This document shows positions 1 to 64,000 of a stretch of DNA of 64,000 nt, one piece after another. The notes beneath the pieces were generated by a model. That model ran no database searches. It worked only from the letters and a program-made list of their open reading frames with translations, and was not told the origin of the DNA. The translations under genes were made by a program, and so were the position numbers. The stretch's first letter is position 1. Each line of letters begins with the position of its first letter. The DNA is from an uncultured Bacilli bacterium (lineage in GTDB: Bacteria; Bacillota_I; Bacilli_A; RF39; UBA660): contig CAKOQD010000001.1 in NCBI GenBank assembly GCA_934101185.1, forward strand, positions 187,336 through 251,335, written 5' to 3'.

Positions 1-3775
<3,775 letters not shown>

Positions 3776-3845
3776 AAAAAATCACCCCTACTTTCAAATT
3801 TTTAAACAACAATTTGTCCTCAAATAGACAAATAACCAACTTATA

Positions 3846-3874
3846 TTATTACCACAATTCAGTCAATTTGTCAA
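3846..3874 (-). promoter_or_regulatory. Candidate sigmaA promoter for rpoB (TTGACA-17-TAATAA, TG upstream of the -10)
   Basis: On the minus strand, TTGACA (3874-3869) overlaps the methyltransferase stop codon. A 17-nt spacer follows, then TAATAA (3851-3846). Confidence 0.4.
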
Positions 3875-4455
3875 TTAAAAATACATTTTATTACAAAAAA
3901 ACCTTTATTTTTATTCAAAACTTCTACTTCTCCCACTAAAGACAAATCTTTAATAACACTTTTAGCACCTTGATCCTTATTAATAACAAAAATCAAAGAA
4001 CCTCCAGGTACTAAATAATCTTTAGCATCAAATAAAAACTTATACAAAATATCCTTTCCCGCCCTTATTGGGGGATTAGTAATAATAAAATCGTATTTTT
4101 TCGAAACATCAGAATAAATATCACTATAAAAAACATTAGCAACAACTTTATTCTTAGACACATTCATCTTAGCAAGATGAATAGCCCTCTTATTAACATC
4201 AACCAAATCATAATTGCCATGAAAAAAAGAAGATAAAATGATTCCAATAACACCATAGCCACAACCAATATCCAAAATATTTCCATGTATATCCATATCA
4301 AGAACAGTATCAATCAAACTTCTACTGCCAAAATCAAGACCACGTTTAGAAAACACTCCATTATCAGTATAAAAACTAAAAGTCTTATCTTTAACTTTTA
4401 CCAATATTTCTTTTATATTACTTTCAATATTATCATTAGTAAAATAGTGAGTCAT
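3871..4455 (-). CDS. Class I SAM-dependent RNA methyltransferase (RsmC/YbxB-like)
   Basis: The protein has the motifs ILDIGCGYGVIG and NPPIRAGK. It lies between rplL and rpoB, the same position as B. subtilis ybxB. Confidence 0.8.
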   Translation of the reverse strand: MTHYFTNDNIESNIKEILVKVKDKTFSFYTDNGVFSKRGLDFGSRSLIDTVLDMDIHGNILDIGCGYGVIGIILSSFFHGNYDLVDVNKRAIHLAKMNVSKNKVVANVFYSDIYSDVSKKYDFIITNPPIRAGKDILYKFLFDAKDYLVPGGSLIFVINKDQGAKSVIKDLSLVGEVEVLNKNKGFFVIKCIFN

Positions 4456-4514
4456 TTTTCCTCCCTTTTATACGACAAAAAGCCCATCGTAAAAACAGGC
4501 TTTAAATCAATCAA

Positions 4515-4880
4515 TTATTTTAATTCAATTTCAGCGCCAGCTTCTTCTAATCTAGCTTTTAATTCATTAGCTTCTTCAGCAGGAATATTTTCTTTAATAT
4601 TTCCACCAGCATCAGCGATATCTTTAGCTTCTTTTAATCCTAAACCAGTAACTTCTCTAATTATTTTAATGACATTAATTTTTGCTGCACCAGCATTTTT
4701 AAGAACTACAGTTAATGTAGATGGTCCTTCTTCAGCTGCTGCTGCAGGAGCTGCTGCTACTGCAACTGCACTTGGATCAACACCAAATTCTTCTTTCATT
4801 GCATCAACTAATTCCTTTACTTCTAATAATGTCATTTCTTTTAAAGAGCTAATAAATTCTTCTTTTGTAATTTTTGCCAT
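4515..4880 (-). CDS. rplL: 50S ribosomal protein L7/L12
   Basis: The 121-aa product has an Ala-rich hinge ([14 protein letters not shown]) and a conserved C-terminal domain ([11 protein letters not shown]...[11 protein letters not shown]). Confidence 0.97.
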
Positions 4881-4916
4881 AATATTTTTTCCTCCCTTAA
4901 TTTAATTTATTAATTA

Positions 4917-5408
4917 TTAATTTTCTTTTTGTTCTGTATAAAGATTTAAAGCAATAGATAAATCTTTAACAATTTGAATCATACCACCAGCAAGCATTGT
5001 ATATAATCCTTCACGTGATGGAATCTTAGCAAACTCATCTAGTTTATCTTTATCTGCCACATTACCTTCAACCATACCTGCTTTAAGTACTAAAGCATCA
5101 TTCTTTTTAGAACATTCACTAAGTACTTTAATTGCCGCTATATCATCATTTGAAAAAGCAATAGCAGTAGGCCCTTCCAAGTAACCGTCTAAGTCAATAT
5201 TTAAATCCTTAAGAGCAATCTTTAGTAATGTGTTTTTATAAACTTTGTAATCTGAATCATTTTCTCTAAGCTTAATTCTTAAATCTTTAGTATCATTATC
5301 AGTCATACCACGATAATCAAACAATACAAATGATTTACTATTATTTAACTTATCTTTAATTTCAGATACAACACCTTGTTTCATTTCCAAAACTTTAACA
5401 CTTGGCAT
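4917..5408 (-). CDS. rplJ: 50S ribosomal protein L10
   Basis: I trimmed the ORF to the ATG at 5408, which is preceded by GGAGGTG. It lies directly upstream of rplL and the product is L10-like (MPSVKVLEMKQGVVSEIKDKL...). Confidence 0.93.
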   Translation of the reverse strand: MPSVKVLEMKQGVVSEIKDKLNNSKSFVLFDYRGMTDNDTKDLRIKLRENDSDYKVYKNTLLKIALKDLNIDLDGYLEGPTAIAFSNDDIAAIKVLSECSKKNDALVLKAGMVEGNVADKDKLDEFAKIPSREGLYTMLAGGMIQIVKDLSIALNLYTEQKEN

Positions 5409-5541
5409 AAGACACCTCCTTATTATATTTACGTGCCTAAATAAAAGAGTCTTTATATGCAAAGACTCCAGATACTTTATAAAAGTCCTCGGTAGGATTT
5501 ACTTCAACACCTACTGTCTTTGGCACTTAAAAATCAAATTC
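5409..5541 (-). promoter_or_regulatory. Structured rplJ 5' leader (L10-leader-like autoregulatory RNA with an attenuator hairpin)
   Basis: The minus-strand RNA has a GUGCC...GGCAC closing stem and an inner GUAGG...CCUAC stem. It also has a GAGUCUUUGCAUAUAAAGACUC hairpin (5447-5468) followed by UUUUAUUU. This position and architecture are typical of the Firmicute L10 leader. Confidence 0.55.
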
Positions 5542-5547
5542 AATAGT

Positions 5548-5576
5548 ATTATACACTATTTTATATTAATTGTCAA
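5548..5576 (-). promoter_or_regulatory. Consensus sigmaA promoter for rplJL (TTGACA-17-TATAAT)
   Basis: On the minus strand, TTGACA (5576-5571) lies inside the last rplA codons (AGT TTT GAC AAT TAA). An exact 17-nt spacer follows, then TATAAT (5553-5548). Confidence 0.7.
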
Positions 5577-6264
5577 AACTATTTTGATCAATTCTTACAG
5601 ATGGACTCATAGTAGCAGAAACACTAATAGATTTTACATAAGTTCCTTTAGCAGTTTGAGGTTTAGCCCTTAAAATAGTCTTAACAAACGCATTTAAGTT
5701 TTCAGCTAAATCTTCATTACTAAATGAAGCCTTACCAATAATTCCATGAACATTTCCATAACTATCTGTTCTATATTCAACTCTACCTGCTTTAGCTTCA
5801 AGTACAGCTTGTTTAACATTATTAGTAACTGTACCAGTCTTAGGATTTGGCATTAAACCTTTTGGTCCTAAAACTTTACCTAATTTACCAAGTTGAGGCA
5901 TCATATCAGGAGTAGCTATAATTGTATCATATGAAAACCAATTTTCTTTTTGAATCTTTTCAATCATATCAGTATCTCCAACATAATCAGCACCAGCTTC
6001 AACTGCTTCTTTAGCATGATCACCCTTAGCAAGAACTAATACTCTACAAGTCTTACCTGTACCTTTTGGTAATGTAATAGCACCCCTTAATTGTTGATCA
6101 GCTTTTTTAACATCTAAGTTAAGATTCATAGCAACTTCAATTGTTGCATCAAACTTAGTATTAGCAAGTTCTTTAACTAATGAAATAGCTTCCTCACTAG
6201 TATAAAGCTTTCCTTTTTCAACTTTTGCAACTAGAGTTTTATAATTTTTTCCTCTATTTTTCAT
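5566..6264 (-). CDS. rplA: 50S ribosomal protein L1
   Basis: I trimmed the ORF to the ATG at 6264, preceded by AAGGAGG. The product has L1 sequence ([12 protein letters not shown]...[18 protein letters not shown]). Confidence 0.96.
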
Positions 6265-6281
6265 TGTTTTAACCTCCTTAT

Positions 6282-6323
6282 GTGGTAATTGCGGTTTTAC
6301 CTCCCACATAGGGTAACCCTATG
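6282..6323 (-). promoter_or_regulatory. Possible L1-binding leader element upstream of rplA (GUGGGAGG...CCAC plus a hairpin)
   Basis: The minus-strand RNA reads CAUAGGGUUACCCUAUG (a hairpin) followed by GUGGGAGGUAAAACCGCAAUUACCAC. GGGAGG inside a GUGG/CCAC stem resembles the 23S L1-stalk binding-site mimic used for L1 autoregulation. Confidence 0.35.
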
Positions 6324-6340
6324 TATAATAACTAATTTAT

Positions 6341-6766
6341 TTATTCTGCTATAGTTATTCCCATGTTTTTAGCAGTACCTTCAACAATTTTCATTGCTTC
6401 TTCAACAGAATAAGCATTCAAATCAGGTAATTTAATTTCAGCAATTTCTCTTAATTGTTCTTTTGTTAAAGTACCAACAACTTCCTTAGAACCCTTAACA
6501 GATCCTTTTTGAACCTTAGCATACTTTTTAATTAAGAATGCAGCAGGTGGAGTTTTAATTACAAAATCAAATGTTCTATCATCATAAATAGATATTTCAA
6601 CTGGTAATACATCCCCCATTTTTTCTCTTGTAGCATCATTGTACTTTGTACAAAATTCACTTAAATTAATTCCTGTAGGACCTAAAACTGTACCAACTGG
6701 TGGAGCTGGTGTAGCTTTTCCTGCAGCAATTTGTAATTTAACCTTTTTAGTAACTTCCTTTGCCAC
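6341..6766 (-). CDS. rplK: 50S ribosomal protein L11
   Basis: I trimmed the ORF to the GTG at 6766, which lies 7 nt downstream of GGAGGTG. The product is L11 (AKEVTKKVKLQIAAGKATPAPPVGTVLGP...). Confidence 0.95.
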   Translation of the reverse strand: MAKEVTKKVKLQIAAGKATPAPPVGTVLGPTGINLSEFCTKYNDATREKMGDVLPVEISIYDDRTFDFVIKTPPAAFLIKKYAKVQKGSVKGSKEVVGTLTKEQLREIAEIKLPDLNAYSVEEAMKIVEGTAKNMGITIAE

Positions 6767-6799
6767 GAAAAACACCTCCATAATTTTTTGTTAATTCGC

Positions 6800-6846
6800 G
6801 AGTGGTCTTAATAGCATGACCGCAAATAGCTAAATGCCTCCCACTA
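6800..6846 (-). promoter_or_regulatory. Possible L1-binding leader element upstream of rplK (second GUGGGAGG...CCAC motif)
   Basis: The minus-strand RNA reads AGUGGGAGGCAUUUAGCUAUUUGCGGUCAUGCUAUUAAGACCACU. It has the same GUGGGAGG/CCAC architecture as the element at 6282-6307. Confidence 0.35.
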
Positions 6847-6911
6847 AATATATATTTAAAAAATATATAGCGTTTAAATAATATCACTAAATCAGAAAAA
6901 ATGCAAGTATT

Positions 6912-7445
6912 TTATGCTTTTTCTATTTGAGATATTTCAACTTCAACTGAAGTTTCTTGTCCAAATAAGTCAAGTAACACTGTAAGAACTTGATTAGGTA
7001 AATCCAAAGACTCAATCTTACCTTCCATTCCAGAAAAAGGACCAGAAGTAACTTTAACAAGTTCTCCAACAGCTAAGTCAGTAGAAACTTCAAGTCTTGA
7101 CATACCCATGTTATTAAGTATTTTATCAACTTCATATGGTTGTAATGGAGTAGGTTTAGCACCTTTACCACTTGATCCAATAAACCCTGTAACACCTGGA
7201 GTATTACGCACAACAAACCAAGCTTCATCAGTCATAATCATTTCAACAAGAACATATCCTGGAAATAACTTTTTAGTCTTTTCTTTAGTAACTCCATCTT
7301 TCACTTCAACCTCAGTAGTCTCAGGAACAATTACTCTAAAAATATAATCTTCCATTCCCATTGAAGAAGCCCTCATAAGTAACTTTTCTTGAACCTTTTT
7401 TTCATGTCCAGAATAAGTATTAACAACATACCACTTTTTATCCAT
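6912..7445 (-). CDS. nusG: Transcription termination/antitermination factor NusG
   Basis: The 177-aa product starts MDKKWYVVNTYSGHEKKV and has a KOW motif near the C-terminus. It lies in the conserved secE-nusG-rplK order. Confidence 0.96.
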   Translation of the reverse strand: MDKKWYVVNTYSGHEKKVQEKLLMRASSMGMEDYIFRVIVPETTEVEVKDGVTKEKTKKLFPGYVLVEMIMTDEAWFVVRNTPGVTGFIGSSGKGAKPTPLQPYEVDKILNNMGMSRLEVSTDLAVGELVKVTSGPFSGMEGKIESLDLPNQVLTVLLDLFGQETSVEVEISQIEKA

Positions 7446-7446
7446 A

Positions 7447-7611
7447 CTATCTTAATCCTTTCAAAAATGCCATTAAAACATTTAAACCATAAAAATATAA
7501 AGCTAAAAATATAGTCATACCAAAACATGCAACCGAATACTTAACCATATACTTTTTATCAGGCCATTTCACTTTTGACATTTCACTTTTTACATTCTTT
7601 AACGCTTTCAT
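7447..7611 (-). CDS. secE: Preprotein translocase subunit SecE (54 aa, too short for the ORF track)
   Basis: I translated this by hand as MKALKNVKSEMSKVKWPDKKYMVKYSVACFGMTIFLALYFYGLNVLMAFLKGLR. GAGGTGG lies upstream of the ATG, there is a single TM helix, and the gene sits immediately upstream of nusG. Confidence 0.85.
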   Translation of the reverse strand: MKALKNVKSEMSKVKWPDKKYMVKYSVACFGMTIFLALYFYGLNVLMAFLKGLR

Positions 7612-7703
7612 AATCCACCTCTTAATTATATGTTTTATTCCAAAATAAAAACACTTTCGTGCTCACAACTAAAGGATAGCACAAAGAATACAAAAAGTCA
7701 ATA

Positions 7704-7729
7704 AAAAACACTGAAAATTCAGTGTTTTT
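7704..7729 (-). terminator. Rho-independent terminator after the M23 peptidase gene
   Basis: AAAAACACTGAAAATTCAGTGTTTTT is a perfect inverted repeat flanked by A and T runs. It abuts the stop codon at 7728-7730. Confidence 0.7.
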
Positions 7730-8855
7730 ACCAAGAAAGTGGAAAATTCTCATACATATCCATAGGATCAATTGTAGCACCATAGCCACTTCCTTCCATA
7801 ACTTGAAAATGTAAATGTGGTCCTGTAGAAACACCAGTCGAACCAACTTCTCCAATTTTTTGTCCCCTTTGAACAATTTGACCAGATCTGACTGTAGCCT
7901 TACTTAAATGCCCATATAAAGAAGTATAAGTTTGTCCTTTAACATTATGTACAATAAGCACTGCTCTACCAAATCCACCATAATTTTCATAACTATCAGC
8001 ATAAGAAAATATTACTTTACCAGTTCCAGCAGCATAAACAGTTGTCCCTGAACCAGCGGCAATATCAATTCCATCATGATGGCTATCAGTACCATATACC
8101 GGATGAATTCTACCACCATAATATGAAGTTACATAGCCATATGGAGTAGGAAGTACAAATCCATAAGTTGAAGGAACATTTATAGAACATCTTGTTACAT
8201 CTTGATTTTCAGAACACCCTTCTTTCTTAAAAAATGCTATTTGATCTTTCAATGCTTTTATTTCTTCATCAGCATCCAAAGCATTTTCAGAATACTTTCT
8301 CTTTTGAGAACCGAGTTTTTCCATTTCAACTTTTATTTCATCATTAAGACCACTAAGCTTCTTTTGTTGTTCCTTTAACTCTTTTACTTTAGTCTCATTT
8401 TCCTTTATTAAAGCATTCATTTCATCAACCAATTTATCATTAGCTTCAGTAAGTTGTTCAGCAACAGAAAATCTATATATAAAATCTTCAAAACTATCTG
8501 CACCAAATATATACTTTAAATAGAAATTATCACTATTAGATATTTGATAAAAAGCAACTAAATCTTTTATTTCTTCCTCTTTAGCATCAATTTCCTTATC
8601 AAGTCTTTCTATCTCCTTTTGAGTACTTTCTTGATCCTTTCTAGCTTGAACTATTTGATTAGTAATTTCACTAATTCTCTTATTCGCCGCATCAATTCTA
8701 GCTTGAACCTCTTCACTCTTCTTTTCATTTTCAGCTTTTTCAGCCTCAATAGCTTTTATCTTAGCTCTATAATCCGCAATAGTTTGAGCATTAACAGTAC
8801 AAGGAATAATCATAACCATTGCAAATATCATCATCAAAACCCTTACCTTTTTCAT
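7728..8855 (-). CDS. Coiled-coil M23 peptidoglycan DD-metalloendopeptidase (EnvC/PcsB-like FtsEX partner)
   Basis: The protein has a signal peptide, a long coiled coil, and a C-terminal M23 domain (HHDGIDIA...GSTGVSTGPHLHF). It lies immediately downstream of ftsEX. Confidence 0.85.
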   Translation of the reverse strand: MKKVRVLMMIFAMVMIIPCTVNAQTIADYRAKIKAIEAEKAENEKKSEEVQARIDAANKRISEITNQIVQARKDQESTQKEIERLDKEIDAKEEEIKDLVAFYQISNSDNFYLKYIFGADSFEDFIYRFSVAEQLTEANDKLVDEMNALIKENETKVKELKEQQKKLSGLNDEIKVEMEKLGSQKRKYSENALDADEEIKALKDQIAFFKKEGCSENQDVTRCSINVPSTYGFVLPTPYGYVTSYYGGRIHPVYGTDSHHDGIDIAAGSGTTVYAAGTGKVIFSYADSYENYGGFGRAVLIVHNVKGQTYTSLYGHLSKATVRSGQIVQRGQKIGEVGSTGVSTGPHLHFQVMEGSGYGATIDPMDMYENFPLSW

Positions 8856-9775
8856 TATACTCTTACATACCTCCTTACAGCACGACCACTACCAATCATA
8901 CCAACAACCATACCAATAATTAATATAATTACTGAGACATTAATTACAAATGGTATCGGAGCAACAAGTTTTATTACTGGTGAGAATAAGATTCCTCCAA
9001 AATAATCATATAAAGCTTTATATCCAAACACAACTATAAGCATTGGTATAATAGAACCAATCATTCCTAAAAATATTCCTTCAATAACAAATGGAAGTTT
9101 AATTCTAAGATTAGAAGCTCCAACAAGTCTCATAATACCAATTTCTTTTTTTCTAGAAAATATAGTAAGTTTAATAGTATTAATAATCAAAAACACAGTT
9201 ACCACTATCAACGAAAGAGCAATAGCATAAGTTATTTTTTTAATTGCATCAAATACTCCGACTAATTTTTCAACTAAACCTTCACCATATTGAACTGTAC
9301 TAACACAATTAATACTCTCAAGTTCTTTAGCAGTCTCACCAATCTTTTTAACATCCCTTACTTTAATAGTATAAGTATCTTTAAGAGGATTATTAGCATC
9401 ATCCCACTCTGCTAATACCGAACTAAAAGTATCATTTTCCTTTTGCATATCTTTCTTAACATCAGCTTTAGACTTATATGTAAAAGTATCAATATTACTA
9501 TTAGTCTTAACCGCAGATTCAAAATTCTCACGATCTAAATCAGAAACATCAGACTTTAAAAAAGCCACAATAGTAACATCACGTTCAATCTCCTTAGTAA
9601 AGTTTTGAACATTATCTGATAAAAGTAAAGCTGCTGCTATTATAATCAAAGTAATTGTAATACAAGAAACACTAGCTAAAGACAAACTAAAATTACGAAA
9701 AACACTCTTAAAAGCATCACGTAAACATCTAAAAAAAGTCCTACAAGTCTTCACGTTTAAAATACCCCCTTTCAT
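8855..9775 (-). CDS. ftsX: Cell division ABC transporter permease FtsX
   Basis: The topology is four TM helices with an extracellular loop domain, and the gene follows ftsE. The start is uncertain: ATG at 9775, ATG at 9796 or GTG at 9754. Confidence 0.85.
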   Translation of the reverse strand: MKGGILNVKTCRTFFRCLRDAFKSVFRNFSLSLASVSCITITLIIIAAALLLSDNVQNFTKEIERDVTIVAFLKSDVSDLDRENFESAVKTNSNIDTFTYKSKADVKKDMQKENDTFSSVLAEWDDANNPLKDTYTIKVRDVKKIGETAKELESINCVSTVQYGEGLVEKLVGVFDAIKKITYAIALSLIVVTVFLIINTIKLTIFSRKKEIGIMRLVGASNLRIKLPFVIEGIFLGMIGSIIPMLIVVFGYKALYDYFGGILFSPVIKLVAPIPFVINVSVIILIIGMVVGMIGSGRAVRRYVRV

Positions 9776-10436
9776 AATTCTTAACAAGTCTACCATCTTT
9801 TAACGCAATAACACGCTTCTTAAACTTTTCAACAATACTAATATCATGAGTAACCATAAGTATAGTAGTACCATCCTTATTAACATTTTCAAGTATTTCC
9901 ATAATTTCCATACTTATCTTAGGATCCAAATTACCAGTAGGTTCATCACAAATAAGAATCTTAGGATTATTAACAATAGCCCTAGCAATTGCAACCCTTT
10001 GTTGCTCTCCACCAGATAATTTATCAGGATATTCCTTAACCTTATCCTTTAATCCAACCTTATCCAAAACACTAACTACTCTTTTTCTTATTGTTTTATT
10101 ATCCGCACCAGTAACCTCTAAAGCAAATGCAACATTTTCATAAACAGTAAGCTTTGGAAGAAGTTTATAATCTTGAAACACTACTCCAAGCTTACGACGA
10201 AGCTTATACACTTTAGAATTTCTAAGCTTAGCAACATTAACCCCTCCGACAATTATCTCACCACGAGATGGTTTTTCTTCACGATAAAGCATCTTAATAA
10301 GAGTACTCTTACCAGAACCAGATCCTCCAATTATAAAAACAAAGTCCCCCTTTTCAATATTTAAATCTAAATCATATATAGCACCTACTCCATTAGGATA
10401 AGTTTTAAAAACATTCTTCATTTTAATTATATCCAA
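9741..10436 (-). CDS. ftsE: Cell division ATP-binding protein FtsE
   Basis: The protein has Walker A (GGSGSGKST), the ABC signature (LSGGEQQRV) and Walker B (ILICDEP). The probable start is TTG at 10436, 7 nt after GAGGTG; an alternative ATG lies at 10421. Confidence 0.9.
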   Translation of the reverse strand: MDIIKMKNVFKTYPNGVGAIYDLDLNIEKGDFVFIIGGSGSGKSTLIKMLYREEKPSRGEIIVGGVNVAKLRNSKVYKLRRKLGVVFQDYKLLPKLTVYENVAFALEVTGADNKTIRKRVVSVLDKVGLKDKVKEYPDKLSGGEQQRVAIARAIVNNPKILICDEPTGNLDPKISMEIMEILENVNKDGTTILMVTHDISIVEKFKKRVIALKDGRLVKNYERGYFKREDL

Positions 10437-10513
10437 AACAAAGCACCTCACTCTCTTATATCATTATAACATTAAAATAAAAAGAAAAAAACCATAAAAC
10501 AACAAAAAAAGAC

Positions 10514-11401
10514 TTATTTACATTTTAAGTCTTTTCCAATCATTTCATCTTGCATATGCACTTCATAACTATCACAAACAAATATAAAAGCAGAAGGATC
10601 AATCAAACCAATCATTTCCTTAGCTTCATAATAAGAAGAATTAGGAATAATACTCATAATCATTTTACGCTTTTCATCATTAAACTTACCCTTAACATTA
10701 TAAATAGTAGCATCATGTCCAAGCTCCTTATTCAAAACAAGAACTATTTCCTTATACTTATCACTAATTACATAAATAGCCTTATTCAAAGAAACCCCAA
10801 GCATAATCTTTTCTCCAACATACTTAGATATAAAAAGATACACAAAAGCATATAAAAGCATATTAAATCCAAATAAATAAACACCCATTCCTACGATAAA
10901 GAAATTAATAATAAAATTAACTTTAGTAATAGAAATATGAAAATACTTAAATATAATTCTTGCAATAACATTAATACCTCCAGTATTAAGTCCTTGTTTA
11001 TAAACAATACCTTGACAAACTCCACCAATTAACCCTGCAAAAAGCACAAGAAGTAAAACATTAGAACTATCAATATAAATAATACCCCCAATACCAGAAG
11101 TAACCTTTATAAACAAAGGATAAACAATACCCGCAAAAAGTGCCGCTATTGAATTAATTGCATCCAAATATATATAACTAAGTATAAAACATATAATAGA
11201 AAGCACAAAAATACTAACCGAAGCATCAAAACCAAACATTTCTCTAAAAACAATTGCAAGACCACTCGTACCACCAGAAACTAAGTTAATCGGAGAAACA
11301 AAAAGATTAAAACATAAAGCAGAAAAAAACATAGCAATAGACATATAAGTAAATCTTTTAACATTATTCTTGTCATTAATAAAAGCTTTAATATCAAACA
11401 T
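10514..11401 (-). CDS. YitT family membrane protein (DUF2179 C-terminal domain)
   Basis: This is a multi-TM protein with a C-terminal soluble domain, similar to B. subtilis YitT/YpjC-type proteins. I trimmed the ORF to the ATG at 11401. Confidence 0.7.
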   Translation of the reverse strand: MFDIKAFINDKNNVKRFTYMSIAMFFSALCFNLFVSPINLVSGGTSGLAIVFREMFGFDASVSIFVLSIICFILSYIYLDAINSIAALFAGIVYPLFIKVTSGIGGIIYIDSSNVLLLVLFAGLIGGVCQGIVYKQGLNTGGINVIARIIFKYFHISITKVNFIINFFIVGMGVYLFGFNMLLYAFVYLFISKYVGEKIMLGVSLNKAIYVISDKYKEIVLVLNKELGHDATIYNVKGKFNDEKRKMIMSIIPNSSYYEAKEMIGLIDPSAFIFVCDSYEVHMQDEMIGKDLKCK

Positions 11402-11402
11402 T

Positions 11403-12260
11403 TTACTCACCACCAAGCACTTCATAAGCATCTAAAACAGTAAAAAATGCCTCTTTATCAATAGTTTTTATACCCTCTTTAAACTTATAATACTCCTTCG
11501 TAGGAATAAGAGTAAATAAAACCTTAGTCTTTTCATTAGAATAAGCACCACGAGCATCAAAAACAGTAACACCATGTCCTAACTCATCAATTACAAAAGA
11601 AGAAATTCTATCAACTTCACTAGTAACTATATAAAAAGCTTTCTTATCAGAAATGCCAAGCATAGACTTATCAACAGAAACACTAATAATATATAAAATA
11701 ATAATAGCATACAAACACTTAGTCCATCCAAATATAAAAGCACCAATAAGCACAATAGAACCATCCACAATAAGCATAGCATTACCCATTGAAATCTTAA
11801 GATACTTATGCAAAATTTGATTAAGTATATCAGTACCACCCATAGTATAACCATTCTTAAAAACAAGACCAACTCCAAAACCATACATAACTCCTCCAAA
11901 TAAAGCAAGAAGAAGTTGATCCCCCATATCAACCTTAATTAAATCTCCAACATTTGCAGTTAATTGCACAAAAAGAGGAAACAAAACAGCAACAACCAAC
12001 GCTTTAATAACAGGTTCACTACCCAAAAATATTGCACCAATAAAAAGCAAAACAAAAGAAAGTACAAAAATTATAAACGATGGATTAAGATCAATAAAAT
12101 TAGTAATAATAACACTGACACCCGTAAGACCACCAAAAACAATATCATTTGGATAAATAAATAAATTAAAACTAACCGCAGCAATAAATACACCAAGTAT
12201 AACAAATAAAAATCTTTTAATCTTATTCTTATTATTAACAATACTTAAAATATTTTCCAT
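11403..12260 (-). CDS. YitT family membrane protein (tandem paralogue)
   Basis: It has the same architecture and recognisable similarity to the neighbouring ORF (GGTSG/GGLTG, GGINV/GGTDI motifs). Confidence 0.7.
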   Translation of the reverse strand: MENILSIVNNKNKIKRFLFVILGVFIAAVSFNLFIYPNDIVFGGLTGVSVIITNFIDLNPSFIIFVLSFVLLFIGAIFLGSEPVIKALVVAVLFPLFVQLTANVGDLIKVDMGDQLLLALFGGVMYGFGVGLVFKNGYTMGGTDILNQILHKYLKISMGNAMLIVDGSIVLIGAFIFGWTKCLYAIIILYIISVSVDKSMLGISDKKAFYIVTSEVDRISSFVIDELGHGVTVFDARGAYSNEKTKVLFTLIPTKEYYKFKEGIKTIDKEAFFTVLDAYEVLGGE

Positions 12261-12262
12261 AA

Positions 12263-13355
12263 CTACCTCCTTAAATACCCTTCAATAAACAAATCCAAAT
12301 CCCCATCTAAAACACCATTAACATTGCTAGTCTCAATATTAGTGCGATGATCCTTAACCATTGAATAAGGATGCATAACATAACTACGAATCTGAGAACC
12401 AAACTCAATATTCTTAACCTCACCCTTAAGAGCAAGACGTTCTTTTTCTTTTTCCTCCATTTCCAAAAGAACTAACTTAGATTTAAGAATTTGCATAGCC
12501 TTTTCCTTATTCTTCAACTGACTTCTTTCATTTTGACAAGAAACAACAGTTTTAGTAGGTAAATGCGTAATCCTAACAGCACTATCAGTAGTATTAACAC
12601 TTTGTCCACCAGCACCACTACTACGATAAACATCAATTTTTAAATCTTCATCCTTTATTTGAATATCAACCTTAGAATCAATCTCTGGAATAACATCAAC
12701 CGAAGCAAAAGACGTATGCCTTTTATTATTTGAATCAAAAGGAGAAAGACGAACCAATCTATGAACACCCTTTTCACACTTCAAATACCCATAAGCATTA
12801 AAACCAGTAACTAAAAAACTAACCCTTTTAATACCAGCTTCATCACCATCAAGAAGATCAATAACCTCAAGCTTATAACCCTTACTAGAACAATACCTTG
12901 TATACATTCTATAAAGCATATTACACCAATCACAAGCTTCAGTTCCACCAGCACCAGCATGAATCTCCACTATACAGTTAGAATGATCATATTCATGAGA
13001 AAATAGTACTTCCAACTCAATTTTTGAAACCAAAGAAGGTAGTTTTTCAACAAAAGAACAAATATCTTTATAAATATCTTCATCATATAAAGTACTTATC
13101 ATATCAATAAAATCAATATATGAACAAATATCATCCTTTAATGAAACAATTAAAGAAACACTCCTCTTCTTTCCATTAAGCTCATCAATAAGTTTTTGAG
13201 CACTAGATACATCATTCCAAAAATCACTAGAATTAACCTTCTCCTCCAAAGAAGAAATCTCATTTAATTTAGAATCAACGTCAAAGTAACCTCCATAATT
13301 CTTCAATCTTAGAAAGATTACTATTCAAAACAACTTTAAGTTCATTTAGTTCCAT
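12263..13355 (-). CDS. prfB: Peptide chain release factor 2, with a programmed +1 frameshift
   Basis: ORF0 (13355-13281) reads MELNELKVVLNSNLSKIEELWRLL and ends at an in-frame TGA within TGGAGGTTA CTT TGA C. The +1 frame continues DVDSKLNE... and includes SPF and GGQ (SGAGGQSVN). Confidence 0.93.
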
Positions 13356-13424
13356 ATCATATCACCTAAAAACATTATACAAAAAAAAAGAAAAAAGAAC
13401 AACAAAACCCATAAAAAAAAGATA

Positions 13425-13796
13425 TCATCTATAATAAATAATATCAAATATACCAAATATAATACATAAAACCGCATAAATAGATAAATCCATAATTGAT
13501 ATAAAATTGGATAATGCACCAATAAAAAGTAAACAACCAGATACCAAGAAAAACCTATTACTTTTATAACAAAACACCTTACAAACACTAGACAAAATAG
13601 ACAAAATACCAGGTATTAAAAACATAAAAACCTTATCATCATATCCATCAAAACTAAAACCATATACTAAAGAAACACCCATTATAAACATAATAATACC
13701 ACTTATAACAATATACTTATTAGAAAAAGACTTCCCACAATAAGGACAAATAACATCTTTTTTATTAATTTTCTTTCCACAAAACCTACAATACAT
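13425..13796 (-). CDS. Zinc-ribbon domain membrane protein (hypothetical)
   Basis: I trimmed the ORF to the ATG at 13796, preceded by GGAGG. The N-terminus has CRFCG...CPYCG followed by about four TM helices. Confidence 0.6.
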   Translation of the reverse strand: MYCRFCGKKINKKDVICPYCGKSFSNKYIVISGIIMFIMGVSLVYGFSFDGYDDKVFMFLIPGILSILSSVCKVFCYKSNRFFLVSGCLLFIGALSNFISIMDLSIYAVLCIIFGIFDIIYYR

Positions 13797-13901
13797 AAAA
13801 AACCTCCAAAAAAGTAATAACACACTTATTATAATCCAAATAAAAAGTCATAGCAACAAAAAAAGTTATTAACAACATTGTTAATAACTAATCAAAACAA
13901 A

Positions 13902-14933
13902 TCATTTATTCTCTATCATCTTTGTTTCATTTAACAATCTATCAAAATCTGATACATAACTTTTGTCCTGTATAATCCTATATTTTTCATATTCACTTTC
14001 TGCCTTTTTAACTGCCTGTTTATGAGATACCTTACCTTTTCCTTCTAAAACTTCATAATGGAAAACTTTTAAAGCATTTTCTACTTCATTTTTCCAATCC
14101 TCCATATACATTGTTATATTTCTTTCCGCATTATTTTCAGCAATATCTAAAAACAAATTAACTAAACTATTTAAACTCTTAATTTCTTTCTCATTTAAAT
14201 AATTCTTAGCAATAACTACATCAGATTTTAAAATCTTTCCATCGGGGGAATTTTCCCAAGTAGTAAGTCCCATATTATCTTTATTAGAATCAACCCTATT
14301 ATAAACTATCTCAACAGCAGTATTCCCCGTAATTGCATAATGAAACTTATTTTGAATAGTCTTATAAAAAGTAATTGCAATTTCACTATTTTTATCATAA
14401 TCAATAGAACATTCAGCAAATATGTCGGTAATTTTTTAATAAAACATTCTCTCACTTGTACGAATCAATTTAATTCTTTCAAGCAATCTTTCAAAATATT
14501 CTTGATCAGACTTCTTTGCTTTTAAAAATCTCTCATCATTTAAAGCAAAACCTTGAACCATATAATCTTTAATTATTTTATTTGCCCATGCTCTAAATCT
14601 AATCGCTTTTTTAGAATTAACCCTAAAACCAACAGAAATAATCACATCAAGATTGTAATATGAATAAACCCTTTTAACTTCACGAGTTCCTTCCATTTGA
14701 ACTTGTGCAATTTTTGCACAAGTTGCTTTTTCAGATAATTCTTCATCTTTATAAATATTATTAATATGTCTTACAATTCCATTTCTATCAATATTAAAAA
14801 GCGTTGCTAATGCTTCTGTATTTAACCATACATCCTCATTTTCTAATAATACTTCTACCTTAGTATTACCTTCTTCATCATTATAAAATAAAATATTTCT
14901 TTCACTACCAATCAATCTATCTTTCATATTCAT
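13902..14933 (-). pseudogene. rhuM: RhuM-family virulence-associated protein gene interrupted by one in-frame TAA
   Basis: ORFs 14436-14933 and 13902-14273 are in the same frame. The sequence across the stop reads ...RTSERMFY*KITDIFAECSIDYD..., which is continuous RhuM-like sequence. The TAA at 14438-14436 sits where RhuM-family proteins, from my recollection, have a Gln (CAA). Confidence 0.75.
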
Positions 14934-15063
14934 CCCTCCTTATCCAAATAATTTAATTGATTTATGATAATTATTATACCATTATTAAAATTATTGAACA
15001 ATCATTTTCACTCCTAAAAACAATAGTCGTTTTTTAATAATATAAAAACTAAAAGAAATATAA

Positions 15064-15098
15064 AAGAAAAAAATGTCAACAAACTTTTGTCGACATTT
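15064..15098 (-). terminator. Rho-independent terminator following the SEC-C remnant
   Basis: On the minus strand a hairpin (15071-15098, AAAUGUCGACAAA/UUUGUUGACAUUU with one G-U pair) is followed by a U-rich run. Confidence 0.55.
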
Positions 15099-15108
15099 TA
15101 ATTTATTT

Positions 15109-15213
15109 TTATTTACCACAACATTGTTTATATTTACGTCCTGAGCCACAAGGTAATAATTTAAAACAACCAGGTAATTTTTTCCTTTTAAATTGGTATT
15201 TTTTATTTATAAT
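15109..15213 (-). pseudogene. SEC-C metal-binding motif remnant (start-less fragment resembling the secA 3' end)
   Basis: I translated this by hand as IINKKYQFKRKKLPGCFKLLPCGSGRKYKQCCGK*. There is no start codon or RBS. About 36 of 45 nt match the secA 3' end at 15771-15815. Confidence 0.6.
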
Positions 15214-15288
15214 TTATAATTTTTACTCAATAATTGCAAGTTTTTATTCAACAACTTATCTAAAAAAATTGATTTATTGCATTTTTAA

Positions 15289-15624
15289 TTACAATGATTT
15301 TTGATCTTTAGTAGCATAACATTTATCCAATTCAGATAATTCACTATCAATTAGAGCTTTAAGATATTGTACTTTTTCATTATCACCTAATTTAGTGCAT
15401 TCAACTAATCCACCAAAATCATAATAAATTTTTTTCTCTAATCTTTCCTCTTTTGACACATGCAATAATTCTTCAAGCGACCAATCTTTAACAAATTTTT
15501 CACACAAATCTTTAGTCATTGATACACCATCATCAAAATAGCCTCTACATATATCATGATATTTTTCCATTTCTTCAGCTGATGTAAATCCTAATTTAGC
15601 AGCAATTAAATCTTTATCATCCAT
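15289..15624 (-). CDS. Hypothetical protein (111 aa)
   Basis: This is an intact ORF with a strong RBS (AGGAGGAATAATT ATG). I do not recognise any family. Confidence 0.55.
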   Translation of the reverse strand: MDDKDLIAAKLGFTSAEEMEKYHDICRGYFDDGVSMTKDLCEKFVKDWSLEELLHVSKEERLEKKIYYDFGGLVECTKLGDNEKVQYLKALIDSELSELDKCYATKDQKSL

Positions 15625-15770
15625 AATTATTCCTCCTAATATTATTATACCATAAATAGTTAAAAAAACTTATCTAAAACTTATCTAAACGCCTTTTTTG
15701 ATATAAAATTACCTAAAAATTGTAAGTAGTAAAAAGTTCGCTAGCCATTTATTTATAAGGCTTTGTGAGC

Positions 15771-18266
15771 TTATTTACCGTGACATTGTTTATACTTGCG
15801 TCCACTGCCACACGGACACAATTGATTCCTACCAACTTTATTAACTCTCTTAGTATGACCCTTTTGAGTATCATCAGTAATATTAGTAGTCTTATTCTTT
15901 ATTGTTTCTTTTCTTTCAATATTTTGTCTAATCTCTGCTCTTAAAAGATACAAAGTAATAAACTTATCAATATTAGAAAGCATTTCATCAAACAACTCAA
16001 ATCCTTCTTCAGTATAAGCCCTAAGTGGATTATCTTGAGCATATTGTCTTAAAAATATACCTTCTTTTAAATGAGACATAGTATTGATTTGTTCCATCCA
16101 ATACTTATCAATAACATTTAAACTAATAACCTTTTCAAACTCATTAGCAATTTCAGATGGAATATCCTTAATCTTATCTTCATATTCCTTAACAACAACA
16201 TCATAAATAGTCTTAATAACACTATCAACATCATTCAAATCAAGAGATTGTTTATTAATACCAGTTCTAAGTAAATTAGAATTAACATATTCCAATACTT
16301 CATCCAAATCACTATCACTTAACTTATCATTTTGATCCAAATGCGCTTCAACAACATCAGCAATATGATTATACATAGACTTAAGAACCTCATCATGAAT
16401 ACTATCCTTATCCAAAATTTCATTTCTCTTATTATAAATCATTTCCCTTTGCTTATTCATAACATCATCATATTGAAGAACACTCTTTCTCATATCAAAG
16501 TTATTACCTTCAACTCTTTTTTGAGCAGACTTAACTGAATTAGAGAAAACCTTACTTCTTATAGCAAGACCATCATCTACACCCATACTTTCTAGTATAT
16601 TTTTAATCTTTTCAGAACCAAATCTAGTCATTAAATCATCATCCATAGCTATATAAAATTGTGAATAACCAGGATCACCTTGTCTACCAGAACGTCCACG
16701 TAATTGGTTATCAATACGACGAGACTCATGCCTTTCAGTACCAATTACACAAAGACCACCAAGTTCCTTTACGCCTTCACCAAGCTTAATATCCGTACCA
16801 CGTCCAGCCATATTAGTAGCAATAGTAACAGAACCCTTTTCACCAGCCTTAGCAATAATTTCAGCTTCACGAGCATGATTCTTAGCATTCAAAACTTCAT
16901 GAGGAATATTTCTCTTCTTTAACAAATCACTAATTTCCTCACTAACTTCAATAGCAATAGTACCCACTAACACAGGTTGCCCAGTCTTATGTCTTTTTTC
17001 AATCTCATCAACTATTGCTTTAAACTTAGACTTTTTACTAGCAAAAATTAAATCAGCCATATCATCTCTAATAACTTTCTTATTAGTAGGCACACTTATA
17101 ACATACATATTATAAATATTTCTAAACTCTTCTTCCTCAGTTTTAGCAGTACCAGTCATTCCAGAAAGCTTTTTATACATTCTAAATAAATTTTGGAACG
17201 TAATAGTAGCAAGAGTCTTAGTTTCTTGTTCTATTTCAACGCCTTCCTTAGCTTCAATTGCTTGATGAAGACCATCACTAAATGCTCTACCAGGCATTAA
17301 ACGACCAGTAAATTGATCAACAATTACAATCTTACCATCTTGTACAACATAATCAAAATCCTTCTTCATTGAATAATTTGCATGAAGTGCTTGATTAATA
17401 AAATGTACCAAAGTAGCATTATCCAAATCATATAAATTATTAAGTTTAAAATACTCTTCAGCTTCCTTTACACCATCATCAGTAAGACTAACTCTTTTTA
17501 ATTTAGCATCATAAGTATATGATTTATCCTTCTTTAAACGCTTAGCAAACTTATCAGCTTCCAAGTAAAGATTCTTACTTTCAAGAAATCCCCCAGATAT
17601 AATAAGAGGAGTCCTAGCCTCATCAATTAAAACAGAATCCACTTCATCAATTATTGCATAATTTAATCCTCTTTGAAGTACTCTATCTTCCTTTCTAATA
17701 GCCATATTATCTCTTAAATAATCAAATCCAATTTCATTATTAGTAGAATATAAAATATCACAATCATACTGAGCTCTTTTTTCCGCAGGATTTAAATCCC
17801 TTAAATTAAGACCCACTGTAATACCTAAAAAATTATGAATTTGTCCCATCCATTCTGCATCACGAGTAGCAAGATATTCATTAACAGTAATAATATGAAC
17901 ACCTTCCCCTCCTAAAGCATTAAGATAAGCAGGAAGTACTGAAGTAAGAGTTTTACCTTCCCCAGTTTTCATCTCAGCAATATTACCATAATGAAGTGCA
18001 AGTCCCCCAATCAATTGAACATGATAAGGTTTTTCACCAATTACTCTAAAACATGCCTCTCTAGCAGTAGCAAAAGCTTCAACCTTAATATCTTCTAAAG
18101 TTTCACCATCACTAAGTCTTTTCTTAAATTCTACAGTTTTATTTTTTAATTCTTCATCACTTAATTTTTGATACTCTTCATCAAGTGCTTCGATTTGATT
18201 TGCAATTTTCTCAAATCTTCTTAGTTCTTTGTATTCATGATCTATCATCTTTTTTAAAATCGCCAT
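15771..18266 (-). CDS. secA: Preprotein translocase ATPase SecA
   Basis: The 831-aa product has SecA DEAD-motor motifs (MKTGEGKT, DEVDSVLIDEARTPLIISG) and a C-terminal SEC-C zinc motif (CPCGSGRKYKQCHGK). Confidence 0.98.
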   Translation of the reverse strand: MAILKKMIDHEYKELRRFEKIANQIEALDEEYQKLSDEELKNKTVEFKKRLSDGETLEDIKVEAFATAREACFRVIGEKPYHVQLIGGLALHYGNIAEMKTGEGKTLTSVLPAYLNALGGEGVHIITVNEYLATRDAEWMGQIHNFLGITVGLNLRDLNPAEKRAQYDCDILYSTNNEIGFDYLRDNMAIRKEDRVLQRGLNYAIIDEVDSVLIDEARTPLIISGGFLESKNLYLEADKFAKRLKKDKSYTYDAKLKRVSLTDDGVKEAEEYFKLNNLYDLDNATLVHFINQALHANYSMKKDFDYVVQDGKIVIVDQFTGRLMPGRAFSDGLHQAIEAKEGVEIEQETKTLATITFQNLFRMYKKLSGMTGTAKTEEEEFRNIYNMYVISVPTNKKVIRDDMADLIFASKKSKFKAIVDEIEKRHKTGQPVLVGTIAIEVSEEISDLLKKRNIPHEVLNAKNHAREAEIIAKAGEKGSVTIATNMAGRGTDIKLGEGVKELGGLCVIGTERHESRRIDNQLRGRSGRQGDPGYSQFYIAMDDDLMTRFGSEKIKNILESMGVDDGLAIRSKVFSNSVKSAQKRVEGNNFDMRKSVLQYDDVMNKQREMIYNKRNEILDKDSIHDEVLKSMYNHIADVVEAHLDQNDKLSDSDLDEVLEYVNSNLLRTGINKQSLDLNDVDSVIKTIYDVVVKEYEDKIKDIPSEIANEFEKVISLNVIDKYWMEQINTMSHLKEGIFLRQYAQDNPLRAYTEEGFELFDEMLSNIDKFITLYLLRAEIRQNIERKETIKNKTTNITDDTQKGHTKRVNKVGRNQLCPCGSGRKYKQCHGK

Positions 18267-18359
18267 GTTAATCCCTCCAACAAATATTTTACAACAAATA
18301 AAAAAAAAAAGAAAGCATTTGCCCTATTTTTCGTATATTTAAGCAATTTTTCTTAAATA

Positions 18360-18884
18360 TTAAAAATATTTATCAAACAATTCTTTCACAAAAACCTTAT
18401 ACTCTATATCAGAATTCTCTTCAACCTCAAGCGAACAAATCGGAGGAAACATCACACACCACCAATTATCACCCATTCCACTTCCAAGTTTTATAACAAG
18501 AGATTCATAATTTCCACTTTCATACTTTACACCCTTATATTCTTTTTCAGGAAAATAATTACTACCATAATTAATTGAAAGCTTATCACTATATGCATTA
18601 TCAACTAGATAAGAAGATATCATAGAATCATACTTATTTAGATTATCCTTAATTATAGAACGAGACTCATTTAAAGAAGAGCTATTACTAAGATCTTCCT
18701 CAATTACAGGTTCAATAAGTTTTTTAACTTTAATCTTAATATATTGATCATCAAAACTATCACTATTTGCAATAATTCTAATCCTAATAGATTCATCTGG
18801 TATAACATAATAATTAGAATCATATTTATCAATATAAATAACAAGAATTAAAAACAAAATAAATATAATAAAAAACCTTTTCAT
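18360..18884 (-). CDS. spoIIR: Stage II sporulation protein R
   Basis: The protein has a signal or anchor segment followed by IRIRIIANSDS...GDNWWCVMFPPIC, which is characteristic of SpoIIR. The ATG at 18884 follows AGGTGA. Confidence 0.85.
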   Translation of the reverse strand: MKRFFIIFILFLILVIYIDKYDSNYYVIPDESIRIRIIANSDSFDDQYIKIKVKKLIEPVIEEDLSNSSSLNESRSIIKDNLNKYDSMISSYLVDNAYSDKLSINYGSNYFPEKEYKGVKYESGNYESLVIKLGSGMGDNWWCVMFPPICSLEVEENSDIEYKVFVKELFDKYF

Positions 18885-18924
18885 AAATATCACCTATAAA
18901 CATAATGATACAAACTAAAAAGAT

Positions 18925-19737
18925 TTATTCATTTATTATAAAAATATACCTATTAAATCCATTTAAATCATTCTTTTTAATAACTTTAGCATCAGGAAAA
19001 TAACTAAGAGCCATTTCTTCAATTAAATCATTCTGATCTTCACCCGTCTCAAAACAAATAATATTTTTATCATTAACAATCCTTTTTATATCACTAAAAA
19101 TCCTACGATAAAACAAAAGCCCATCATCCCCACCAAACAAAGCAAGATGAGGCTCATATTTTAAAACATTCTCTGAAACACATAAAGAATCATTCCTAAT
19201 ATATGGAGGATTACTTATAATAACATCAAACTTATCATCAATCGAAGAATACAAATCAGTATGAACAAATCTAACCAAAGACTTCTTATCATTACTTTTA
19301 GCAACCCTAAGAGCCTTACGAGATATATCAGTAGCAAAAACAGTATACTTACAACTAAGCTCAGCCAAAGTAATTGCAATAACACCACTACCAGTACCAA
19401 TATCAAGTATTTTAACATCCGATGAAAAATACTCATCAATAAGATCCTTAACATCACTAACCAAATATTCAGTCTCAACTCTAGGAATCAAAGTATTCTT
19501 ATTGACATCAAACCATCTATTATAAAAATAAGCTTTACCCGAGATATATTGAATAGGAACACCACGAACTAATCTTTTTACAACATATAAATATTTAACA
19601 TAATCACAAAAAGATAACTCCTTATCCAAAGACAAAGAAACATCAATCAAAGATAAAGACAAAACTTGCCCTAAAGCAAGTTTCTTCTTTTCTATATCAA
19701 TTCCATCATGTCTTTTCAAAACATCATTAATCTTCAT
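18925..19737 (-). CDS. prmC: Release factor glutamine N5-methyltransferase
   Basis: The protein has DIGTGSG and NPPY motifs and lies directly downstream of, and overlapping, prfA. Confidence 0.9.
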   Translation of the reverse strand: MKINDVLKRHDGIDIEKKKLALGQVLSLSLIDVSLSLDKELSFCDYVKYLYVVKRLVRGVPIQYISGKAYFYNRWFDVNKNTLIPRVETEYLVSDVKDLIDEYFSSDVKILDIGTGSGVIAITLAELSCKYTVFATDISRKALRVAKSNDKKSLVRFVHTDLYSSIDDKFDVIISNPPYIRNDSLCVSENVLKYEPHLALFGGDDGLLFYRRIFSDIKRIVNDKNIICFETGEDQNDLIEEMALSYFPDAKVIKKNDLNGFNRYIFIINE

Positions 19738-20788
19738 CTTGAGCCAACTTCCTCTTTTGATCCTCATTAATTAAAGCCTCAACAACATCACCAAGGTCCC
19801 CTTCCATAATTCTATCAAGCTTATTAAGAGTAAGACCTATTCTATGATCAGTAACCCTATTTTGAGGATAATTATAAGTCCTAATCTTTTCAGATCTATC
19901 CCCAGTTCCTATTTTACTCCTTCTAGCATTACCTTGTTCTTCCTCTTGCTTTCTAATTGTTTCTTCATAAATCTTAGCCTTTAATATTTGTAAAGCCTTT
20001 TCTTTATTTTGCAATTGACTTCTTTCATTCTGACAAGTAACAACAATACCAGTAGGCAAATGAGTCATCCTAACAGCACTATCAGTAGTATTAACACTTT
20101 GTCCACCAGCACCACCACTTCGATATACATCAACCTTTATATCAGAATCTTTAACCTCTATTTCTAAATCCTCCTGCTCAGGCATAACCACCACAGTAGC
20201 AGTACTAGTATGAACCCTTCCCTGAGACTCAGTAACAGGAATCCTTTGCACTCTATGAGCACCACTCTCATACTTAAGCTTTGAATAAGCACCATCGCCC
20301 TTAATCATAAACTCAATTTGAGAAAAACCTCCATTCGTACCATCTTCTGCATTTAAAACCTCTATTTTATAACCAAGCGAATCAGCATACTTTTGATACA
20401 TACGGAAAAGATCACCCGCAAAAATATTTGCTTCATCTCCACCAGCAGCACCACGTATTTCCATTATAACATTCTTACTGTCATTTTCATCCTTTGGTAA
20501 AAGAAGTATCTCAAGTTTACCTTCAAGTTCTTCCTTTTCTTTATATAAACCTTCAAGTTCTTCTTTTGCCATATCTTTAAGCTCACTATCTTTAAGCAAT
20601 TCTTCATCATCACTAATACCAGTAAGAACATCCTTATATCTACGATAAAAAGTAACAACTTCCTCTAAAGAACTATGTTCCTTAGATAACTTAGTAAGCA
20701 TATTAATATCAGATATAACCTCAGGCTTAACAAGCTCTAAATCAAGTTCCTCATACTTTTTTAATATATTTTCCAATCTATCTATCAT
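19727..20788 (-). CDS. prfA: Peptide chain release factor 1
   Basis: The 353-aa product has a PVT tripeptide (RIPVTESQGR) and GGQ (SGGAGGQSVN). Confidence 0.97.
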   Translation of the reverse strand: MIDRLENILKKYEELDLELVKPEVISDINMLTKLSKEHSSLEEVVTFYRRYKDVLTGISDDEELLKDSELKDMAKEELEGLYKEKEELEGKLEILLLPKDENDSKNVIMEIRGAAGGDEANIFAGDLFRMYQKYADSLGYKIEVLNAEDGTNGGFSQIEFMIKGDGAYSKLKYESGAHRVQRIPVTESQGRVHTSTATVVVMPEQEDLEIEVKDSDIKVDVYRSGGAGGQSVNTTDSAVRMTHLPTGIVVTCQNERSQLQNKEKALQILKAKIYEETIRKQEEEQGNARRSKIGTGDRSEKIRTYNYPQNRVTDHRIGLTLNKLDRIMEGDLGDVVEALINEDQKRKLAQDED

Positions 20789-20802
20789 TATATCACCACT
20801 AA

Positions 20803-21240
20803 TTATTGTTCATTATCCAAATCTTCTTCATCAACAATTACAAGATTCTTATAATCCTCAGTAATATCAGATATATCATCATCTGTTTCTTCATCAAACA
20901 CATCATCTTCTTCATAAGATTCATAATCATCATATAAATCATCAGAATCCTCATCATCATATAAATCAAAATCTTCATCCAATAAAACATTAGATTTATG
21001 ATTCTTTCTAAGATCCCAAGTACCATCCTCTAATAAAATAAACCTTTTATCATTAGACATCGAAGTATAAAAATCTCCAATTTTACTTTCATAAGTCGAA
21101 GAAGACAACTCTAATAAATCAACAATTTTCTTAAATAAAACTGCAGTATTCAAATTACTCTCTTCATTAAGTAACAAATCAGCAATATCATTATAAGACA
21201 TAACCTCTAATTCTTCTTTACTTAGTTTATTCACTTTCAT
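20803..21240 (-). CDS. rpoE: RNA polymerase delta subunit
   Basis: It has a HARE-HTH-like N-terminal domain (MSYNDIADLLL...DGTWDLR) and a long Asp/Glu-rich tail. I trimmed the ORF to the ATG at 21240. Confidence 0.85.
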   Translation of the reverse strand: MKVNKLSKEELEVMSYNDIADLLLNEESNLNTAVLFKKIVDLLELSSSTYESKIGDFYTSMSNDKRFILLEDGTWDLRKNHKSNVLLDEDFDLYDDEDSDDLYDDYESYEEDDVFDEETDDDISDITEDYKNLVIVDEEDLDNEQ

Positions 21241-21325
21241 ATCGATACATCCTTTCAAATTATTATTCAAAATATTATATGTATTTAACACTCATGTGCA
21301 TCCACTACATATTTATACATTAAAA

Positions 21326-21676
21326 TTAATTATTTTGCAAGCATTTTTTACAAGTTTTATACATAATTAATAAATTATACAATTTTTCATCAATCAAATA
21401 CTCAATTTCTATTCTATTATTATCACAAGAATAACTTTTCAACACTATATTGTTAATAAAACATCCATCAAACTCTTTTAAACTAACATTCATCTCACAC
21501 TTTTCAAAATCAATAGTTATAACAGAAGAAATATCTTCCTTTATTAATAATTTCTTGTTAATATCATAATCAATTTTCAAAGAATCCTTAAAACAACTAA
21601 TAACACCATCAGAAATTATACCAACAGTACTTATTTTATAATCATTTACACATATATATACATTAATTTTATCCAT
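21326..21676 (-). CDS. Hypothetical protein (116 aa)
   Basis: This is an intact ORF in the correct orientation. I do not recognise any family. Confidence 0.5.
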   Translation of the reverse strand: MDKINVYICVNDYKISTVGIISDGVISCFKDSLKIDYDINKKLLIKEDISSVITIDFEKCEMNVSLKEFDGCFINNIVLKSYSCDNNRIEIEYLIDEKLYNLLIMYKTCKKCLQNN

Positions 21677-21774
21677 AAAAACCTCTTTTCGATAAGATTA
21701 TAATATTAATTTGTTAAAAAGTACATATTTTTCATAGATTTTTTCAAACTATTAAAGAGAAAATAGGTGAAAAA

Positions 21775-23730
21775 ATGAAAAAAATAGCTAAAATAACATT
21801 AAAAATATTTATATATATTATTCTATTCTTTGTAATATGTAACATATTCGGATACATATACGCCCTTATAACACCAAAACTAGACATAAAAAGTGCAAAC
21901 AAATTCTACCTATATGATAATAAACAACAACTAGTATTCCAAGGAAATGGTAATGAAGAATGGATAAACTTAAATGAAATGGGAACATATATAAAAGAAG
22001 CAACAATATCAGTCGAAGATAAAAACTTTTATAAACATAAAGGATTTGACTATCTAAGAATAACAAAAGCCATGTTAGAAAACATAAAACAAAAACAAAT
22101 AGTTCAAGGAGCATCCACTATAACACAACAATATGCAAAAAATCTATTTCTAGACTTCTCAAAAAGTTGGAAAAGAAAATGGAAAGAAATGTGGATAACA
22201 TTCGAACTAGAAACCCATTATACAAAAGATGAAATACTCGAAGGCTACTTAAACACTATTAACTATGGACACGGAATGTATGGAGTAGCAAACGCTAGCA
22301 AATACTACTTTGATAAAGACGTAAAAGACTTAACATTAGCACAAGCAGCAATGCTGGCAGGAATACCAAACTCACCAGCAAACTACTCACCAAAAGACAA
22401 CTTTGAAAAATCAAAAACAAGACAAGAACTAGTATTAGAAAGAATGTATAAAAATAAATACATATCAAAAGAAGAATATCAAAGAGCCAAAAATGAAAAA
22501 ATAGAAATATCCAAAAACAACAATAAAGACAATTTAACATCCCTACTATATTACTATGATGCAACCATGGAAGAACTATATAATCTAAAAGAAATACCAA
22601 AAAGCTACTTGGAAACAAAAGGAATAAAAATATACACATCACTAGATACAAATGCCCAAAAAGCACTCGAAGAATCAAATACAAAAATAACCGAAAAAAA
22701 CTCTCAAACAGCAAAAGTCATGATGGACTCAAAAACCGGCGGAGTACTAGGATTAATCGGAGGAATTGACTATGGCTACTCACAATACAATCGTGCAACA
22801 CAAGCAAAAAGACAACCAGGTTCAACAGTAAAACCATTCTTATACTATAGAGCAATAGAAAAAGGATTTACTTCAACAACAAAATTCTTAAGTAATGAAA
22901 CAACATTCAACTTCGACAATAACAAAACTTATTCTCCAAAAAACTATGGTAATATATATGCAGGAAAAGAAATAACTCTAGCAGCGGCACTAGCATATTC
23001 TGACAACATATTCGCAGTAAAAACACACCTTTTCCTAGGACAAGACGAATTAGTAGAAACACTCAAAAAAGTAGGAATAGAAGAACAAATAAAAGAACTA
23101 CCATCCATTCCATTAGGAACATTCGAAACCAGTCCCCTAAGTCTAGCAACAGCATACTCAACCCTTGCAAATGAAGGCAAAAAAATAACAGCACACTTCA
23201 TAGAAAAAATCGAAGATATAAATGGCAATGTTTTATATGAAAAAAAATACAAAGAAGAACAAATTCTAGATTCTGCAATCACATTCATAATAAGTGAACT
23301 ATTAACAGGATCATACGACAAAGAATTAATAGACTACACTTATCCAACTTGTTATAGTATGATACCAGATCTAACAAAAAAATACGCTTTAAAAAGTGGA
23401 AGTACTGATACAGATTCGTGGATAATAGGATACACAAAAGACTACGTACTAGTATCTTGGACTGGATATGACGACAACAAAAACATAGAAAACAAAATAG
23501 TAGCAGACAATAAAAAATCATGGTCATATGCCATGGAAACATACTTAAAAGACAAAGAAAGCACATGGTATAAAATACCAAAAACAGTAATCGGAGTTCT
23601 AGTAGACCCCATAACTGGAGAACCTGCAGATCAAAACAGCAAACACAAAAAAATATTGTACTATATAAATGGTACAGAACCAAAAGGAGAAACCTATGAT
23701 AAGAAAGAAAATGAAGAAAAACGCGATTGA
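21775..23730 (+). CDS. Class A penicillin-binding protein (glycosyltransferase GT51 + transpeptidase)
   Basis: The protein has an N-terminal TM helix, GT51 motifs (EDKNFYKHKGFD, GASTITQQ), and transpeptidase motifs STVKP (SxxK) and KSGST. Confidence 0.93.
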   Translation: MKKIAKITLKIFIYIILFFVICNIFGYIYALITPKLDIKSANKFYLYDNKQQLVFQGNGNEEWINLNEMGTYIKEATISVEDKNFYKHKGFDYLRITKAMLENIKQKQIVQGASTITQQYAKNLFLDFSKSWKRKWKEMWITFELETHYTKDEILEGYLNTINYGHGMYGVANASKYYFDKDVKDLTLAQAAMLAGIPNSPANYSPKDNFEKSKTRQELVLERMYKNKYISKEEYQRAKNEKIEISKNNNKDNLTSLLYYYDATMEELYNLKEIPKSYLETKGIKIYTSLDTNAQKALEESNTKITEKNSQTAKVMMDSKTGGVLGLIGGIDYGYSQYNRATQAKRQPGSTVKPFLYYRAIEKGFTSTTKFLSNETTFNFDNNKTYSPKNYGNIYAGKEITLAAALAYSDNIFAVKTHLFLGQDELVETLKKVGIEEQIKELPSIPLGTFETSPLSLATAYSTLANEGKKITAHFIEKIEDINGNVLYEKKYKEEQILDSAITFIISELLTGSYDKELIDYTYPTCYSMIPDLTKKYALKSGSTDTDSWIIGYTKDYVLVSWTGYDDNKNIENKIVADNKKSWSYAMETYLKDKESTWYKIPKTVIGVLVDPITGEPADQNSKHKKILYYINGTEPKGETYDKKENEEKRD

Positions 23731-23887
23731 TATCAATCAAGAATATTTATATTATTTAATGAATGATTTAGGACTATTAAACGAAAGCGAACTATATGAT
23801 GCAAACATAACTAGCGAAGAATGGGAAAATCCAACTGAACAAACCCTAGATCGCCTTGAAATCTATAGACAAAAAAGAAAAAAATAA
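23696..23887 (+). CDS. Small hypothetical protein (63 aa)
   Basis: The ATG at 23696 is preceded by AAGGAGA. The ORF overlaps the PBP 3' end in another frame. I do not recognise any family. Confidence 0.45.
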   Translation: MIRKKMKKNAIDINQEYLYYLMNDLGLLNESELYDANITSEEWENPTEQTLDRLEIYRQKRKK

Positions 23888-23907
23888 TCAAACCGATTAT
23901 TTTTTTA
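23876..23907. terminator. Bidirectional terminator hairpin between convergent genes
   Basis: The sequence AAAATAATC-AAACC-GATTATTTT is flanked by A and T runs and overlaps both stop codons. Confidence 0.55.
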
Positions 23908-24463
23908 TATTATCAATTATTTCAACAAGATCTCCATTCTTAAGCATAAATGCATTAGCATCATCCCTATCCAAATGAAGTTCAAAATATCCATTATCAA
24001 TCTCTTTAATATGAACATCACCAAGAATACCAGGTTTTACCCCATCAACCTTAACACTATATAAATCATCAAGTAACCCAAACTTAACTCTGTCCTCATG
24101 AGAAATATGAATATGACGTGTGGCAATAATACAACAATCTCGAATTATTTCTCCTTTTTCTCCCACTATTGTAATATATTCACCACAAGAAACATTCCCA
24201 GAACTTCTTACCTCTGGAGAAATCCCAAAAAAGTAAGCATCAGTTTTACTAATTTCAACCTGAGTATAATCTCTACAAGGTCCAAGAACAGCAACATCAC
24301 AAATAACACCTTTATCAGTCTTCAAACAAACCCTTTTATTAGACTTATACTCACCAACTTGAGAAAGTTCTTTTTCACATTCCATTTCTGTATCAAATAA
24401 CAACTCATAATCAAACCTTGACAAATGAACATGTCTATTCGAAACACCTACTTTAACTTTCAA
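23897..24463 (-). CDS. pduL: Phosphate propanoyltransferase / phosphotransacylase PduL
   Basis: It has a duplicated PduL fold signature (VGVSNRHVHLS ... ATRHIHIS) and a typical length of 188 aa. Confidence 0.85.
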   Translation of the reverse strand: MKVKVGVSNRHVHLSRFDYELLFDTEMECEKELSQVGEYKSNKRVCLKTDKGVICDVAVLGPCRDYTQVEISKTDAYFFGISPEVRSSGNVSCGEYITIVGEKGEIIRDCCIIATRHIHISHEDRVKFGLLDDLYSVKVDGVKPGILGDVHIKEIDNGYFELHLDRDDANAFMLKNGDLVEIIDNIKK

Positions 24464-24467
24464 AATA

Positions 24468-25532
24468 TCATCTCCTAATTAATAAAAACACTATCAAAAT
24501 AACAAATATAATAACAATCAAAACAAATATTTTTAACATTTCTGCAGAAGCAACATCATCCAATTTTCTAACCAACTTCTTTACATTTTTTTTATCATAT
24601 AAAAGTTGATCATCCTTTTGCATCTCATTTATATTTTTATCAACATTATCAGTAAATTCAACCGGCATATCGTTAATTTCTAAAGTATCACCGTTAGAAG
24701 ACACATTTACATACTTATTATTCTCATTAGTAGAAGACAATGTTTCAGCATCATTTGCATAAAGCATAACAATTTCATAAATAGCCTTGCTATCAAAAGC
24801 TTCTTCACTAGTGTATTCAAAAACAACCTTAGGAATCTTTTCACTAACATTATATCCCTTATAAAATAATTCAATAGAACGTTGTGAAGGATTACCATTT
24901 ATTCTAATATTAAAAGTTTGATCATCTCTTTGATTACTTTTATAAAAATTAACATAATTTCTAAGGTCTGCAACTGAAGGATTTACAATTCTTTTAACAT
25001 TATTCAAAGCTTCTTCATTAATTTTCTCTAATTGATTTTCATAAGTAAGAGTAGATTGAACAAATTTATCACCGAATTCTTGACCAACTTCCTTTTCTTT
25101 TTTCAAAGATTGATTAACATTATCAAGTTTATTATTTTCACTACTCAAATTGTTTATATAAGTCTGTCGCTTTGCCTGTGTATCATTTTCTTCATGTTGT
25201 TCTAAAGTATTAGCATTCAAATCAATTTTTCTATCATGTAAATTACTTTCAATATTCATAGAAGCCTGTTTTAATAACTCTTCACGTAATCTCACTTTTT
25301 TTCTATCATCAACTAAATTTTTTAAATCATTCAAAATAGTATCATAATAATCCTGAACATTTTTAGGCATTTCATACATATTATCAATAGTAAGCAACTT
25401 ATCCAATGCTTCCTCCGGTGTATACTTATTGTCTGCAATATCTCTAATGATAGGATATGTACTCTTTTCAGGATCAAACAATTCCTTAAAATAAGATAGT
25501 TTTTTTTGAATTTCACTTATACTGTAAGCCAT
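24468..25532 (-). CDS. Hypothetical tail-anchored membrane protein (coiled-coil, Asn/Lys rich)
   Basis: The ATG at 25532 follows GAGGTG, and there is a single C-terminal TM helix (IFVLIVIIFVILIVFLLI). I do not recognise any family. Confidence 0.55.
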   Translation of the reverse strand: MAYSISEIQKKLSYFKELFDPEKSTYPIIRDIADNKYTPEEALDKLLTIDNMYEMPKNVQDYYDTILNDLKNLVDDRKKVRLREELLKQASMNIESNLHDRKIDLNANTLEQHEENDTQAKRQTYINNLSSENNKLDNVNQSLKKEKEVGQEFGDKFVQSTLTYENQLEKINEEALNNVKRIVNPSVADLRNYVNFYKSNQRDDQTFNIRINGNPSQRSIELFYKGYNVSEKIPKVVFEYTSEEAFDSKAIYEIVMLYANDAETLSSTNENNKYVNVSSNGDTLEINDMPVEFTDNVDKNINEMQKDDQLLYDKKNVKKLVRKLDDVASAEMLKIFVLIVIIFVILIVFLLIRR

Positions 25533-25617
25533 ACATAACACCTCTATAATAAGTATAACATAAACAAAAATAAAGTACTATATAAAAAAATAAAACATAC
25601 AATTAAGTGGTGATAAA

Positions 25618-25947
25618 ATGAATAATAGTTATTATAATCCTGGTTTTAATACCAACCCAAATCAAAATCTAAACACAATTCCAACAGGAATAAGTGAAGA
25701 TCTTCCAATGGAACAATCATATGTAGAAAACATCTTAAGATTAAACAAAGGAAAAGTTGCAAGTATATATATGACTTTTCCAGATTCAAACGAATATAGA
25801 GATAGAATATTCACCGGAGTCGTAGAACAAGCAGCAAGAGATCATGTTGTAATAAGTGATCCAAAAACTGGCAAATGGTATTTACTTCTATCAATATACG
25901 TTGATTTCATTGTATTTGATGAAGAAATAAACTATAAAGTAATTTAA
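25618..25947 (+). CDS. gerQ: Spore coat protein GerQ-like
   Basis: It has an N/Q-rich N-terminus followed by SYVENILRLNKGK...VYMTF...G.VEQAARDHVVISDP, which resembles GerQ (YwdL). Confidence 0.7.
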   Translation: MNNSYYNPGFNTNPNQNLNTIPTGISEDLPMEQSYVENILRLNKGKVASIYMTFPDSNEYRDRIFTGVVEQAARDHVVISDPKTGKWYLLLSIYVDFIVFDEEINYKVI

Positions 25948-25950
25948 TCA

Positions 25951-25979
25951 AAAAGAAACTATTTTTGTAGTTTCTTTTT
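25951..25979 (+). terminator. Rho-independent terminator after gerQ
   Basis: The sequence AAAAGAAACTA-TTTTTG-TAGTTTCTTTT is followed by T residues. Confidence 0.7.
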
Positions 25980-26040
25980 AAAATTAATGTAAATAATACT
26001 AAAAAATATGATATAATCTTTTTATAGGATTGGTGATAAA

Positions 26041-26541
26041 ATGATATATATAATTATTATAATAACAATTATACTAGCATTACTAGCAATAGTATTTATA
26101 AAATATAAAAAATTAGAAGACCTTGAAAATGCAATAATAACTTGCGAAGACAACCTAGAAAACCATTTAAAAGAAAAAAACGAAATAATAAAAGAAGTAA
26201 TAAAAGATATAAATGATGAAGAATTAAACAAATTCACATATAATGAAGAAGAAACAATTCATGAAAAAGAGGACAACCTATTTAACATAAGATGGGATAT
26301 TAACAAATACTTGTTAGAAAATCCTAAAAAAAATAAAAAATTTAAAAAAGAAATAATAAAACTAAATGAAATTGATGATGACATCGAAGGATTAAAAGAT
26401 TACTATAACGCAAACGTAATAAATTACAATGAAATATTCTTAAAAAAACCTATGAACTTAATATATAAACTACTAAAATTCACTCAATACAAATCATTTA
26501 AACTTAGAAAAATAGATGATTATGAAATATTAAAAAATTAG
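26041..26541 (+). CDS. LemA-like membrane-anchored protein (divergent)
   Basis: It has an N-terminal TM helix, and the C-terminal part (DYYNANVINYNEIFLKKPMNLIYKLL) resembles the LemA YN..V..YN...FP motif. Confidence 0.5.
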   Translation: MIYIIIIITIILALLAIVFIKYKKLEDLENAIITCEDNLENHLKEKNEIIKEVIKDINDEELNKFTYNEEETIHEKEDNLFNIRWDINKYLLENPKKNKKFKKEIIKLNEIDDDIEGLKDYYNANVINYNEIFLKKPMNLIYKLLKFTQYKSFKLRKIDDYEILKN

Positions 26542-27200
26542 TCTATAGAAAAATCTATTGGACTAATTTTTTTTGATATCAAAAACTCATTAGCTTTAGA
26601 AAACGGTCTACTTCCAAAAAAACCATTATAACAAGAAAATGGCGAAGGATGTACAGATTCAAGTATCAAATGATTAGGATTAGTAATAAACTTCTTCTTA
26701 CTTCTTGCATAACTACCCCATAAAATAAATACAACAGGTACATCACGTTCATTAATCTTTTGTATAACTGCATCAGTAAATAATTCCCAATTATACTTTT
26801 TATGAGACAAAGGACTATCCTTTTCAACAGTAAGGATACTATTTAAAAGAAAAACACCTTGCTTCGCCCATTTAGACAAATTACCACTCTCTGCAACTTC
26901 ATAACCTAAATCATCATGCAACTCCTTATAAATATTTAAAAGTGAAGGTGGCTTTCTAATTCCATCATTAACAGAAAAAGAAAGTCCCATAGCCTCACCC
27001 TCTCCATGATAAGGATCTTGCCCTAAAATAACAACCTTTACTTGATCATAATCAGTATATTTAAAAGCATTAAAAACATCATCAGCTTTTGGATAAACAG
27101 TATGTATTCTATATTCATTGCGTATATCACTAACTAACTTTTTAAAATACGGTTTAGAAAACTCATCACAAAGAACAACATCCCACTTTTTATTAAGCAT
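26538..27200 (-). CDS. ung: Uracil-DNA glycosylase
   Basis: It has the family-1 UDG motifs VVILGQDPYH and HPSPFS. Confidence 0.96.
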   Translation of the reverse strand: MLNKKWDVVLCDEFSKPYFKKLVSDIRNEYRIHTVYPKADDVFNAFKYTDYDQVKVVILGQDPYHGEGEAMGLSFSVNDGIRKPPSLLNIYKELHDDLGYEVAESGNLSKWAKQGVFLLNSILTVEKDSPLSHKKYNWELFTDAVIQKINERDVPVVFILWGSYARSKKKFITNPNHLILESVHPSPFSCYNGFFGSRPFSKANEFLISKKISPIDFSID

Positions 27201-27237
27201 AATACTACCTCCAAAAATATTTTACAACAAAAAACAA

Positions 27238-28512
27238 CTAATTACTAGACCTAACCTTCTTAACCACAACATCCCTAAGCATAAATATAGAATAAGTATT
27301 TATAATAGTAAGCAATCCCACAAAAATATCAATAGTTCTCCAAACAATATAAGATGAAACAATGCCTCCTACAAACAAAGACAAAACTGTAACAATCTTA
27401 AGAATATTTATTAACAATTTTTTGTTAGTAAGTCCTTTTAAATTACTAAGAGCATAATAATATACAGTTATAATCGTAGAAAAGGCAAATAAAACTAAAA
27501 TAATAAGCAATAAAACCTCTCCAATATAACCAAAATGATAATTAAAAGCATACTTAGTAAGTTCAATTCCATTCATCGAAGAAAACACTCCATAGTCGCT
27601 AGTGGCAATAATTAAAATCGTAACAAAAGAAACAATAAAACCAATAAAATAAGTAGAAACAATACCAGTATTTCCTTGTTTAATAAAATCAGTATTACTA
27701 CTAGTTCCACTTATCATTGCACTAGTACCAACACCAGCCTCAGTCTGAAAAATACCTTTTTGAATACCAATAAGCATTACATACAAAAAACCACCAGACA
27801 TTGATTTAACATCAAATGCACTATAAAAAATATTAAAAAACAACTCCGGAATAAAAGAAATATTTTTCACAAACACTATCAAACCAATAAATAAATACAT
27901 AAACATCATAATTGGAAAAATCTTATTACAAAGATTAGAAACAGTCTTAATTCCCTTTAAAAAAACAAAACAAGACAATATTGTTATAATAAAAGAAACT
28001 ACTACAATATTTATATTATACATATCTTCAATCAAAGAAACCATAGTATTATTTTGTATCGCAATAAAACCAGTAGAATAAGAAACAATAGCCCAAATAG
28101 CATATAAAAAGGCAAGCTTCTTCTTTTTAAGACCATATTTAATATAATAAAAAGGTCCTCCTTGACACCCATTATTGTCAACTTTTTTATATATAGTTGA
28201 CAAAATGTTCTCCACAAAACAATTAATAGAAGTTAAAAATGTAATAACCCATATCCAAAAAACTGATCCTAATCCCCCATAATAAATAGTAAAAGCAATA
28301 CCCGCTAAAGAACCAACTCCTATTTTCGAAGACAAAGACATAATTAAACTATCCTTTGCGCTAATATCATTATGACTCTTCTCTGTTTTAAGACAAGACA
28401 ACACTTTAAATAATTTGAGCTGAACAAACTTAAGTTTAAAAGTAAAATAAATACTAGATAAAAAAAGAAAAGAAACTGCAACAGCCCAAATAAGTTTATT
28501 AATAAGTTCCAT
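27238..28512 (-). CDS. Alanine/glycine:cation symporter (AGCS family)
   Basis: This is a 424-aa polytopic membrane protein with AGCS-like sequence (GGPFYY, EAGVGT). Confidence 0.75.
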   Translation of the reverse strand: MELINKLIWAVAVSFLFLSSIYFTFKLKFVQLKLFKVLSCLKTEKSHNDISAKDSLIMSLSSKIGVGSLAGIAFTIYYGGLGSVFWIWVITFLTSINCFVENILSTIYKKVDNNGCQGGPFYYIKYGLKKKKLAFLYAIWAIVSYSTGFIAIQNNTMVSLIEDMYNINIVVVSFIITILSCFVFLKGIKTVSNLCNKIFPIMMFMYLFIGLIVFVKNISFIPELFFNIFYSAFDVKSMSGGFLYVMLIGIQKGIFQTEAGVGTSAMISGTSSNTDFIKQGNTGIVSTYFIGFIVSFVTILIIATSDYGVFSSMNGIELTKYAFNYHFGYIGEVLLLIILVLFAFSTIITVYYYALSNLKGLTNKKLLINILKIVTVLSLFVGGIVSSYIVWRTIDIFVGLLTIINTYSIFMLRDVVVKKVRSSN

Positions 28513-28553
28513 AACATCACCAATTAATTATATGAAAAAAAGTAGGAATTAAC

Positions 28554-29009
28554 CTACTTATGATATTTTTCATTATTAATTATCTTAAAACTACGATAAA
28601 TTTGTTCAAGTAATAAAACTCTAAACAACTGATGAGGAAAAGTCATCTTAGAAAAAGATATTCTTTTCTTAAACAAACTATATATTTCATCATCAAAGCC
28701 ATTTGAAGACCCAATTATAAAAGTAATATTACTATTATAAGAAAGCTCATCATTAATAAAATCAGAAAACGAAACACTTGAATACTCAATGCCATTAACA
28801 TCAAGCAAAACAACATTATCTTTTTCTTTAATATTTCTTAGTATAACATCCTTCTCTTTAGCTAAACAACTCTTAACATCAACATCACTACAATCAGGAA
28901 TTTCAATCAAAGAAATCTTAGTATACTTACTAAGTCTTTTAAGATACTCAGAAACAGCATCCCTAAAGTACTTTTCCTTTAACTTTCCAATACAAATAAT
29001 CTTTATCAT
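28554..29009 (-). CDS. rlmH: 23S rRNA (pseudouridine1915-N3)-methyltransferase RlmH
   Basis: The 151-aa product is SPOUT-class and RlmH-like (MIKIICIGKLKEKYF...IGSSNG...SFSKMTFPHQL). Confidence 0.9.
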   Translation of the reverse strand: MIKIICIGKLKEKYFRDAVSEYLKRLSKYTKISLIEIPDCSDVDVKSCLAKEKDVILRNIKEKDNVVLLDVNGIEYSSVSFSDFINDELSYNSNITFIIGSSNGFDDEIYSLFKKRISFSKMTFPHQLFRVLLLEQIYRSFKIINNEKYHK

Positions 29010-29731
29010 TAAATAACTACCTCTTCCAATGCTTCAAACTGTTTAGCAACAAGAATTTCTATATCATCATTCAAACCATTACGCATAATATCATATACAA
29101 GCTTACTATCATTATTTTCCAAAGACAAATGAGCAAGTATAACACACTTAGTTCTAGAACCAACAAGACCTTTCAAATAAGTAAGAGCTTGTTCATTAGA
29201 TAAATGCCCTTCATCACTAAGTATTCTCATTTGTAAATAAAATGGTTTAGAACTATGCCTTAACATATCAACATCATGATTACTTTCCATAATATATATA
29301 TCCTTATTACCAATTTCTTCTAAAACATTCTTATTAATATAACCAGTATCAGTAATATAAACAAGCTCTTTATCACCATCACTAATAATCATTCCACAGC
29401 AATAACTATCATGAGACAAATCAAACAATTTCAAAGAAGTATCTCCAATACTAAACTGTCTTTCATTATTAATTTTATCATAAGACACTAAATTTCCAAG
29501 ATCAGCCATAGTATAAACAATAGGATTCTTTTTCAATACAGATTTAAGCCCTCCGATATGATCTTTATGAGTATGAGTAATAACAACAATATCAATATTA
29601 GGAGTATCTCCACCTAATCTTTCAGAAATATTTTTATATGTTAGTCCTGCATCTATTAAAATATTACAAGAAGCAGTCTCAACAATAGTAGCATTACCAC
29701 GAGAACCACTTCCAATTACTCTAACCTTCAT
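29009..29731 (-). CDS. MBL-fold metallo-hydrolase (YycJ/WalJ-like)
   Basis: It has the HTHKDH metal-binding motif and lies beside rlmH, as in the Bacillus yycJ region. Confidence 0.8.
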   Translation of the reverse strand: MKVRVIGSGSRGNATIVETASCNILIDAGLTYKNISERLGGDTPNIDIVVITHTHKDHIGGLKSVLKKNPIVYTMADLGNLVSYDKINNERQFSIGDTSLKLFDLSHDSYCCGMIISDGDKELVYITDTGYINKNVLEEIGNKDIYIMESNHDVDMLRHSSKPFYLQMRILSDEGHLSNEQALTYLKGLVGSRTKCVILAHLSLENNDSKLVYDIMRNGLNDDIEILVAKQFEALEEVVI

Positions 29732-31257
29732 TAATAAAGTGAGAATGGGTTGACAACAGAACCATTTCTATACACAGCATAATGAAGATGCGTTCCAAAT
29801 GAAAAACCTGAATTTCCCATAGTTCCTATAACTTGTTTTTTAGATACAACTTGACCAACACTAACATTAACACTATTTAAATGGGCATACAAAGTTACCA
29901 CACCATTTCCATGATTAATTTCAACATAATTACCATAATTTACAACACTCGTATTATTACCATAACCAGTAGCAATTTCAGTAACAGTACCACCTTGAGC
30001 AGCATATATTGGAGAACCAAGACCAGTACACGAAATATCAAGCGCATAATGTCTTTCATAAGAACGATACTCACCATAACTAGAAGTCAAACAATAACCA
30101 CTTTTAGTAGGCCATGCCCAGTAACCATCCGGAGCACTATAATTAATTGAACCAATATAACTTCCACTCCAAGTAGTACGTTTAGTACCAACCTTAACAA
30201 TTTTATCAACAGGTTCCTTTAATACTTCAGAAGAAACCCCAACAGCACTAACTATAAAACCATTCTTTCTTTGTACTTTTTTAGTAACCTTTTCTACACC
30301 ATTTTCACCCTTCTTAACAGTTTTAGATTGTCCTACATACATAGAACTATCCTTTTGTTCAATAGTATCATACTTAATAGTTTGTTTAGCAACTTCATGT
30401 GTAACTTCAGTAACAGTAATTTGAGGCTCAATCAAATTAACAACTAGTTCTTGTCCCTCATATAAAAGAGCATCCTCACCAGATAAATCATTATTAGCAA
30501 CCAATAATTCTTTTATATTAAGTTTATTAGCCTCTGCAATAGATACCAATGTATCACTAGCCTTACATTTATAAGTCTTTTGCTTATCTAAATTACCAAA
30601 TATTAAATACTTAGTAAGTTCCTTTGTCGCAGAAACACTATCATGATCATAAAATATCTTCTCATTAACAGGAACTCTTCCCTTTTTTATAGTAATCTCA
30701 TCCTCAATATAAACATTTTCAATAATAGTTCCTTCATCCACTATATCTTGTTGTTGTTCCCTAAGATAAGCATCATACTTATCCTTATCAACAAACGATC
30801 TAACAGTCTCATTTATTGAATCAGTAAAAACCTTTTTATTAAGTACATAAAGCTTCAAATCATTGTCTTTCTTCTTTATAGTGATAATATAACCATCAAT
30901 AGTAAAAGCCTTTTCATTAGAAATCTTATTATAAACCTCAGCAACCGAAGAAATCTTCTCATTATAAGTAATTTCTTTTTCAATCTTTAAATTATTAGGT
31001 TCATATACTCTAGAAACATTATACTGTTCCTTTATAGCATTTTGCTTTTCATTTATATAAGATTCAAACTCACTCTTAGACTTAATAAGTCCAATAGACT
31101 TACCCTCTAAATAAACACGATAAACATCTTGTGCTTCATAATAAACATTTTTAGTATTATCAACAAAAACAAGTCCAATTGCAAGAACAAAAGCTAAAAA
31201 AACTGTAAAAATTGCACTAGTCTTATTCACTCTTATCACCAACCTCTTTAATATCAT
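29731..31257 (-). CDS. M23 peptidase with LysM and G5-like domains
   Basis: It has an N-terminal anchor, a LysM domain (YKCKASDTLVSIAEANKLNIKELLVANN), a G5-like segment, and a C-terminal M23 domain (HYALDIS...GNSGFSFGTHLHY). The start overlaps the dnaB 3' end and is uncertain. Confidence 0.8.
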   Translation of the reverse strand: MILKRLVIRVNKTSAIFTVFLAFVLAIGLVFVDNTKNVYYEAQDVYRVYLEGKSIGLIKSKSEFESYINEKQNAIKEQYNVSRVYEPNNLKIEKEITYNEKISSVAEVYNKISNEKAFTIDGYIITIKKKDNDLKLYVLNKKVFTDSINETVRSFVDKDKYDAYLREQQQDIVDEGTIIENVYIEDEITIKKGRVPVNEKIFYDHDSVSATKELTKYLIFGNLDKQKTYKCKASDTLVSIAEANKLNIKELLVANNDLSGEDALLYEGQELVVNLIEPQITVTEVTHEVAKQTIKYDTIEQKDSSMYVGQSKTVKKGENGVEKVTKKVQRKNGFIVSAVGVSSEVLKEPVDKIVKVGTKRTTWSGSYIGSINYSAPDGYWAWPTKSGYCLTSSYGEYRSYERHYALDISCTGLGSPIYAAQGGTVTEIATGYGNNTSVVNYGNYVEINHGNGVVTLYAHLNSVNVSVGQVVSKKQVIGTMGNSGFSFGTHLHYAVYRNGSVVNPFSLY

Positions 31258-32584
31258 TAGTATAATTCATAAAAGATTGAGTATTCTTTTTAAAAAGTAA
31301 CTCAGCAGTACCAGTACTACCATTCCTATTCTTACGCAAAATAACTTCTATTTTACTAATATTATCCGGAGTACTAACCTCTTTATTATGATAATCATCA
31401 CGATACAAAAATGCAACTATATCAGCATCTTGTTCAATTTGACCAGATTCCCTTAAATCACTAAGTATAGGTCTTTTATCCTCACGAGCCTCAAGCGCAC
31501 GAGACAACTGAGCCAAAGCAAGAATAGGTATTTGAAGTTCCAAAGCAAGAGCCTTAAGAGCACGTGATATTTCAGAAACTTCTTGTTGCCTTTGACCAGA
31601 ATATCTACTCATTCCATTAATTAATGTAAGATAATCAATAACAATAAGTGCTAAATTAGGATCTTGTGCTTTAACCCTTCTTGACTTTGCCTTTATGTCA
31701 CCCACTGTAATATTAGTAGTATCCGCTATATAGATATTCGTATCAGCAAGAGTAGCCATAGCACTAGTTACTCTAGACCAATCCTTATTTTCTAAATTAC
31801 CATTCTTTAATTTAAAAGCTTCAATTTGCCCAACTGATGCAATCATACGTGGAACAACTTGCTCAGCCAACATTTCAAGAGTAAAGATAATAACAGACTT
31901 CTTATCATTAATAGCAACATTTTGTGCAATATTAAGAGCAAGAGCAGTCTTACCTACAGATGGACGAGCTGCTAAAATAATAAGCTCTCCTGGATGAAAA
32001 CCATCAGTCAACTTATCAATATCAATATAACCAGAAGAAAGTCCACTAATCTTTCCTTTATTAGCAGCAAGCTTTTCCAAATTAGTTTGAACATTAGTAA
32101 GAACCTCAGGCATATGCTTAAAATCAGTAGCCTTTCTATCTTTTACAACTTCCAAAATCTTACTTTCAGCTTTATCCAAAGTTTCTTCCAAATTATATTC
32201 ATTACTATATCCCAAAGAAGCAATATCAGTAGCGCTATCAATAAGTCTTCTTAAAACACTTTTTTCCTCAACAATATTAATATAATAAGAAACATTCGAA
32301 GCAATCGGAGTTTGTTCCATAATCTCAGTTATATACTCAACTCCACCAACCGCACTAAGTAAACCTTGATCTTTTAATTCATTAGTAAGTGTTGTAAAAT
32401 CAACCGGAATGCCATTATCATATAATTTCTTAATAGCATTAAAAAGCTTGCCATGTTTATCTAAATAAAAACTTTCAGGAGCCAAGCTCTCTATCGCTTC
32501 AACAATTGCACTCTTAGAAAGTAACATTGCTCCAATAACAGATTGTTCAGCTTCTATATTTTGTGGTATTTCTCTATTCACCAT
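31223..32584 (-). CDS. dnaB: Replicative DNA helicase
   Basis: The 453-aa product has an N-terminus starting IPQNIEAEQSVIGAML and a Walker A motif (ARPSVGKT). Confidence 0.97.
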   Translation of the reverse strand: MVNREIPQNIEAEQSVIGAMLLSKSAIVEAIESLAPESFYLDKHGKLFNAIKKLYDNGIPVDFTTLTNELKDQGLLSAVGGVEYITEIMEQTPIASNVSYYINIVEEKSVLRRLIDSATDIASLGYSNEYNLEETLDKAESKILEVVKDRKATDFKHMPEVLTNVQTNLEKLAANKGKISGLSSGYIDIDKLTDGFHPGELIILAARPSVGKTALALNIAQNVAINDKKSVIIFTLEMLAEQVVPRMIASVGQIEAFKLKNGNLENKDWSRVTSAMATLADTNIYIADTTNITVGDIKAKSRRVKAQDPNLALIVIDYLTLINGMSRYSGQRQQEVSEISRALKALALELQIPILALAQLSRALEAREDKRPILSDLRESGQIEQDADIVAFLYRDDYHNKEVSTPDNISKIEVILRKNRNGSTGTAELLFKKNTQSFMNYTNDIKEVGDKSE

Positions 32585-32589
32585 ATCAC

Positions 32590-33024
32590 CTACTTCTTCA
32601 ATTCAACTCTTACAATAGCAAAAATATCTTTATACAAATCTATTCTAACTTCATGATAACCCAAACTACTAAGTGGACTATCTATAACAATTTGATTCTT
32701 AGAAATACTATACTTATCAAGTTTATCTTTAATTTGTTTAGCAGAAACACTTCCAAAAACCTTATCTCCCTCTCCTGTTTTAACAACAAAAGAAATTTTT
32801 TCACCTTCAATTTTATTTTTCATATCAAGAGCCATTTTTCTATTATAATCATCAAGTTCTTTTTTCTCTTTCTTTTGTTTATTTAAAATACTCATATTAA
32901 CATCATTCTTTTTAACAGCATAACCATTCTTAATTAAAAAGTTTTGAGCATAACCATCTTTTACTTCCTTAATTTCTCCCTTTTTACCTTGATTCTTTAA
33001 ATCTTTTATAAATATAACTTGCAT
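32590..33024 (-). CDS. rplI: 50S ribosomal protein L9
   Basis: The product starts MQVIFIKDLKNQGKKGEIKEVKDGYAQNFL, a canonical L9 N-terminus. Confidence 0.96.
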   Translation of the reverse strand: MQVIFIKDLKNQGKKGEIKEVKDGYAQNFLIKNGYAVKKNDVNMSILNKQKKEKKELDDYNRKMALDMKNKIEGEKISFVVKTGEGDKVFGSVSAKQIKDKLDKYSISKNQIVIDSPLSSLGYHEVRIDLYKDIFAIVRVELKK

Positions 33025-33028
33025 AATC

Positions 33029-33988
33029 TCACCTCTTTATAAGTTTAAGAATTTTATTTTCAACATCATCTATTTCAGCATTTTCAATAACAGCAGCACC
33101 TTCATTCTTGTTGCCACCACCACCAAAATTAGCCATAAATTTGTTAACATCAATCTTATCAATAGATCTAGCACTTATTCCAATAACATCATCATCTATC
33201 TTAGCAGTAACTACACAACTCTTAATATCTTGAAAAGTAAGTAAAGAGTCTGCTACCATCGCTATATCCTTTCTAGAATATATGTCATTAGACTTATCAA
33301 CAACAACTGCAAAGTCATTATACATAGTAGTCTTTTCAATCAACTTAACCTTTCTCAAATAACTATTAAAATCATCTTTTAATAACTCTTGAGATTGATT
33401 CATATCAGCATTATTACTAAGTAAATAATAACAGTAAAAGAAAGTCCTACGATTAAGCTTATAACTAAGTCCATTAGTATCCAATATAATTCCAGACAAA
33501 AGCAATGTTGCATACATCTTTGGTATCTTTACCCTAAACTTTCTAAGCAACATAGAAACAATTTCAGAAACACTACTAACAGTCCTATCAATATATAAAT
33601 AATCAGTATCAATAGTATCACTATTAGTATCATGATGATCTATTATAATAACTTTAGAATAAGAAGATATTTTATCTAAACAAATAAGTTTTTTCTTGTT
33701 AACATCAAGTATAACAATTAAACTCTTATCATCAATTAAATCATCAGCGGCCTTACTATCAATAAAATTAATACCCTTCATCTTTTCAAGAGCCTTATTT
33801 ATTCCATAATCAAATTCCTTATCATCACTAACTAAATAAAACTTTTTCTTATACTTTTTACATATTAAAGAAAAACCAAGAACTGATGCAAAAGCATCCA
33901 TATCCATATTGTTATGTCCAAGAATAAAAATCTTTTTTGATAAAAACAATTCTTTAGCTAGAATTTTTTTTAAACTTTTAAAATCCAT
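33029..33988 (-). CDS. DHH/DHHA1 family phosphoesterase (NrnA/GdpP catalytic-module-like)
   Basis: It has a DHH motif (IIIDHHD) and a DHHA1 glycine motif (FGGGGNKNEGAA). It occupies the yybT (gdpP) position upstream of rplI but lacks any TM, PAS or GGDEF part. Confidence 0.75.
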   Translation of the reverse strand: MDFKSLKKILAKELFLSKKIFILGHNNMDMDAFASVLGFSLICKKYKKKFYLVSDDKEFDYGINKALEKMKGINFIDSKAADDLIDDKSLIVILDVNKKKLICLDKISSYSKVIIIDHHDTNSDTIDTDYLYIDRTVSSVSEIVSMLLRKFRVKIPKMYATLLLSGIILDTNGLSYKLNRRTFFYCYYLLSNNADMNQSQELLKDDFNSYLRKVKLIEKTTMYNDFAVVVDKSNDIYSRKDIAMVADSLLTFQDIKSCVVTAKIDDDVIGISARSIDKIDVNKFMANFGGGGNKNEGAAVIENAEIDDVENKILKLIKR

Positions 33989-34068
33989 AACTCCTCCTTG
34001 TCCACTCTATTATACTATATTTTTTATCATATGTCATTTACAAAGAAAAAAAATAAACAATTTCTTGT

Positions 34069-34284
34069 TTATTTTGTAAATGGTAATAAAGCAATCATAC
34101 GAGCTCTTTTAATTTGTTCAGCAATATATCTTTGATGTTTAGCACAAGCTCCAGTTACACGTCTAGGTAAAATCTTACCTTTTTCATTAACATATTTTTT
34201 AAGTATTTCTACATCTTTATAATTAATTTGTTTACCAGCACACATGTAACAAACTTTTTTTCTTTTTCTATAAAATTCTGCCAT
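34069..34284 (-). CDS. rpsR: 30S ribosomal protein S18
   Basis: This is a 71-aa S18 sequence in the rpsF-ssb-rpsR operon. Confidence 0.96.
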
Positions 34285-34298
34285 AATTTTCCTCCTTC

Positions 34299-34790
34299 TT
34301 AGAAAGGCAATTCATTGTCTCCAATTTTAATTTCATCACCAAAATCTTTGAATGGATCATCCACTACATTTGTAGTTTGATTATTACCAAAATCATATGG
34401 TGTTGCCTCATTATTTACTGGAGCAGATTGATAATTATTTTGAGTAGGAGCATTACCTCTTTGTTCACGACTAGCTCTAGATTCAATAAAATGAACAGCA
34501 TCTGCTACAACTTCAGTAACATATCTTTTTTGACCATTTTGATCATCATAAGATCTTGTTTGAATTCTACCTTCAACTGCGATTTGACTTCCTTGATTAA
34601 TATAATTTTTAACGTTTTCTGCTTGTTTACCCCAAACAACAACAGGTATAAAGTCAGCTTCTCTTTCACCATTTTGATTAGTAAATTGTCTATTTACAGC
34701 AAGAGTAAAAGATGCAACCGCTCTATTACTTGAAGTATATCTTAATTCAGGGTCTCTAGTTAATCTACCAATTAAACATACTTTATTCAT
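34299..34790 (-). CDS. ssb: Single-stranded DNA-binding protein
   Basis: It has an OB fold ([19 protein letters not shown]) and an acidic tail ending in DNELPF. Confidence 0.97.
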
Positions 34791-34801
34791 AATTTACCTC
34801 A

Positions 34802-35089
34802 TTAATCTTCTAATTTTACTACTAATGCACGAATAATATTTTCGCTAATATTAACGATATGATTAAACTCATCTATTGCATCTACTGTAGCTTCAACTGT
34901 GAAAAGGAAATAGTAACCTTTTTTATGTTTTTTAATTTCATAAGCTAAATCTCTTTGACCCATGTCTTTAACTTCTAAAACATTACTATTAAACTTTTCA
35001 AATGTTTCCTTTACATCATCAGCAACCTTTTTAATAGCAGCTTCATCAAGAGTAGGCTTAACAATAAACATTATTTCATACTTTCTCAT
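34802..35089 (-). CDS. rpsF: 30S ribosomal protein S6
   Basis: I trimmed the ORF to the ATG at 35089, preceded by AAGGAGG. The product starts MRKYEIMFIVKP. Confidence 0.95.
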   Translation of the reverse strand: MRKYEIMFIVKPTLDEAAIKKVADDVKETFEKFNSNVLEVKDMGQRDLAYEIKKHKKGYYFLFTVEATVDAIDEFNHIVNISENIIRALVVKLED

Positions 35090-35184
35090 TTTTTGCACCT
35101 CCTTTTGGACTCTGGCCTTTAATAAAGGCAAGGAGTAACTTAATACTCGCACATATTATACCAATAAATTATATGTTTTTGCAA
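35090..35184 (-). promoter_or_regulatory. rpsF operon promoter (TTGCAA-18-TGgTATAAT) plus a structured leader
   Basis: On the minus strand, TTGCAA lies at 35184-35179 and an extended -10 TGGTATAAT at 35163-35155. The leader has two hairpins (GAGUAUUAAGUUACUC and GCCUUUAUUAAAGGC) and could be an S6:S18-binding rpsF leader. Confidence 0.5.
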
Positions 35185-35201
35185 GTGTTTTTATAGAAAA
35201 A

Positions 35202-35786
35202 TTAGCAATTGTCTTCAATATTACACTTATTAATAAGATTAGCGATATAAACAAGTTGCTTCTTTGTACCTATTTTACAAGTAGTAAGTACCAAAACATT
35301 TTTCATTTTTTCTCTTTTTATAACTATAGAACTATTCCTACTTTCCTCATAAAAAGAAGAAACTTTATAAACATATTTGTTATCAGAATAATAAACATTT
35401 ACAACATCACCAATCACAAGCTCATTAAGTCTTTTAAAATACGCAGTATTAACATTACCACTATGAGCAGCAAGGATAAGAGTACCTCCAATAACATCAG
35501 GCATATCAGAAGGAGAAATTATAGCAACATTTTTATTCACATCATTTAAATCAGAATCAAAAGAATAAAACTTTCTATCTAAATCAATTTTATCAATTAC
35601 AATTTTCCCAATAGCCTCATCCAAAGAAGAAACAGGATTATCAACACCATCAACTTCCATAACAGAAAACAAAGGAATAGACTCATCATAATAAATAAAT
35701 TTCACATCAACAAAAATATTAGAATAAGTAAGAAAAAGAAATAAAAGTATTAATGATACAAAACTTCCTCTAATATTTTTTAACAT
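35202..35786 (-). CDS. Sortase-family transpeptidase (atypical, no Arg after the catalytic Cys)
   Basis: It has an N-terminal anchor, a His motif (LILAAHSG) and a TLxTC-like motif (VLVLTTC). It overlaps the 3' end of the adhesin gene by 17 nt. Confidence 0.75.
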   Translation of the reverse strand: MLKNIRGSFVSLILLFLFLTYSNIFVDVKFIYYDESIPLFSVMEVDGVDNPVSSLDEAIGKIVIDKIDLDRKFYSFDSDLNDVNKNVAIISPSDMPDVIGGTLILAAHSGNVNTAYFKRLNELVIGDVVNVYYSDNKYVYKVSSFYEESRNSSIVIKREKMKNVLVLTTCKIGTKKQLVYIANLINKCNIEDNC

Positions 35787-37812
35787 AGTAAATCACCACA
35801 CAAAGACTAACAGCAAAAAATATCAAACACACTTTAACTATAAATGAAAAAGAAACTTCTCCTGTATCAGGAACTTTTACAAGCATATTATTAGTCATAT
35901 TAATCTTAATAACTTCATTTTCATCCTTTATTTCAAAACAATTAGGTTTATCATCAAGTTTATATCCAGAAGGAGCAAGAGACTCATAAATACAATAAGT
36001 ACCAGCATCCAAATTATCTAATCGAATCATACCATCATTATCAGTCTTACCATCATAAACTAATTTATCAAAATCTTTAAAATATATCTTAAAATAAGCA
36101 TTAGACAATCTCTTAAGACCACTACCATCAGTTTTTATAAATAGTAATTTGCCTTTTTTTCTCTCGTTAGATATTTCAACATCAATTACTTTTCCATCCG
36201 AATCAACATCAAAATAAACCTTATCTAAAGACAATTTATAATACTTTGGAGCAACCTTTTCTATCAAATAATATTTTCCAATCTTAACATTATCAAAGAT
36301 CAGCATCCCATCATCATCAGTTTTACCACTAAAAACCATCTTATCATTATAATCATATACTTCGATAAAAGCATCAGAAAGTTTCAAATCTAAACTCTTA
36401 TCAACTTTAGTAAATATAACTTTGGAAGGACGTAAGTTTTCAAGTTCATAAACATATTCTTTTTCCAGAGCAACATTAACATTAAAATCTTTAACAAAAT
36501 TATAACCATCAGCACCACTAATCTGAGAAATACTATATTTTCCATATGGTAAAGTAGCAAAAGCAACTCCATCTGTATTTGTACATATCTTTGAAACAAA
36601 ATTAGAACTAGAATCTTTAATTTCAAAACATGCATTACTTTCTGAAACTAACTCCTCACCAGTACCACCCTTCTTTTTCTTAATTATAATCTTGCCATTT
36701 ATAACCTCATCAGAAACATCAATATCAACATTCAAATGATCTTTATCAATAACAACATCATAAACCTTATCATTTTTTTTATACCCAACTGGAGCTTTAA
36801 CCTCTTTAATCTTGTAACTTCCATAATCTAAAAACAACTCCCCAAATCCTTTATCATTAATTGTAATCTTACCAACCGATTTACCATTTAAATCAAAAAC
36901 TTCATAAATAGCGCCAGCTAACTTAGCATCTCCTTGGGCTTCAAAAGAATTATTTAAGGAATCAATTTTATTCAATCTGACTGTACCACCCGTTACTTCA
37001 ACATCAAAACTAAAACTAGGAATACTAGGATTACCAACAGAAATAATATCCTGATAATTAGAACTAGCAAAAAGAGCAAAAGATTCACTAGTTCTTGAAG
37101 ACTTTTTATAAGTTAATTTATCACTACCTATTTTAATCGCAGTAATCTTGAGCTTATTACCATTTCTTGTAACTTTAATATTTTTCAAAGAACTAACTAA
37201 ATTAAAATTAGATAAAACCTTATTAGTATCATTAATATCTATAGATTCACCCAATTTAATTCTATACTTTTTTGAAGCAAAACTAGGTTTTGCTAAATGT
37301 TCTTTAACTAACTTATTAATCTCAGCAACTTCCTTACTATAAAGACTTTTATTAGGACTAGCATTTCTACTAGATTTAAAAGTCCAAGTAAGATCAGGCC
37401 TCATAATTCTCCATATCATAACTTGCGTAATACCATACCATTTTTTAGCAGTATGATCAACATTATTATCCTTATAGCCATATCCATAATATGCAATAAG
37501 TTTAATTTTTTCAAACTTACTAGTAGTAAGCTTAGAGTTGTTAATTATATTCTTATCACCAGTTATCATTGAATGACTCCCTTTTGAAGAACCATCTAAT
37601 TTAGTTTCTGGTTCAATACAATAATAAACTCTATTATCAACACTAGACTTTATCATCCAACTATTATAATCCATGAGATTTAAACCTTCATCCGCAAAAA
37701 TAGTAAAGCCAGAATTAGGATGATGCACCTCATATAGCTTTCCATTATAAGAAGCAGCATCAACCTCTAAAAAAATAATAAAAAATAATAAAACTAAAAA
37801 CATTCTCTTCAT
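35770..37812 (-). CDS. Cell-wall-anchored adhesin: thioester (TQxA-type) domain plus four CnaB/SpaA-like repeats, with a VPDTG sorting signal
   Basis: It has a signal peptide, the motif YYCIEP (Cys65), the motif GITQVMIW (Gln130), and four repeats of the type AxYEVxD..G....T.D.G......L..G.Y...E..AP.GYK. The C-terminus is VPDTG followed by a hydrophobic segment and KKY. Confidence 0.8.
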   Translation of the reverse strand: MKRMFLVLLFFIIFLEVDAASYNGKLYEVHHPNSGFTIFADEGLNLMDYNSWMIKSSVDNRVYYCIEPETKLDGSSKGSHSMITGDKNIINNSKLTTSKFEKIKLIAYYGYGYKDNNVDHTAKKWYGITQVMIWRIMRPDLTWTFKSSRNASPNKSLYSKEVAEINKLVKEHLAKPSFASKKYRIKLGESIDINDTNKVLSNFNLVSSLKNIKVTRNGNKLKITAIKIGSDKLTYKKSSRTSESFALFASSNYQDIISVGNPSIPSFSFDVEVTGGTVRLNKIDSLNNSFEAQGDAKLAGAIYEVFDLNGKSVGKITINDKGFGELFLDYGSYKIKEVKAPVGYKKNDKVYDVVIDKDHLNVDIDVSDEVINGKIIIKKKKGGTGEELVSESNACFEIKDSSSNFVSKICTNTDGVAFATLPYGKYSISQISGADGYNFVKDFNVNVALEKEYVYELENLRPSKVIFTKVDKSLDLKLSDAFIEVYDYNDKMVFSGKTDDDGMLIFDNVKIGKYYLIEKVAPKYYKLSLDKVYFDVDSDGKVIDVEISNERKKGKLLFIKTDGSGLKRLSNAYFKIYFKDFDKLVYDGKTDNDGMIRLDNLDAGTYCIYESLAPSGYKLDDKPNCFEIKDENEVIKINMTNNMLVKVPDTGEVSFSFIVKVCLIFFAVSLCVVIYYVKKY

Positions 37813-37963
37813 AAAACACCTCCTAACTATTCAAAGAATAATGTCTTTACAAAAACACTATATACTATTAAAACTGACTTGTAAAATGGCACTTTTTAAA
37901 ATTTCACCACTAAAAATAATACCAAAATTAAAATTTGAACAAAAAAAAGACATTTAAGTTACA

Positions 37964-37988
37964 AAAAATGTATTCCCAATACATTTTT
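37964..37988. terminator. Terminator hairpin downstream of ftsH
   Basis: AAAAATGTATT-CCC-AATACATTTTT is a perfect 11-bp stem with A and T runs. Confidence 0.65.
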
Positions 37989-38047
37989 AACAAACTTCAA
38001 AGTAACAAAATATCTATTTTTATTAAAATGAAAAAAATTAGAAAATT

Positions 38048-40009
38048 TTACTTTTCTAATTCTTTCTTCAACTCATCTTTACTCATTTTAGTATATCCTT
38101 TAATTCCCTTTTCCTTGGCAAGAGATTTAAGTTCATCTAAAGCATTATCATCTTTTTCCTCTTTTTTTACTTCTTCATCTTTCATTTTACCATTTTCTAC
38201 TAAATAATCAATTTGTTCTTTAGTAAGAGTTTCATATTTAACAAGATTTTCTGCAATTAAATCAACAAGCTTCATATTATTCTTAATAATGTCTTCAGTT
38301 TTCTTATAACATTCATCTATTATCTTTCTAATTTCCTTATCAATTTCAAAAGCAACTTGATCTGAGAAGTTTCTAGATTTATTATAATCTCTGCCTAAGA
38401 AAACACTAGATTCATTTTGTTCCAATTGCATTGGTCCAAGTTCACTCATGCCATATTCACAAACCATAGCTCTAGCTATCTTAGTAGCACGTTCAATATC
38501 ATTTGAAGCACCAGTTGTAATATCATCAAATACCAAACTTTCAGTAACACGACCAGCAAGTAAAGTAGAAATAGTTTCTAAAAGTTCTCTCTTAGTAGTA
38601 TGCATTCTTTCATCTTCGCTTTGGATATTAGTATACCCACCAGCCATACCGCGTGGAATAATAGTAACTTTTTGAACAATATTAGATTGTTCAAGCTTCA
38701 ATCCCGCAACAACATGACCAGCTTCATGATAAGCAGTAATCTTTTTATCCTCTTTAGTAATATTTCTTGAAGTTTTAGCAGGCCCCATTAATACTCTGTC
38801 ATGCGCCTCATCAATTTCAGTCATAGTAACTTCATTTTTATCACGTCTAACCGCAAGAAGTGCAGCTTCGTTAAGTAAGTTCTCCAAATCAGCACCAGAA
38901 AAACCAGAAGTTCTCTTAGCTAGATTATCCAATGTAACATCCTTAGCTAAAACTTTATTCTTAGCATGTACACTAAGTATTTCTTTTCTTTCATTAAAAT
39001 CAGGTAAAGAAACAGTAACTTGTCTATCAAACCTTCCTGGTCTAAGAAGAGCAGGATCCAAAACATCAGGTCTATTAGTAGCGGCAATAATTATTATTCC
39101 TTCATTAGCACCAAATCCATCCATTTCTGTAAGCAATTGATTTAAGGTTTGTTCCCTTTCATCATGTCCTCCACCTAAACCAGTACCTCTTTGTCTACCA
39201 ACAGCATCTATTTCATCAATAAATATTAAACATGGAGCAGTTTGTTTAGCCTGTTTAAACATATCTCTCACACGACTAGCACCAACACCTACAAAAAGTT
39301 CCACAAAATCAGAACCACTTATATAGTAAAATGGTACATTAGCCTCTCCTGCAACTGCACGTGCAAGTAAAGTTTTACCAGTCCCTGGAGGGCCAACTAA
39401 TAAAATACCCTTTGGTATTCTAGCACCAAGTTTTTGAAATTTCTTTGGATTCTTCAAAAAATCAATAAGTTCTTTAACTTCAACCTTTTCTTCTTTTAAA
39501 CCTGCAACGTCATCAAAAGTCACTTTATTTTTATCAGTATGAAGTTTTGCTTTACTCTTTCCAAAATCAAAAGATTTAGAACCATTCCCTACTTGTTTTG
39601 ATAAGAAATAAAACGCAAGTCCAACCAATATTATAAAAGGTAACACATTAACAACAATCATAAGCAAAGAACTATTTTCTGGATTCTTATCAGTAGTAAC
39701 CTTTAAACTATTTTTCTCAGCAATATCAACTATATTTGATATTATGCTATCAGAATAAGGAACATCAACAACAAAAGTTTCTTTATCTTGATAATCAGAC
39801 AATTTACCTTTTATTTCATAAACAGAAGAATTAGAACGTGGAACGACAGTAAGTTCTGTTATACTTCCCTTATTCAAGTTATCAATAAATTCATCATATG
39901 TAAATTTATGTTCTTTAGCAGAAAAAACGTTAAATAAAACAAAAATTAATGCAAAAAACATAAATATAGATATGTATTGAAATACATTTCTTTTAGCATT
40001 ATTTTTCAT
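38048..40009 (-). CDS. ftsH: ATP-dependent zinc metalloprotease FtsH
   Basis: The 653-aa product has two TM helices, an AAA+ Walker A motif (GPPGTGKT), an SRH region, and the HEAGH zinc motif. Confidence 0.98.
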
Positions 40010-40025
40010 AAAAAATTCCTCCTTT

Positions 40026-41345
40026 TCATTTATACCATAATATTATATCACACTTTTTATTTTTTGGAATATCAAACTTAGATTTTTTAATACCAGGTAT
40101 CCATAACACATTATCATTAGAATCAACCACAATAGGCCAACTATCTCGTTCAGCAATTGGAATCTTAGAATCAATAAAAATATCTTTTACTTTTTTTGTT
40201 CCATTCATATTCTTAACACACATCTTATCACCAGATCTTCTGGTTCTAACAATAATGGGTAAAACTATATCCTCGCTACTTAATCTGCAACAACAATTAT
40301 CATTTTTATCTAAAAATGAAACTCTTTCTATAGTTTTATTGTTGGGTAATAAAACACTATTTCCAAGCTCAATTTCATAATTATCTATTTGTTTAGTTTC
40401 AAAATCAATATATAATTTATCATATTTCTTAACAACCTTAACATTATTAGGAAGGTTAACAAAACCATTAGATTTATTTGAGTTAATAAGATTTATAACC
40501 AAATCAACATGGACATCATTTATAAGAATCATATCATCTTGATAAAAATCTTCAAGCATTAAATAAATAATTTTAGTTTTAAAAATATCTTCAGCCTTTT
40601 TAAATTCAATAATATCCAAAATATGATCATTATAAACACTATCAATCATACTCTTAATTTGTTCGTTAATATAGTTATCATACATTATTAAAGTATTACT
40701 ATACTTCAAAAACTTCTTATGAACATTTTTATCTTCATTCTTAAGAAATGGCAATACTACTCTTCTATACCTATTTCGAGTATGAATATCCATAAAATTA
40801 GTTTTATCAATCACATAATCTATGTTATTTTTATTATCATAAGAAATAAGTTCATCTTTAGTCGCAAAAATAAGCGGACGAATAATTCGATAGAATCCCT
40901 TATCAACATCCATTTTAAATCCACTATAACCAGATAAATTAGAACCTCTAACAATCTTCATCAAAACAGTTTCTATCAAATCATCTCCATGATGAGCAGT
41001 CATTAAATAATTAGCACTATATTTTTTTACTATCTCTTCAAAAAAATTATACCTAATATTTCTAGCCTCATTTTCAAAATTATCCTCTCCATAATTTTCA
41101 ATAGTCATTCCTTCAAAAACTATATTTTTAGAAGCACAATAACTTTCTAACCATTTCATTTCATCATAACTTTCATTCCTAACATTATGATTAACATGAC
41201 AACAAATAATAGAAATACCAATATTATCTCTGTACTTCATTAACATATTAAGAAGAGCCATAGAATCAGGCCCTCCAGAGCAACCAACAACTACAATATC
41301 GTCATTTTTTAAAAGATTATCTAAATATAAAAAAACTTCATTCAT
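40026..41345 (-). CDS. tilS: tRNA(Ile)-lysidine synthetase
   Basis: It has a PP-loop (VGCSGGPDS). I trimmed the ORF to the ATG at 41345 to remove the overlap with divIC. Confidence 0.9.
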   Translation of the reverse strand: MNEVFLYLDNLLKNDDIVVVGCSGGPDSMALLNMLMKYRDNIGISIICCHVNHNVRNESYDEMKWLESYCASKNIVFEGMTIENYGEDNFENEARNIRYNFFEEIVKKYSANYLMTAHHGDDLIETVLMKIVRGSNLSGYSGFKMDVDKGFYRIIRPLIFATKDELISYDNKNNIDYVIDKTNFMDIHTRNRYRRVVLPFLKNEDKNVHKKFLKYSNTLIMYDNYINEQIKSMIDSVYNDHILDIIEFKKAEDIFKTKIIYLMLEDFYQDDMILINDVHVDLVINLINSNKSNGFVNLPNNVKVVKKYDKLYIDFETKQIDNYEIELGNSVLLPNNKTIERVSFLDKNDNCCCRLSSEDIVLPIIVRTRRSGDKMCVKNMNGTKKVKDIFIDSKIPIAERDSWPIVVDSNDNVLWIPGIKKSKFDIPKNKKCDIILWYK

Positions 41346-41412
41346 AAAAATCACCACATATATAATATATTTATTTATAAAAAATTTCAACGAAAAAATA
41401 ATAACAAAGTTA

Positions 41413-41709
41413 TTATTTAATTCTAATAATATATTCTCCTTCACCTGAATACATAAACTTTTCCCTAGCATATTTAGCAATATAATCAGGATCTTGTAAT
41501 TTATTAACTTCAGATTTTAATGTTTCTTCTTCTTCTTTAAGACTAACTAAAGTTCCAGAAAGTTCTTTTTGTTCTTTCTTAAGTTCAACAACATTCTTAA
41601 ATGTTCCACCAATATAAGTAATAACAAAGAAATTAGTGACTAAGCAAAAAACAGTAATTAAAAAAGCACGTTTAAAATTAGTTTTAACTTTTCTTCTTTT
41701 TTTCGCCAT
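41413..41709 (-). CDS. divIC: Septum formation initiator (DivIC/FtsB family)
   Basis: It has a basic N-terminus, one TM helix and a coiled coil (LKKEQKELSGTLVSLKEEEETLKSEVNKL). It occupies the yabQ-divIC position. Confidence 0.8.
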   Translation of the reverse strand: MAKKRRKVKTNFKRAFLITVFCLVTNFFVITYIGGTFKNVVELKKEQKELSGTLVSLKEEEETLKSEVNKLQDPDYIAKYAREKFMYSGEGEYIIRIK

Positions 41710-41785
41710 TATTATAGTCACCTACCTTCTACCATAAATAATAGCAAAAGACAAGAAAATATTCAATAAATTAGACAAAAAAACA

Positions 41786-42076
41786 CTAAAGTTTACACTT
41801 TAAATGTCTAATAATAAATTTAATAATAAAATATGAAATAATTATTCCAAATAAAAAGAAAAAAGCATAATAAAGATTTAAAATACCACTATTTATATTA
41901 ATAACAATTAATATAAATATAAAAGTATAAAATAACATAAAAACTAAATTATATAAAAATCTAAAAAAAATCTTATAATGAAGCAATCTTTTTTTTAAAA
42001 GTAAAAATATCAAGCAAAAGAAAAAACTATAAAATAAAATAAAAAGAAAAGTATAAACCTGAACTTTTAGACTCAT
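41786..42076 (-). CDS. yabQ: Spore cortex biosynthesis membrane protein YabQ
   Basis: This is a small, very hydrophobic protein that overlaps the yabP stop, in the conserved yabP-yabQ pairing. Confidence 0.65.
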   Translation of the reverse strand: MSLKVQVYTFLFILFYSFFFCLIFLLLKKRLLHYKIFFRFLYNLVFMLFYTFIFILIVININSGILNLYYAFFFLFGIIISYFIIKFIIRHLKCKL

Positions 42077-42354
42077 TTAAAAACTTTTTCAAAAAATGAA
42101 GATTGCTTATTTGACTTTTTTAAATCTTCTATATAACTCATACTAATTACCAAACCTTTTATAGATACTATACCATCCTTAGTATCTAACCTTATAAGTT
42201 CAAGATTTTCTCCCTTAATAGCTAAATATCCCATATTAGTTTCAAGTAAAAATTCCTCATCATCAAAACTATCAATCTTTAAAACTCCAGTAATATAAAT
42301 ACCATTTCTCTCATTAATACTAATACTATGACTATAACTTATATTATCTTTCAT
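42073..42354 (-). CDS. yabP: Sporulation protein YabP
   Basis: I trimmed the ORF to the ATG at 42354, preceded by AGGAGG. The product is YabP-like (ITGV..IDSFDDEEFLLET..G.L.IKGENL). Confidence 0.8.
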   Translation of the reverse strand: MKDNISYSHSISINERNGIYITGVLKIDSFDDEEFLLETNMGYLAIKGENLELIRLDTKDGIVSIKGLVISMSYIEDLKKSNKQSSFFEKVFK

Positions 42355-42433
42355 ACTATTCCTCCTAATCAATAATATGAAAAAAACTAAAAAATATGAA
42401 AAAAACACACCAAAAGGTGTGTAAGATACTATA

Positions 42434-42691
42434 TTATTCAGCAGTTTTATATGCTTCTAAAATAGCTTCTTCAAATAATGCACGAGTTTCAGGATTAATT
42501 GGATGTGCTATATCACGATATCCACCAGTTGAAGTTTTTCTACTAGGCATTGCTATAAATAAACCATTATCTCCTTCAATTATACGGATATCATGAATTG
42601 CAAAACAATCATCAATTAAAACTGATGCAATTCCTTTCATACGAGATCCTTCTTTTTCAACTTTACGTACATTTACTGATGTAATTTTCAT
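42434..42691 (-). CDS. spoVG: Septation protein SpoVG
   Basis: The product [51 protein letters not shown] is canonical SpoVG. Confidence 0.96.
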
Positions 42692-42821
42692 CTTTTAGTT
42701 CCTCCTTTTATGAAGCCAACCGCTCCTAATATTATTGTATATTATAGAAAATAAAAAATCAATATTATTTACAACATTTTACCAAATATTGTAAACAACA
42801 AATGTAATAAAAATTAAATAC

Positions 42822-43040
42822 TTAAGAAATTGAAATGAGTTCAATGTTACCAATTAAAACATCAGAATAAGAAAAGGATTTAACTATGCCATTAGAACAT
42901 TTTATCAAAAAAACAAATTTATAAGTACTAGTTATAACACCATAAAATTTTTCAGTCTGATTTCTAGCACCATTAACTTTAAACAAATATTCCTTACCAA
43001 TACAAGAAGTAATATTATTTCTAATCTTTTCTATTGTCAT
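42822..43040 (-). CDS. veg: Veg family protein (biofilm formation stimulator)
   Basis: The 72-aa product is Veg-like (IEKIRNNI...G.RNQTEKFYGVI...Y..VF) and lies next to yabG as in Bacillus. Confidence 0.75.
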   Translation of the reverse strand: MTIEKIRNNITSCIGKEYLFKVNGARNQTEKFYGVITSTYKFVFLIKCSNGIVKSFSYSDVLIGNIELISIS

Positions 43041-43831
43041 CTAGGATACCCCACATACATAGTACCATTAGTTATAATACCACCTATGCCATCTGTACCA
43101 TATTTAGTTTTTTGTAAAATTTCGAGTAAATCTATAGGTTTATTTTTATTTGACAAACTTACACTGCTTGCAATAATTGCAGGATCAAGAGCATGTATAT
43201 TTATTCTCTTTGGACTACTAGCAAAATTAGCTCCCACTCTAATTAATTCTTCATAATTTGATTGACAAGCACCAGCTATTATAATAAGTTTCTCATGATC
43301 GTTTTCATACTTTCTAGCATTAATAACAGTTTTAATAAAATTAATACTATTTTTATAATTAGAATTACTTAAAATATCAATATCATTTTTATCATAATAA
43401 GCATCATGACCAGTAATAACAAGTATATCAGGATTGGTTTCATTCAAATGCTCAAGAATTTGGTTAGGCATGTCTCTTTCATTTACTACTACTCCATATG
43501 ACAATATATTAAGTTTTTTATATAAATTCATACATCGTTTTAAATAATCATCATCGGCATCAATATGCAGAATTTTACCTGGTAAATAAAAGTACTCATC
43601 CCTATCCAACTCAGAAAAAGAAATCATTCGATCAGTCAATTTATCATCATCTAAAATCAGATCGTTCTCACAATTATTACAATGAACTAAATCTGAAACA
43701 TTAGCATCAGCCATTAATCTCACATTAAGACCCTTTAAAATAACTACATCATTAGAAATACTAACAATTTTAAATACAGTATCATTATTATGTGATTTTC
43801 TAGTAACTAAATCACCAACATTAAAAAGCAT
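43037..43831 (-). CDS. yabG: Sporulation-specific peptidase YabG
   Basis: It has a GDLVTRKSHNNDTVFKI N-terminus and the motifs ILVITGHDA and GACQS, which are typical of YabG (peptidase U57). Confidence 0.85.
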   Translation of the reverse strand: MLFNVGDLVTRKSHNNDTVFKIVSISNDVVILKGLNVRLMADANVSDLVHCNNCENDLILDDDKLTDRMISFSELDRDEYFYLPGKILHIDADDDYLKRCMNLYKKLNILSYGVVVNERDMPNQILEHLNETNPDILVITGHDAYYDKNDIDILSNSNYKNSINFIKTVINARKYENDHEKLIIIAGACQSNYEELIRVGANFASSPKRINIHALDPAIIASSVSLSNKNKPIDLLEILQKTKYGTDGIGGIITNGTMYVGYPR

Positions 43832-43884
43832 ATAATCATCTCCAAAAAATTATATGCTAAATACCAAATAAAATAACTTAAAAA

Positions 43885-44736
43885 TTATTTATAACCTCTC
43901 TTGATTAGTTTTGCATGTACAACAACACGCTTATTATTATTAGAACAAGTACTAAGTGTAAGAATTTTATCACTAGAACTTACATTAACTTTAAAACTAT
44001 GAATACTTCTACCCTTAATAGTTTTTAAAAAATCAGAATAATCAGAAGAACTAGGAAAATCAATAGTCAAATAATAAGTTTCTACTGGAACTTTATAAAC
44101 AGAAAAAATTTGCCACATTGTATTTTCGGTCTGAGTCGATAATCTAATAATATGATTATTCTTATTATTATACCAATTGCTACTAAGAACATTATGCAAA
44201 GAACCAAACATGGTTTTATCTAATCTAGAATGCCCATAAATAATATTATTTTTACTAGAAAAATCTTTATTGTTTCTATAATCTAAAAATAGCCACCCAG
44301 CATCGTTCCAACTTTTGTCAAAAGCGTGTGTCAAATAATATTTATTATCCTTTGTTTGCATGAATGGATAATTAATATTAGTATTATTAACATTAATCCA
44401 ACCAACAGTATCTTTATTTTGCTTAATAAGTTTATCAATATCAACATCAATCAAAGGCATTTTGATAAATTGCCAATAACTATTATCCTTATCATTTTTT
44501 AAAGATTTGTCTTCAACAACTTCAGTATTTTTATCATCATCAATCATTTTAACTTCAGTATTTTTACTTATATCTTCAGAAAGTTTTAAAATATCATTAT
44601 TATCATTACTCCAAAAAAATATTTGAAGCAAACTTATAATAAGACCAATAGCAAAAACAATAAAAAGAACACTAAATAATACTGTTTTTACTTTTTTGAC
44701 TTTTATTATTTTATTTCTATTAATATTATTTTTCAT
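43885..44736 (-). CDS. srtB: Class B-like sortase
   Basis: It has an N-terminal anchor and the motifs NIIYGHS, LTLSTC and KRVVVHAKL, the SrtB-type Cys/Arg arrangement. Confidence 0.8.
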   Translation of the reverse strand: MKNNINRNKIIKVKKVKTVLFSVLFIVFAIGLIISLLQIFFWSNDNNDILKLSEDISKNTEVKMIDDDKNTEVVEDKSLKNDKDNSYWQFIKMPLIDVDIDKLIKQNKDTVGWINVNNTNINYPFMQTKDNKYYLTHAFDKSWNDAGWLFLDYRNNKDFSSKNNIIYGHSRLDKTMFGSLHNVLSSNWYNNKNNHIIRLSTQTENTMWQIFSVYKVPVETYYLTIDFPSSSDYSDFLKTIKGRSIHSFKVNVSSSDKILTLSTCSNNNKRVVVHAKLIKRGYK

Positions 44737-45541
44737 CAATACCACCCTCACTTAAAGCATTTGAAATTTCACAAAAAATATCTATATCAAGTTGTTCAGC
44801 CCTAGCACTTAAATCTAAATTATATTTTTTTAAAATATCAGAAACAATTTCAAGATTATACATTGAAAGATTATTTTTCAAATTTTTTCTTTTAAATTTA
44901 AATGAATCTCTAATTAACTTAAAAAACAAATTTTCATCCAAAACATCTAAACCAGTAGTTTTTTTCTTAAAGCAAACTATAGCACTATCAACATTAGGAA
45001 CAGGATAAAAACATTTTCTATTTACAACAAACAACTTTTTGACATCATATTTATAATTCAAAAAAACAGTTAAAGAATTATATTCTTTAGTTCCAACTTT
45101 AGCAGTAAATCTATCAGCTACCTCATTTTGAACCATAAAATTCATGAAATCAAAATCAATACCAGAAGAAATCAATTTTTCAATAATCGCAGTAGTAACA
45201 TAATAAGGTAAATTAGCTATTACACAAATATTAGAATAAGATAAATCTCTTAAGTCATAAATTAAATCTCTATTTAAGAAATCATCAAATATAATTTTGT
45301 AATTATTAAAATCACTAAGATTACCAATAAGTCTATCTTTCACATCTAAATCTATTTCATATCCTAGAACATAATCAAAATTTTTGCACAATTCACTAGT
45401 AAGCCTGCCATCCCCACATCCAATTTCTATAACTAAACTATTAGGTAATATATCAATACTATTTATTATTTTTGTAACAATATTTTTATCAATCAAAAAA
45501 TTTTGCCCATACTTTTTCTTAAAATTAAAATCCTTTAACAT
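44726..45541 (-). CDS. rsmA: 16S rRNA (adenine1518/1519-N6)-dimethyltransferase
   Basis: It has KKYGQNFL, EIGCGDG and NLPYYV motifs. The ATG at 45541 follows GGAGG. Confidence 0.95.
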   Translation of the reverse strand: MLKDFNFKKKYGQNFLIDKNIVTKIINSIDILPNSLVIEIGCGDGRLTSELCKNFDYVLGYEIDLDVKDRLIGNLSDFNNYKIIFDDFLNRDLIYDLRDLSYSNICVIANLPYYVTTAIIEKLISSGIDFDFMNFMVQNEVADRFTAKVGTKEYNSLTVFLNYKYDVKKLFVVNRKCFYPVPNVDSAIVCFKKKTTGLDVLDENLFFKLIRDSFKFKRKNLKNNLSMYNLEIVSDILKKYNLDLSARAEQLDIDIFCEISNALSEGGIDEK

Positions 45542-45601
45542 AATAGATACCTCCATATAAATAATAACACTTTTTTTAAAATAAAAAAAGTAAGAAACTG
45601 A

Positions 45602-46072
45602 TTATTCAGCATTCTTACTAACACTACTTTTCTTTTTATCAGCCTTTTTTTTATCAAGTAAAGCACTCACAATAAGTAAAATATTAGAACCAAAAATAAC
45701 ATAAAACATTGATTCAATCATCGCAAGATTATCAGCTAAATAAGCCGAATTATACGATATGTTATACTTATAATATATTAACATATTAGTATCAAATTTT
45801 GCTCTTAATCCAATTAATATTGTAACTGATAATATTAAGAAAGTACCAAAATTAAACAATAAATTCTCACTACATTCCTTTTTACCAATAAACAAATTAA
45901 CAATAAAAACAAGAAACACTAAAGCAAAAGGAATTAAAACATTAACTGCTTCAGACATAGATTTTTCCAAACGTTGATAAGTAAAAGTAAGTCCCCAAAA
46001 CACTAAGAAAAATGCACCAATAATCAAAACATATCTCAAATAAAAGAACATTTTAGAAAGTATATTACTCAT
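45602..46072 (-). CDS. Hypothetical four-TM membrane protein with a Lys-rich tail (last gene of the SipW/TasA-like cluster)
   Basis: It has four predicted TM helices and a start that overlaps the upstream stop. I do not recognise any family. Confidence 0.55.
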   Translation of the reverse strand: MSNILSKMFFYLRYVLIIGAFFLVFWGLTFTYQRLEKSMSEAVNVLIPFALVFLVFIVNLFIGKKECSENLLFNFGTFLILSVTILIGLRAKFDTNMLIYYKYNISYNSAYLADNLAMIESMFYVIFGSNILLIVSALLDKKKADKKKSSVSKNAE

Positions 46073-46754
46073 TAGAATCACCTCCGAATGTATCATGATA
46101 CCAAGTCGATATGTCTAAAATGAGTGAAGAAACTATATCATAATTCCTCAAAGCAAACTCAGTATCACTTCTCAAATCATCAAAAATTGAAAATCTATTC
46201 ATTTCACTAGTAAATGAATAAGAATTAGTATTTAATGACTTCTTTTCCATATAATTTGCATTACTAGCAACAACATCAAACATTTTTTCATAATTATTAA
46301 TCATATTATTATAGCTAGATTTAACACTAGAATTAGATCCAATATAAGGCTTTATGCTATACTTTAATAAACTATTACATTCAGCATTAATTTTAGTATA
46401 TAAATAATTCATATTTGTGTAAGTATCATAGTATTTAAAAGTATGCATTCCAGAATTTTTATATAATTCAGAATCCTTAAAAGATATTATACATTTATTA
46501 ATTGTACCTTGAATTGCTTTTGCAGAATCAGTTTTACTAGCATCAACTTTAGATATATCAATAGAAACCAATTTTTCTGATTTACTAATATTATCTCTAA
46601 TACTTTTATAAGAAATGTTTTCATTAGTATCAACACTATAAGTATGAGAAATTTCTCTATAATGGTAAAGATTAATTAGTAACAAAAATGAAGCCATTAT
46701 AATTCCTAACATCATAACTATATTTCCAAAAAGTTTAAAAAAATCTTTAATCAT
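46065..46754 (-). CDS. Hypothetical N-terminally anchored extracytoplasmic protein (SipW/TasA-like cluster)
   Basis: It has a single N-terminal TM helix and a helix-rich Asn/Ser/Tyr-rich ectodomain. It is translationally coupled to its neighbours. Confidence 0.55.
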   Translation of the reverse strand: MIKDFFKLFGNIVMMLGIIMASFLLLINLYHYREISHTYSVDTNENISYKSIRDNISKSEKLVSIDISKVDASKTDSAKAIQGTINKCIISFKDSELYKNSGMHTFKYYDTYTNMNYLYTKINAECNSLLKYSIKPYIGSNSSVKSSYNNMINNYEKMFDVVASNANYMEKKSLNTNSYSFTSEMNRFSIFDDLRSDTEFALRNYDIVSSLILDISTWYHDTFGGDSNE

Positions 46755-46756
46755 AA

Positions 46757-47425
46757 TTATTCCTCCTTATTTAACTTTTTATCATTATCTTTTTCATATT
46801 CATCTTCATTTAAAGTCTTAATAAGCTCTTTTCTAGCAATATCAGATCTTGCATTCCTTTTAACAACAGATTTAGTCTTGCTACCAGCAATCTTAAATAT
46901 TTTTAAAATATCATAAATAACAACTCCCATACAAGGAAGAAGAATGACAGAAACCCAACCAATTTTTGATAATAAAAATTGTTGAATATAACCAGCTTTA
47001 GGTATTTTAAATAAAACCTTACCTAAAACATTATCCTCATTAGCAGGAGAACTATCTGGAGTAGGATTATTATCACCCTTAGTAGTATATTGCATTTTAC
47101 CATTCATTTCTATGGGTTCAGAATAAATTCTATGAGTAATAGTTTTACCACTACTAATATTCGAAGTAGAAACAAAAGTAATAATATCGCCTTTGTAATA
47201 AGCATTTTCTCTATAAGTAACAATAATATCCCCTGGTTTTATTGTCGGATACATACTTGGAGAAAGTATTGTATAAAAATTAAGTTTTACTTCACCCAAA
47301 TCATTATTATTAGCAAGAACTTTTACCCTAACAACATAAACAAGCAAAAATATCATTATACATAAAAGCAAAATAAATAAAGTCGATGAAATAATTTTAG
47401 AAATCAATTTTAAAGTTTTTTTCAC
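46757..47425 (-). CDS. sipW: SipW-type (ER/archaeal-type) signal peptidase I
   Basis: It has the S26B hallmarks: a Ser box (ILSPSMYPTIKPGD), a His box (TITHRI) instead of the Lys box, and a second TM helix near the C-terminus. The probable start is GTG at 47425. Confidence 0.8.
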   Translation of the reverse strand: MKKTLKLISKIISSTLFILLLCIMIFLLVYVVRVKVLANNNDLGEVKLNFYTILSPSMYPTIKPGDIIVTYRENAYYKGDIITFVSTSNISSGKTITHRIYSEPIEMNGKMQYTTKGDNNPTPDSSPANEDNVLGKVLFKIPKAGYIQQFLLSKIGWVSVILLPCMGVVIYDILKIFKIAGSKTKSVVKRNARSDIARKELIKTLNEDEYEKDNDKKLNKEE

Positions 47426-47442
47426 TACTACCAACCCTTTCT

Positions 47443-48135
47443 TTAATAACTATTAACGGCAACTTTACACTTAAATATCCTAGAAACATTATCAACAGAA
47501 TAATCAGTTGACAACCACATCCTAAAAGTATAAGTATCAAAATTATCATTACTAATTTCATTTCTAATTAAAGTATACCCATTATTTTGTATTTTACTCT
47601 TAGGAAGTTCTGATACCTTATTGACAATTTTATCATTAATTTTTACATCTTTTTGATTCTTTACTAAATAAATTTTGATATATTCAGGTGAAATAGTATT
47701 TTCATCATTCAATACTAACGAAACCTCATAATTAGAATAATCAGAATTTTTCTTTTTTGTAATATCACCATAATACTTTTCAGAAACATTAAATTCATAC
47801 ATTTCATTTTTACCATTCAATTTCATTCCAACCTCATCTGAAACAGGATACATATCTACCATGTTTATATAATTACTATCATCAGAAAAAGAAAACAAAA
47901 CTGAACCAGTAGTTATTGTATTATTTTTAACCGAACTAAAATGATCAGCTACAGAAAAACATATAAATGATACAAATAAAGTTAAAAATACAATAAACAA
48001 TAGTAATAAGAAAACAAAACGACCATTTTCACTTTTATTTTTAGGATGTAAAATTTCAAATGCTACCTTATCAGCAACCTTAACCAATTCTTTATCCGAG
48101 GAAACATCAAAATACTTTTCATTATCATCCTTCAT
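47443..48135 (-). CDS. TasA/camelysin-like paralogue 3, with a long cytoplasmic N-extension and a TM helix (possible anchor or accessory subunit)
   Basis: The ATG at 48135 follows GGTGGTGAGG. It shares the motifs NTITTGSVLFSFS, YPVSDE, YTFRMWL and KCKVAVN with the two upstream paralogues. Confidence 0.6.
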   Translation of the reverse strand: MKDDNEKYFDVSSDKELVKVADKVAFEILHPKNKSENGRFVFLLLLFIVFLTLFVSFICFSVADHFSSVKNNTITTGSVLFSFSDDSNYINMVDMYPVSDEVGMKLNGKNEMYEFNVSEKYYGDITKKKNSDYSNYEVSLVLNDENTISPEYIKIYLVKNQKDVKINDKIVNKVSELPKSKIQNNGYTLIRNEISNDNFDTYTFRMWLSTDYSVDNVSRIFKCKVAVNSY

Positions 48136-48213
48136 AGCCTCACCACCAATTCTACTATAACAATAGAATATCACAAATATTAAAAAAATAAAAGTGTTTT
48201 CTTAAACATTTAC

Positions 48214-48238
48214 AAAAAAAAGCAAGCATTACACTTGC
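48214..48238 (-). terminator. Terminator/attenuator after TasA-like paralogue 2
   Basis: On the minus strand the hairpin GCAAGUGUAAUGCUUGC is followed by a U8 run. Confidence 0.55.
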
Positions 48239-48249
48239 ATTTTGTCATA

Positions 48250-49020
48250 CTAGAATTGAGCAGCTGAAACTTTAACTTTAAAACTGAATGTTTCTTGAGT
48301 AGTTTCTTTAGTTTGTGTATTAGTCCAAACACCATTTGCAGCTTTACAAGCAGCTTCTGTCTCATTACCAGCAACTGAACAAGATCCAGAAGTTGTATTA
48401 GCTGTTCCTGCTTCTCCACCTTTTAATACATATTTATCACTAATCCATGCATTAATAGTATATGTCTTTTGATTACCATTTGTAGTAATAACACCCTTAT
48501 CAAATACATAATTATTCAATAAATAAGTATCAGCAGCAATACCAGTCATTCCTGTATCATCAGCAGCAAATCCTTTATTATTAGCAAAACTATTTAAAGT
48601 AACAGCAGTAGCAGTTTTAGTTGTACCAGTACTAGTATAATAATTATCACTATTATCTTTAATAGCAACCATAATCATACTATCTGTTAAATTAGTATTA
48701 CCTTCAGTTAAATCAACAAATCCAACTTCATAGTGAATGTTCATTGTACCAGATAAATTAGCTGATAAAGTAAAGTTACCTGTACCAACACCTTCACCAC
48801 CTGCTAGACCAGTTTCATCGCTAACACCATATGTATTTTCAACTGTAAATAAAGATTTTCCTTTCTTATCAATTGCTAAAGAAACAGAACCTGTTGTGAT
48901 TACATTTTCTTTAGTACCTTGAGCAGAAAAACTATACATAGCGAATGACACACCAACAACAGCAATAACCAAAACTAGTACACCTAGAATTGATAAAATC
49001 ATAGTTTTATTGTTTTCCAT
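48250..49020 (-). CDS. TasA/camelysin-like secreted protein, paralogue 2
   Basis: Its N-terminus resembles a SipW-cognate signal peptide (VVGVSFAMYSFS...NVITTGSVSLAI) and it has a beta-rich Thr/Gly/Asn-rich body. Confidence 0.65.
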   Translation of the reverse strand: MENNKTMILSILGVLVLVIAVVGVSFAMYSFSAQGTKENVITTGSVSLAIDKKGKSLFTVENTYGVSDETGLAGGEGVGTGNFTLSANLSGTMNIHYEVGFVDLTEGNTNLTDSMIMVAIKDNSDNYYTSTGTTKTATAVTLNSFANNKGFAADDTGMTGIAADTYLLNNYVFDKGVITTNGNQKTYTINAWISDKYVLKGGEAGTANTTSGSCSVAGNETEAACKAANGVWTNTQTKETTQETFSFKVKVSAAQF

Positions 49021-49045
49021 TATATTAAACTCCTTTCATAAAATT

Positions 49046-49630
49046 TTAAACTCCACCATTTACATTAACTCTTAAAGAATATTTAGAGTCAGAAGCAATA
49101 GCAGAAGCATTTTGATCACCAGCAATCCAAATTCTCAATCTATAAGAATCTGTTTTACCAGCAGCAGTACCAGCATTATCAGCAGCATCAACAATTACAC
49201 CATTTGCCATTTCACTGACTTTTTTACCAGATACTATAGAAGTATAATTGCCATCTGTACCTAATTTTTGAAGATTAATTGCTATTTGATCATCTGTTAA
49301 ATCACCACTAATTTTCGCAACAGAAACTTTATAAGGAATAACTGTTCCTTCTTTAGAAGTTTTAGTAACAACATCAAAGTCGAAATAATCTCCGTCCTTA
49401 GTTAATTGTTGTAATGCGTCAGCTTCACTCATTGGTAAAGCATTAGATAACGTAATACCATTTGTTTTTTCTGAGAAACTCATAGTAACTGTTCCAGATT
49501 TAATAGTATTTTCGCCAGTTACGTTATCATTTGAAGTAAACAACGCAAATGAAATACCAACAACAGCAACAACCAAAATTGCAACTCCTAAAACAGTCAA
49601 CAAAATTTTCTTAGAACTATTATCTTCCAT
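49046..49630 (-). CDS. TasA/camelysin-like secreted protein, paralogue 1
   Basis: The segment VVGISFALFTSNDNVTGENTIKSGTVTMSF aligns by eye with TasA/CalY GGGTWAYFND...NNTFAAGTLDLS, and LSNALPMSEAD aligns with NLKPGD. Confidence 0.7.
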   Translation of the reverse strand: MEDNSSKKILLTVLGVAILVVAVVGISFALFTSNDNVTGENTIKSGTVTMSFSEKTNGITLSNALPMSEADALQQLTKDGDYFDFDVVTKTSKEGTVIPYKVSVAKISGDLTDDQIAINLQKLGTDGNYTSIVSGKKVSEMANGVIVDAADNAGTAAGKTDSYRLRIWIAGDQNASAIASDSKYSLRVNVNGGV

Positions 49631-49714
49631 TATGTTTAACCTCCTTTACTATAACCATGATAATATATTTTTAAAAATATTGCAATATATTTTTCAGTTT
49701 TTTTTCAAAAATGT

Positions 49715-49746
49715 AAAAAAATTAACGGCTATAAAATAACCATTAA
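49715..49746 (-). terminator. Rho-independent terminator after the 3D-domain gene
   Basis: On the minus strand the hairpin UUAAUGG...CCGUUAA is followed by U7, directly after the stop codon. Confidence 0.6.
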
Positions 49747-50340
49747 CTAATATCCATATCTAACTATATCAAAAACGACATTATTCACAGTTCTAACCGG
49801 AGATTTAGATCTTTGACTTTCCTTTAATAAATCAATCATTGAAGAATCAACACCTCTATCAAGAACTATAACATACATATTATCATAAGCATCCAAATTA
49901 ATTTTTAAAATACTACCGCATGGTAATAATGTTGAAGCAGCAACAATTCTTATTTTACCAAACTCTTTGTCATTATAATATATATTACCATTTTTCGCAT
50001 TTTGTCCATTGCAACCAAGACGGCCCCCACAAGAAGCACAATCAGGACCATAATGAACTAATTTTGCTTTAAAACTAGTAGGATAACTTTTTGAATAAAA
50101 AACTGCATCCGCCATACTATTATAAAATACTGGTTTCAATTGTTTTTCCAACAACTCAGATTGTCCACTTTTTAAATCAGAATAAGTAAGTAAATTTTTA
50201 CTATCATTAATTACATTAATATTTGTTTCATCAGTTTCTAATGCATACATTATACCAATACCAACAGATATGAACATAAATCCAAATATACTTAAAATAC
50301 TCATTAGTATTTTAAAACTATTTCTTTTTATATGATCCAA
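49747..50340 (-). CDS. 3D (RlpA-like double-psi beta-barrel) domain protein, YabE-like
   Basis: It has an N-terminal anchor and a C-terminal 3D-type segment (RIVAASTLLPCGSILKINL...YVIVLDRG). The start is TTG, 7 nt after GAGGTG. It occupies the yabE position next to tatD. Confidence 0.7.
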   Translation of the reverse strand: MDHIKRNSFKILMSILSIFGFMFISVGIGIMYALETDETNINVINDSKNLLTYSDLKSGQSELLEKQLKPVFYNSMADAVFYSKSYPTSFKAKLVHYGPDCASCGGRLGCNGQNAKNGNIYYNDKEFGKIRIVAASTLLPCGSILKINLDAYDNMYVIVLDRGVDSSMIDLLKESQRSKSPVRTVNNVVFDIVRYGY

Positions 50341-50369
50341 AACAAATCACCTCAACTACTAAAATAGTA

Positions 50370-51128
50370 TCATATTTTATCATTCAAGTCAAATAATCCG
50401 ATAACATTGTTACTGGTAATTTTTGCTACATCATCTAAACTCACATTCTTAATAGAGGCTATTTTCTCTGCTATAATTTTAATATTTTTAGGTTCATTTT
50501 TTTCACTTCTAAAAGGAGACAAATAGGGAGAATCAGTTTCTAAAACAATATGAGATAAATCTATTTCTCTTACAACATCACCAAGTTTGCTATTAGAAAA
50601 GGTAACTACCCCTCCAATTCCTAAGTAAAAACCAAGTTCAATGAATTTATCAGCCATTTCCTTACTTCCAGAAAAACAATGAATAATACCCTTAACACCA
50701 CTATTCTTCAAAATATCATATGTTTCTTGCATAGCATCTCTAGTATGAATAACAACAGGTAATTCATATTTTTTAGCAATAGAAAGTTGTTTTTTAAATA
50801 CTTCAATTTGTAATATTCTATCCTCTTTACCATAATGATAATCTAATCCAATTTCACCAATACCTAAAATCTTGTCTTTATTATTTAAAATCTGTTTTTC
50901 AAGTAATAAAAAATCAGAATCATTTAAATTATCAATTTCACTAGGATGATAGCCAACAGTCACAAATAAATTATTGTATTCTTTGCAAAGATCAATGTTA
51001 GAAGCATTATCTTCTTTACTGCAACCACCAATAATCAAATATAAAACACCTGACTCTGCCGCATCATCTATAACTCTACCAATATCATCATATTCCTCAT
51101 TAACTAGATGTAAATGTGTATCAAACAT
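50370..51128 (-). CDS. tatD: TatD family metal-dependent hydrolase
   Basis: The product starts MFDTHLHL and has GEIGLDYH and TDSPYL motifs. The ATG at 51128 follows GGAGG. Confidence 0.92.
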   Translation of the reverse strand: MFDTHLHLVNEEYDDIGRVIDDAAESGVLYLIIGGCSKEDNASNIDLCKEYNNLFVTVGYHPSEIDNLNDSDFLLLEKQILNNKDKILGIGEIGLDYHYGKEDRILQIEVFKKQLSIAKKYELPVVIHTRDAMQETYDILKNSGVKGIIHCFSGSKEMADKFIELGFYLGIGGVVTFSNSKLGDVVREIDLSHIVLETDSPYLSPFRSEKNEPKNIKIIAEKIASIKNVSLDDVAKITSNNVIGLFDLNDKI

Positions 51129-51186
51129 AACTATACCTCCAAAAACATTATAACACAAAAGTGGATGATTATTCATCCACCTATTA

Positions 51187-51345
51187 TTATTCATCTACTG
51201 TTTCTATAAATACATATACACCATATAGCATAATCAGAAAATAAAATGCATCTATAAAAGAATGCACACTAGTTAAATAAATCATAACTAGTACAAAAAC
51301 AACACTCATAATTACTGCATACCTCTTTAATCTTTCTGCAACCAT
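51187..51345 (-). CDS. Possible small membrane protein (52 aa)
   Basis: I translated this by hand as MVAERLKRYAVIMSVVFVLVMIYLTSVHSFIDAFYFLIMLYGVYVFIETVDE. GGAGA lies upstream and there are two hydrophobic helices. It is below the ORF-track cutoff. Confidence 0.35.
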   Translation of the reverse strand: MVAERLKRYAVIMSVVFVLVMIYLTSVHSFIDAFYFLIMLYGVYVFIETVDE

Positions 51346-51458
51346 AATTATCTCCTTTTTGTTATTTTTCTACTGCACTCTAATTATAAAACATTATTAG
51401 ACAATCTCAAACAAAAAAAGAGCAGAAATATCAACTTTACACCCTTTTTTACACATTT

Positions 51459-52988
51459 TTAATCAATTCGTTGAAATAAAACAAACGCCTCATTTAATTT
51501 TGTACCAGACTTATAATACCCAAATTTATCTAAACTATCAAAACTTTTAATATTTGTATTTAACTGATTAAATATTTTTTCACTAGTATCTGGCATATAT
51601 GCTTGAAGTAAAACAGCACCAAATCTAATTGATTCCACTAAATTATATAAAACTGTAGATAGTCTATTCAAACACTTTTCATCTTTAGCAAGAACCCATG
51701 GCATAGTTTCATCGATATATTTGTTACATTTTCTAAAAATATCAAAAATAGCATCTAAAGAATCAGCAACACGTAAATTATTCATTTTGTCATCGACAAT
51801 ATCTCTGCTAGATAAAACTAAATTAATTAAATCATTATCAACCTCTTCAGTTATATTTTTATTTTCAACAATACCATCAAAATATTTATTAATCATTCCA
51901 ATAGTTCTATTAACTAAATTACCGAGTACATTAGCTAAATTAGAATTAATACTATCTACAAGAAGTTCTCTAGTAAAAGTTCCATCTGATGAAAATGGCA
52001 TCTCATGAAGCATATAATATCTAACAGCATCAACTCCAAATTCATTTACTAAATCATCAGCATAAACTATGTTACCTTTACTCTTACTCATTTTATCATT
52101 TCCAAAAAGCATCCAAGGATGACCAAATATTTTCTTAGGAAGATCTAAATCGAGAGCTTTCAATATAATTGGCCAATAAATAGTATGAAACCTTAAAATG
52201 TCCTTGCCAATTACATGTACATCACAAGGCCAATATCTATTAAACATCTCATCTGAATCACCATCTGGATCATATCCAAGAAAAGTAATATAATTGGTTA
52301 AAGCATCAAGCCATACATAAACAACATGATTTTCATCAAATGAGACAGGTATTCCCCATTTAAAAGACGAACGCGAAACACATAAATCTTCAAGACCTGG
52401 TTTAATAAAATTATTTATCATTTCGTTTTTTCTAGATTCAGGTTGTATAAAATGTGGATGACTTTCAATATAATCTTCAAGCCATGAAGCATAATCGCTC
52501 ATTCTAAAGAAATAAGCCTCTTCACTAGTTTCATGCACTTCTCTACCACAATCAGGGCATTTACCATCAACTAACTGAGTTTCAGTCCAAAAAGATTCAC
52601 ATGGTGTACAATAAAGTCCTTTGTACTCACCTTTATAAATATCACCTTGATCATATAACTTTTTAAATATCTTTTGAACTTTTTCAACATGTAAAGGATC
52701 AGTAGTTCTAATAAACTTATCATAACTAGTATTCATAACATCCCAAATGTTTTTAATTTCATCAGCAACACTATCAACATATTCCTTACAAGAAACACCT
52801 GCTTCCATAGCTTTTTGTTCTATTTTTTGACCATGTTCATCTGTACCAGTTTGAAAATAAACATCATATCCGTTAAGCCTCTTATACCTAGCAATAGCAT
52901 CTGTCAAAACAATTTCATATGTATTTCCAATATGCGGTTTAGCAGAAGTATAAGCAATCGCAGTACTAATATAAAATTTTTCTTTCAT
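51459..52988 (-). CDS. metG: Methionine--tRNA ligase
   Basis: It has a HIGN motif (AKPHIGNTYE), KMSKS, and a Cys4 knuckle (CTPCE...CPDCG). The ATG at 52988 lies 6 nt after GGAGGG. Confidence 0.97.
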   Translation of the reverse strand: MKEKFYISTAIAYTSAKPHIGNTYEIVLTDAIARYKRLNGYDVYFQTGTDEHGQKIEQKAMEAGVSCKEYVDSVADEIKNIWDVMNTSYDKFIRTTDPLHVEKVQKIFKKLYDQGDIYKGEYKGLYCTPCESFWTETQLVDGKCPDCGREVHETSEEAYFFRMSDYASWLEDYIESHPHFIQPESRKNEMINNFIKPGLEDLCVSRSSFKWGIPVSFDENHVVYVWLDALTNYITFLGYDPDGDSDEMFNRYWPCDVHVIGKDILRFHTIYWPIILKALDLDLPKKIFGHPWMLFGNDKMSKSKGNIVYADDLVNEFGVDAVRYYMLHEMPFSSDGTFTRELLVDSINSNLANVLGNLVNRTIGMINKYFDGIVENKNITEEVDNDLINLVLSSRDIVDDKMNNLRVADSLDAIFDIFRKCNKYIDETMPWVLAKDEKCLNRLSTVLYNLVESIRFGAVLLQAYMPDTSEKIFNQLNTNIKSFDSLDKFGYYKSGTKLNEAFVLFQRID

Positions 52989-53007
52989 AATCATCCCTCC
53001 AATAAAT

Positions 53008-53205
53008 AAAAAACGAAATATCTCTAAGGACGAAATATTCCGTGGTACCACCTTAATTTTGCAAAATTACAAACTTATTTTTTTAACGCATCCCTGCGGG
53101 CAAAACCTGTTCCGAAAATCATACCAAACAATTTAAAATATTTGTTTTCACCAAACACAAACTCTCTACAATTTCAAAATTGTCCTAACTTTTCTTCATC
53201 ACATT
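53008..53205 (-). promoter_or_regulatory. T-box riboswitch leader (Met specifier AUG) controlling metG
   Basis: On the minus strand, stem I contains AGAGAG and a GGUGAAA distal loop, and the specifier loop reads GGU-AUG-A (AUG at 53122-53120). The T-box sequence GGUGGUACCACG lies at 53052-53041. A terminator (CGGAAUAUUU/AGAUAUUUCG) is followed by U6. Confidence 0.85.
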
Positions 53206-53213
53206 TAAATAAA

Positions 53214-53242
53214 ATTATATCATAATTAAAATTATAATTCAA
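53214..53242 (-). promoter_or_regulatory. Promoter of the metG T-box leader (TTGAAT-17-TATAAT)
   Basis: On the minus strand, TTGAAT lies at 53242-53237, followed by a 17-nt spacer and TATAAT at 53219-53214. It overlaps the spoVT 3' end. Confidence 0.55.
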
Positions 53243-53762
53243 TATATTTGCTTAAAAATTTAGAATACGTAATTGCAGTACGCTCATCAAAAGAATCTAA
53301 ATCACAAGAATTAGAAACTATTATTACACTTCCAATAGCATCACCATCAACAATAATCGGACAAATAACATATCCAATAACATCAATTCTATCCTTAATT
53401 ATATTAAAATTAGTTTTAACATATGAAAAAGTATTAGTTCTTTCCTCAATAATTCTATCAACATCAGAAGAAATATCAAAAGTGAAATAATCATTTTTTA
53501 AAGCACCCGCTCCCGCAATAACACTACATCTATCAGTAATTAAAACAGTCTTATCAATTGAACTTGAAATGCTATCAACAAATTTATCATAAAAATCCTT
53601 TAAATCATCAAAATGAGAATACTTCTTTAAAATTATATTCCCATCTTCTAAAAATATTTCTAAAGACTCTCCATCTTTAATTTTTAATGTTTTTCTAATT
53701 TCTTTAGGAATAACAATTCTCCCTAGTTCATCTATTCTTCTAACAACACCAGTAGTCTTCAT
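53232..53762 (-). CDS. spoVT: Stage V sporulation protein T (AbrB-type N-domain + GAF-like domain)
   Basis: The product starts MKTTGVVRRIDELGRIVIPKEIRKTL (a SpoVT/AbrB swapped hairpin), is 176 aa long, and lies downstream of mfd as in Bacillus. Confidence 0.9.
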   Translation of the reverse strand: MKTTGVVRRIDELGRIVIPKEIRKTLKIKDGESLEIFLEDGNIILKKYSHFDDLKDFYDKFVDSISSSIDKTVLITDRCSVIAGAGALKNDYFTFDISSDVDRIIEERTNTFSYVKTNFNIIKDRIDVIGYVICPIIVDGDAIGSVIIVSNSCDLDSFDERTAITYSKFLSKYIEL

Positions 53763-53835
53763 TTACTTTCCTCACTTTCATAATTATTTTTCCATAAAAA
53801 AGCAAAAATATTCACAAAAAAACATAGTTCTAAAA

Positions 53836-56800
53836 CTATATTTCTTTAAAAAGTTTATTGAATAAAACTATTGGGCTATCTTCACCACTATTCTTCAAGA
53901 TTTTAATAAATAAACAATTATTTTTATAAGAAAATATAAATCTGTTACTAATTTTAAGTGATTTCATAATTAAATCCTCATAATCAATTGAATTTGACTT
54001 AACACTATTAAACACTACAGATACACTAAAACTATCTTCTACTATTTTAGATATTCCAATTTTCTTACTATAATTTTCAAACAATTCTTTATTCATATAT
54101 ATTATAATATCATCATTAAGCCTACCAAATCTATCTGTAAGTTCGTTATAAACTGAGTTATACTTTTCATAGGAATCAATACTGTTTATAAGTTTATGAA
54201 TTTCAATCTTCAGTTCATCACTGTTCGTATAAATATCAGAAATATGGCTAGTAACCTCTACATTACTAATAACATCATCATTCTTATCTAAAACTTCAAT
54301 TCCTTTCAATTTTAAGATTTCATCATTTAACATCTTCATATATAAATCAATACCAACACAATCAATATAACCAGCTTGCTCACTTCCCAAAATATCACCA
54401 GAACCTCTGATTGATAAATCGCGTGCAGCGATAGTAAAACCACTTCCAAGTTCAGTAAAATCCTTAAGTACCTGAAGTCTTTTTATAGAATTTTCAGTTA
54501 AAACTTTATTATTCTCATATGTCAAATAAGCATATGCAATTCTATCACTACGACCAACCCTACCTCTTATTTGATACAACTGGCTAAGACCAAACCAATC
54601 AGAATTATAAACAATAAGAGTATTAACATTAGGTATATCAACACCAGTTTCTATAATAGTAGTACATACTAAAACATCATATTTATGAAGAACAAAATCA
54701 TTCATTATATTTTCAAGATCATTTTTATTCATCTTTCCATGCGCAAAAGCAACTCTAGCTTCAGAAACAATCATCTGTATTTCTCTAACTTTTGATTCAA
54801 TATCTTCGACTCTATTATATAATATAAAAACTTGTCCATCACGTGATAATTCTCTATAGATAATATCTCTAATAATATTTTTATCAAATGCAAGTACATA
54901 AGTCTGTACAGCATGCCTATCCTTCGGAGGAGTCTCAATCAAAGACAAATCTTTAAGACCAAAAATAGTCATTTGTAAAGTTCTAGGTATAGGAGTTGCA
55001 GTAAGAGTAAGCACATCAATATTACTCTTATACTCTTTAATTTTTTCCTTATGTGCAACTCCAAAACGTTGTTCCTCATCAATAACTAAAAGTCCTAAAT
55101 CTTTAGGTTTAATATCATCACTAAGTATTCTATGAGTTCCAAATAAAATATCAACATTTCCCTTATTAAAATCATCTATTATTCTTTTAGCATTTTTGGA
55201 AGATACAAATCTATTTAATAATTCTATTCTAACAGGAAAACTTTTAAATCTATCAAGAGCACTCATATACTGTTGCCTAGATAAAAGTGTAGTAGGACAA
55301 AGATACATAACTTGTTTATTGTTCAATACAGCTTTAAACATAGCTCTAAAAGCAACCTCAGTCTTTCCATAACCAACATCACCACAAAGCAATCTATCCA
55401 TTGGAATATCACTTTCCATATCTTTTTTTATTTCCATAGTAGCCTTAATTTGATCATCAGTAGCATCATACAAAAACTCATTATCAAACATAATTTGAAG
55501 TTCATTATCCTTACTAAAAGCAAAACCTTTTTTTAATTTCCTTTCAGCTTGTACTTTAAGAAGTCTCTCAGCCTCATACTTGATTTTTTGACTAACTCTT
55601 CTTTTAGCTTTTTCCCATGCATTACTATTCAAAGAATTAACTTTTGGAACATACCCTTCCTTTCCAGAAAACTTACTAATCAACTCTATTTTAGAAGCAG
55701 GAATAAATAATTTATCCCCATTTGCATAAAGAATCTCTATATAATCGTTCAAAACTCCATTTTTAGTAAGAGTTTTAATACCATTATAAATACCAATACC
55801 ACAAGCTTCATGAACAACATAATCACCAATATCAAGTTTTGTTATATCATTTATTCTCTTAGAATACTTAAACTTAACAGCCTTTTTCTTAGCAAAAACC
55901 TTATTAAATAATTCCTTTTCACTAACAAAAATATAATTATCAATAGAAAAACCTTCTCCCAAAGGAAAATCAACTACATTTACTTTTTCATCAAATATTT
56001 TATTTAAATCAGTCAAAACATATGAAAAATCAAATAAGTTATCAATGTTCTTTTTATCAGACAAGCAAATAACAATTGTCTTTTTCAAAGATAAATACTT
56101 TTTAATATAATTATTAAAATAAGTAATATCACTACCACTATAATCTAAATTAGAAACACCAAAATCAATAAAGTTATTACTTTGTTTATAATTATCAAAA
56201 TCATTATAATATATAACCTTATTTAATGGAATATCCTCTAATTTAAAAAACAATGATTGCCCAGTACCATAATCAAAAAGTTCCTGAATCATATTTTTAT
56301 ATGAAACACCAATTTGATTATAATCCTTAAAAACAGTATAACAATCGCCCAAATAAGATGAAATATTTACATATTGACTACTATCAAATTCATCATTAGG
56401 ATATATTTTAATAGAATCAACACTTGAAATAGATCTTTGATCATCTGAATTAAAAAAACGAATAGATTCAATATCATCACCAAAAAATTCGATTCTTATC
56501 GGATTATCATTATCAATCAAAAAAATATCCAAAATATATCCCCTAACAGCAAAATCACCCATTTTTACAACCAAATCTTCTCGCTTATATCCCAAATCAT
56601 CAAGCTTTGAAATAATAGTTTCTATAGAAATATTATTACCAACAGATAATTCAATAATTTTATCAGTATATTCATCAACTGAAGGTAAATGCTTCAAATA
56701 GCCAACTAAATCTGTAACAACAATTCTTTTTTTATTATCTAAAAGTTCGTTCAAAACAGAAAGTCTCTCAGTTTTAAGAATAGGACTAGTAGCAAGTACA

Positions 56801-57030
56801 TTAATAAAAGATAAACTATCAGTCTCAAACAAAAAGCAATTATCATTATATCTATTTATAGCCTCATACGTTTTTTTTGCTTCAAACATACTTGGAGTAA
56901 CAATCAAAATACCATCTTTAATATTATTAAAAAAGTTATTAATAACAACACCAAAAAATTCATTAGTCAATCCAAATAAACTAATGTCATTTTTATAAGA
57001 AAAAGTACTTACTTTATCTAAAACATTCAT
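53836..57030 (-). CDS. mfd: Transcription-repair coupling factor
   Basis: The 1064-aa product has superfamily-2 helicase motifs (GDVGYGKTEVA, DEEQRFG) and a CarD-like domain. Confidence 0.96.
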   Translation of the reverse strand: MNVLDKVSTFSYKNDISLFGLTNEFFGVVINNFFNNIKDGILIVTPSMFEAKKTYEAINRYNDNCFLFETDSLSFINVLATSPILKTERLSVLNELLDNKKRIVVTDLVGYLKHLPSVDEYTDKIIELSVGNNISIETIISKLDDLGYKREDLVVKMGDFAVRGYILDIFLIDNDNPIRIEFFGDDIESIRFFNSDDQRSISSVDSIKIYPNDEFDSSQYVNISSYLGDCYTVFKDYNQIGVSYKNMIQELFDYGTGQSLFFKLEDIPLNKVIYYNDFDNYKQSNNFIDFGVSNLDYSGSDITYFNNYIKKYLSLKKTIVICLSDKKNIDNLFDFSYVLTDLNKIFDEKVNVVDFPLGEGFSIDNYIFVSEKELFNKVFAKKKAVKFKYSKRINDITKLDIGDYVVHEACGIGIYNGIKTLTKNGVLNDYIEILYANGDKLFIPASKIELISKFSGKEGYVPKVNSLNSNAWEKAKRRVSQKIKYEAERLLKVQAERKLKKGFAFSKDNELQIMFDNEFLYDATDDQIKATMEIKKDMESDIPMDRLLCGDVGYGKTEVAFRAMFKAVLNNKQVMYLCPTTLLSRQQYMSALDRFKSFPVRIELLNRFVSSKNAKRIIDDFNKGNVDILFGTHRILSDDIKPKDLGLLVIDEEQRFGVAHKEKIKEYKSNIDVLTLTATPIPRTLQMTIFGLKDLSLIETPPKDRHAVQTYVLAFDKNIIRDIIYRELSRDGQVFILYNRVEDIESKVREIQMIVSEARVAFAHGKMNKNDLENIMNDFVLHKYDVLVCTTIIETGVDIPNVNTLIVYNSDWFGLSQLYQIRGRVGRSDRIAYAYLTYENNKVLTENSIKRLQVLKDFTELGSGFTIAARDLSIRGSGDILGSEQAGYIDCVGIDLYMKMLNDEILKLKGIEVLDKNDDVISNVEVTSHISDIYTNSDELKIEIHKLINSIDSYEKYNSVYNELTDRFGRLNDDIIIYMNKELFENYSKKIGISKIVEDSFSVSVVFNSVKSNSIDYEDLIMKSLKISNRFIFSYKNNCLFIKILKNSGEDSPIVLFNKLFKEI

Positions 57031-57039
57031 AGTATCACC

Positions 57040-57594
57040 CTAATTATATTTATTCATTAAATTAGTAAAAGACACAACCATGAAATCATCCAAAATATCA
57101 GTAGTAATAGGTAATATTTCATTTAACTTTTTACTTTCTTCAGAAGACAAATTACCTAAAACATAATCTTTAGTATCAATACTTTTATTATTAGAAATAC
57201 CAAACTTCATGCGTTTATAATTTTTAGTACCTAAATTTGCCTCAATACTCTTAAGACCATTATGCCCTCCAGATGAACCAGATAAACGAAGCCTAATTTT
57301 TCCAAATTCCAAATCTAAATCATCACTTATAATTAAAATATCATCCACTGAAATATTAAAATAATCTATATATTTTTTTACAACAATACCTGATAAATTA
57401 ACATATGATAAAGGTTTCAATAAAATAATTTTTTCACCATTCAAAACAAAATCTACATATAATCCATTAAATTTTTCTTTAGTAATTTCAATTGAATGGA
57501 AAGAAGCATAATTATCCAATATATTAAAACCAATATTATGCCTAGTATTTTTATACTCCTTACCAGGATTACCTATACCAACAATTAATTTCAT
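57040..57594 (-). CDS. pth: Peptidyl-tRNA hydrolase
   Basis: The product starts MKLIVGIGNPGKEYKNTRHNIGF and has the GGHNGLKSI motif. Confidence 0.97.
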   Translation of the reverse strand: MKLIVGIGNPGKEYKNTRHNIGFNILDNYASFHSIEITKEKFNGLYVDFVLNGEKIILLKPLSYVNLSGIVVKKYIDYFNISVDDILIISDDLDLEFGKIRLRLSGSSGGHNGLKSIEANLGTKNYKRMKFGISNNKSIDTKDYVLGNLSSEESKKLNEILPITTDILDDFMVVSFTNLMNKYN

Positions 57595-58370
57595 AACATC
57601 ACATCCACAATTTTACCATCTTCTAATTCTAATTTATACATTCTTTTAAACAAATCTACATACACTACTTTGCCCTTATTAGAATCATTAGATATCACTT
57701 CACCAACTTTAGGTAAATCTTTTTTATATTCATTATACAATTCGTTTTCATACTCCAAACAACACATTAATCTACCACATACACCATTAATTTTCTGAGG
57801 ATTTAAAGCAAGATTTTGATTTTTAGCCATATTAATAGAAACACTATTTAAATCAGTCAAGAATGAAGAACAACACAATTTTCTACCGCAAGCTCCATAA
57901 CCTCCAACACATTTTGCTTTATCACGAACTCCAATTTGTCTAAGTTCAATTCTAGTTTTATATATATAAGCCAATTTTTTAGCAAGTTCTCTAAAATCAA
58001 CCCTTGCATCTGCTAAAAAATTAAATAAAAGTTGTGAACGATCAAAAGTAAAAGAAGCATCTAATATTTTCATATTCAAATTCAACTCAGCAACAAACTT
58101 ATTAGCATGTTCGATTGCAAGCTCTGAATCTTTAATATTCTTTTCATTCATGTTAATATCATCAGAATCAGCAATTTTTAAAATATTTTTAAGCTCAAAT
58201 GAAATTCGATTTTTGTCAACAGCGATTCTATCAGTACAAATTATCCCAAATTGTTGTCCACGTTCAGTTTCAACTATAACATAGTCATTTTTTTCAGGTT
58301 CATTCCCATTAGGTAAAAAGTAATATATTTTAGTAGAATCATTAAAACGTACACCAAATACTTCAATCAT
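57591..58370 (-). CDS. yaaT: PSP1-domain stage 0 sporulation protein YaaT (RicT)
   Basis: It has PSP1 domain sequence and a Cys cluster (CGRKLCCSSF...CGRLMCCLEYE). It lies downstream of holB. Confidence 0.9.
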   Translation of the reverse strand: MIEVFGVRFNDSTKIYYFLPNGNEPEKNDYVIVETERGQQFGIICTDRIAVDKNRISFELKNILKIADSDDINMNEKNIKDSELAIEHANKFVAELNLNMKILDASFTFDRSQLLFNFLADARVDFRELAKKLAYIYKTRIELRQIGVRDKAKCVGGYGACGRKLCCSSFLTDLNSVSINMAKNQNLALNPQKINGVCGRLMCCLEYENELYNEYKKDLPKVGEVISNDSNKGKVVYVDLFKRMYKLELEDGKIVDVML

Positions 58371-59282
58371 CTAATCATCTCCCAACATCTTAATTGTAAA
58401 ATCATCAATCAACAAATCTTTATTAGTATTAGATTTAGATTTATTAAGAAATGAATTAATTACATCAATCTTCTTTATTATATCACTAATTGTAGTATTT
58501 TTCATAACTTTTGCCTTTTCTTCATCATATCCATCAAGAAAATGTAAATCTCTATCATAATATAAATTAAAAATATCATAATAAAAAGCAAGACCAACTA
58601 GAAAAAAATTATTGAGTTCATTTTTAATGCTATACATATATTCATTAGTAAGTAAAAAAACATCATTTAATTCTAACAAACAATACAATTTAACCATACT
58701 AGAAATCTTATCATTAACAAAATCAGTGTAATTCAAAGTATCATCATAACCGCTCCAAATTAATTTATTAATAAAAGACTCATTATTTATTAATGACAAA
58801 ACCTGGCAACGCGAAACAATAGTATTCAATAAATCGTATCTACTATCAGCTACTAAAATTGCAACTATATCATCATCTGGTTCTTCTAAAAACTTAAGTA
58901 ATGTATTTGACGAAGACACATTAAGTAAATTAGCATTATTGATTATGTAAATTCTTTTATTATTATTTTGAGATTTAAAAGAAAAAATATGTTTTAAAAA
59001 AGCAACATCGTTCTTTTTAATTTCATTAGCATCACTATTAATAATATATAAATCAGAATATATATTTTTATCTATCTCATCAAGTATTACCTTTTGTTGT
59101 ATAGAATCTTTATCAATACAAAGAAAAAACTTAGCAAGTGAAATAGCTAAATCATATCCATAAGAAACACCATTAGTTTCAATTAAATAAGCATGAGAAA
59201 TATGACCATTATTAACAGAATTTATAATATACTTATAAAAAATATTTTGTATTTTTTCATATTTATCTAACATGCCTATCAC
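58371..59282 (-). CDS. holB: DNA polymerase III subunit delta'
   Basis: It is an AAA+-like clamp-loader subunit (SHAYLI...LLKFLEEP...TIVSRCQ). The start could be 59282 or 59273. Confidence 0.85.
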   Translation of the reverse strand: MIGMLDKYEKIQNIFYKYIINSVNNGHISHAYLIETNGVSYGYDLAISLAKFFLCIDKDSIQQKVILDEIDKNIYSDLYIINSDANEIKKNDVAFLKHIFSFKSQNNNKRIYIINNANLLNVSSSNTLLKFLEEPDDDIVAILVADSRYDLLNTIVSRCQVLSLINNESFINKLIWSGYDDTLNYTDFVNDKISSMVKLYCLLELNDVFLLTNEYMYSIKNELNNFFLVGLAFYYDIFNLYYDRDLHFLDGYDEEKAKVMKNTTISDIIKKIDVINSFLNKSKSNTNKDLLIDDFTIKMLGDD

Positions 59283-59446
59283 GTATAATCAATCTTATAG
59301 AAATATTAATTAATTTCTTATTGATTGATCCCTTTCTATTTATATTTTTGATTTATTATACAACTACTGTATAATAAATTTCGCATTGTGAATTTATTTC
59401 TATGTATTTACAGATATTATGGATTGGTATGAGGCAAATCACCTCA

Positions 59447-59641
59447 TCACAAAATTAACAATAAAACTATCAACAAAATCAATCCAAAAATATCAAACAA
59501 ACCCACTATCAAAATTGTAATAATATTAATTGGAACAAAATAAACTGAAGAACCCATTATTAAGTCATATATATAAATTATAAATGGGGCTAAAAGAAGT
59601 TTTCTCCCAATAAAATATAATCTTTTTTTCAAGAACAACAC
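59447..59641 (-). CDS. bofA: Pro-sigmaK processing inhibitor BofA-like small membrane protein
   Basis: It has two TM helices, and YFVPINIITILIVGLFDIFGL resembles B. subtilis BofA HVPINLVTTAISGILGIPG. It occupies the position after recR. The start is uncertain (a TTG codon). Confidence 0.6.
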   Translation of the reverse strand: MLFLKKRLYFIGRKLLLAPFIIYIYDLIMGSSVYFVPINIITILIVGLFDIFGLILLIVLLLIL

Positions 59642-59668
59642 CTCAAAAAAATATATGATTACAATTTA

Positions 59669-60265
59669 TTAAAATACTTCCTTTCTATTATTTAAAGCAG
59701 TTTCTAACGTAAGAACATCAATATATTCCATATCTGCTCCAATAGGAATACCATTAGCTATTCTAGTTACTACAATTTCATCCTTTTCTAATAATCTTTT
59801 TATGTATAAAGCAGTTGTATCAGCTTCTATACCAGTTTTAATAGCAAGAACAACTTCCTTTATATTATTTTCCTTTACCCTTTTTACCAATAAATCAATA
59901 GATAAATCATCTGGACCAATTTCATCAAGTGGAGAAATCAAACCACCAAGAACATGATAATATCCATTATAATTGCCAAGTTTTTCAAATAAAAATACAT
60001 CCTTAGAATTTTCAACAACTAAAATACTATCACTGTTACGTGAATTATCACTACAAATAAAACACAAATCATTTTCTGTTAAAGTACCACAAACCGTACA
60101 AGGTTTTATATCAGTTTTAGCATTACGTAATGCATTACTAAATTCAGTTACTTCTTCAACATCGAAATCAAGTACAGAAAAAGCTAATCTTTCAGCAGTT
60201 TTTTCCCCAATTCCTGGAAACTTTTTAAAATATTCAATTAAATATACTAAACTCTTTGGATACAT
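59669..60265 (-). CDS. recR: Recombination protein RecR
   Basis: It has a HhH motif (LPGIGEKTAERLAF), a Cys4 zinc finger and a Toprim domain. Confidence 0.97.
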   Translation of the reverse strand: MYPKSLVYLIEYFKKFPGIGEKTAERLAFSVLDFDVEEVTEFSNALRNAKTDIKPCTVCGTLTENDLCFICSDNSRNSDSILVVENSKDVFLFEKLGNYNGYYHVLGGLISPLDEIGPDDLSIDLLVKRVKENNIKEVVLAIKTGIEADTTALYIKRLLEKDEIVVTRIANGIPIGADMEYIDVLTLETALNNRKEVF

Positions 60266-60269
60266 ACTA

Positions 60270-60569
60270 TCACATCAATCCTGACATCATATTAGAATAT
60301 TTTCCCATCTTTTCATTAGTAGTTTTATCTACCTTAAAAAATGCATCATTCATAGCTAAAACTATCATATCTTCTAGCATAGAAATGTCATCACTTAAAT
60401 CATTAGCATCAGAAGAAATCTTAACACTTAAAACTTCTTTTTTTCCATTAACTACAACCTTAACTAACGAACTACTTCCCTCAAAAGTAGAGTTATCGAT
60501 TTCATTTTTAATATTTGTAATTTCTTTTTGCATAGCTTGTGCTTGTTTCATTAAAGCTTGCATATTCAT
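60270..60569 (-). CDS. ybaB: Nucleoid-associated protein YbaB/EbfC
   Basis: The 99-aa product starts MNMQALMKQAQAMQKEI and lies in the dnaX-ybaB-recR order. Confidence 0.93.
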   Translation of the reverse strand: MNMQALMKQAQAMQKEITNIKNEIDNSTFEGSSSLVKVVVNGKKEVLSVKISSDANDLSDDISMLEDMIVLAMNDAFFKVDKTTNEKMGKYSNMMSGLM

Positions 60570-60580
60570 AATTATCCCTC

Positions 60581-62206
60581 CTATTTTAATTCAACAATAT
60601 CTTTACCAAATAATGAAGTGGCCAAAACATCACTATCATTATTATTAAAAGAAACATTCTCATTTGAAGAAAGATTAATATCATTATCAACGTTTTCTTC
60701 GGTAATATAACTATAAACAATTCCATTTTGAATATTTTTTATATACTCATTTTTCAGTTTATCCCAATCAGAATCATTAATAAAAACAAGTTTATAGTTA
60801 GTATTCATGACACTATTAAACACTAATTCAATACCAGAAATATTGTTATCAACATTTTTAAGAACAGAATCATATTTAACTGATAAAATCAATTCATGTT
60901 TACCAGCAACTCGTAAATTACTATCAAGTAAATAAGAAATAAACAAAGAATCTTCAGGATTAGAAACAACTTCAGAAAATAAAACCCATTTAATTTTTAA
61001 ATCATTCAAAATACTTTTATCAGCTAAAGCAAAAGCATTATTAATCCTGATATCTTTATTATAACACACTTTATAAGTTTCAACTACATTTTTAGGAACA
61101 TCATCATTCTTACTACTAGAAACAACTTTCTTTTCTAAAGTAGACAAATTATCAACATCTCGAAAATTACAAACATTTGTTTTGCTATTAAATAATTTAT
61201 TGACAATTTTAATAATTCCAACCTCAAAAATAATTTTTTTGTTACTACTTCTTTTCAGTAATATATCTAACTCATTCAGCTCAAGTATTAAACTATAAAT
61301 AGAATCAAAATCACTACTATTATGTAAGATTAAGCAAGACTTAAGATATTCCATAAAACTATCTAATAAAATAACAACATCTTTACCCGAATTTTCCAAT
61401 TCAGTTAAGAGATTCAAAATATTAGAGACATCACCATCAAAAATATAATTTGTTAAAGATTTTAAATATTCCTCATTAACAATACCTTTTAAAGTGTAAT
61501 AATCATCAACAGTAATTTTGTCAGAATAAGAAATCAATTTATCCAACATGCTAATCGAATCTCTTAAACCACCATCACTATATTTTGCAATCAACTTCAA
61601 AACTTCATCATCAATATTAATATTTTCACAATTCACAATAGACTTCAATTTATTAACAATATCATTATTTGAAATACGTTCAAAACTAAAACATTGACAT
61701 CTAGAAATAATAGTTTCTGGAATTTTATAAAATTCTGTAGTTGCTAATATAAAAATAACATGAGTTGGTGGTTCCTCAAGAGTTTTCAACAATGCATTAA
61801 AAGCTCCACTCGATAACATATGCACTTCATCAATAATATAAACTTTATACTTTGAAATACTTGGCATTAAATTAACACTATCTCTAATTTTTCTAATTTC
61901 CTCAACACCATTATTCGAAGCAGCATCAATTTCAATAATATCAGGATTATTTTTGTTATTAAAAGAAACACAACTATCACATTCATTACAAAATGTAGAT
62001 CCATTCAAATTAAAACAATTAATAGTTTTTGCAATAATTTTTGCCAAACTTGTTTTACCAGTTCCCCTCGGACCAGCAAACAAATAAGCATGAGAAACAC
62101 AATCATTAGCAATAGAATTTTTAAGTATCTTTACAATAGAGTCTTGACCAGCAACCTCATCAAAACAAGTTGGTCTATATTTTCTATACAAAGCTAAATA
62201 AGCAAT
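60581..62206 (-). CDS. dnaX: DNA polymerase III subunit gamma/tau
   Basis: It has YRKYRP, GPRGTGKT, a zinc module (C..C..C) and SRC. The ORF-track start is TTG at 62191, but the in-frame upstream codons IIAYLAL and the position of GGGGGTGA suggest an ATT start near 62206. Confidence 0.93.
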   Translation of the reverse strand: MAYLALYRKYRPTCFDEVAGQDSIVKILKNSIANDCVSHAYLFAGPRGTGKTSLAKIIAKTINCFNLNGSTFCNECDSCVSFNNKNNPDIIEIDAASNNGVEEIRKIRDSVNLMPSISKYKVYIIDEVHMLSSGAFNALLKTLEEPPTHVIFILATTEFYKIPETIISRCQCFSFERISNNDIVNKLKSIVNCENINIDDEVLKLIAKYSDGGLRDSISMLDKLISYSDKITVDDYYTLKGIVNEEYLKSLTNYIFDGDVSNILNLLTELENSGKDVVILLDSFMEYLKSCLILHNSSDFDSIYSLILELNELDILLKRSSNKKIIFEVGIIKIVNKLFNSKTNVCNFRDVDNLSTLEKKVVSSSKNDDVPKNVVETYKVCYNKDIRINNAFALADKSILNDLKIKWVLFSEVVSNPEDSLFISYLLDSNLRVAGKHELILSVKYDSVLKNVDNNISGIELVFNSVMNTNYKLVFINDSDWDKLKNEYIKNIQNGIVYSYITEENVDNDINLSSNENVSFNNNDSDVLATSLFGKDIVELK

Positions 62207-62235
62207 AATATCACCCCCAAAAAAGTACTATAAAT

Positions 62236-62264
62236 ATTGTACCAAATTAGATTAATAAAGTCTA
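62236..62264 (-). promoter_or_regulatory. Candidate dnaX promoter (TAGACT-17-TGgTACAAT)
   Basis: On the minus strand an extended -10 TGGTACAAT lies at 62244-62236 and the -35 TAGACT at 62264-62259. Confidence 0.45.
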
Positions 62265-62298
62265 TGATATGACAATTGTATAAAATAACTTTTTTAAA

Positions 62299-62314
62299 TG
62301 TTTCACGTGAAACA
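62299..62314. promoter_or_regulatory. parS: parS site 1 (ParB/Spo0J binding site, perfect)
   Basis: This is exactly TGTTTCACGTGAAACA. The palindrome extends to 62290-62323. Confidence 0.85.
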
Positions 62315-62360
62315 TTTAAAAAAATACTTATTAACAATTTGATATAACATAACTCAAAAT

Positions 62361-62376
62361 TATTTCCCGGGAAATA
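62361..62376. promoter_or_regulatory. Noc-binding site (NBS) 1, perfect consensus
   Basis: This is exactly TATTTCCCGGGAAATA. The palindrome extends to 62357-62380. Its centre lies 62 bp from parS1. Confidence 0.8.
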
Positions 62377-62480
62377 ATTTGCAAGCTAGTTTTTGTATTC
62401 ACAACACATTTTTAAGAACATAATATATTAAAAAACAAAATTCAAACATACAAATTATTACCATTATAAAAAAATATCAA

Positions 62481-62496
62481 TGTTTCACGTGAAACA
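62481..62496. promoter_or_regulatory. parS: parS site 2 (perfect)
   Basis: This is exactly TGTTTCACGTGAAACA. It has no extended palindromic arms. Confidence 0.85.
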
Positions 62497-62613
62497 TAAG
62501 ATTAGATTAAATAAAATCAAAAACAATAAGTAAACCAAAAAAAAATAAAGAATAAATAAATCATTTATTAAAAATAAATAAAACAACATAAACAAGGATC
62601 AATATTTTTTCTA

Positions 62614-62629
62614 TGTTTCACGTGAAACA
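62614..62629. promoter_or_regulatory. parS: parS site 3 (perfect)
   Basis: This is exactly TGTTTCACGTGAAACA. The palindrome extends to 62605-62638. Confidence 0.85.
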
Positions 62630-62674
62630 TAGAAAAAAACATTTATTAACAATTTGATATACATGATTCAAAAT

Positions 62675-62690
62675 TATTTCCCGGGAAATA
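62675..62690. promoter_or_regulatory. Noc-binding site (NBS) 2, perfect consensus
   Basis: This is exactly TATTTCCCGGGAAATA. The palindrome extends to 62671-62694. Its centre lies 61 bp from parS3. Confidence 0.8.
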
Positions 62691-62805
62691 ATTTACAAAC
62701 ATTTTTTTGTATTGCAAATTATTTTTTAGAATATAGAAGTAAAATACGAAATAATTATAACAATTAAGCACTTATTTTTTGGATATTAAATATTTATTGA
62801 GTTAA

Positions 62806-62821
62806 TGTTTCACGTGAAACA
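62806..62821. promoter_or_regulatory. parS: parS site 4 (perfect)
   Basis: This is exactly TGTTTCACGTGAAACA. The palindrome extends to 62794-62833 (40 bp). Confidence 0.85.
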
Positions 62822-62955
62822 TTAACTCAATAATAAATTAAGTAATAAAAATAAAATTAATAACTAAATTTATAATTACATTATTATACAAATATATTTT
62901 GCAATATAAAGCATAAATAGCACAATATTAACAAAAAAATGTTTATATTTCTTTA

Positions 62956-62971
62956 TGTTTCACGTGAAACA
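62956..62971. promoter_or_regulatory. parS: parS site 5 (perfect)
   Basis: This is exactly TGTTTCACGTGAAACA. The palindrome extends to 62950-62977. Confidence 0.85.
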
Positions 62972-63019
62972 TAAAGAGATACTACTGCTTAAATTTAATT
63001 AAATAAAAACAGTTAACAA

Positions 63020-63035
63020 TGTTTCACGTGAAACA
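63020..63035. promoter_or_regulatory. parS: parS site 6 (perfect), abutting the tadA stop codon
   Basis: This is exactly TGTTTCACGTGAAACA. The extended palindrome at 63011-63044 covers the tadA TAA (63041-63039) and is followed on the minus strand by GUUUUUAUUU. Confidence 0.85.
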
Positions 63036-63038
63036 TTG

Positions 63039-63479
63039 TTAACTTCTTATATTGCTAAAAAATTTTGACAATATATTTTTATATTTATCTACAAATTCAT
63101 TATCGTCATATTTTTTGCAATTAATACGATCATAATTACTCTTTAAATTATTTTCATACTTAGAAGAAATCAAATATCTAATATTTCTAATACGAGATTC
63201 AGCAATAGCATTCATACACATTTCACAAGGTTCTAAAGTAACATACATGGTACATTCTTCTAAAATAAATGTTTTTAAATACTTGCAAGCTTTAATAATA
63301 GCTAAAATTTCAGCATGATATATTGAGATATTTTTATTATTTTTTTTATTATATGCTTTAGCAATTACTTTATTTTTAAAAACAATAATACAACCAACTG
63401 GAACATTATTTGTTTTTGATGCTTTTCTTGCTTCTCTTATGGCTAAATCAAAATAATATTTATCGTCATTTAACAACAT
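63039..63479 (-). CDS. tadA: tRNA-specific adenosine deaminase
   Basis: It has the CDA zinc motifs HAE (IYHAEILAI) and PCEMC. I trimmed the ORF to the ATG at 63479, preceded by GGAGG. The upstream part of the tracked ORF is the SRP RNA gene. Confidence 0.9.
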   Translation of the reverse strand: MLLNDDKYYFDLAIREARKASKTNNVPVGCIIVFKNKVIAKAYNKKNNKNISIYHAEILAIIKACKYLKTFILEECTMYVTLEPCEMCMNAIAESRIRNIRYLISSKYENNLKSNYDRINCKKYDDNEFVDKYKNILSKFFSNIRS

Positions 63480-63497
63480 AAAAACCTCCAAAAAAAA

Positions 63498-63568
63498 GTG
63501 CACACACATAGAGGATCTTAAGGCTGCTATCTTCCGATCCTGACCTAATTCAACCATATGCGTTGCAC
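63498..63568 (-). ncRNA. ffs: Signal recognition particle RNA (small, 4.5S-like, about 71 nt)
   Basis: The minus-strand RNA is GUGCAACGCAUAUGGUUGAAUUAGGUCAGGAUCGGAAGAUAGCAGCCUUAAGAUCCUCUAUGUGUGUGCAC. It contains the conserved domain IV core GGUCAGG.CGGAAG..AGCAGCC with a GGAA tetraloop, its ends pair, and it is followed by a U8 run. Confidence 0.8.
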
Positions 63569-63574
63569 AAATAT

Positions 63575-63603
63575 ATATTATAATAAAACAGAAAAATAGT
63601 CAA
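63575..63603 (-). promoter_or_regulatory. SRP RNA/tadA promoter (TTGACT-17-TAATAT)
   Basis: On the minus strand, TTGACT lies at 63603-63598, followed by a 17-nt spacer and TAATAT at 63580-63575. The G at 63568 lies 7 nt downstream. Confidence 0.55.
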
Positions 63604-63607
63604 TCAA

Positions 63608-63623
63608 TGTTTCACGTGAAACA
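63608..63623. promoter_or_regulatory. parS: parS site 7 (perfect), 4 nt upstream of the SRP RNA -35 box
   Basis: This is exactly TGTTTCACGTGAAACA. The palindrome extends to 63604-63627. Confidence 0.85.
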
Positions 63624-63789
63624 TTGAAAAAATTAGTTATTAACAATTTTAATGTTTTAAAATAAATAACATCCTAAATACTGAAATAAAATAATACAAA
63701 AAAAATATTAAAATTTTAAATCAATTAACATTCATTCTAAACAATTGATACTAACAAAACCTCATTATTATAATATAAACCTTATACAT

Positions 63790-63805
63790 AGTTTCACGTG
63801 AAACA
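63790..63805. promoter_or_regulatory. parS: parS site 8 (one mismatch)
   Basis: The sequence is AGTTTCACGTGAAACA, with only position 1 deviating. Confidence 0.75.
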
Positions 63806-63883
63806 TTAAAAACAACACTTATTAACAATTTGCAAAAAATATACAAAAAATAAATAACAAACATTTGTTTATTTTTTTTATAT

Positions 63884-63905
63884 AAAAAAAAGATGCCTAA
63901 GCATC
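63884..63905 (-). terminator. Short terminator hairpin at the end of the upstream partial gene
   Basis: On the minus strand the hairpin GAUGC-UUAG-GCAUC is followed by U8. The stop codon lies in the loop. Confidence 0.4.
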
Positions 63906-64000
63906 ATTTTCATTAGATTCATTATTCTCCAAATCTTCTTCAACTTTTTCTGTTACAGTAACTGATGTAACAAATTGACCATCTTTAAGACTCATTAATC
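63897..64000 (-). CDS. 3' end of an unidentified gene (continues off the window)
   Basis: I translated this by hand as ...LMSLKDGQFVTSVTVTEKVEEDLENNESNENDA*. It is too short to identify. Confidence 0.3.
   Translation of the reverse strand, partial: LMSLKDGQFVTSVTVTEKVEEDLENNESNENDA

Follow-up and report, generated by a model that had tools for sequence, protein, structure and literature searches.

A putative composite centromere of interleaved parS and NBS sites near the replication origin of an uncultured gut Bacilli lineage

ParB–parS and Noc–NBS are paralogous CTP-switch systems that are thought to differ in place and purpose. DnaA-box clusters occur near oriC in B. subtilis, and the Caulobacter centromere is bound by DnaA. 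Clustered parS sites are known from several chromosomes: Listeria innocua and S. coelicolor have 20–23 origin-proximal parS sites (PMC7333895), whereas C. glutamicum has ten within 35 kb (PMC7083940). The NBS sites of S. aureus comprise 41 loci scattered origin-proximally within about ±700 kb (PMC5540599). The N-terminal amphipathic helix of Noc is kept in all homologues examined, and the NocNdelta10 variant is no longer peripheral or membrane-associated in its localization (PMC4331003). In B. subtilis, premature Z rings are prevented by Spo0J and Noc together (PMC6852036). Among plasmid centromeres, sopC of F consists of 12 repeats of 43 bp, each with a 16-bp SopB site (PMC3597684).

We analyzed a 64-kb stretch of DNA (the window) from an uncultured gut Bacilli genome with 28% GC and the standard genetic code; GC skew is uniform throughout the window. 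Its right end contains, all on the − strand, dnaX for DNA polymerase III gamma/tau (60581–62191), a gene for a tadA-like cytidine/adenosine deaminase of 146 aa (63039–63479), which scores under the NCBIfam TadA cut-off and occupies the conserved tadA position, a small SRP RNA gene (63482–63579; Rfam RF00169, 57.9 bits) and the 3΄ end of gyrA (63897–64000), which runs past the window edge, with dnaA about 9 kb further right. The gene order is dnaA-dnaN-comK-recF-gyrB-gyrA-[2 parS]-SRP RNA-tadA-[6 parS]-dnaX. A first-pass annotation of the window had placed this locus near the origin, and this is borne out by L007, a sequence that matches the window at 100% identity throughout the shared 6 kb and extends to dnaA and rnpA: measured there, the sites lie 9.06–10.6 kb from the dnaA start.

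We scanned the window for the parS 16-mer TGTTTCACGTGAAACA and recovered seven perfect copies, at 62299–62314 (parS1), 62481–62496 (parS2), 62614–62629 (parS3), 62806–62821 (parS4), 62956–62971 (parS5), 63020–63035 (parS6) and 63608–63623 (parS7), and one copy with a single mismatch, AGTTTCACGTGAAACA, at 63790–63805 (parS8). This is exactly the set listed in the first-pass annotation, which had read the 16-mer as a ParB/Spo0J parS; the sites indeed fit the consensus TGTTNCACGTGAAACA. No further match with two or fewer mismatches was found elsewhere in the 64 kb, and shuffled windows contained a mean of 0.01 chance matches, none of 100 shuffles reaching eight. All eight sites lie in non-coding DNA (62299–63805), and six of them fill the 847-bp gap between dnaX and tadA, as had been claimed and in agreement with the bounds of dnaX, tadA, SRP RNA and gyrA. 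All eight were found again in ten independent assemblies from this species.

Many of these sites are embedded in longer palindromes, with 9 more bp on either side at parS1 and extensions by 9 bp at parS3, by 12 bp at parS4 and by 6 bp at parS5. parS6 forms part of a 34-bp palindrome (63011–63044) that extends across the stop codon of tadA, and GTTTTTATTT comes next on the − strand; the palindrome is therefore likely to be the terminator of the SRP RNA–tadA transcript. At parS7, a −35-like hexamer that precedes the SRP RNA gene lies 5 bp away.

We also identified two perfect copies of the NBS TATTTCCCGGGAAATA inside the parS array, at 62361–62376 (NBS1, within a 24-bp palindrome at 62357–62380) and 62675–62690 (NBS2, within a 24-bp palindrome at 62671–62694). 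This sequence is the NBS of the Noc–DNA crystal (PMC7383237). No NBS with three or fewer mismatches was present outside the array in the 64-kb window, and neither parS nor NBS turned up on same-species contigs over the 21 kb to the left of dnaN. Over the ~92 kb examined around oriC, all NBS sit in the array; even at the NBS density of B. subtilis, a region of this size would be predicted to hold just 1–2, and further NBS or parS may lie at greater distances from the origin. Copies of parS outside the array were likewise absent from these ~92 kb, including the interior of spo0J. The first reading had left room for a dispersed REP-like repeat, which the lack of any extra copy in this region contradicts. 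The array of the window is a diverged and decayed set of units that was recovered by repeat search and alignment; Tandem Repeats Finder returned trivial A/T-rich repeats only and no clean tandem repeat. Although the flanks of the units are only 61–79% identical, the NBS 16-mers are perfect.

We compared the corresponding region in relatives and found the position of the array conserved in over 40 species. For the 43 species whose loci reach past gyrA, the gyrA..dnaX gaps contained parS in 41/43, NBS in 41/43 and both in 40/43, at densities of 3.19 parS and 2.42 NBS per kb, compared with 0.0017 parS and 0.017 NBS per kb outside these gaps in 1.18 Mb of related loci; isolated NBS were found in mnmE of a few relatives. 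One locus counted as lacking parS (L020) has five copies of a known parS variant, TGTTCCACGTGGAACA, and parS variants in the clade differ at the known degenerate position of the consensus. The arrays of relatives are often strict 1:1 alternating parS/NBS tandem repeats of many independent unit types (for example, 125 bp × 10.7 copies in L079 and 76 bp × 6.3 copies in L043) and reach 10–11 parS in 1.3 kb. Metagenome loci with a parS–NBS pair carried gyrA, tadA or dnaX in 119/120 cases. The parS–NBS spacing also displayed a weak 10.5-bp helical-phasing signal (R = 0.28), on which we do not rely because spacing had been the criterion for choosing the metagenome loci and the arrays are related by descent.

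These data bear on the possibility that the locus is a pure ParB loading platform, in which the NBS and the 9-mers described below lack a binding partner and were carried along with duplicated units. The parS sites of the window exceed its NBS by eight to two, and among relatives L022 has many parS with one NBS and L051 many parS with none, as such a platform would allow. However, it would not account for NBS that stay perfect while their flanks diverge, for the joint presence of both sites in 40 of the 43 species with 1:1 alternation in many independent unit types, or for a cognate paralogue that is conserved wherever its gene was seen (Q-K-x-R in 51/52 orthologues), and we consider it unlikely. 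The alternation of parS and NBS every 30–70 bp at a conserved locus suggests deliberate co-loading of both clamp families.

A further possibility is that the palindromes are structural or neutral, being REP-like elements, terminators or tandem repeats made by slippage, with no protein partner. The extended palindromes of the array fold strongly (z-scores −5.5 to −9.4), terminator-like hairpins number six where 0.3 are expected, and the arrays change quickly from species to species, all of which would suit this explanation. Nevertheless, the palindrome cores are exact copies of sites at which protein binding has been defined experimentally, one for each of two proteins; in the regions examined they are restricted to one locus, and their variants fall at the degenerate position of parS. 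Viral and plasmid collections also yielded no match, and a phage or plasmid origin was rejected on these grounds. We regard neutral palindromes as the least probable of the explanations discussed here.

The first-pass annotation had made its proposal dependent on a ParB/Spo0J homologue. On contigs of the same species (L092–L095), which derive from another strain than that of the window and share 96.3% nucleotide identity with L007 over 3.1 kb (rnpA to dnaN), we found rsmG-noc-soj-spo0J about 7.5–10.6 kb away on the opposite side of dnaA; the species therefore has both ParB and ParA. Spo0J is a protein of 298 aa with GERRYRA, ENLQR and R173/G201-type specificity residues, and its N-terminus bears the ParA-activating peptide RALGIGLEELF; a peptide of the RRALGRGLEELF type is found in 28/29 Spo0J orthologues. 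Soj is ~60% identical to that of B. subtilis. In tblastn searches, noc, soj and spo0J were all detected in 43 related loci, and noc in ten more that end before spo0J.

The product of the noc-position gene has Q-K-N-R at the recognition residues 173/179/184/201, compared with QKKR in Noc and RTAG in ParB, and Q173, K179, R201, the ParB box and the CTP motifs are intact; position 184 was K in 0/52 orthologues. Its best match among solved structures was Noc (7NFU, 7e-65), compared with 1e-50 for Spo0J. On the NCBIfam Noc model TIGR04285 it scored 297.5–306.8 bits, which falls short of the cut-off of 315, and the Spo0J paralogue scored 241–246 bits. The protein begins with MNLEKEVF, and ~16 residues precede PNRFQPR, compared with 37 in Geobacillus Noc; the N-terminal amphipathic membrane-targeting helix (Noc residues 1–10) is absent from it, as it is from the best 150 cluster representatives of the subfamily. 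This helix-less architecture is common to at least 150 protein clusters defined at 50% identity. The protein also contains a ~200-aa disordered linker with a conserved short motif, NIFDMLRQ / ADLDSLLN. An N-terminal extension of the reading frame, hinted at by L012 and L022, was rejected: it shows no conservation at the protein level, and stop codons right upstream of the start block it in most species.

These features weigh on whether the array serves classical nucleoid occlusion at the origin, with NBS-bound Noc tethering the centromere to the membrane and blocking Z-ring assembly over unsegregated origins. The NBS consensus does not differ from that of B. subtilis and S. aureus, the gene takes the place of noc in the order rsmG-noc-soj-spo0J as its positional orthologue, and the joint action of Spo0J and Noc against premature Z rings (PMC6852036) offers a precedent. 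However, the helix that defines Noc (PMC4331003) is missing both here and in the best 150 subfamily representatives, which makes such a role improbable. We suppose instead that the likeliest role of the Noc-like protein is that of a second organizer of the centromere or of the origin domain, which would work by means of its long disordered linker and motif rather than by classical membrane tethering.

A third element of the array is the DnaA-box-like 9-mer TTATTAACA, which lies within an invariant 13-mer, TTATTAACAATTT, at 62328–62340, 62643–62655, 63637–63649 and 63819–63831 (all + strand). Each of the four copies of the 9-mer lies exactly 13 nt after a parS, following parS1, parS3, parS7 and parS8, respectively; in L012, the same 13-nt spacing occurs at 5/8 parS. 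Seven copies of TTATTAACA are present in two oriC gaps totaling 624 bp, that is, ~11 per kb compared with 0.18 per kb in the window. Judged from enrichment at oriC alone, these copies are probably DnaA boxes. The locus might accordingly be viewed as mainly titrating DnaA or controlling initiation, with parS and NBS secondary. The invariance of four oriC-type 9-mers within diverged units, at a fixed offset from parS, would agree with this, as would the box clusters near oriC in B. subtilis and the presence of DnaA at the Caulobacter centromere. However, the boxes are confined to the genus of the window, and none were found in the large parS/NBS arrays of relatives further removed; we therefore hold a main role in initiation control to be very improbable.

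Taken together, the sequence evidence favors, with a probability of roughly 0.7, the view that the non-coding DNA of gyrA–SRP RNA/tadA–dnaX is a composite chromosomal centromere of an uncultured gut Bacilli lineage, with ParB, Noc-like and DnaA arms. In such a centromere, the eight parS sites would serve as nucleation points for Spo0J/ParB dimers, which would then close into CTP clamps and slide outward, forming a partition complex 9–11 kb from oriC that would activate Soj/ParA via the ParB N-terminal peptide and presumably load SMC. The Noc-like protein, as the positional orthologue of noc, would load at the two NBS within the same 1.5 kb. With Spo0J at parS and the Noc-like protein at NBS, two CTP-clamp proteins would therefore be concentrated on one origin-proximal locus. 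In the genus of the window, the four oriC-type boxes at their fixed 13-nt offset from parS might supply a DnaA-binding component. The loading platform for ParB that had been proposed before is consistent with the parS sites, Spo0J and their conservation, but the array is not purely parS, as NBS and DnaA-box 9-mers are interleaved with it. Extending the proposal, we suggest tentatively, and with rather more doubt than belief, that a large uncultured Bacilli lineage has a two-protein centromere in which ParB and a helix-less Noc paralogue are co-loaded from tandem arrays beside oriC in which parS and NBS alternate, with DnaA boxes added in this genus.

Such a locus would provide a natural system for studying how two sliding clamps share DNA, whether by roadblocks, mixed condensates or a division of labor, and it is relevant to why parS sites cluster and to the evolution of Noc from ParB. 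It also raises the question of the role of a Noc-like protein without a membrane anchor. If the proposal is true, NBS and Noc-type proteins can work in a centromere independently of membrane tethering, and the lineage may keep, or have reverted to, a ParB-to-Noc intermediate that had gained a new DNA specificity and was still centromeric, a stage that predates the dispersal of NBS and membrane binding. The putative DnaA boxes adjacent to parS could physically link segregation to the control of initiation. In practical terms, the array flags where the origin region lies in fragmented MAGs from this gut lineage, and DNA-labeling tools could draw on it as a compact, orthogonal pair of loading sites.

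With respect to known systems, the earlier view that this organization is undescribed in Bacillota stands in part: clustering of origin-proximal parS as such was already known, and what is new is the site density and the mixed composition. We found no published account of interleaved parS/NBS arrays in the open-access subset of the literature, and the interleaved layout of parS and NBS, conserved in a large group of uncultured gut Bacilli and joined by probable DnaA boxes in the genus of the window, seems not to have been reported before. The locus resembles chromosomal ParABS in its identical 16-bp parS consensus, its origin-proximal position and its canonical soj-spo0J, and resembles that of C. 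glutamicum in that most sites fall between genes and on a single side of oriC (PMC7083940). However, it differs in packing eight sites into 1.5 kb, or ~5 per kb, in the interleaving of parS with sites that a second member of the ParB family is predicted to bind, and in lacking parS inside spo0J or elsewhere within ~92 kb. With the Noc–NBS systems of B. subtilis and S. aureus it shares the identical 16-bp NBS, a paralogue in the rsmG-noc-soj-spo0J slot, and a protein with Q173, K179, R201 and the ParB-box and CTP motifs. In those systems, the NBS are spread widely around the origin and missing near ter, whereas in the ~92 kb examined here the NBS are concentrated in the parS array, and the protein has no N-terminal membrane helix, has a ~200-aa disordered linker and remains under the NCBIfam Noc cut-off.

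The DnaA-box clusters of B. subtilis near oriC and the DnaA-bound centromere of Caulobacter are similar in that 9-mers of the oriC type occur outside oriC beside centromere sites; the candidate boxes here differ in their fixed 13-nt offset from parS and in being the AT-rich variant TTATTAACA. Unlike REP-like palindromes, the sites are not dispersed, with 0.0017 parS per kb outside the gaps in 1.18 Mb. As in F sopC, the head-to-tail units of the relatives each carry 16-bp palindromic sites for ParB-family proteins. In contrast to sopC, however, the locus is chromosomal and has no counterpart in plasmid or viral collections, the array of the window itself is too diverged to form a clean tandem repeat, and the units of the relatives carry two different sites for two proteins.

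A search of the 64-kb window allowing up to two mismatches retrieved the 16-mer parS TGTTTCACGTGAAACA in perfect form at positions 62299, 62481, 62614, 62806, 62956, 63020 and 63608 and the variant AGTTTCACGTGAAACA starting at 63790, exactly the seven perfect and one single-mismatch sites listed by the first-pass annotation. No parS match was found in the window beyond these eight (parS1–parS8, left to right), and dinucleotide shuffles of the window gave a mean of 0.01 matches. All eight are non-coding, as had been stated: none lies inside dnaX (60581–62191, minus strand), the gene for a 146-aa TadA-like deaminase (tadA; 63039–63479), the small SRP RNA (63482–63579; Rfam RF00169) or gyrA, whose end is at 63897. 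Six occupy the 847-bp dnaX–tadA gap, as claimed, and the remaining two the gyrA–SRP RNA interval; the same eight sites are present in ten independent metagenome assemblies of the species. Elsewhere in the window, Rfam identified two ordinary leaders: a T-box at 53023–53208, upstream of ORF 51459–53051 (the counterpart of a tRNA-synthetase-family gene called in related loci), and an L10 leader at 5432–5541, upstream of ORFs 4917–5462 and 4515–4880, presumably rplJ and rplL.

The window DNA has 28% G+C, the standard genetic code and negative GC skew throughout. Exact look-ups of DnaX and TadA led to human-gut metagenome contigs, and the species representatives with the same DnaA are gut MAGs labelled uncultured Bacilli, Tenericutes or 'Mycoplasma sp.'. 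One contig (L007) is 100% identical to window positions 58001–64000 and then runs on to the origin, in the order rnpA, intergenic region, dnaA, dnaN, comK-like, recF, gyrB, gyrA, array (with SRP RNA and tadA within), dnaX, ybaB and recR. On this contig the array extends from 9.06 to 10.6 kb away from the start codon of dnaA, which bears out its origin-proximal placing. In this clade a comK-family gene (PF06338; L007 3402–3857) separates dnaN from recF, an unusual gene to find within the conserved dnaA-dnaN-recF-gyrB block.

With the Spo0J and Soj sequences of B. subtilis as tblastn queries, the canonical noc-soj-spo0J trio was found in related loci 8–10 kb beyond dnaA, on the opposite side from the array. 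All three genes were present in 43 loci; ten further loci, cut short of spo0J, had noc. Four contigs of the same species (L092–L095; 96.3% nucleotide identity to L007 over the shared 3.1 kb from rnpA to dnaN) carry rsmG, a 427-aa ParB paralogue, soj (259 aa) and spo0J (298 aa), so that a ParB/Spo0J homologue is encoded together with its partner. This Spo0J contains the ParA-activating peptide RALGIGLEELF, the GERRYRA and ENLQR boxes, and R at 173 and G at 201, the positions defined as determining parS specificity (PMC7383237). Nor is the 16-mer a ubiquitous dispersed repeat: its density outside the gyrA..dnaX gaps was 0.0017 per kb across the 1.18 Mb of DNA near the origin that was scanned in related species, and no copy was found in the 21 kb left of dnaN on same-species contigs.

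The array also contains a 24-bp palindrome, present twice, whose core TATTTCCCGGGAAATA (62361 and 62675) is a Noc-binding site (NBS); the duplex used for Noc–DNA crystallisation is GGATATTTCCCGGGAAATATCC (PMC7383237). No other NBS match was found in the 64-kb window with up to three mismatches. We examined conservation by a DnaA-anchored scan with one genome per species, which yielded 80 loci, and counted the 43 that reached at least 300 bp past gyrA, allowing at most one mismatch in parS. The gyrA..dnaX gaps contained parS in 41/43 loci, NBS in 41/43 and both in 40/43, at densities of 3.19 parS and 2.42 NBS per kb (NBS outside: 0.017 per kb). One locus scored as lacking parS (L020, 18931–19868) holds five copies of the known variant TGTTCCACGTGGAACA, and parS variants in the clade generally differ at the degenerate position of the consensus. 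Another locus (L022, 18886–19261) has an array of TGTTTCACGTGAAACT with a 36-bp period; the single variant throughout each of these two arrays looks like concerted evolution within the array.

Strict parS/NBS alternation over at least five consecutive sites was observed in 15 species. In two loci the array consists of repeated units with one parS and one NBS each (L079, 125 bp × 10.7 copies; L043, 76 bp × 6.3 copies), and the two unit sequences are unrelated apart from the sites. Between the window and its sister species (L012), flanking genes are ~94% identical and site order differs. By this comparison, array architecture turns over quickly, with the protein-binding 16-mers perfect throughout. 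The median distance between neighbouring parS and NBS in the arrays of L012–L215 was 57 bp; a weak 10.5-bp periodicity of this spacing (R = 0.28, mean phase about half a turn) is only a hint, the sample being biased by the search pattern and shared ancestry. A metagenome scan for parS followed by NBS within 15–45 nt matched at least 120 loci; among the matches listed, 119 of 120 adjoin gyrA, tadA or dnaX, and all are 21–33% G+C. Viral contigs gave no match to this pattern, and plasmid records no similarity to the array. The co-occurrence of both sites, the shared gene context and these negative results argue that the composite array is a conserved chromosomal hallmark of the lineage. An isolated perfect NBS lies ~3.9 kb left of dnaA in some relatives (L028 and L029 at 6114, L031 at 6150, L058 at 6154, L044 at 5895), about where mnmE/trmE lies in L012, so that not every species restricts its NBS strictly to the array.

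The first-pass proposal of a dedicated ParB, and hence SMC, loading platform thus stands as regards parS, the ParB genes and the origin-proximal position, but it missed the NBS and the DnaA-box-like motifs. A platform for ParB only is unlikely, because it takes no account of the NBS, which are conserved, perfect and alternating, or of the paralogue that is cognate to them.

This paralogue, the Noc-like protein, occupies the position of noc in B. subtilis (rsmG-noc-soj-spo0J). Its best solved-structure match was Geobacillus Noc (7NFU; 7e-65), followed by B. subtilis Spo0J (1e-50); GERRYRA and ENLQR are intact, and its NCBIfam Noc score is 297.5 bits, below the cut-off of 315. The recognition residues, QKKR in Noc and RTAG in ParB (PMC7383237), are Q-K-N-R in the window's species and Q-K-x-R in 51 of 52 orthologues. 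The N-terminal amphipathic helix is missing: the protein starts 16 residues before PNRFQPR, compared with 37 in Geobacillus Noc, and in most species stop codons precede the start by one to three codons. All Noc homologues examined were reported to retain this helix, and without its first 10 residues Noc reportedly lost its peripheral, membrane-associated localisation (PMC4331003; PMC8429893). Classical nucleoid occlusion acting at the origin is at odds with the missing helix, and we consider it improbable. In the Noc-like protein (L092 10001–11284; orthologues L012–L091), Q, E, N and P are abundant in a disordered linker of ~150–250 residues. In 39 of 49 clade members this linker contains a short motif, NIFDMLRQ or ADLDSLLN, which could be a partner- or membrane-binding peptide replacing the helix. 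The best 150 cluster representatives (50% identity) all begin ~16 residues before PNRFQPR, with Q-K-x-R in 142 of them and a median length of 470 aa; the helix-less architecture is, by this count, widespread.

The 13-mer TTATTAACAATTT lies exactly 13 nt after parS1, parS3, parS7 and parS8, in one orientation throughout, and in an alignment of the four long units (mean column identity 72%) the only invariant parts are parS, an A-run and the 13-mer itself. Its sole exact copy in the window outside the array is at 27408–27420. In both oriC gaps of this organism, TTATTAACA is the only TTATNNACA-type word (four copies in the 473-bp rnpA–dnaA gap, three in the 151-bp dnaA–dnaN gap), with ~11 copies per kb versus 0.18 per kb in the window; the corresponding places in more distant relatives are occupied by the classical TTATCCACA or TTATCAACA. 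Given this enrichment, exclusivity and correspondence, TTATTAACA is most likely the DnaA box of the window's genus. Every DnaA box in the gaps flanking dnaA (L007 340–616 and 1988–2138) is of this form (7 copies), which suggests a lineage-specific shift, perhaps with a counterpart in domain IV of DnaA. The sister species keeps a parS-to-box offset of 13–14 nt at 5/8 parS. A locus for DnaA titration would fit the window's genus only, and is quite improbable.

Five of the eight parS lie in perfect palindromes extended by 6–12 bp per flank, the flanks being unrelated (62290–62323, 62605–62638, 62794–62833, 62950–62977 and 63011–63044); the chance of an extension of at least 6 bp is ~0.005 per site, and in relatives such palindromes are sporadic. 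The hairpin at parS6 (–19 kcal/mol, z –6.2) extends across the stop codon of tadA, with a U-rich tail behind it, and so probably serves in addition as the SRP RNA–tadA terminator. For the other extensions, selection for terminators or insulators may be responsible, or growth of the palindromes through template switching. That some of the palindromes probably double as terminators is in keeping with neutral, REP-like or terminator DNA; however, the sites are exclusive to one locus and exactly identical to two defined binding sites, and this explanation is very improbable.

Cognate sites of two co-encoded ParB-family proteins are thus concentrated in a single non-coding locus near the origin, which in the window's genus also holds the oriC-type DnaA box. 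We favor a composite centromere, with a probability of roughly 0.7. ParB very probably loads at the array, and there is a good likelihood that the Noc-like protein uses the NBS. By analogy with known ParB and Noc biochemistry (PMC7053999, PMC8429893), each protein would nucleate at its own sites, bind CTP, close into a clamp and slide, which would make the array a high-flux loading zone for both. ParB would then serve Soj-dependent segregation, presumably with SMC loading. The known membrane-tethering route would be closed to the Noc-like protein, which would most likely act through its linker as a second origin-domain organizer or cell-cycle coupler. Given how closely parS and NBS alternate, the two proteins may confine each other or form a mixed complex; the DnaA boxes point to a possible link with initiation control.

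In the open-access literature subset searched, we found no description of parS and NBS interleaved in one array, of such an array accompanied by a Noc-type protein that lacks the helix, or of DnaA boxes phased to parS. The array had been considered an organization undescribed for Bacillota chromosomes. Origin-proximal clustering of parS is already known. Listeria innocua and S. coelicolor have 20–23 parS sites (PMC7333895), C. glutamicum has ten in 35 kb, nine of them intergenic (PMC7083940), and tandem ParB-family sites form F sopC (PMC3597684). In contrast to the array, NBS are described as scattered; S. aureus has 41 loci, all but one within approximately ±700 kb of the origin (PMC5540599).

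What the first reader, a model, noticed from the sequence alone, without database searches (positions are those of the whole stretch)
62357..62694. Two perfect Noc-binding sites interleaved with parS in a 315-bp tandem module
Seen in the sequence: TATTTCCCGGGAAATA occurs at 62361-62376 and 62675-62690, each inside a 24-bp perfect palindrome (AAATTATTTCCCGGGAAATAATTT). Each lies 61-62 bp centre-to-centre from a parS site (parS1, parS3). The parS-linker-NBS block is duplicated with a 315-bp period at about 80 percent identity, while both protein-site cores are 100 percent conserved. Established knowledge: this 16-mer is the published consensus NBS of the nucleoid occlusion protein Noc. Noc is a ParB paralogue, and its site differs from parS at only two positions per half-site. 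Both ParB and Noc are CTP-dependent clamps that load at their sites and then spread. Inference: the fixed juxtaposition of the two paralogues' loading sites suggests coordinated or competitive loading of ParB and Noc at one hub, for example a boundary or hand-off between the segregation and nucleoid-occlusion systems. I am not aware of a described composite parS/NBS module.
Basis: partly seen in the sequence, partly recalled or inferred. Interest (0 to 1): 0.8.

Follow-up and report, generated by a model that had tools for sequence, protein, structure and literature searches.

The report
Interleaved parS and Noc-site centromere cluster
Next to the replication origin of an uncultured human-gut bacterium, loading sites for the chromosome-segregation protein ParB are interleaved with sites for its paralogue Noc; the same mixed arrangement recurs at the same locus in well over a hundred related species, whose Noc also lacks its usual membrane anchor, and I found no description of either point in the library I searched.

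Summary
Two perfect Noc-binding sites (NBS, TATTTCCCGGGAAATA) lie among eight parS sites in 1.5 kb of non-coding DNA. This DNA lies between gyrA, the SRP-RNA gene plus tadA, and dnaX, about 9-10.5 kb from dnaA.

The genome encodes both readers in the canonical rsmG-noc-soj-spo0J operon:
- Spo0J carries the parS-type specificity residues (R..G).
- A 427-aa Noc orthologue carries the NBS-type residues (Q,K,N,R) and a Noc-type C-terminal domain.

The juxtaposition is not a private duplication:
- 116 of 119 hits from a scan of species-representative genomes are this same syntenic locus in divergent low-GC gut Bacilli.
- Several of those loci carry strictly alternating parS/NBS tandem arrays of up to 23 sites.
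- In an unbiased DnaA-anchored sample, 52 of 94 NBS lie within 150 bp of a parS, against 2.9 expected.
- Sites fall into two discrete classes with no chimeras.

Distances vary, with a roughly 10.5-bp periodicity.

[quoted passage not shown] It has a 140-250-aa disordered insert instead.

Best reading: a composite origin-proximal loading hub for two CTP-clamp paralogues. The function of the pairing is inferred, not shown. It is a new variant of known kinds, and I found no description of it in the literature searched.

The parts
62299..62314 (.). parS1, perfect TGTTTCACGTGAAACA; start of composite block copy 1
62328..62340 (+). Linker motif TTATTAACAATTT, 13 nt after parS1. It recurs at 62643-62655, 63637-63649 and 63819-63831. 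It is lineage-specific, found in only 6 close relatives.
   Evidence: (D1)
62357..62380 (.). NBS1: 24-bp perfect palindrome AAATTATTTCCCGGGAAATAATTT holding the 16-bp Noc-binding consensus (62361-62376)
   Evidence: I15. The extended 24-bp consensus is conserved across species (flank A 83-90%).
62481..62496 (.). parS2, perfect
62614..62629 (.). parS3, perfect; start of composite block copy 2. It lies inside the 34-nt palindrome 62605-62638.
62671..62694 (.). NBS2: the same 24-bp palindrome (16-mer at 62675-62690)
62806..62821 (.). parS4, perfect, inside the 40-nt palindrome 62794-62833
62956..62971 (.). parS5, perfect
63020..63035 (.). parS6, perfect, inside the 34-nt palindrome 63011-63044, whose stem overlaps the last codons and stop codon of tadA and which is followed by a T run (terminator-like)
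63608..63623 (.). parS7, perfect, between the SRP-RNA gene and gyrA
63790..63805 (.). parS8, AGTTTCACGTGAAACA (1 mismatch at the outermost base)
60581..62191 (-). dnaX (context: left border of the site cluster)
63039..63479 (-). tadA (context: gene inside the cluster)
63482..63579 (-). Small SRP RNA gene (context: inside the cluster)
63897..64000 (-). 3' end of gyrA (context: right border). dnaA lies about 9 kb further right, outside the window.

Best explanation
The region is a composite, origin-proximal centromere-like hub with two kinds of loading site.

**Shown by sequence.**
- Eight parS sites and two interspersed NBS occupy the non-coding gaps gyrA | SRP-RNA gene-tadA | dnaX, about 9-10.5 kb from dnaA.
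- No other parS or NBS occurs in roughly 92 kb around oriC.
- The same genome encodes, in the operon rsmG-noc-soj-spo0J, a canonical ParB (Spo0J) and a Noc orthologue.
- Spo0J has parS-type recognition residues and the N-terminal motif RRALGIGLEELF, which I read from memory as the ParA-contact peptide.
- Noc has NBS-type recognition residues, intact CTP-binding motifs and a Noc-type C-terminal dimerisation domain.

**Inferred mechanism.** Each paralogue nucleates only on its own palindrome, closes into a CTP clamp and slides outwards. The two populations then coat the same origin-proximal kilobases and mark the origin region with both proteins at once. Arrays grow and shrink by recombination between the repeated sites.

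**Inferred function.** This clade's Noc lacks the N-terminal membrane helix and carries a long disordered linker. Its role at the hub is therefore probably not classical membrane tethering. More likely it is an origin-localised activity that works with the ParB complex. Candidates are coupling origin segregation to division-site choice or to initiation control, or adding multivalent bridging to the partition complex.
For: **Sites and position.**
- Site positions and their non-random occurrence.
- Origin context (dnaA-dnaN-comK-recF-gyrB-gyrA-[sites]-ffs-tadA-[sites]-dnaX).

**Both proteins are present.**
- rsmG, a 427-aa ParB-family protein, a 259-aa ParA and a 298-aa ParB lie in one operon.
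- The best NCBIfam match of the 427-aa protein is TIGR04285 nucleoid_noc, at 297.5 bits.
- Its best solved-structure relatives are Noc entries 7NG0, 7NFU and 7OL9, ahead of Spo0J 6SDK.
- Its C-terminal 50 residues alone match positions 205-255 of the Noc model.

**Recognition residues.**
- Noc has Q/K/N/R and Spo0J has R/I/N/G.
- Published rule: Q173 and R201 switch specificity, and K or R at 179 or 184 is permissive. R173 and G201 are invariant in ParB (PMC7383237).

**Conservation across species.**
- 116 of 119 pattern hits in species-representative genomes are the same syntenic locus, with DnaX only 37-60% identical in most.
- Relatives carry alternating tandem arrays: 83 bp x 13 copies in L078 and 125 bp x 10.7 copies in L032.
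- In the unbiased DnaA-anchored sample, 52 of 94 NBS lie within 150 bp of a parS. Random placement gives 2.9, with a maximum of 10 in 2000 simulations. 20 of 23 full-length loci have both site types in this zone.

**Two discrete readers.**
- Of 660 sites matching the degenerate pattern, 345 are pure NBS, 314 are pure parS, 1 is other, and none is a chimera.
- Paired QKxR Noc and RxxG Spo0J occur in 14 of the 33 DnaA-anchored loci analysed; 8 more carry the QKxR Noc alone.
Against: - No binding or localisation data exist, because the organisms are uncultured.
- Spacing between parS and NBS is variable, so no single rigid protein-protein geometry is implied.
- The Noc score is just under NCBIfam's curated cut-off (297.5 against 315).
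- Position 184 is N rather than K/R.
- Noc lacks the membrane-targeting helix, so its known effector mechanism cannot simply be transferred.
- Scattered single NBS also exist in relatives (33 isolated in 850 kb). The hub is therefore not Noc's only target.
- Both site types may share one intergenic 'landing pad' simply because compact genomes offer few, rather than because they interact.
- The genome-wide NBS distribution could not be measured.
Confidence: 0.7

Rival explanations
1. Co-location without interaction. Both proteins bind their own sites. The sites share this spot only because both need origin-proximal, non-coding DNA, and these compact 1.3-1.5 Mb genomes offer few such gaps. Tandem duplication then copies whatever lies there. 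Noc otherwise acts from scattered NBS as in Bacillus.
For: - Variable spacing.
- Arrays are homogeneous tandem repeats at 91-95% identity, so alternation can come from amplifying one unit.
- Isolated NBS exist elsewhere in relatives.
- In the more distant relatives L201 and L209, the NBS lies about 1.6 kb from the parS cluster rather than interleaved.
Against: - Units of different length (83, 105, 117 and 125-127 bp in the large arrays) were amplified in different lineages, always as parS plus NBS.
- 55% of NBS in an unbiased sample lie within 150 bp of a parS.
- Distances show a 10.5-bp periodicity even though the linkers are unrelated in sequence.
- The parS-to-NBS block, linker included, is 91.5% conserved in the window, against about 50% for the rest of the unit.
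Confidence: 0.17
2. One reader for both sites: a single ParB-family protein with relaxed or dual specificity binds both palindromes, and the second paralogue does something else.
For: The two sites differ at only two positions per half-site. Dual-specificity variants can be made in the laboratory (PMC7383237).
Against: - Spo0J keeps R173 and G201, and Noc keeps Q173 and R201, which are the exclusive classes in PMC7383237.
- Laboratory dual-specificity variants mostly carry T or S at position 201, which is not seen here.
- Sites are strictly binary, with no chimeric or intermediate sites among 660.
Confidence: 0.05
3. The CCCGGG palindrome belongs to an unrelated system: a transcription-factor operator, a restriction-modification target, or an RNA or DNA hairpin such as a terminator.
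For: - Palindromes in this region score as terminator-like hairpins (6 found against 0.3 expected).
- CCCGGG is, from memory, a classic restriction site.
Against: - The terminator-like calls are the parS palindromes, not the NBS.
- The conserved unit is the full NBS consensus extended to 24 bp, not just CCCGGG.
- Relatives carrying these sites also carry an NBS-type Noc: 22 of the 33 DnaA-anchored loci analysed, the others having no ParB-family gene within the 10 kb fetched.
- Rfam finds no RNA family here apart from SRP RNA.
Confidence: 0.05
4. Chance or a private duplication: an NBS look-alike that hitch-hiked in a lineage-specific 315-bp duplication.
For: The two NBS in the window lie in two copies of one repeat. 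One strain has only one copy.
Against: - The expected chance number is about 1e-5.
- The arrangement recurs in more than 100 species at the same locus, with unrelated linkers.
Confidence: 0.02

Closest known systems
Noc-NBS nucleoid occlusion system of Bacillus subtilis and Staphylococcus aureus (PMC4331003, PMC8429893, PMC5540599)
   Same: - The same 16-bp NBS consensus.
- An orthologous protein at the same operon position.
- CTP-binding NTD motifs (GERR, ENLQR), an NBS-type recognition helix and a Noc-type CTD.
   Different: - Here the NBS are packed among parS in one 1-kb origin-proximal cluster, and in relatives form arrays of up to 13. In the known systems they are scattered over the origin-proximal half or two-thirds of the chromosome.
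- The protein lacks the highly conserved 10-15-aa N-terminal amphipathic helix that B. subtilis Noc needs for membrane binding and function.
- It carries a 140-250-aa disordered insert between the DBD and the CTD.
- The NBS consensus is extended to a 24-bp palindrome.
Chromosomal ParABS centromeres with clustered parS (B. subtilis Spo0J/Soj; multi-parS clusters in other bacteria; PMC7333895)
   Same: - The consensus parS.
- An origin-proximal cluster.
- ParA and ParB encoded beside oriC.
- The expected CTP-clamp loading and spreading.
   Different: - All eight parS are consolidated in 1.5 kb of intergenic DNA.
- They are interleaved with a second paralogue's sites.
- Several parS sit inside long palindromes that may double as transcription terminators.
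MipZ-ParB of Caulobacter, and RacA-ram sites of sporulating B. subtilis (from memory; not checked here)
   Same: The logic is the same: a second factor concentrated at the origin or centromere, so that origin position informs division-site placement or anchoring.
   Different: - MipZ is a ParA-like ATPase recruited by protein-protein contact with ParB, not by its own DNA sites.
- RacA is unrelated to ParB.
- Here the second factor is a ParB paralogue with its own interleaved loading sites.

Membership tests
Noc (nucleoid occlusion protein, TIGR04285) | ParB/Srx-type N-terminal domain with CTP-binding motifs (ParB box I Q, GERR box II, ENLQR) | tested here: met
   VIQPIIV, AGERRYRA and LLENLQR are invariant in 18 clade homologues. 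The protein aligns over residues 6-206 to Noc structures 7NG0 and 7NFU.
Noc (nucleoid occlusion protein, TIGR04285) | NBS-type specificity residues: Q173 and R201, plus K or R at 179 or 184 (PMC7383237) | tested here: met
   The window species has Q, K, N, R. The 22 relatives in which a Noc-like ORF was found all have QK[NQSAGT]R. Position 184 is not K/R, but K179 satisfies the 'either position' rule.
Noc (nucleoid occlusion protein, TIGR04285) | Noc-type C-terminal dimerisation domain | tested here: met
   The C-terminal 50-60 aa of three divergent homologues match only profile positions 205-255 of TIGR04285, with E-values from 8e-7 to 5e-4. AF2 predicts a confident helix-strand-strand module at 384-423.
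Noc (nucleoid occlusion protein, TIGR04285) | N-terminal amphipathic membrane-targeting helix (aa 1-10/15), highly conserved and required for function (PMC4331003, PMC8429893) | tested here: not met
   Residue 4 of the protein aligns to residue 27 of B. subtilis Noc. No upstream in-frame ATG exists. All 16 divergent relatives have at most 14-24 aa before the PNRFQPR-type motif; one (L201) shows no ATG start at all. My recalled B. subtilis Noc sequence has about 41 aa there.
Noc (nucleoid occlusion protein, TIGR04285) | Whole-protein score above NCBIfam's curated cut-off | tested here: not met
   297.5 bits against a cut-off of 315. The match is split into two stretches by the disordered insert.
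Noc (nucleoid occlusion protein, TIGR04285) | Gene position rsmG-noc-soj-spo0J next to oriC | tested here: met
Noc (nucleoid occlusion protein, TIGR04285) | Binds NBS, spreads, tethers DNA to the membrane and blocks division over the nucleoid | not testable with these tools
   Needs ChIP, BLI, liposome and cytology experiments.
Canonical NBS distribution | Sites scattered over the origin-proximal half to two-thirds of the chromosome (PMC5540599) | tested here: inconclusive
   Only about 92 kb of this genome was readable, and all NBS there lie in the cluster. Relatives show some isolated NBS as well. No whole genome could be scanned.
Chromosomal ParABS centromere | Consensus 16-bp parS palindromes near oriC | tested here: met
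   7 perfect sites and 1 one-mismatch site, 9.06-10.56 kb from the dnaA start.
Chromosomal ParABS centromere | ParB with R173 and G201, an N-terminal ParA-contact peptide, and a ParA partner | tested here: met
   Spo0J has R, I, N, G at the four positions and the N-terminal RRALGIGLEELF motif, which I identify from memory as the ParA-contact peptide. Soj is 259 aa.

The most novel reading that the evidence does not exclude
In a large clade of uncultured, reduced-genome gut Bacilli, Noc may have been converted from a membrane-tethering nucleoid-occlusion factor into a second centromere protein. On this reading, a helix-less Noc with a long disordered linker loads at NBS interleaved with parS, preferentially about half a helical turn out of phase. 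ParB and Noc then build one mixed CTP-clamp complex at the origin, a two-paralogue 'kinetochore'. That complex would couple segregation to division-site choice or to replication initiation by a mechanism other than membrane crowding.
Probability: 0.3. Interest if true: 0.85.

Novelty: new variant of a known kind. Interest (0 to 1): 0.74.

Why it matters
ParB and Noc are the textbook example of paralogues that diverged to separate DNA sites and separate jobs: segregation for ParB, and division control by membrane tethering for Noc.

In this clade the two site types have been brought back together, and in relatives amplified as one unit. At the same time Noc has lost the element that its known mechanism depends on.

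If the proteins bind as predicted, this would be:
- a natural system for studying how two CTP-gated sliding clamps share, block or help each other on the same DNA;
- evidence that Noc has a membrane-independent function;
- a candidate minimal link between origin segregation and cell-cycle control in reduced-genome gut bacteria.

The arrays are short, defined DNA. They can be tested directly with purified proteins or in a heterologous host.

Tried and rejected
- **A ParB or Noc gene inside the window or next to the arrays.** None is present. Only one unrelated GERR-motif ORF turned up, in a 60%-GC Synergistaceae contig. The genes were found instead by walking from dnaA.
- **Promoters in the cluster.** Sigma-70-like hits do not exceed shuffled controls (23 found, 20 expected), so I make no promoter claim.
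- **Tandem Repeats Finder on the window.** It does not report the 315-bp repeat. Only the roughly 82-130-bp composite block and the parS cores are really similar.
- **The linker motif TTATTAACAATTT as a third conserved protein site.** It occurs in only 6 close relatives, so I treat it as lineage-specific.
- **The NIFDxLR motif in the Noc disordered region as a relocated membrane or partner motif.** It is conserved in the closer homologues but absent from more distant clade members. AF2 gives it only a 5-residue helix at low confidence. It remains unexplained.
- **NBS-only arrays.** L156 looked like one, but it contains AGTTTCACGTGAAACT parS variants that the one-mismatch scan missed.
- **The fixed 62-bp spacing.** Rejected.
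- **Placing the clade in GTDB order RF39.** I could not confirm this. The one paper holding both 'Onthousia' and 'RF39' did not show the passage. NCBI lists Candidatus Onthousia as Bacilli incertae sedis.

Full report
**1. What is in the window**

The 64-kb window is AT-rich (22-34% GC) and has a very strong negative GC skew. Nearly all genes lie on the minus strand, so the replication origin lies beyond its right end.

The finding sits in the last 1.7 kb. The order on the plus strand is dnaX (60581-62191, minus strand), a non-coding gap, tadA (63039-63479, minus), the small SRP RNA gene (63482-63579, minus), a second gap, and the 3' end of gyrA.

The two gaps hold eight parS sites. Seven are perfect TGTTTCACGTGAAACA and one has a single outer mismatch. 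They also hold two perfect copies of TATTTCCCGGGAAATA, at 62361-62376 and 62675-62690.

No other NBS-like site is found in the window even with three mismatches allowed. CCCGGG itself occurs only at these two places.

Each NBS lies in a perfect 24-bp palindrome, 62 or 61 bp centre-to-centre from a parS. The two parS-linker-NBS blocks recur with a 314-315-bp period.

One correction applies. The whole 315-bp unit is only 62% identical between its two copies. The 82-bp parS-to-NBS block is 91.5% identical, with its linker at 85%. The remainder is about 50% identical, close to background for this composition.

**2. Where it lies in the genome**

Contigs that encode exactly the same TadA and a 99%-identical DnaA extend the map.

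- Left of oriC: rnpA, yidC, jag, mnmE, mnmG, rsmG, a 427-aa ParB-family gene, soj and spo0J.
- Right of oriC: dnaA, dnaN, comK, recF, gyrB, gyrA, the site cluster with ffs and tadA inside it, then dnaX, ybaB, recR and holB.

The cluster lies 9.06-10.56 kb from the dnaA start codon.

About 92 kb of contiguous sequence around oriC was readable: the window plus L001 and L128. In all of it, every parS (up to 3 mismatches allowed) and every NBS (up to 3) lies in this 1.5-kb stretch.

The samples are human-gut metagenomes.

**3. Both readers are encoded, with matching specificity**

The 298-aa Spo0J starts with the RRALGIGLEELF motif, which I recognise from memory as the ParA-contact peptide. At the four specificity positions defined by Jalal et al. 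2020 it has R, I, N, G. In that paper R173 and G201 are invariant in ParB (PMC7383237).

The 427-aa protein sits in the Noc position. Its evidence is as follows.
- It scores best against NCBIfam TIGR04285 'nucleoid_noc', at 297.5 bits against a curated cut-off of 315.
- Its closest solved structures are Noc (7NG0, 7NFU, 7OL9), ahead of Spo0J 6SDK.
- In those alignments its recognition segments read GKSQSTVANKLRLLNL...ISERHARS. Noc reads GKGQSTIANKLRLLKL...ITERHARA and Spo0J reads GKSRPHIANHLRLLTL...LSMGHGRT.
- It therefore has Q173, K179, N184 and R201.
- In PMC7383237, Q173 and R201 are the specificity-switching residues, and about 91% of NBS-specific variants have K or R at position 179 or 184.
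- Its last 50 residues alone match only the C-terminal end of the Noc model.

It is thus a Noc orthologue with an NBS-type reading head. That it binds the CCCGGG palindromes is an inference from these rules, not a measurement.

**4. The juxtaposition is conserved across a large clade**

I scanned one representative genome per species for a parS core followed 31-61 bp later by an NBS core.

- Of the 119 stretches, 116 are the same syntenic locus (gyrA, tadA, dnaX, ybaB, recR, holB) in low-GC uncultured gut Bacilli. The records label them variously as Bacilli, Erysipelotrichaceae, 'Mycoplasma', Tenericutes, or as obviously mis-binned taxa.
- DnaX is only 37-60% identical to the window's in most of them.
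- Several loci carry strictly alternating arrays: 21 sites in L032, 23 in L078, 17 in L075, 14 in L091 and 12 in L008.
- Tandem Repeats Finder describes L078 as an 83-bp unit x 13.2 copies at 95% identity. It describes L032 as a 125-bp unit x 10.7 copies at 91%. Each unit holds one parS and one NBS.
- Unit lengths differ between species, so composite units were probably amplified several times.

That sample was chosen for having a pair, so I drew a second one blind to the sites. It holds 80 metagenome loci anchored on DnaA, at 98-49% identity, with 10-kb flanks.

- 52 of 94 NBS lie within 150 bp of a parS. Random placement gives 2.9, with a maximum of 10 in 2000 trials.
- 20 of 23 full-length loci carry both site types in the zone more than 8 kb downstream of dnaA. 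None has parS only.
- In 14 of the 33 loci analysed, a long Noc (399-514 aa) with QK[NQSAGT]R is paired with a Spo0J carrying R[IMT][NTS]G (one truncated copy shows only R, I, N); 8 further loci show the QKxR Noc alone.
- In the most distant members (L201, L209) the parS cluster is at the same locus, but the NBS lies about 1.6 kb away. Tight interleaving therefore characterises a subclade.

**5. Two discrete site classes**

Among 660 sites in the 119 loci that fit T[GA]TTTC[AC]CG[TG]GAAA[CT]A, 345 are NBS on both halves and 314 are parS on both halves. One has another combination, and none is a parS/NBS chimera.

This is what two exclusive readers predict. It argues against a single relaxed reader.

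The NBS consensus extends to AAAtTATTTCCCGGGAAATAaTTT, with flanking A at 83-90% against a background of about 37%. parS has a conserved A at -1 (96%).

**6. Spacing**

The 62-bp distance is not conserved. Adjacent parS-NBS start-to-start distances range from 18 to about 120 bp.

I counted each distance once per locus, then collapsed loci whose linkers are at least 60% identical. The distribution peaks near 25, 36-38, 47-48, 57-58 and 67-69 bp, with troughs between the peaks.
- The Rayleigh statistic is largest at a 10.5-bp period (R = 0.26, n = 270, nominal p about 1e-8).
- The phase is about 4.7 bp, roughly n + 0.45 helical turns.
- Linkers of equal length are mostly unrelated in sequence: median identity 0.38-0.44, against 0.34-0.40 after shuffling.

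This hints that neighbouring sites prefer opposite faces of the helix. The species are not independent and the first sample was length-selected, so I treat it as a lead only. The window's own 61-62 bp falls in a trough.

**7. Dynamics**

A strain with a 99%-identical DnaA (L125) has one composite module (6 parS, 1 NBS) where the window and other strains have two.

The junction has the left flank of parS3 and the right flank of parS1. The exchange therefore occurred within the parS core.

Arrays evidently expand and contract by recombination between the repeated sites.

**8. The clade's Noc is unusual**

Residue 4 aligns to residue 27 of B. subtilis Noc. The upstream frame has no ATG.

In 16 divergent relatives, at most 14-24 residues precede the PNRFQPR-type motif, and one (L201) shows no ATG start at all. 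My recalled B. subtilis Noc sequence has about 41 residues there.

The N-terminal amphipathic helix is therefore missing.
- Adams et al. describe that helix as extremely conserved and predicted in all homologues they examined.
- They found NocNdelta10 to be non-functional (PMC4331003).
- Jalal et al. show that the helix is the CTP-regulated membrane switch (PMC8429893).

Between the DNA-binding domain and the C-terminal domain lies a Q/P/E/N-rich insert of 139-254 aa, variable in length and sequence.

AlphaFold2 models residues 1-205 and 382-427 confidently. It gives pLDDT below 50 for 208-281 and 289-381.

A short NIFDxLR motif inside the insert is conserved in the closer homologues but not clade-wide.

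**9. Interpretation**

Shown by sequence:
- a conserved, origin-proximal cluster in which the loading sites of two ParB-family paralogues are interleaved;
- both paralogues encoded nearby, with matching specificity residues;
- two discrete site classes;
- repeated amplification of composite units;
- a Noc without its membrane helix.

Inferred from the established biochemistry of ParB and Noc (CTP-gated clamps that nucleate on the palindrome and slide for kilobases): both proteins load here and coat the same origin-proximal DNA.

The purpose of the pairing is not established. Classical membrane crowding is unlikely without the helix. Candidates are:
- an origin-anchored signal for division placement;
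- control of initiation, as reported for S. aureus Noc, whose binding spans 8-10 kb around a site (PMC5540599). A similar span here would come close to oriC, about 7.5-9 kb from the array;
- multivalent bridging within the partition complex through the long disordered linker.

The main rival is co-location without interaction, in a rare permissive intergenic gap.

**10. Novelty**

The searches returned the core Noc and ParB literature, but no paper describing composite or alternating parS/NBS arrays, or a helix-less Noc.

The library does not cover subscription journals, so absence is not proof.

I rate this as a new variant of known kinds (ParABS centromere, Noc-NBS). It is of clear interest to the chromosome-segregation field and directly testable with short DNA and two purified proteins.

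Noticed in passing
L126:1203-2486 (minus strand); same protein as P0121: [quoted passage not shown] It has a roughly 170-aa disordered Q/P/E/N-rich insert with an internal near-repeat. It also carries a short conserved motif, NIFDxLR, which AF2 models as a 5-residue helix at 285-289. The insert is clade-wide (139-254 aa). The motif occurs only in the closer homologues.
   Followed up: partly
window 63011-63044, 62794-62833, 62605-62638: Several parS cores sit inside 34-40-nt near-perfect palindromes followed by T runs, and these score as intrinsic terminators (6 found against 0.3 expected). The stem of the one at 63011-63044 overlaps the end of tadA, stop codon included. parS may therefore double as a bidirectional terminator hairpin.
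   Followed up: partly
window 62328-62340, 62643-62655, 63637-63649, 63819-63831: The motif TTATTAACAATTT lies 13-15 nt after four of the eight parS. It recurs at the same offset in only 6 closely related species. Its function is unknown. It resembles a degenerate DnaA box, but I did not test this.
   Followed up: partly
L125:19990-20357 versus L126:19990-20680: Strain polymorphism: one composite module in L125, two in L126. The recombination junction lies inside the parS core (left flank of parS3 joined to right flank of parS1).
   Followed up: yes
L006-L124 and L130-L209 (site clusters): Adjacent parS-NBS distances across species show a periodicity of about 10.5 bp, with peaks near 25, 37, 47.5, 57.5 and 68 bp (roughly n + 0.45 turns). 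The linkers are unrelated in sequence. The window's 61-62 bp is off-peak. Phylogenetic non-independence has not been fully controlled.
   Followed up: partly
L078:4442-5534; L032:2363-3702; L156:18950-19220: Relatives carry highly homogeneous tandem arrays in which each unit holds one parS and one NBS: 83 bp x 13 copies, 125 bp x 10.7 copies, and 82 bp x 4 copies. Some use the outer-base parS variant AGTTTCACGTGAAACT.
   Followed up: yes
L001:3402-3857 (outside the window, between dnaN and recF): A ComK-family gene sits between dnaN and recF in the origin region. It is conserved in at least 21 of the related loci.
   Followed up: no
window 1-64000: The window shows extreme strand bias. Nearly all ORFs of 100 aa or more that look like genes lie on the minus strand, and GC skew is -0.26 to -0.47 throughout. 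It dips to -0.12 around 22-24 kb, where the one long plus-strand ORF (21775-23730) lies.
   Followed up: no
window 53023-53208 and 5432-5541: Rfam finds a T-box leader at 53023-53208 that overlaps the listed GTG start of ORF 51459-53051 by about 29 nt, so the true start is probably further downstream. It also finds a ribosomal L10 leader at 5432-5541. Both are otherwise ordinary.
   Followed up: no
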